Below the pieces are notes generated by a model. That model had not been told where the DNA came from and did not search any database. It saw nothing but the letters and a program-made list of their open reading frames with translations. This document shows positions 1 to 24,315 of a stretch of DNA of 24,315 nt, piece by piece. Each line of letters opens with the position of its first letter. Within the stretch, counting starts at the first letter, position 1. A program made the translations under genes and the position numbers. Source of the DNA: Alphaproteobacteria bacterium (GTDB lineage Bacteria; Pseudomonadota; Alphaproteobacteria; UBA9219); assembly GCA_028693775.1 (NCBI GenBank), contig JAQUUS010000001.1, positions 1 through 24,315 on the forward strand, in the 5' to 3' direction.

Positions 1-300
1 TCTCTTTCCTTGATCGACAACTTCATGGAAGAAGTCGGCGGCCGGGGCCTCGCGGCTATCAGCCGCGCTATCGGCATCGAAAAGGCGGGCTTCGTTTCCT
101 TGTTCCTGCTCTCACGCGGCGGTCGCCCCGGAGAACAGATCGTTCATCCTCGCGAGCTTTCCTATGCGCTGGCCACCTTTGACCGTATGACTCCGGACAC
201 CGCAAAGGAACTGCTTCATAGCTGGAGCGTCGATCCTTCCTACTTTGTGAGCCATCAGGAAGACGCCTCCGCCGAAGATCCGTCCCGTAACCACGCCTGA
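1..300 (+). CDS. 3' end of probable DUF2336 domain-containing protein (partial, 5' end outside window)
   Basis: Frame 1 is open from base 1 to TGA 298-300. The peptide GGRGLAAISRAIGIEKAGFVSLFLLSR...RELSYALATFDRMTPDTAKELLHSWSVDP resembles my recollection of alphaproteobacterial DUF2336 C-termini; not checked by search. Confidence 0.55.
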   Translation, partial: SLSLIDNFMEEVGGRGLAAISRAIGIEKAGFVSLFLLSRGGRPGEQIVHPRELSYALATFDRMTPDTAKELLHSWSVDPSYFVSHQEDASAEDPSRNHA

Positions 301-342
301 GCCGGAAACGGTCCTTTTTTACCTTCCGGCAAGGCTTTTTTT
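301..342 (+). terminator. possible terminator hairpin after the DUF2336-like gene
   Basis: GCCGGAA (301-307) and TTCCGGC (324-330) form an inverted repeat directly after the stop codon. The T-run begins a few nt later, so spacing is imperfect. Confidence 0.35.
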
Positions 343-446
343 CGCTCGCGCACGCTTTTGCGCCAGTTGACCGGGGCCCCTTTTGCATGGAATCATCCCC
401 CTTACGCGCACTCGGCTTTTTTTCATAATCGACCACGGAGAACCGC

Positions 447-1334
447 ATGACCACGAAGATCGAAGGAACCTGGCCCGCCCTCATAACCCCCTTTAAAGAC
501 GGAGCTGTGGACGAAGCCAAAATCCGCGACCTCACCAAGTGGCAAATCAAAAACGGAGTCAGCGGCATTATCGCTTGCGGGACCACTGGCGAAGCTCCGA
601 CGCTCGATACCGAAGAACATTCCTGCGTCGTCAGGACCATTGTCGAGGCCGCAGACGGCAAGGTTCCCGTTTTTGCAGGCGTCGGCACAAACAACACCAA
701 GCATGTGATCGAAAATGCCAAGCGCGTCGAAAAACTCGGCGTCGAAGGCCTCCTCGTCGTCAATCCCTACTATAACAAACCCACACAGAGCGGCCTTTAT
801 GCGCATTTCCGCGCCGTCTCGGAAGCAACGCCTCTGGATATCATTGTTTATAACATTCAGGGCCGTACGGCTGTAAACGTCGAGACTCCCACGCTCGTCA
901 GGCTCGCCAACGATTGCAAAAATATCGTGGGCGTCAAGGAAGCTTCGGGCTCGCTCGATCAGATGTCCCAAGTCGCCCGCTCCTGCCCCAAGGGCTTTGC
1001 CATGATGTCCGGCGACGACGCCCTGACCCTCCCTTGCATGGCCGTGGGCGGCAAGGGCGTTATTGCCACAACGGCTAACATCGTTCCGAAAGAAATGAGC
1101 GATATGACTTCCGCCGCTTTGGCCGGGAACTGGGACAAGGCACGCGAGCTTCATTTCAGGCTCTATCCCCTCTTCAAGGCTCTCTTTATCGAATCGAACC
1201 CTCAGCCTTTGAAGGAGGCCATGGCCATGATGAAGCTTATCGACGCCCCGGAACTCCGTTTGCCGATGGTTCGCATGGAAGAGGCCAACAGGTTGCGTCT
1301 GGCCGCCGTTATGAAGGAATATGGGCTGATTTGA
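447..1334 (+). CDS. dapA: 4-hydroxy-tetrahydrodipicolinate synthase
   Basis: 295 aa with GTTGE, YY (NPYYNKP), YNIxGRT and the Schiff-base lysine in GVKEASG; GGAG RBS upstream of the ATG. Confidence 0.96.
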   Translation: MTTKIEGTWPALITPFKDGAVDEAKIRDLTKWQIKNGVSGIIACGTTGEAPTLDTEEHSCVVRTIVEAADGKVPVFAGVGTNNTKHVIENAKRVEKLGVEGLLVVNPYYNKPTQSGLYAHFRAVSEATPLDIIVYNIQGRTAVNVETPTLVRLANDCKNIVGVKEASGSLDQMSQVARSCPKGFAMMSGDDALTLPCMAVGGKGVIATTANIVPKEMSDMTSAALAGNWDKARELHFRLYPLFKALFIESNPQPLKEAMAMMKLIDAPELRLPMVRMEEANRLRLAAVMKEYGLI

Positions 1335-1347
1335 GCCATCATGACAG

Positions 1348-1387
1348 AAAAAGCCCTTCCGGACTCTTGTCGGGAAGGGCTTTTTTT
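1348..1387. terminator. intrinsic terminator after dapA (bidirectional form)
   Basis: AAAAA-GCCCTTCC...GGAAGGGC-TTTTTTT, 13 nt after the dapA stop. Confidence 0.85.
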
Positions 1388-1541
1388 AACCCTGACGCCT
1401 TCACTGCTACAAAAACAGGCCGCCTGGAAATGGAAAACAGGTATAAGAACCTTGCCCTTGCGGCTTGCATTTTTTAACGTCAGCATGCTTATGGAGCATG
1501 AACGAGTCGCCTTTTTTCCATGCATAAACCGGAGAATATTG

Positions 1542-1973
1542 ATGTCAGCTTTTATTATAAAAATTAATGCCGCCACGATAGACGAAAACAAGGGATGTGC
1601 CCTTTCCCATTCGGAAAACGCGCTTTATCTGACGAATGAATCTTTTGAAGTTTCGCAAATCGAGATTACTCGCGATCCTTTTACCGATGAAAACAGCTCC
1701 AGAATCTTCAGGCCAGGGCTTCTGATCACCCGAGGAAAAACGTCATACTTCGCCTTGGATATTACGGCCAGGCAATTTGACCGGGACATCACTGATTACC
1801 TTCGCGTAAACAACCATTTTGTGCGCATGGACGTAACACAAGACTATAATCGCAAGCCTTCGGAAGGCGATGGCCCCCTCGCTCAGGAAAGCGAAAGGGT
1901 TTATGCAGGCCGCAGCGTTTCCGGAAAGGAATTAAAAGCCGCTTATCGCTTTGTGATGCACAATACGCTTTAA
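1542..1973 (+). CDS. hypothetical protein, 143 aa
   Basis: GGAG at 1531-1534 lies 7 nt before ATG 1542, and a terminator follows the stop. The longer 1341 start would run through the dapA terminator. No family recognised. Confidence 0.7.
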   Translation: MSAFIIKINAATIDENKGCALSHSENALYLTNESFEVSQIEITRDPFTDENSSRIFRPGLLITRGKTSYFALDITARQFDRDITDYLRVNNHFVRMDVTQDYNRKPSEGDGPLAQESERVYAGRSVSGKELKAAYRFVMHNTL

Positions 1974-1988
1974 TTTATGGGACAAAAC

Positions 1989-2026
1989 AAAACGCCCTTC
2001 CGGACAAATCCGGAAGGGCGTTTTTT
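1989..2026. terminator. bidirectional intrinsic terminator
   Basis: Perfect 16-bp inverted repeat AAAACGCCCTTCCGGA-caaa-TCCGGAAGGGCGTTTT followed by more T, lying between convergent ORFs. Confidence 0.9.
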
Positions 2027-2071
2027 CTTGGCTTTACCTTACTTTGCTCTCACTACCCGCACCAACCCACT

Positions 2072-2488
2072 CTATGCCGCCGAAGAAGCCACCAGCGCCA
2101 CAGCATCGGTTTCGCGACGCTGGGACAGCGTATAACGGGCTCCCTCCTCAACTTCCTTCATCAGGCGGGCCTTTCGGCGGCCCTTTTCCATCTGATGAAG
2201 CGCATACCAGATCGAATTTACGCTCACATTGAATACCGCCGCACGCTGCTTCAGAAGCGCGTTGGGATACGCCTCCACATGGGCGCGCAAAGCGACCCAG
2301 TCCATCTTGTGCTTGGAACGAACCTGCCCACGGGGACCGGGCTTGTGGTAGGTCATTGGATCGTCGGCTTTGAGCCAGTTCGAAACGCTCTGGACACTCA
2401 CACCGAAACGGCGAGCAGCTTCGGCTTTACTCCCCCCGCTTTGGACAAAAGCAAGTACTCTTTTTCTCAAATCTATGCTGCACCGCAT
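2072..2488 (-). pseudogene. IS630 transposase N-terminal fragment fused to a 38-aa non-transposase tail (138 aa ORF)
   Basis: GGAGGA RBS (2493-2498) before ATG 2488. The ORF stays open to TAG at 2072 but lacks the expected basic orfA end and any catalytic orfB. Confidence 0.65.
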
Positions 2489-2537
2489 AACGTCCTCCAC
2501 ATTAATGAATGTTGCACCGCGTTATGTAATGCTATGA
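2189..2537 (-). mobile_element. truncated IS630-family element (left end plus N-terminal HTH part of the transposase; no DDE domain)
   Basis: MRCSIDLRKRVLAFVQSGGSKAEAARRFGVS..SVSNWLK...LRAHVEAYPNALLKQRAAVFNVSVNSIWYALHQM matches the IS630 orfA/HTH pattern. Similarity stops near codon 100. The left boundary is approximate. Confidence 0.75.
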
Positions 2538-2821
2538 TCATACACTAAGACACAAAGCGTGGAAATACCTGTTGTTTAGTGGTTACTTGTTACCCTTTTT
2601 GGATAAGTTTTACGATCCGGAACAAATTAAAGGTACTTACAATCGTTATTCTCGGTATGTGAAATTAATTTTTAAAAATAGTTTCACGCAATTTCATTAA
2701 CTTTTGCCGGAGAAATTTTGGCGAAAAAATGGCGATCTATTTTCAAGTTTTTTTTAGAATAATCTCTTGGAAGAGCGTTTTTTGGTCCCTCTTTCCCCTG
2801 CCGATTCGGGATGTCGCCACA

Positions 2822-2856
2822 TAAAAAAACGCCCCGCACGATGGCGGGGCGCTTTT
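2822..2856 (-). terminator. intrinsic terminator closing the ribosomal cluster after rplO
   Basis: On the - strand CGCCCCGC-catcgt-GCGGGGCG-TTTTTTT; the stem begins 21 nt after the rplO stop. Confidence 0.88.
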
Positions 2857-2872
2857 GCTATGTCTCGTTCGA

Positions 2873-3352
2873 TCAGGCCGCTTTTTCTTCGGTCTTGACC
2901 GTCAACGTCACTTTGCCGCCGGCTTTTTCAATCGCGGCAATGGCGGACTTCGAGGCTCCGGCGACCGTGAGGTCGAGCTTCGCCTTGAGTTCGCCCTTGC
3001 CAATGATGCGGACGCCATCACGGGCCTTGGATGCAATGCCTGCTTCCATCAGACTTTCGGACGTAATCGGCTTCTTGGCGTCAATGCGGCCTGCGTCAAT
3101 CGCCTGCTGCAACCGGCCCAGATTCACGGCCGAATAGTCCTTGGCAAAAATGTTTTTGAAACCGCGCTTCGGCAGACGGCGGCTCAGCGGCATCTGGCCG
3201 CCTTCGAACCCGCCGATGGATACACCCGTACGGGCCTTCTGGCCCTTGACGCCGCGTCCGCAGGTTTTGCCCTTTCCGGAGCCGATGCCACGGCCAACGG
3301 TGATGGGCTTCTTGCGCGCGCCGGGATTGTCACGGAGATCGTTGAGCTTCAT
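2873..3352 (-). CDS. rplO: 50S ribosomal protein L15
   Basis: [46 protein letters not shown]; start taken at ATG 3352. Confidence 0.97.
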
Positions 3353-3356
3353 GTTC

Positions 3357-3575
3357 TTAACCCTTCTTCTCTTCCACACGCACCAGATGGCGCACGCGGG
3401 TAATCATGCCGCGAATGGCCGGTGTATCCAGCAATTCGCGCGTTGCGTTCGTACGGCCAAGACCGAGACCGACGAGCGTTTCTTTCATTTTCGGGCCATT
3501 GCCGCTCGTGCCGCCAACCTGCGTCACGACGATCGTTTTGCCCGACTTTTTCGCTTCCGCTTTCTTCGTAGCCAT
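3357..3575 (-). CDS. rpmD: 50S ribosomal protein L30
   Basis: TLVGLGLGR...[16 protein letters not shown] motif and position between rpsE and rplO; GAGGGA RBS before ATG 3575. Confidence 0.92.
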
Positions 3576-3587
3576 AACGTCCCTCAT

Positions 3588-4154
3588 TTATTCCTTGGCA
3601 GCGGCGTCTTCAGCCTGCTTCTTGCCAAGAATTTCATTGACTTTCTTGCCGCGACGGACAGCCACCGAACGCGGGCTGGAAACCTGATGCAAGGCATCGA
3701 ACGTCGCCTTGATCATGTTGTGCGGATTGCTCGAGCCGACAGACTTGGCAACCACATCCTGAATTCCAAGCGCTTCGAACAAGGCGCGCATCGGTCCGCC
3801 AGCGATGATGCCAGTACCGGCCGGAGCCGCACGAAGGACAACCTTCCCTGCCCCGAAACGGCCGCGCACGTCGTGATGTAACGTACGGCCTTCGCGAAGA
3901 GGAATGCGCTTCATCGCACGCTTTGCGGCGTTCGTGGCCTTTGTGATCGCTTCGGGAACTTCGCGAGCTTTGCCCGTTCCGTATCCGACACGGCCTTTAC
4001 CGTCGCCGATAATGACCATCGCAGCCATCTTGAAGCTTTTACCGCCCTTGACGACCTTGGTCACGCGATTGATGCCGACGAGCTTTTCGATGAGCTCACT
4101 GCCTTCGCGTTCGTCTTTATCTTCGCTCTTCTTCGATTTTTCGGGTTTCGCCAT
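3588..4154 (-). CDS. rpsE: 30S ribosomal protein S5
   Basis: [31 protein letters not shown] motifs. Confidence 0.97.
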
Positions 4155-4175
4155 AGTTTCCTCTGTTGAACCTTA

Positions 4176-4538
4176 TTAGAAGGAAAGGCCCGCTTCGCGC
4201 GCGGCCTCCGCTAATTCCTTGATGCGACCGTGATAGATATAGCCTCCGCGGTCGAAGACCACTTCCTTGATGCCAGCCTTGATCGCACGCTCGGCGACCA
4301 GCTGACCGACGGCCTTGGCCGCCGCTTTGTCGGCGCCCGTCTTCAGCTTCTTGCGCAGGGCTTCTTCGAGCGACGATGCCGAGACAATCGTCTTCCCGGC
4401 CTTGTCGTCGATAACCTGTACGGAGATGTTCCGCTCCGAGCGATAGACCGACAGGCGCGGACGTCCGTGCGCGTTCTTCGCAATGTTGTAGCGGTTGCGC
4501 TGGGCGCGGCGTTCGTGCAGTTCTTTTGGACTTAACAT
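4176..4538 (-). CDS. rplR: 50S ribosomal protein L18
   Basis: [31 protein letters not shown]. Confidence 0.97.
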
Positions 4539-4576
4539 GTGAGCCTCTGTTTCCTCTGACCGGTTTCCCGATAGCC

Positions 4577-5110
4577 TTATTTCTTCTTACCTTCTTTGCG
4601 GCGGATCTTTTCGCCCTGATACTTGATGCCTTTGCCCTTGTAGGGTTCGGGCTTCTTCATTCCGCGAATCTCGGCGGCAACCTGACCGACTTTTTGACGG
4701 TCAAAGCCCGTGATCGACAGCTGCGTGGGCTTTTCGGCCTTGATCGTGATCCCCGCCGGAGGCGTGAAATGCACGTCGTGGCTGAAGCCGATCTGGAGCA
4801 CCAAATTCTTGCCCTGCATCGCCGCCTTGAAGCCGACGCCTTCGATCTCAAGAACCTTCTTGAAGCCCTCGGAAACGCCTTGAACCATGTTCTTGATGTT
4901 GTTGCGGGTCGTTCCCCACAAAACGCGCGCTCTGGGCGTGTCGTGCTTCATGGAAACGGCGACCTTTCCGCCATCGACCTTTACGTCGATCTCGGAGGGG
5001 ATGACAAGATCCAGCGTGCCGAGCTTGCCCTTGACGGCAACGGTGCGGTTCTTGATTTCCACCGTAACGCCTTGCGGCAGAGCTACGGGATATTTGCCAA
5101 CGCGTGACAT
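4577..5110 (-). CDS. rplF: 50S ribosomal protein L6
   Basis: [19 protein letters not shown]. Confidence 0.97.
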
Positions 5111-5151
5111 TTGATTACCTCAAAACTTTAAGTGTCTCAATCAATCTCGTC

Positions 5152-5553
5152 TTAGAACACCCTGCACAAGACTTCGCCGCCGACATGCTGCGCGCGCGCT
5201 TCGTTATCCGAAAGCACACCGTGCGGCGTCGACAGAATGGAGATGCCCAACCCATTGAACACACGGCCCAAGTCCTTGATGCCAGCGTAAACGCGGCGTC
5301 CGGGAGTCGAAACCCGTTCGATCTTCTGGATGGCGGGCAGGCCTTCGTGATACTTCAGTTCGATTTCGAACTGCGCCTGCGCCGTTCCCTTCTTCACTTC
5401 CGTGTAGCCGCGAATGTAGCCTTCGCGCGCCAACGTTTCGAGCACATCCTTGCGGTGCTTGCTGGCGGGGCAGCTTACCACTGCCATATTCGCCATCTGA
5501 CCGTTGCGGATGCGTGTCAGCATATCTCCAAGCGTATCTGAAACTACGGACAT
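5152..5553 (-). CDS. rpsH: 30S ribosomal protein S8
   Basis: DMLTRIRNG, STPGRRVY, GLGISILSTPHGV, GGEVLC. Confidence 0.97.
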   Translation of the reverse strand: MSVVSDTLGDMLTRIRNGQMANMAVVSCPASKHRKDVLETLAREGYIRGYTEVKKGTAQAQFEIELKYHEGLPAIQKIERVSTPGRRVYAGIKDLGRVFNGLGISILSTPHGVLSDNEARAQHVGGEVLCRVF

Positions 5554-5565
5554 GTACGTTCCCCC

Positions 5566-5871
5566 TTACCAGCTCGACTTGATCACGCCCGGAATCTGGC
5601 CGGCCGAGGCCAGCTCGCGGAACTTGATGCGGCTGAGCTTGAATTTGCGATAGTTGCCGCGAGGACGCCCTGTCAGTTCGCAGCGGTTGCGCTGGCGGAT
5701 TTTCGCGGCATTGCGCGGAAGCTTCGCCAGCTTCATTACGGCCTCAAAACGCTCTTCCATCGGCGTTTCCTTATCCTTGATCGCGGCCTTGAGTGCGGCG
5801 CGGCGCTTGGCGAATTGCTTCTCCAGGCGTTTGCGCTTGCCTTCCTTTTCGATCATGCATTTTTTAGCCAT
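5566..5871 (-). CDS. rpsN: 30S ribosomal protein S14 (long, Zn-independent type)
   Basis: 101 aa; [31 protein letters not shown]; no CxxC pairs. Confidence 0.97.
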
Positions 5872-5881
5872 CTACGTCTCC

Positions 5882-6448
5882 TTATCCCTGAAAGGGCATA
5901 TTGAAAGCACGAAGCAGTTCACGCGCTTCGTCGTCGGTTTTTGCGGTCGTGCAGATCACGATATCCATGCCGCGGATTTCGTCGATCTTGTCGAACTCGA
6001 TTTCCGGAAACACGATCTGTTCTTTCAGGCCCAGCGCATAGTTGCCGTTGCCGTCGAAGCTCTTGACCGACACGCCGCGGAAGTCGCGCACGCGGGGCAA
6101 GGCAATCGTGATCAGGCGATCCAGAAATTCGTACATCTTCTCGCGGCGCAACGTGACTTTACAGCCGATGCCGAGGCCGCCGCGCAGCTTGAACGACGCG
6201 ATCGCCTTGCGGGCTTTCGTCACGACGGGCCTCTGCCCGGCGATCAACGCAAGCTCTTCGGCCGCGTTCTTCGTTTTCTTGCTGTCGCCCGTAGCTTCGC
6301 CGACGCCCATGTTGATGACGATCTTGTCGAGCTTCGGTGCTTCCAGGCTGTTCGTGTAGCCGAACTTCTTGATCAGGTCCGCTTTGATCGTTTCCTGATA
6401 AAGCTTCTGCAAGCGCGGAACGTATTTGTCTTTTTTCGCTGCAACCAT
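5882..6448 (-). CDS. rplE: 50S ribosomal protein L5
   Basis: [31 protein letters not shown]. Confidence 0.97.
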
Positions 6449-6457
6449 TTTACCCTC

Positions 6458-6775
6458 TTAAACTTCTTCGCCGGAACGGCGGGCAATGCGGGTTTTGACG
6501 CCCTTGATGTCCTTGTAACCGGCGCGAGTCGCCTTCTTTGTCTTCGGATCGACCAGCGCGACATTCGACGCATGGATCGTGCTTTCCCTGCGAACGATCC
6601 CGCCTTGCGGATTCGCCTGCGAGGGCTTCGTGTGCCGCGCGATCATGTTGACGCCAGAGACCTTGACGCGGTTTTCCTTCGGCATCACGGCGATGATTTC
6701 GCCCGTCTTGCCTTTATCCTTGCCCGAAAGGACAACGACTTTGTCCTTGGTTTTGATTTTCAATTTCGTAGCCAT
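6458..6775 (-). CDS. rplX: 50S ribosomal protein L24
   Basis: KOW motif KDKVVVLSGKDKGKTG. True start is ATG 6775, overlapping the rplN TAA (TAATG); the longer ORF-track start is spurious. Confidence 0.96.
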   Translation of the reverse strand: MATKLKIKTKDKVVVLSGKDKGKTGEIIAVMPKENRVKVSGVNMIARHTKPSQANPQGGIVRRESTIHASNVALVDPKTKKATRAGYKDIKGVKTRIARRSGEEV

Positions 6776-7143
6776 TAGAGCACTTCCTCTGCCAAGGAGA
6801 TAATTTTCATGAAGCCGAGGCTGCGCAGTTCGCGCGTCACCGGCCCAAAGATACGGGTTCCAATCGGTTCCAGTTCCTTGTTGATCAACACCGCCGCGTT
6901 GCGGTCGAAGCGGATCACCGTCCCGTCCTTGCGGCGCAAGGGATAGCTCTGGCGGACGATCACGGCCTTGTGCACGTCGCCCTTCTTCACCTTGCCGCGG
7001 GGAATAGCGTCGCGAACGGAGATAACGATGATATCGCCGATCTTCGCCGTGGTGCGATGCGAGCCGCCCGGAACCTTGATGCAGCATACAGCTTTCGCGC
7101 CGCTGTTGTCCGCTACATCAAGTACTGTTTCCATCTGAATCAT
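6775..7143 (-). CDS. rplN: 50S ribosomal protein L14
   Basis: [28 protein letters not shown]. Confidence 0.97.
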
Positions 7144-7167
7144 GATGATACCCTATTCATAAAACCG

Positions 7168-7437
7168 TTACTTGGCCGCTTTATTCGCGGGTTTCTTTTC
7201 AACCGCCTTTTCCGTGACGAGCATCCAGCGCTTGCGCTTGCTGATGGGCGCGCATTCGATGATCTCGACGAGATCGCCCACCTTCTTGCTGTTGGCTTCG
7301 TCATGCGCCGCATACTTCTTCGAACGACGGATGTACTTCTTGTAAATCGGATGCATAACGCGGCGCTCAACCAAAACCGTTATGGTTTTGTCGCCCTTGT
7401 CACTCACAACCGTACCCTGCAATACGCGACGCGGCAT
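7168..7437 (-). CDS. rpsQ: 30S ribosomal protein S17
   Basis: [30 protein letters not shown]; start at ATG 7437. Confidence 0.96.
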
Positions 7438-7438
7438 G

Positions 7439-7669
7439 TTATTTCCCCTCTTTCTTGGACCCGGCGGCACGTTTCCGCTCGCCGACGACCGTCGTAATTT
7501 GAGCAATTTCCTTCCGGACGTGGCTTACGCGCGCCGTATTGGCTAGCTGGCCTGTGGCCTTCTGGAAACGCAGGTTGAACTGTTCCTTGCGCAGTTCGCC
7601 CAGGCGCTCTTCGAGCTCCTTGTCCGTCTTGGTCCGCACATCGGCGGTTTTTACTGTGTTCTTGGCCAT
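7439..7669 (-). CDS. rpmC: 50S ribosomal protein L29
   Basis: [24 protein letters not shown]; position in the operon. Confidence 0.95.
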
Positions 7670-7694
7670 AATCTATGCCCTCTTCCTAACTCTC

Positions 7695-8105
7695 TTACGC
7701 CATACGCTTGACGAATTTCGACTTCACCGGCAGCTTCGCGGAGGCAAGGGTGAATGCTTCCCTGGCCACGGCTTCCGACACGCCGTCCATTTCGAACATG
7801 ATGCGGCCCGGATGAACGCGGCTAACCCAGAATTCCGGAGCCCCTTTGCCGGATCCCATGCGGACTTCGGCCGGTTTCTTCGACACGGGAACGTCCGGGA
7901 AAATCAGAATCCACAGACGGCCTTGACGCTTCATCGCACGGGTGATGGCGCGACGAGCCGCTTCGATTTGGCGGGCCGTGACGCGTTCCGGTTCAAGAGC
8001 CTTGAGCCCGAACGAGCCGTAGCTCAACTTGAAGCCGCCCTTGGCCGCGCCGTGAATGCGGCCCTTGTGCGCCTTGCGATACTTGGTGTTTTTCGGTTGC
8101 ATCAT
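7695..8105 (-). CDS. rplP: 50S ribosomal protein L16
   Basis: [26 protein letters not shown]. Confidence 0.97.
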
Positions 8106-8125
8106 GATCGTAAACCTACTCTATC

Positions 8126-8827
8126 TTATTGCTGACGCTGCGCTTGCTGTTGCTGGCCGCCTTCCGTCTGGCGCTTCTCGTGAGCCAGAGGATCGTGCTC
8201 CAGAATTTCGCCGCGGAAGATCCAGACCTTCACGCCGCAGGTACCCATCGTCGTAAACGCCGTCGCCACGCCGTAATCGACGTCGGCGCGCAACGTGTGA
8301 AGCGGCACGCGACCTTCGCGGTACCATTCCATGCGCGCAATTTCCGCGCCGCCCAAACGTCCGCCGCAGTTGATGCGGATGCCCAGAGCTCCTGCACGAA
8401 GCGCCGATTGCACTGCGCGCTTCATGGCGCGGCGGAAACCGATGCGACGTTCAAGCTGATCGGCAATGCCCGCCGCAACGAGCTTGGCGTCGATGTCGGG
8501 CTTGCGCACTTCGACGATGTTCAGGTTCACTTCGGCCGAGGTCATTTTACTGAGCTCGCCGCGAAGCTTCTCGATGTCGGCGCCCTTCTTGCCGATAATC
8601 ACGCCGGGACGCGCGGAATGAATGGTCACGCGGGCGATCTTCGCCGGGCGTTCGATGACGATCCGCGACACGCTCGCGACCTTGCCGATCTGCTTGGTCA
8701 GATAATCGCGAATGCGAAAATCCTCATGCAACAGTTTTCCGTAGTTTTCGTGAGCGGCAAACCAGCGGCTGTCCCACGTACGGTTGATCCCAAGACGCAT
8801 GCCGATCGGATTGACTTTTTGACCCAT
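8126..8827 (-). CDS. rpsC: 30S ribosomal protein S3
   Basis: [37 protein letters not shown]. Confidence 0.97.
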
Positions 8828-8829
8828 AT

Positions 8830-9306
8830 TCAGGCTCCCGCTTTCGCTGAAGCTTCGGCAGGCTTGCCCGCTTTAGCTTTTTTCGTTTCGGATTTCTTCG
8901 AGAAGCTGCGCGCGCGCTTGGCGGACAGTTCCTTATCTGCTTCGCGTTCCTTGACGACAACCGTCAGGTTGCTGAAAGGCTTTTCGATGCCGGCGCTCTT
9001 GCCACGACCGCGCGTATGGAAGCGCTTCATCACGAACGAACGGCCAACCCACGCTTCGGCGACGTACAGCTTGTCGACGTCGAGGTTGTGGTTGTTTTCC
9101 GCGTTCGCGATCGCCGCCTGCAGCACTTTCTTCACTTCGTCGGAGACGCGGCGCTTTTCGAACGTCAGCAGCGTCAGGGCCGTCGAGGCGCTCTTGCCGC
9201 GAATGGTCTGCGCGACGAGGTTCAGCTTGCGGGCGCTCGAACGCACCGCCTTCGCTTTCGCCAATGCGCCTTTTTCCTTGCGCAACGTGTCTTTCAAATG
9301 TGCCAT
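8830..9306 (-). CDS. rplV: 50S ribosomal protein L22 with C-terminal Lys/Ala-rich extension
   Basis: [20 protein letters not shown]; about 37 extra residues after the core ending VVVKER. Confidence 0.95.
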
Positions 9307-9311
9307 GATCC

Positions 9312-9599
9312 TTAAGCCCCCGCCTTTTCAGCCTTCTTTTCGGCGACGCTGTGCGCCTTGAACATGCGCGTGGGCGCAAATTCGCCGAACTTGTGGCCGA
9401 TCATATTTTCCGTGACCGATACGGGCAGGAATTTGTTGCCGTTGTATACGCCGAAGGTCAGCCCGACAAACTGGGGCAGAATCGTCGACCGACGCGACCA
9501 GATCTTGATGATCTCATTGCGCCCCGACGAACGGGACTTATCCGCTTTCTTGAGCAGATAGCCATCGACGAACGGGCCTTTCCATACTGAACGTGACAT
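9312..9599 (-). CDS. rpsS: 30S ribosomal protein S19
   Basis: [32 protein letters not shown]. Confidence 0.97.
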
Positions 9600-9651
9600 C
9601 TCTCGTTTCCTTCTAAAAAGTCAACTCCGGGCTCGCGCCCTTTGGTATTCC

Positions 9652-10497
9652 TTACGACGCCTGATTATCCTTGCGCTTGTTCGAGCGGCGAATAATCCAG
9701 CGGTTCGTACGCTTGTTGTTGCGGGTCTTCTTGCCCTTCGTTCCCTTGCCCCACGGGGTCACCGGATGGCGAGCCGCTGCGGACTTGCCTTCGCCGCCGC
9801 CGTGCGGATGGTCGACAGGGTTCATGGCGCAACCGCGAACCGTCGGGCGAATGCCCTTCCAGCGATTGCGTCCGGCCTTGCCCGTTTGCTCGTTGGAATG
9901 ATCGGCGTTCGAAACCGCTCCAACCGTCGCCATGCATTCCTGCGGAACGATGCGAAGTTCGCCCGATCCGAGCTTGACTTGCACAACGCCCGTGTCGCGG
10001 CCGACGATCTGGACATAGGCTCCGGCCGAACGGGCCAGCTGCCCGCCCTTGCCGGGCTTCATTTCGACGTTATGGACAATCGTGCCGACCGGGATGTTCT
10101 TGATCAGCATCGCGTTGCCGGGCTTCACGTCAACCTTGTTGCCCGCGACAACCACATCGCCCTTGTTGATGCGCTGCGGAGCCAGAATGTACGCTTGCGT
10201 ACCGTCTTCGTAGGTCACCAGAGCGATGAACGCCGTGCGGTTCGGATCGTATTCGAGGCGCTCGACACGCGCTTCCATGCCGAACTTGCGGCGCTTGAAA
10301 TCGATCACGCGATAGCGGCGCGAGTGTCCGCCGCCGATATGACGCGTCGTGATGCGGCCCTTGTTGTTGCGTCCGCCGGTCTTTGTCAGGCCTTCGGTCA
10401 ACTGCTTGACGGGCTTACCCTTCCACAATTCGGAACGATCCACCTGAATAAGCTGGCGGAGGCCGGGGGTTACGGGTTTGTAATGTTTAAGTGCCAT
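9652..10497 (-). CDS. rplB: 50S ribosomal protein L2
   Basis: [30 protein letters not shown]. Confidence 0.97.
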
Positions 10498-10512
10498 AAT
10501 TCAACCTCTGCC

Positions 10513-10824
10513 TTAGACGCCGGTTTGCATGTCGATGGTGTTGCCCTCGGCCAGCGTGACGATCGCAATCTTTTCGTCACTGCGGTAGCCGACACGGCCA
10601 CGGAAACGCTTCGTCTTGCCCATACGGTTGTGGGTGTTGACGTCCGTGACCTTGACACTGAACAAAGCCTCGATAGCCGACTTGATAACGGGTTTCGTCG
10701 CTTCGCGCGCAACGCGGAACGTGTACTGGCGGTTCGCCGTCACGTTGGTCGCCTTTTCCGTAATCACGGGCGACAGGATCACGCCATAGTGCGCGGCGGT
10801 TGGTGTTGCGGACTTGCTGCTCAT
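10513..10824 (-). CDS. rplW: 50S ribosomal protein L23
   Basis: [26 protein letters not shown]. Confidence 0.96.
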
Positions 10825-11441
10825 TTCAGCCTCTCTTGCAATTGCTCAACCGCGTTCTTGGTCAGAACCAAAACGTCGCGGCGGAGGATCTCATACACAT
10901 TGGCGCCCTGCTCAGGCAGAACGTCGATATGCGGTATGTTCCGGGCGGCCTTGGAGAAATTGGGGTCCAGGTTCGCTCCGTCGATGATCAGGGCCGACGC
11001 AAAGCCAAGCTTGGCAAACTTCGCGGCCAGATCCTTGGTCTTGTGCGTATCGATTTTCGCCGAGTCGAGAACGACCAACTTGCCGTCCTGCTGCTTCGAC
11101 GCAAGCGCCATGCACAGCGCAAGCTTGCGGACCTGCTTGGGAAGATCGTGCGCATGATCGCGGACAACCGGCCCAAAGATCACGCCGCCCTTGCGGAACT
11201 GCGCAGAACGCAGGCTGCCCTGACGCGCATGCCCCGTTCCCTTCTGGGCCCAAGGCTTCTTGGTCGTGCCGCTAACTTCGCCAATCTGCTTGGCTTTGTG
11301 ATTGCCGGAGCGACGCTTGGCGAGCTGCCAGTTGACCGTGCGCGTCAAAATGTCGCGGCGCGGCGTTACGCCGAAAACGTCGTCGAGCAGATCGATCGTG
11401 CCGACTTCCTTGTTATCGAGACTTTTTACTGTCGTCTTCAT
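10821..11441 (-). CDS. rplD: 50S ribosomal protein L4
   Basis: [21 protein letters not shown]; start taken at ATG 11441 (GTG 11453 is an alternative). Confidence 0.96.
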
Positions 11442-11455
11442 CTTTATACCCACCT

Positions 11456-12193
11456 TTAAGCTGCGGCGCCGGCGTTGTTATCGGCTTTCGCTTCGCCCTT
11501 GGCCTTCAGACCTGCGGGAAGCGGCGCCTCTTTGGGACGAACACGCTTCACTGCATCGCGAACGAAAACATAACCGTTGTCGGGGCCGGGAACGGCACCC
11601 TTCACCATAATAACGTTCAATTCCGGATCCACAGAAACGACCTTCAAGTTCAACGTCGTTACGCTTGTGTTGCCCATATGGCCCGGCATTTTCTTGCCCG
11701 CAAACGTGCGGCCCGGATCCTGACGCTGACCGGTCGATCCGGGGCTGCGATGCGAAACCGAAACACCGTGGGTCGCGCGCAAACCGTGGAAATCCCAACG
11801 CTTCATGACACCCGCAAAGCCTTTGCCGATCGTAACTGCGGTCACGTCGACATACTGGCCGGGAACAAAGTGCGCGGCGGACAGTTCTGCGCCCACTTCC
11901 AGAAGCGCGTCGTCACTGACGCGGAACTCGGCAAGCTTCATCTTGGGCTCAACCTTCGCCTTGGCGAATACGCCCTTCTGAGCCTTGGACACGTTCTTGA
12001 CCTTGGCTTTGCCATAGCCCAGCTGAACCGCCGTGTAGCCATTCTTTTCGGCCGTGCAAACACCCGTCACCTGAACCTCGTCCAGCTTCAAGACCGTCAC
12101 CGGAATGTGCTCGCCCGCTTCGTTGAAAATGCGGGTCATGCCGACCTTTTTCGTAATCAGCCCGGTACGCTGAGATTTTTTTGTCTGTGCCAT
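11456..12193 (-). CDS. rplC: 50S ribosomal protein L3
   Basis: [36 protein letters not shown]. Confidence 0.97.
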
Positions 12194-12202
12194 AGCGTCC
12201 TC

Positions 12203-12511
12203 TTAAACCCTGATCTCAACATCGACGCCCGCAGCCAGATCGATCTTCGACAACGCGTCGATCGTTTGCGGCGTAGGCTCAATAATGTCCAATAGACGGC
12301 GATGCGTACGGATTTCAAACTGCTCGCGCGACTTCTTATCGACGTGCGGGCCGCGATTGACCGTAAAACGCTCGAACCACGTCGGCAGCGGAATCGGGCC
12401 GCGTACCTGTGCGCCCGTGCGCTTGGCCGTGCTGATGATCTCGCTCACCGACTGATCCAGCGTGCGATGATCAAACGCTTTCAAGCGTATGCGTATCGTT
12501 TGCGTATCCAT
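12203..12511 (-). CDS. rpsJ: 30S ribosomal protein S10
   Basis: [30 protein letters not shown]. Confidence 0.97.
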
Positions 12512-12695
12512 GTTTAAAACCTCAAATCCCGTTTCTTTGAGCCCTTGAGCTCGAATTCTTTGCCGCCTCTTATCCGATGCGGCCTTTGCACAATGGGGCT
12601 GCTTTCTTTGCTTTGGACGCTCTTCTTATTGCGCCCTACCCCGTCTCCGAACAATGCGCCGTGTTCTTAAAACCTTTTGCTCTCACGAGGCTCTG

Positions 12696-12718
12696 CGCGC
12701 CCCCTTTCGGGGGGCGCG
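12696..12718 (-). other. strong GC hairpin with GAAA tetraloop just 3' of tuf, no U-tract
   Basis: - strand CGCGCCCCCC-GAAA-GGGGGCGCG (one bulged C), 13 nt after the tuf stop. Confidence 0.6.
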
Positions 12719-12731
12719 TGAACCTTGCTTG

Positions 12732-13919
<1,188 letters not shown>

Positions 13920-13987
13920 TTTACTCTCCGTTGTTCTCTCAGTTGCGGTTGACTAATAACTTACTTATTTCTTCTATCCTTACGGCG

Positions 13988-16069
13988 TTACCCTGCCATC
14001 TTCGCTTTGACTTCCGCAGCGATGGCTGCCGGGACCTGTTCGTAATGATCGAATTCCATCGTGTACATGGCGCGTCCCTGCGACATCGTGCGCAGTTTGT
14101 TGACGTACCCGAACATGTTGGCCAGAGGAACCTGCGCATCGATCGTGCGGGCGTTGCCGCGCTGATCCATGCCGTTGATCTGACCGCGGCGGCTGTTGAG
14201 GTCGCCGATCACGTCGCCCATGTATTCTTCCGGCGTCACGACTTCGACCTTCATGATCGGTTCGAGAAGCACGGGGCCTGCCTTCGGCATGCCTTCGCGG
14301 AAAGCCGCGCGGGCGGCGATTTCGAATGCCAGAGCCGACGAGTCAACGTCGTGGAAGGCGCCGTCAACCAGGGTCGCCTTGAAGTCGATGGTCGGGAAGC
14401 CAGCGATTACGCCGGTATCCTTGGCCGCTTCGAGGCCCTTGTCGACACCGGGGATGTATTCCTTCGGAACCGATCCGCCGACGACCTTGCTTTCGAACGA
14501 GTACCCCGTTCCCGGAGCGACAGGCTCGAGCTCGATGATGACGCGGGCAAACTGACCCGAACCACCGCTCTGCTTTTTGTGCGTGTAATCGACTGTGTAC
14601 TTCTTTGTGATCGTTTCGCGGTACGCAACCTGCGGCGCGCCAACGTTCACTTCGACCTTGTAGGTGCGCTGAAGGATGTCGACCTTGATTTCAAGATGCA
14701 ATTCGCCCATGCCCTTGATCGTCGTCTGGCCGGTTTCGGCGTTCGACGCGAGGCGGAACGAAGGATCTTCTTGCGCAAGGCGCAGAAGCGCGTTTGTCAT
14801 CTTGTCCTGATCGGCCTTGCTCTTCGGCTCGATGGCCATTTCGATGACGGGATCGGGGAATTCCATGCGTTCGAGAACGATGGGCTTCGCCGAATCGCAC
14901 AGCGTATCGCCGGTCGTCGTGTCCTTGAGAGCCGCCAGAGCGACGATGTCGCCGGCAAAGGCTTCCTTGACTTCTTCGCGCGTGTTCGCATGCATCAGGA
15001 GGATGCGGCCAATACGTTCGCGCTCGCCCTTGATGGTGTTCATGACGTAGGTGCCCGATTCGAGCTTGCCCGAATAAATACGGGTAAACGTCAGCGAGCC
15101 GACAAACGGATCGGTCATGATCTTGAACGCCAGCGCCGACATCGGAGCGTCGTCCGACGGCGGACGTTCGTCGTGTTCGTCCTTGTGGTCGACATGGAAG
15201 CCCTTGACCGTACCGACATCGAGCGGCGACGGGAGGTAATCGACGACAGCGTCCAGCAGCAGCTGCACGCCCTTGTTTTTGAAGGCCGATCCGCAGAGAA
15301 TCGGAACGAACTTCATCGTGATGGTGCCCTTGCGGATGCAAGCGTTGAGAACCTCGATCGAGGGCTCCTTGCCTTCCAGATAGGCTTCCATCGCGGCGTC
15401 GTCCATTTCGACGGCGGATTCAATCATTCTCTGGCGATACTCAAGAGCCTGAGCCTTCAGGTTCTCGGGAATTTCTTCGTCATGGAACTTCGCGCCCAGA
15501 GCTTCGTTTTCCCAAACAACGGCCTTCATGCGGCGAAGATCGATCACGCCTTTGAAGTCGGCTTCGGCGCCGATGGGAAGCTGAAGAACGAGAACGTTCG
15601 CGCCCAGACGGTCGCGGACCATGTCGACGCAACGCGTGAAGTTCGCGCCGATGCGGTCGAGCTTGTTCACAAACACCATGCGGGGAACGCGATACTTGTC
15701 GCCCTGACGCCACACGGTTTCGGTCTGCGGTTCGACGCCCGAAACGGCATCGAGCAGGCAAATCGCACCGTCGAGAACGCGCAAGCTGCGTTCGACTTCG
15801 ATCGTGAAGTCAACGTGTCCCGGGGTGTCGATGATGTTGATGCGGTTGTTGTTCCAGAAGCAGGTCGTGGCCGCCGACGTGATCGTGATCCCGCGTTCCT
15901 GTTCCTGTTCCATCCAGTCCATCGTGGCGGTGCCTTCGTGCACTTCGCCGATCTTGTAGGACTTGCCGGTATAATAGAGAATGCGTTCAGTCGTCGTCGT
16001 CTTACCGGCGTCAATGTGCGCCATGATGCCGATATTGCGATACTTCTCGATGGGAGTTTGACGAGCCAT
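13988..16069 (-). CDS. fusA: elongation factor G
   Basis: [39 protein letters not shown]; 693 aa. Confidence 0.99.
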
Positions 16070-16081
16070 TGATGTGTGTCC

Positions 16082-16567
<486 letters not shown>

Positions 16568-16939
16568 TTACTTCGGACGCTTGGCGCCGTACAGCGAACG
16601 GCGTTGCTTGCGGTCCTTCACGCCCTGTGTATCGAACGTGCCACGGATGATATGATAACGAACGCCGGGAAGATCCTTCACACGGCCGCCACGGATCATG
16701 ACGACGCTATGTTCCTGAAGGTTGTGCCCCTCGCCGGGAATGTAGCTGATGACTTCGTACCCGTTGGTCAAACGGACACGAGCGACCTTACGCAAAGCCG
16801 AGTTCGGTTTCTTCGGCGTGGTCGTGTATACGCGCGTGCAGACGCCGCGCTTTTGCGGACAACGCTGCAGGGCCGGAACCTTGTCGCGCTCTTTGCCGGC
16901 GCGGCGGGGTTTTCTGATCAACTGACCGATCGTAGGCAT
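16568..16939 (-). CDS. rpsL: 30S ribosomal protein S12
   Basis: [30 protein letters not shown]. Confidence 0.99.
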
Positions 16940-16978
16940 CCAATCCTCTTTCTCTTCCGGCGCGCCTCGCGCACCTTC

Positions 16979-17009
16979 AAAAAATTCAGCCCCTCAGGGG
17001 CGGAAAAAA
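16979..17009 (-). terminator. terminator-like hairpin (candidate attenuator) inside the rpsL leader
   Basis: - strand TTC-c-GCCCC-tga-GGGGC-t-GAA-TTTTTT ending 40 nt before the rpsL ATG. Confidence 0.5.
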
Positions 17010-17231
17010 CAATGCACAAAGCCCACATCGGTGCGCTTCAACTCTTGCGCTCCGCGTGGGAGACCTCTTTAACACCGGGCGACCCTGCTCGACCTTGCAT
17101 CCCTCGCTCAGCCAGCCGTTTCATCGCCACAGGCTATTGTTCACTTTCGCGACATCCGAAACCGCGTTTGGATTGGGCCAGTTATGAACAAACGCTTAAC
17201 CGCTCCACCACCGATTCCGAAAAGGCAGGCG

Positions 17232-17260
17232 TTTCTATGCTTTTTCTCCCGTTGCGTCAA
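17232..17260 (-). promoter_or_regulatory. candidate sigma70 promoter of the str operon
   Basis: - strand TTGACG-N17-TAGAAA; the -10 lacks the last T, which is common in alphaproteobacterial housekeeping promoters. Confidence 0.6.
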
Positions 17261-17511
17261 GGAGATATTACGCTTCTTTATACTTTTTTAATCAGACTGC
17301 CGAATGACCGGCGCAAAAGCTTCTAATATCGACATTAAAAGCCGTCGCAACAATGCATTGCCCCTGTATCCGTCAAAAACGGGCCGCTTGAAAAAACAAA
17401 GAATCCAAACTGGATGTATAGATAAATCAAGGCGTTGGCAATAGACTGCAAGCCCCCTTCTCAAAATAGCCCCCCTTCCTCTAATATCCGGAAAGGAAAG
17501 GACGTTTTCTC

Positions 17512-18267
17512 ATGATGTATGCACTGGAACCGTTCGACGCATTTGCGCCGTTTGACAGGCCTATTCAGGTTTTTTTGACCCAGTTTACCGGACGTTTTCC
17601 GCTTTTTGACGATGCAATTTATCTTATTTCGGAGCTCAGCATTTTTAAGGGTATGGCCCTGTTTTCGCTGCTCTGGCTTCTGTGGTTCTATAAAAGCCCG
17701 TCAGAGAGCGCGCAGGATCTCGAAAAACGACGCGAAAGCCTTCTGGTGGTTTTTATAGGAACGCTTGCGGCTGCAGGCTTCGCGCAAGGTTTGCAGGACC
17801 TTTTGTCCGTTCATATCAGGCCTATTGCCGCCGATCTCGGACTCAATTTTTCCCCAAGACTTCTTGCCGTCAAGGCTTTCAGGCCCGTCAATTCCTTTCC
17901 GAGCGATCATGCCGTTTATTTTTGCGCACTCGCGACGGGATTTTGGAAACTCGACAAGAGAATCGGCCTTGTTGTGTTTCTTTGGACGATTCTCGGCATT
18001 TGCATTCCGCGCGTTTATTTAGGCGTTCATTATCCCAGCGATATCGTTGCAGGATGCCTTCTTGGCGTCGCATGGATGCTGGCGTTCGACAAGCTTGCGT
18101 TTATACATGCGGCGGCGCGGCGCATCCTTGTCTGGGGAAAAGTTCATCAGGCGCTCTTCTACTGGTTCGCCTTTCTTCTCACTGCAAATGCGGATCAGTT
18201 GTTCGACGACATCCGCCGGGTTCTTTTGGCGATTCTCGCGACATTCGGGCATAACGTTCATCTTTGA
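17512..18267 (+). CDS. PAP2-family membrane phosphatase (BcrC/YbjG undecaprenyl-pyrophosphate phosphatase-like)
   Basis: Several hydrophobic segments plus the three PAP2 motifs: ..HIRP, SFPSDHA, PRVYLGVHYPSD; AGGAAAGGA RBS. Confidence 0.85.
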   Translation: MMYALEPFDAFAPFDRPIQVFLTQFTGRFPLFDDAIYLISELSIFKGMALFSLLWLLWFYKSPSESAQDLEKRRESLLVVFIGTLAAAGFAQGLQDLLSVHIRPIAADLGLNFSPRLLAVKAFRPVNSFPSDHAVYFCALATGFWKLDKRIGLVVFLWTILGICIPRVYLGVHYPSDIVAGCLLGVAWMLAFDKLAFIHAAARRILVWGKVHQALFYWFAFLLTANADQLFDDIRRVLLAILATFGHNVHL

Positions 18268-18284
18268 TCGGCGAGAAAACGCCC

Positions 18285-19541
18285 TCACACCGAGCGCGAC
18301 GGGTATTGCTTCGAGGCATGAGGCCCCGGTCTCAACGCCTGCACTTTCGCGAATGACGTTATGCTTGTCAGTGCGGCGAAGGATTTGGAAAAAGAAGCGT
18401 CTGTGAGGGCTTCGAACATAACCGGAAGGCCGGGCTTCTTTCCGTCGAAATATATTGCCCACCGGTCGTCCTTTTCATCGTAGGCCATACCGAAGATCCC
18501 GCAGAGGGGGACCTTGTATATTTCGTCCTCGAGCCCGCAGACGCCTCGGTTGGAAACGGCAATCTTGTTGGCGGACGTTTCGACCTTCGATAACGGCGCG
18601 CCGAGAACCATCGCGACTTTTTGCTCCAGCGTCGGGCGCTCGGCATCGAGATGTACGATATTCGCCTTCATGGCGCGCAGCTTTTTGGCGCTGTCGCCCG
18701 CAAAGATCAGCCAGCCGGGGCGCTCATCGTCGAGGATGGGGTCGATCCCGAAGGAATGGCTGAACATCGCCGCGTGGTCGTTGCGAACGGCGGCAATGTC
18801 GGGCTTGTATCGATAACGTTTTGCCAGATCCATCGCGATTATATCGTCGTCCACGGAATAGAACGAAAAATGCATGATGTTGGTGAAGCCCGGATGAAGC
18901 CGGTCGATGAGATCATGCACCGTCCAGCGAGTCATTTCGCCGCGACTGATTCCCAACTTTTCGAGCGTGTTGCAGGCCGCGAGATCGACCTGATCGCGCC
19001 AATTCAGTTCCGGCTTGGCAAAGCCGAATCCCGTGGGCGTATAGCCCGGCACAGGCGGAAGGATGAATTCGCGCGGGCCGTCGTAATCCATATCGTCGAC
19101 CTTTTTTGCAAGGTCGATAAGCGTTTTTATGCGCGAGACAAACTCCGGCGGCGTTTGCCCGAAATGCGCGGTGCTCCACGCTTCGGACTCTTCGTAGATG
19201 TGATCGCCGCCGCGCGTATCGATGATCCCTTCCTTGACGCGACGAATGTAGCCGCAATGAACGGTTTTCTTTGTCAAATTGTCTTTTGCAGACGGCGAAA
19301 ACTTTACGCTCCCGCCCTCCATAACCCGGTCGATGACTTCGTTATCGGGCAACCAGTTTTTCTCCCAACCGAGCGCTTCGCGGTTGTCAAGGTAGTAGAG
19401 CACGTTTTCAGGCATGACCAGCACGGCATTGTCGAAGACAATCTCGACATCCTGCTTTGTCCTGTCGGAATGCTTGCTGACCCGTCCTTTTTGAACGGGA
19501 AAGTCTTCGCTGGATATATGCTCGCCGCGCCCGTGAATCAT
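18285..19541 (-). CDS. hypothetical protein, 418 aa (possibly a divergent DHH-type phosphoesterase)
   Basis: Long ORF with coding-like composition filling the gap between PAP2 and polA. The family guess comes from motif order only, and the start codon is uncertain. Confidence 0.7.
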   Translation of the reverse strand: MIHGRGEHISSEDFPVQKGRVSKHSDRTKQDVEIVFDNAVLVMPENVLYYLDNREALGWEKNWLPDNEVIDRVMEGGSVKFSPSAKDNLTKKTVHCGYIRRVKEGIIDTRGGDHIYEESEAWSTAHFGQTPPEFVSRIKTLIDLAKKVDDMDYDGPREFILPPVPGYTPTGFGFAKPELNWRDQVDLAACNTLEKLGISRGEMTRWTVHDLIDRLHPGFTNIMHFSFYSVDDDIIAMDLAKRYRYKPDIAAVRNDHAAMFSHSFGIDPILDDERPGWLIFAGDSAKKLRAMKANIVHLDAERPTLEQKVAMVLGAPLSKVETSANKIAVSNRGVCGLEDEIYKVPLCGIFGMAYDEKDDRWAIYFDGKKPGLPVMFEALTDASFSKSFAALTSITSFAKVQALRPGPHASKQYPSRSV

Positions 19542-19653
19542 GGAAAACTTCTTTGTATCAAGGCAATAATTCTTCCTAGCACATATCGGTAAAGATCCGT
19601 TGAATCGGGCGTTTACGGATTTTTCACCGTTTTTCCCTGCGAAAGATAACCCG

Positions 19654-19681
19654 TTGGCCCCTTTGAAGAAGCTGATATAAC
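19654..19681 (+). promoter_or_regulatory. candidate sigma70 promoter of polA
   Basis: TTGGCC-N16-TATAAC, 28 nt before the polA ATG. Confidence 0.35.
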
Positions 19682-19709
19682 GCTTTCGTCAACCTTTTCA
19701 CGGATACGC

Positions 19710-22531
19710 ATGCCAGACCAGCAACGCCTTACCCTTATCGACGGCTCCGGCTTTATCTTCAGGGCCTTCTATGCACTGCCGCCCATGACAAGCCCGGACG
19801 GAACTCCCGTCAATGCGGTCTACGGTTTTTGCACGATGCTCAACAAATTGCTCGGCGATTCAAAAACGCAGCGAATCGCCGTCATTTTCGACGCAGGGCG
19901 CAAGACGTTTCGCAACGAGATCTATTCCGGCTACAAGGCGCATCGCCCGCCGCCGCCCGACGAGCTTGTCCCGCAATTCGAGCTCATTCGCGACGCGACG
20001 CGCGCCTACGGCCTGCCGTCGGTCGAGGCCCCCAACTACGAAGCCGACGATTTGATCGCCGCCTATGCAAAGACAGCCGTTGCGAACGGCCTGCACGTTC
20101 ATATCGTTTCGTCGGACAAGGATCTGATGCAGCTGATCCGCGAGGGCGTCGAGATGTACGATCCCTTGAAATCGACGCCCATCGGCCTCGACGACGTTTT
20201 GAAGAAGTTCGGCGTTCCGCCGGAAAAGGTCGTCGACGTTCAATCGTTGATGGGCGATAGCACGGATAACGTTCCGGGCGTGCCCGGAATCGGCATGAAA
20301 ACGGCGGCGGAGCTTATCAACGAATACGGTTCGCTCGACAATCTTCTGGCCAATACCTCCAGAATCAAGCAACCGAAGCGCCGCGAAGCGTTGATTCAGA
20401 ACGCCGAGCTGGCACGCATTTCCTACAAGCTTGTGCAGCTCGATTCCGATGCGCCCCTTCCCGTTCCTCTCGACGCCCTTGTTTGGCAGAAAGACCACTT
20501 TGCGGAACTGACGGCCTTTTACCGGAAACAAGGGTTTAAATCGCTTCTCGCCAAGCTCGACAAACAAACGCAGGCCCCTGCCGCTGCGGAAGCCACGCTC
20601 GAAACCGCCCCGGCGGAGAAGGATGTTGCGGCGACGGCGGCAGACGAAGCCTCTCCCGCGCTTTCCGAAGCAAAGAGCGACTATGAATGCGTCCAGACCG
20701 AGGAGAGCCTCAGACGCTGGATCGACGAAGCCCGCGCGCAAGGATATGTCGCGATCGACACAGAAACCAACTCGCTGACCGCCTGTACGGCCAAGCTGGT
20801 TGGAGTCTCTCTTGCAACCTCGCCGGGCAAGGCCTGCTATATTCCTTTGGGCCATGTGGACCCCAACGAGGCCCCGGACGACGGCGGATTTACTTTCACG
20901 GACGGCGAGAGGCCGAGGCAAATCGATCCGAAACGGGCCGCCGCCCTTTTGAAAGATTTGCTCTGCGATCCGGCGACGATCAAAATCGCGCATAACCTCA
21001 AGTACGACCTCCAAGTCCTTGCTCAATACGGATTATGCGTCGAACCTTATGACGACACGATGCTGCTCTCGTACGTTCTGGAGGCAGGCGTTCACGGCCA
21101 CGGACTGGACGAACTTGCGCTTCGTCACTTCCAGCACAGGATGATTTCTTTTAGCGATGTGGCCGGAACGGGAAAAAACAAATTACTTTCGACCGCGTTC
21201 CTTTGGACAAGGCTACGGACTATGCCGCTGAAGACGCTGACTTTACCTTGCGCCTTTGGCTGCTTTTGAAGCCCCGGATCGCTCAGAGCCATCTGACACG
21301 CGTTTATGAGAGGATCGAGCGGCCTCTCGTTCCTGTCGTGGCGCAAATGGAGACAACCGGAGTACGGATCGATCCGGAAATCCTGCGCGGGCAAAGCAAT
21401 ACCCTCGCCCAGCGCATGCAAAAACTTGAGACGGAAATTCATGCACTTGCAGGACATCCCTTCAATGTCGGATCAACGCAACAATTAGGCGCCGTTTTAT
21501 TTTCGGAGATGGGATTGCCGGGCGGATCGAAAGGAAAAAACGGTCATTACTCCACCGCTTCGGACGTCCTTGAGCCTCTGGCCGAGCAAGGCCACGAAAT
21601 AGTTTCAAAGGTTCTCGACTGGCGAAGCGTTTCGAAACTGAAATCAACTTATACGGATGCCCTGCCCCAGCAGATCAGCCAGAAGACCGGTCGCGTCCAT
21701 ACCTCGTTCTCGCTGGTCGGGGCGGCGACGGGACGCCTCTCATCCACGGATCCGAACCTGCAAAACATTCCTATCAGGACGGAAGACGGACGCGCCATTC
21801 GGCAGGCTTTCGTGGCTGAGGACGGCTTTACGCTCCTTTCGGTGGACTATTCGCAGATCGAAATGCGGCTTGCGGCTTCGGTCGCGGGAGTCGAGGCCTT
21901 GATCGAAGGCTTCCGCGAGGGACTGGATATTCATGCGCTCACGGCTTCGCAGGTTTTCGGCATTCCCCTGAAAGAACTTCCGGCAGATAAACGCCGCGCG
22001 GCCAAGGCGATCAATTTCGGCATAATCTACGGCATCAGCGGCTTCGGATTGTCGAAACAGATCGGGATTTCGCCGGGCGAGGCCAATGCCTTTATTCGCG
22101 ACTATCTGGACCGTTTTCACGAGCTGCGCGACTGGATGGAGGCGACCAAGGAGTTTGCGCGCGAGCACGGATATGTCGAAACGCTGTTCGGACGGCGCAT
22201 TCACATTACGGGGATCAAGGAAAAAAACGCGGCGCGCAGGGCTTTTGCCGAGCGCCAGTCGATCAATGCGCCGCTGCAAGGCACCGCCGCCGACATCATG
22301 AAGCGCGCGATGATTCGCGTCGGCCCGGCCCTGAAAGACGCCAAACTAAACGCGCGCTTGCTGCTGCAAGTGCACGACGAACTTGTTTTTGAGGTTCCTA
22401 AAAAGGAAATCGATGCGACCGTGGAGATCGTGAAAAACGTCATGGAAGGCGCTTCGGCGCCCGCCGTCACGCTCCGCGTGCCGCTTGTGGCCGAGGCCAA
22501 GCATGCGGCCAACTGGGCCGAGGCGCACTGA
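19710..22531 (+). CDS. polA: DNA polymerase I, interrupted by a 1-nt frameshift at 21173-21179 (about 940 aa if joined)
   Basis: First ORF (19710-21269): 5'-3' exonuclease (LIDGSG, EADD, SSDKD, GDSTDN) plus ExoI DTET and ExoII HNLKYD. The -1 frame carries ExoIII YAAED and polymerase motifs A (DYSQIEMR), B (RRAAKAINFGIIYG) and C (VHDE). One extra A gives GTGKKQITFDRVPLD. Confidence 0.95.
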
Positions 22532-22536
22532 ATGCC

Positions 22537-23352
22537 TTAGACCCTGTATGATGGGCCGCGACAAGCCGGACATGCGGCGACGGACCGGGTCGGTTTTTCC
22601 AGAAGCTCGTTAACCTGCATCACCCATGTCTCGGAGATCGATTTAGGACCGTGCCATGTGCCAATCTCTGCGACAGAATCGCCGTTATAATCGAGGACAA
22701 TCTTTTGCTCGATGACATTGACGTTTTTGATCCTGAAACCGTCGACATCCACGGCCGAAAGCACCCTATAGTTCGCGCAAAAACCGTTGTCGGCTTTTTC
22801 ACCGATGAGTGGACCCGCAAGGCGGACCCCGTACTGCGTCACGATCAAGGCATCCGGCACGGTATTGTCTTCGCAGATGACCGAAAACAAATCGTGCTCC
22901 CGGTTGCTTTGCAATCCGATAATGTCGTTGGAGCTCCCGGTTATTTTTGCCTGCGTTTCATTCAAAAAAAAGAAAAACTCGCGGTCTATCCCCAATCCGT
23001 CATGAACGCTCCTCACCCAATCCGAGAGCGTTGCGCCGGTCTGATATGCGACGCCCAAAAGAACTTCCTGGTCTTTGCCGTACTCAAGAACCAAAACGCA
23101 TTTTCCGCGGCTGTCGCCGCAGATCGAGGCGATCTTGAAACCACGGATCTCGTCTCTCGACAAAACGACAGTTTCTTTCGCGCCGTCTTTTCCGGTCCCG
23201 GTTATGGCGACGGCTTTGTCGGGATCGTTGAAAAAGACGTCCACATAGGGTTCAGCCTGCCCCCTCGTGCGGGCCACTCTGTATGGCGGAACGGTCCACA
23301 CCTGCTCGCCCAAATAAATCTCACCCATGTATCCGGCAATGTTTTTAGTCAT
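22537..23352 (-). CDS. hypothetical protein, 271 aa, with two internal PH-like repeats
   Basis: GAGGA RBS directly after the upstream stop; internal duplication VLS..GF[KR]I..VL[ED]Y..D..G..WV..V...L. Confidence 0.8.
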   Translation of the reverse strand: MTKNIAGYMGEIYLGEQVWTVPPYRVARTRGQAEPYVDVFFNDPDKAVAITGTGKDGAKETVVLSRDEIRGFKIASICGDSRGKCVLVLEYGKDQEVLLGVAYQTGATLSDWVRSVHDGLGIDREFFFFLNETQAKITGSSNDIIGLQSNREHDLFSVICEDNTVPDALIVTQYGVRLAGPLIGEKADNGFCANYRVLSAVDVDGFRIKNVNVIEQKIVLDYNGDSVAEIGTWHGPKSISETWVMQVNELLEKPTRSVAACPACRGPSYRV

Positions 23353-23363
23353 CGTTTGTCCTC

Positions 23364-23951
23364 TTATTTGGGTTCCAGTTTGTCTTTCTGCTCCATTGGC
23401 GAGAAGATCGACCTGTTGCTTAGATACATAAACTCGGCAAGCGCATAACCCAACGCGCCGCCCCGAAGGATTCCCGCCGCCGCTTGCTCAAATGCTTCCA
23501 CCGGCGGCATGCCTGAAAGGCAACCTGCAGCCCAGGACGCACCCGTTAAGACAAGAGCAAACGGAACCGCCTTGCGCATAATTCTCACGGCGGGCCGCCG
23601 GGCAAACGCTTGCGCGGCGTTACGAAACATATCGGGGATTTTTTTGCCTTCCGCTGCAGGGGCTCGCTTCGGCAAAGCACCGTTTTGGGAGACCTTGTCC
23701 GCTGCGCGCTTTTCCATGGCGGATTCGTATGCGCTGCTCAGAACGCCGACTGCGTTTCCGGCAATCAGGACGGCCGCAGCAAGGGCAAACGCCTCTTTGA
23801 CCGGCGATCCAAGGACATAACATCCAACGCCGCACGCCGCCGATACGACCAGCGATAACGGGGCGGAGTCTTTTGCGGCCTGAACGACAGAATGATCGGC
23901 AACAGTCGCGGACATGCGGCTAAATTCTTCGGAAATGTGTTTATAATTCAC
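23364..23951 (-). CDS. hypothetical membrane protein, 195 aa, two copies of a hydrophobic-hairpin module
   Basis: GAGGG RBS 7 nt before GTG 23951 (TTG 23957 is too close to the RBS); ungapped internal repeat at offset 99. Confidence 0.8.
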   Translation of the reverse strand: MNYKHISEEFSRMSATVADHSVVQAAKDSAPLSLVVSAACGVGCYVLGSPVKEAFALAAAVLIAGNAVGVLSSAYESAMEKRAADKVSQNGALPKRAPAAEGKKIPDMFRNAAQAFARRPAVRIMRKAVPFALVLTGASWAAGCLSGMPPVEAFEQAAAGILRGGALGYALAEFMYLSNRSIFSPMEQKDKLEPK

Positions 23952-23961
23952 GTTCAAACCC

Positions 23962-24252
23962 TCATTTTAGTGAAAATTCGTTTTTAAATGCCGCACACGT
24001 TTTTCGTCTCTCGACATATTCCTCGACTTCGGTACAGCCAACACACAGGACATTTGCCGCAACGAAGGTTACGGCCACTGTCACCGCTGCCAGCTGCGCA
24101 GGCACGCCGCCCACAACGGCTGCGCCCCCGAGCGCTATTCCGAAAATAATTTGCTTGGATGCAGCCGCTTTGAGCGCCCTGATGGACTGACGCCGCGAGA
24201 GAGCCGCTCCGGCCTCACGATAAACGCTTATTGCATGTTTGACGTTGTTCAT
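23962..24252 (-). CDS. hypothetical membrane protein, 96 aa, one copy of the same module
   Basis: AAGGGG RBS before ATG 24252; aligns without gaps to both halves of the downstream protein. Confidence 0.8.
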   Translation of the reverse strand: MNNVKHAISVYREAGAALSRRQSIRALKAAASKQIIFGIALGGAAVVGGVPAQLAAVTVAVTFVAANVLCVGCTEVEEYVERRKTCAAFKNEFSLK

Positions 24253-24263
24253 GGACGTCCCCT

Positions 24264-24314
24264 TTATTTCAATCCGCACTCTTTGCGAGCGGCCTTGGCT
24301 GCTGCGCGGCGTTC
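24264..24314 (-). CDS. 3' end of a probable further paralog (partial, runs off the window edge)
   Basis: Reads ERRAAAKAARKECGLK*, versus ERRKTCAAFKNEFSLK* at the end of the next gene; stop lies directly before that gene's RBS. Only 16 codons are visible. Confidence 0.55.
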   Translation of the reverse strand, partial: ERRAAAKAARKECGLK

Positions 24315-24315
24315 C

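Follow-up and report, generated by a model that had tools for sequence, protein, structure and literature searches.

What kind of proteins are encoded in tandem at the end of this alphaproteobacterial contig, and what might they build together? The window, that is, the whole stretch of 24,315 nucleotides analysed here, is the entire contig C239 of an assembly (G000) of 1.74 Mb in 283 contigs, 79% complete and with 56% GC. The original prediction described an array of small membrane proteins at the right-hand edge of the window, built from one hairpin module. Our analysis points, at roughly even chances, to a species-restricted operon of tandemly duplicated hairpins that would form a hetero-oligomeric inner-membrane assembly with a docked, possibly PH-like product. 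The features concerned lie in the window as follows.

22537..23352, minus strand: last gene of the operon, a soluble orphan of 271 aa
23364-23951, minus strand: gene A, 195 aa, GTG start, two fused modules (A1 and A2)
23364..23654, minus strand: module A2, gene A residues 100-195 and the stop codon
23655..23951, minus strand: module A1, gene A residues 1-99
23962..24252, minus strand: gene B, 96 aa, one ABC-type hairpin module
24267..24314, minus strand: 3' end of gene C (last 16 codons), cut by the contig end, with its stop codon at 24264-24266

The original coordinates and strand of the A and B frames were exact, and the fragment at the window edge does end in the tail and stop codon (24264-24266) reported for it. 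In the G000 assembly, no second contig overlaps the end of C239. Copies of A and B that are 98-99% identical are found on a 2141-bp Logan contig (L001) from run SRR8925805; this independent contig is 99% identical to the window and reaches 618 nt beyond it, which adds the following two features.

L001:383-670: gene C, whole, 95 aa, one ABC-type module
L001:1-378: gene D, 3' part, at least 125 aa, two hairpins

The suggestion that the gene at the edge is a fourth copy is thereby borne out, as the whole gene C shows the module, with 36% ungapped identity to A1.

Several features indicate that these are real genes of a single operon. A Shine-Dalgarno sequence lies 3-7 nt ahead of every start in the island, the intergenic gaps within it are 4-11 nt and no terminator-like site was found between its genes. 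Gene A begins with its GTG 7 nt past a GAGGG, which itself overlaps the stop codon of gene B; gene B has the Shine-Dalgarno sequence AAAGGGGA 6 nt before its ATG and starts 11 nt past the stop of gene C; and the 271-aa gene, with AAGAGGA as its Shine-Dalgarno sequence, starts 11 nt past the stop of gene A. Open reading frames on the opposite strand of the island gave no family match. The two assemblies differ by 12 SNPs over 1523 nt (6 synonymous and 6 non-synonymous), and every frame and Shine-Dalgarno site is intact in both.

The modules A1, A2, B and C share one unit of approximately 95 aa that aligns gap-free over 95 columns with 18-36% identity; between the two halves of gene A and gene B, the ungapped identities are 18-23%. 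The internal repeat of gene A at offset 99, for which 19 identities over 64 positions had been counted originally, comprises 22 ungapped identities over 95 positions, 18 of them in residues 9-72. Each pair was compared by Smith-Waterman (SW) alignment with 500 global shuffles and 500 shuffles in 12-residue blocks, which preserve local composition. A1 and A2 score 78 (z 11.2 global and 6.3 block; 0/500 shuffles), A1 and B score 75 (z 7.8 and 5.4; 0/500 shuffles) and A2 and B score 53 (z 5.6 and 4.4; 0/500 global and 2/500 block shuffles). Gene C is the clearest copy: against A1 it scores 160 (z 22.7 global and 15.0 block) in a gap-free alignment with 36% identity. Because the scores among A1, A2 and B beat composition-preserving shuffles, the similarity exceeds what Ala/Gly composition would give; the original prediction had named such controls as the point at which the repeat might collapse, and the similarity survives them, with z of 4.4-6.3 in 12-residue blocks. 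The residues that are invariant in the first three copies are A39, G48, P50, A54 and A59 in the numbering of gene A (one higher in that of gene B), in agreement with the earlier observation, and with gene C as the fourth copy they shrink to P50 and A59. On these alignments, we regard A1, A2, B and C as one protein family.

The array extends further upstream than the four copies first proposed. At the start of another contig of the same assembly, C71, two more genes occupy the first 690 nt.

C71:2-436, minus strand: gene G, at least 145 aa, two hairpins, runs off the contig
C71:455-688, minus strand: gene F, 77 aa

Counting gene D, the hairpin genes upstream of C number three. Two of them, D and G, are paralogues that run collinear and have two hairpins each (SW 102, z 10-13, approximately 30% identity), a divergence that marks them as different genes rather than as one gene in two strains. 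By sequence comparison, D and G form a second type, distinct from the ABC-type module. Gene F has no significant similarity to anything in Smith-Waterman comparisons with shuffles; it shares an eight-residue N-terminal motif with A2, in which seven of the eight residues are identical. An HMM built from A1, A2, B and C picks up none of D, G and F. The claim that the whole array is built from one module thus stands for four units (A1, A2, B and C) out of about nine, and sequence comparison does not support it for D, G and F.

The island can be placed between defined borders. F and G are divergent from a gene for a PMT_2/TPR membrane protein, which adjoins them at C71:723-2522. In three of six genomes of the same genus (G001, G002 and G004), polA is directly followed by a PMT_2/TPR membrane gene of approximately 570 aa, and the gene on C71 is its orthologue. 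Read from polA, which points towards the island, the order is the 271-aa gene, A, B, C and D, all pointing back towards polA, then an assembly gap between D (beyond the end of C239) and G (at the start of C71), then G and F in the same orientation, and finally the PMT_2/TPR gene pointing away. The island therefore comprises six or more hairpin genes with a total of nine or more hairpin units, plus the 271-aa soluble orphan, all lying between polA and the PMT_2/TPR gene. Its GC3 of 0.61 is at the 32nd percentile of the long open reading frames of the genome and thus gives no compositional sign of recent transfer. The PolA protein of the host is 80% identical to that of the MAG REEB112, and approximately 65% identical to the closest named ones, from Rhodospirillaceae/Azospirillaceae; this comparison places the host in an uncultured alphaproteobacterial genus.

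No relatives of the island proteins came to light outside this species. In Pfam, NCBIfam, PHROGs and PADLOC, no island protein reaches a curated cut-off, and the best PHROGs matches (E 0.01-0.05) are of unknown function. A profile of the module, run against 1.84 billion representative proteins, returned A, B and C themselves, and a word-seeded search of 5.8 billion clustered proteins with A, B and the 271-aa protein returned their own clusters only. Six-frame profile searches of 54 other genomes of the family, including 20 from the genus itself, were without a match, as were A and G as single queries against 40 relatives; the six-frame frames of G000 itself contain no further copy detectable with the HMMs of the ABC, DG or F type. 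A search of JGI metagenomes with gene A, tblastn searches of plasmids and phages, and an exact look-up of gene F in public contigs were likewise empty, matches to PDB sequences were at chance level, and in the ESM Atlas the nearest neighbour of A (0.80) is at chance level and C has no usable match. The original prediction recognised no family and proposed a module HMM search of the genome and of protein databases; that search returned self matches and no characterised family, and the proposed lineage-specific tandem expansion is in fact restricted to one species. Accordingly, the island is a species-restricted accessory operon between polA and the PMT_2/TPR gene.

Two sub-threshold hits were seen in the family searches, namely TcdA_TcdB_pore for gene A alone (13.2 bits, cut-off 27) and DUF6163 for gene B alone (13.6 bits, cut-off 27); neither was reproduced by the paralogues, and the TcdA_TcdB_pore hit was rejected as a family assignment. 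Residues 53-101 of gene G gave marginal matches (E 0.007-0.01, 31% identity) to frames of about 100-120 aa in three genomes (G027, G029 and G035) of one sister-family genus, which are probably due to chance.

Could such an island simply be a set of dispensable, fast-evolving frames, young or decaying orphans kept by drift? The presence of the island in one species only, the even split of synonymous and non-synonymous changes between the strains and the strong divergence of A2, D, G and F would all fit this idea. However, a ratio of 6:6 is still below the neutral expectation for non-synonymous changes, neither assembly has lost a frame or a Shine-Dalgarno site, and the persistence of four modules at 18-36% identity without any indel argues for selection on the protein. 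We therefore think it very unlikely that drift alone accounts for these genes.

The anatomy of the module agrees with the layout first described, in which an N-terminal helix is followed by a pair of Gly/Ala-rich helices with a Pro turn between them and, last, by a charged tail. The N-terminal helix is approximately 28 aa long and has a hydrophobic moment of 0.42-0.67; its net charge is +5/+6 in three copies (A2, B and C) and -1 in A1. In the modules A1, B and C, it precedes a core of approximately 45 uncharged residues with a helix-turn-helix arrangement, the turn being x-P. The long helices have a G/A/S fraction of 0.27-0.55 and several small-xxx-small motifs, and the motif A-[GA]-N-x-[VL]-[GC] is conserved in the second long helix of A1, B and C. 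Gene A was modelled by AF2 with low confidence (pLDDT 47.9), and we used the secondary structure of the model alone: in both halves, one short helix precedes two long ones that are separated by a 4-residue turn at G-x-P, with helices at residues 3-17, 20-46 and, after the turn, 51-89 in A1, and a disordered linker of approximately 17 residues separates the two modules. A prediction of a four-copy complex of B yielded a score of 0.00 with a fold pLDDT of about 40, a result that speaks neither for binding nor against it.

Kyte-Doolittle means over 19 residues peak at 1.8-2.2 in A1, B and C and at approximately 1.3 in A2, the least hydrophobic copy, whose helix 2 carries E, Q and R. The best 19-residue segments have an approximate apparent insertion energy of +0.5 to +5 kcal/mol, which is marginal and a rough estimate. 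Membrane insertion of the modules is plausible, though marginal by hydrophobicity. If they insert, the ABC-type modules are probably inner-membrane hairpins with both termini in the cytoplasm, an orientation that follows from the positive-inside rule. Some units, A2 above all, may be partner-dependent, peripheral or soluble. The same marginal energies, the charged helix 2 of A2 and the hydrophobic moments of the N-terminal helices would also suit a more general reading, in which the units are Ala-rich hairpins that are not integral to the membrane at all, being soluble, peripheral, as in the coat of a granule or lipid body, or inserted only conditionally. For the array as a whole this is quite unlikely, given the long uncharged runs of A1, B and C with their Kyte-Doolittle peaks and the charged flanks of these modules, with the N-terminal side strongly positive in B and C and slightly negative in A1.

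Class II holins and pinholins are small proteins in which a pair of weakly hydrophobic helices, rich in Ala and Gly, is followed by a charged C-terminus. The island modules are compatible with this layout in size, helices, presumed N-in/C-in topology and tail, with a hydrophobicity that is marginal, and the nearest language-model clusters of A are viral hypothetical proteins, at a similarity of 0.80 that is at chance level; the island might thus derive from a phage lysis cassette, as what is left of one or as a variant form. In contrast to holins, each of the many paralogues has a 28-aa N-terminal helix, and the neighbours are polA and the PMT_2/TPR gene instead of a lysis-cassette context. 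Neither a PHROG holin nor any other convincing lysis match was obtained, no endolysin, spanin or other phage gene was found in the island, and at least six paralogues are unlike any lysis cassette, which makes this derivation very improbable.

A bilobed hydrophobic domain also recalls the chlamydial Inc proteins. According to PMC3656976, this domain is the sole common feature of Incs, which otherwise have little or no sequence similarity and clustered genes. The island modules have a bilobed hydrophobic domain within the 40-60 aa that define Incs, in their case of approximately 45 aa, and they too are clustered paralogues that have no sequence relatives, so that secreted effectors inserting in a host membrane might be considered. 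However, Incs are type III secreted and belong to obligate intracellular bacteria, whereas the 79%-complete G000 genome holds no injectisome that we could find and is that of a flagellate-type alphaproteobacterium of approximately 2 Mb. Its single FHIPEP gene is probably flagellar; no second FHIPEP system, no VirB4 (PF03135) and no TssC (PF05943) was found in it, and nothing points to an intracellular lifestyle. We consider effectors of this kind extremely improbable.

The 271-aa gene at the end of the operon may encode a partner for the hairpins. Its product contains an internal two-fold repeat (z 4.2, 1/1000 shuffles), and its AF2 model (pLDDT 39.6, again of low confidence) consists of two successive units of 6-7 strands and a helix, each half being beta-rich and closing with a Trp-containing helix. 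The nearest named language-model clusters are bPH_3/zinc ribbon proteins, at a similarity of 0.84-0.86 that serves as a lead only. Pfam gave no match for this protein, and neither did the bPH_2 (PF03703) and bPH_3 (PF14470) HMMs at E<=10. In a Foldseek search of the model against the PDB, no hit reached E<=0.001 and TM scores were <=0.2; several of the non-significant hits were double-PH domains. From the predicted strands and helices, the protein could be read as two PH-like beta domains.

PH domains next to membrane hairpins are known from YdbS and YdbT: YdbS consists of 2 TM segments and one bPH_2 domain, YdbT of 6 TM segments and three bPH_2 domains, and YdbS/YdbT-like pairs occur in leaderless bacteriocin clusters, where they are required for the export of EntDD14 (PMC8657885). 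In these proteins, the TM hairpins alternate with the PH domains. Like YdbS/YdbT (PMC8657885), the island has tandem hairpins, here putatively TM, and adjacent genes in one operon. Unlike in YdbS/YdbT, the hairpins and the putative PH domains lie on separate polypeptides, there is no sequence similarity, and the island modules bear their own N-terminal helix and charged tail. YdbS/YdbT is the closest known arrangement, and we do not count the island as a member of it, since there is no match to a PH HMM and the parts are split over genes. A genuine bPH_2 gene of the YdbS-like kind is present elsewhere in G000 (C123:2186-2392, E 2.5e-13, in a 183-aa frame).

The same neighbourhood invites a further reading, namely a bacteriocin-like or toxin/immunity cluster, in which the small proteins would be membrane-active peptides or immunity proteins and the PH-like gene would serve export or protection. 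Tandem small, cationic, helical paralogues beside a possibly PH-like gene recall the leaderless multi-peptide bacteriocin operons from which YdbS/YdbT-like PH pairs are known (PMC8657885), and species-restricted accessory islands are typical of such cassettes. On the other hand, the products are 77-195 aa long, as opposed to 30-55 aa; searches of the genome, which is 79% complete, found no ABC transporter, TssC or VirB4; neither PADLOC nor Pfam gave a match; and the PH identity of the 271-aa gene is putative, there being no match to a bPH HMM. That no type IV or type VI secretion system and no second FHIPEP system was found in this genome weakens the effector and immunity readings alike, and we regard a bacteriocin or immunity function as unlikely. 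The original prediction had offered a pore, a granule coat and a toxin/immunity or anti-phage cassette as candidate roles; searches with PADLOC and PHROGs and for T4SS and T6SS markers brought no match.

The c-subunits of F/V-ATPases (PF00137) are Gly/Ala-rich helical hairpins with a short Pro-containing loop, and tandem hairpins of this kind assemble into an oligomer. The island hairpins are similar to them in being Gly/Ala-rich, in having a Pro turn and in being multiplied both within and between genes; they differ in that they have no Pfam match, no ATPase genes nearby and presumably cytoplasmic flanks, and in that A1, B and C conserve an Asn in helix 2 and lack an Asp/Glu in the middle of that helix.

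Returning to the assembly that we favour, we propose that several rounds of tandem duplication gave rise to the island, together with a single gene fusion, which would have produced gene A; the fusion implies that two modules work side by side. The hairpins would span the inner membrane, their two ends both facing the cytoplasm, the paralogues would form a hetero-oligomeric membrane assembly by packing along faces of small residues and Asn, and the 271-aa product would dock on the cytoplasmic helices or tails. A hairpin assembly with a separate PH-like product would be a split analogue of YdbS/YdbT. As to its role in the cell, envelope or peptide handling is a guess. A bolder version is a new machine, a hetero-oligomeric ring or pore of about nine hairpins of two or three types with a double PH-like cytoplasmic cap, which would be either a split, independently evolved counterpart of YdbS/YdbT or a new channel; we rate this as unlikely.

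If the products do assemble, the island would provide a compact natural membrane complex that grew from a minimal helical hairpin through tandem duplication. With the fusion captured in gene A and its two diverged subtypes, it would help in studies of the origin of membrane oligomers and of new gene families. As a gene family of restricted taxonomic range whose insertion borders are defined, it makes a clean case. We consider its value moderate, as the organism is uncultured and the island, as it stands, has no bearing on a long-standing question.

Some observations concern the flanks of the island. The polA gene of the window (plus strand, 19710-22531) is interrupted: it consists of two frames, 19710-21269 and 21203-22531, that overlap, owing either to an indel in the assembly or to a genuine frameshift. 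In all 12 of the relatives searched polA is a single open frame, of 932-974 aa in nine of them and of 445-961 aa in the remaining three, some of whose matches lie at contig ends. The convergent stops of polA and the 271-aa gene are 5 nt apart (window positions 22529-22539), which leaves no space for a terminator on either strand. On C71, the start of a second PMT_2/TPR paralogue (2405-3070) follows the first copy within the region 723-3070, and the relative G004 has two tandem PMT_2/TPR copies downstream of polA in the same manner.
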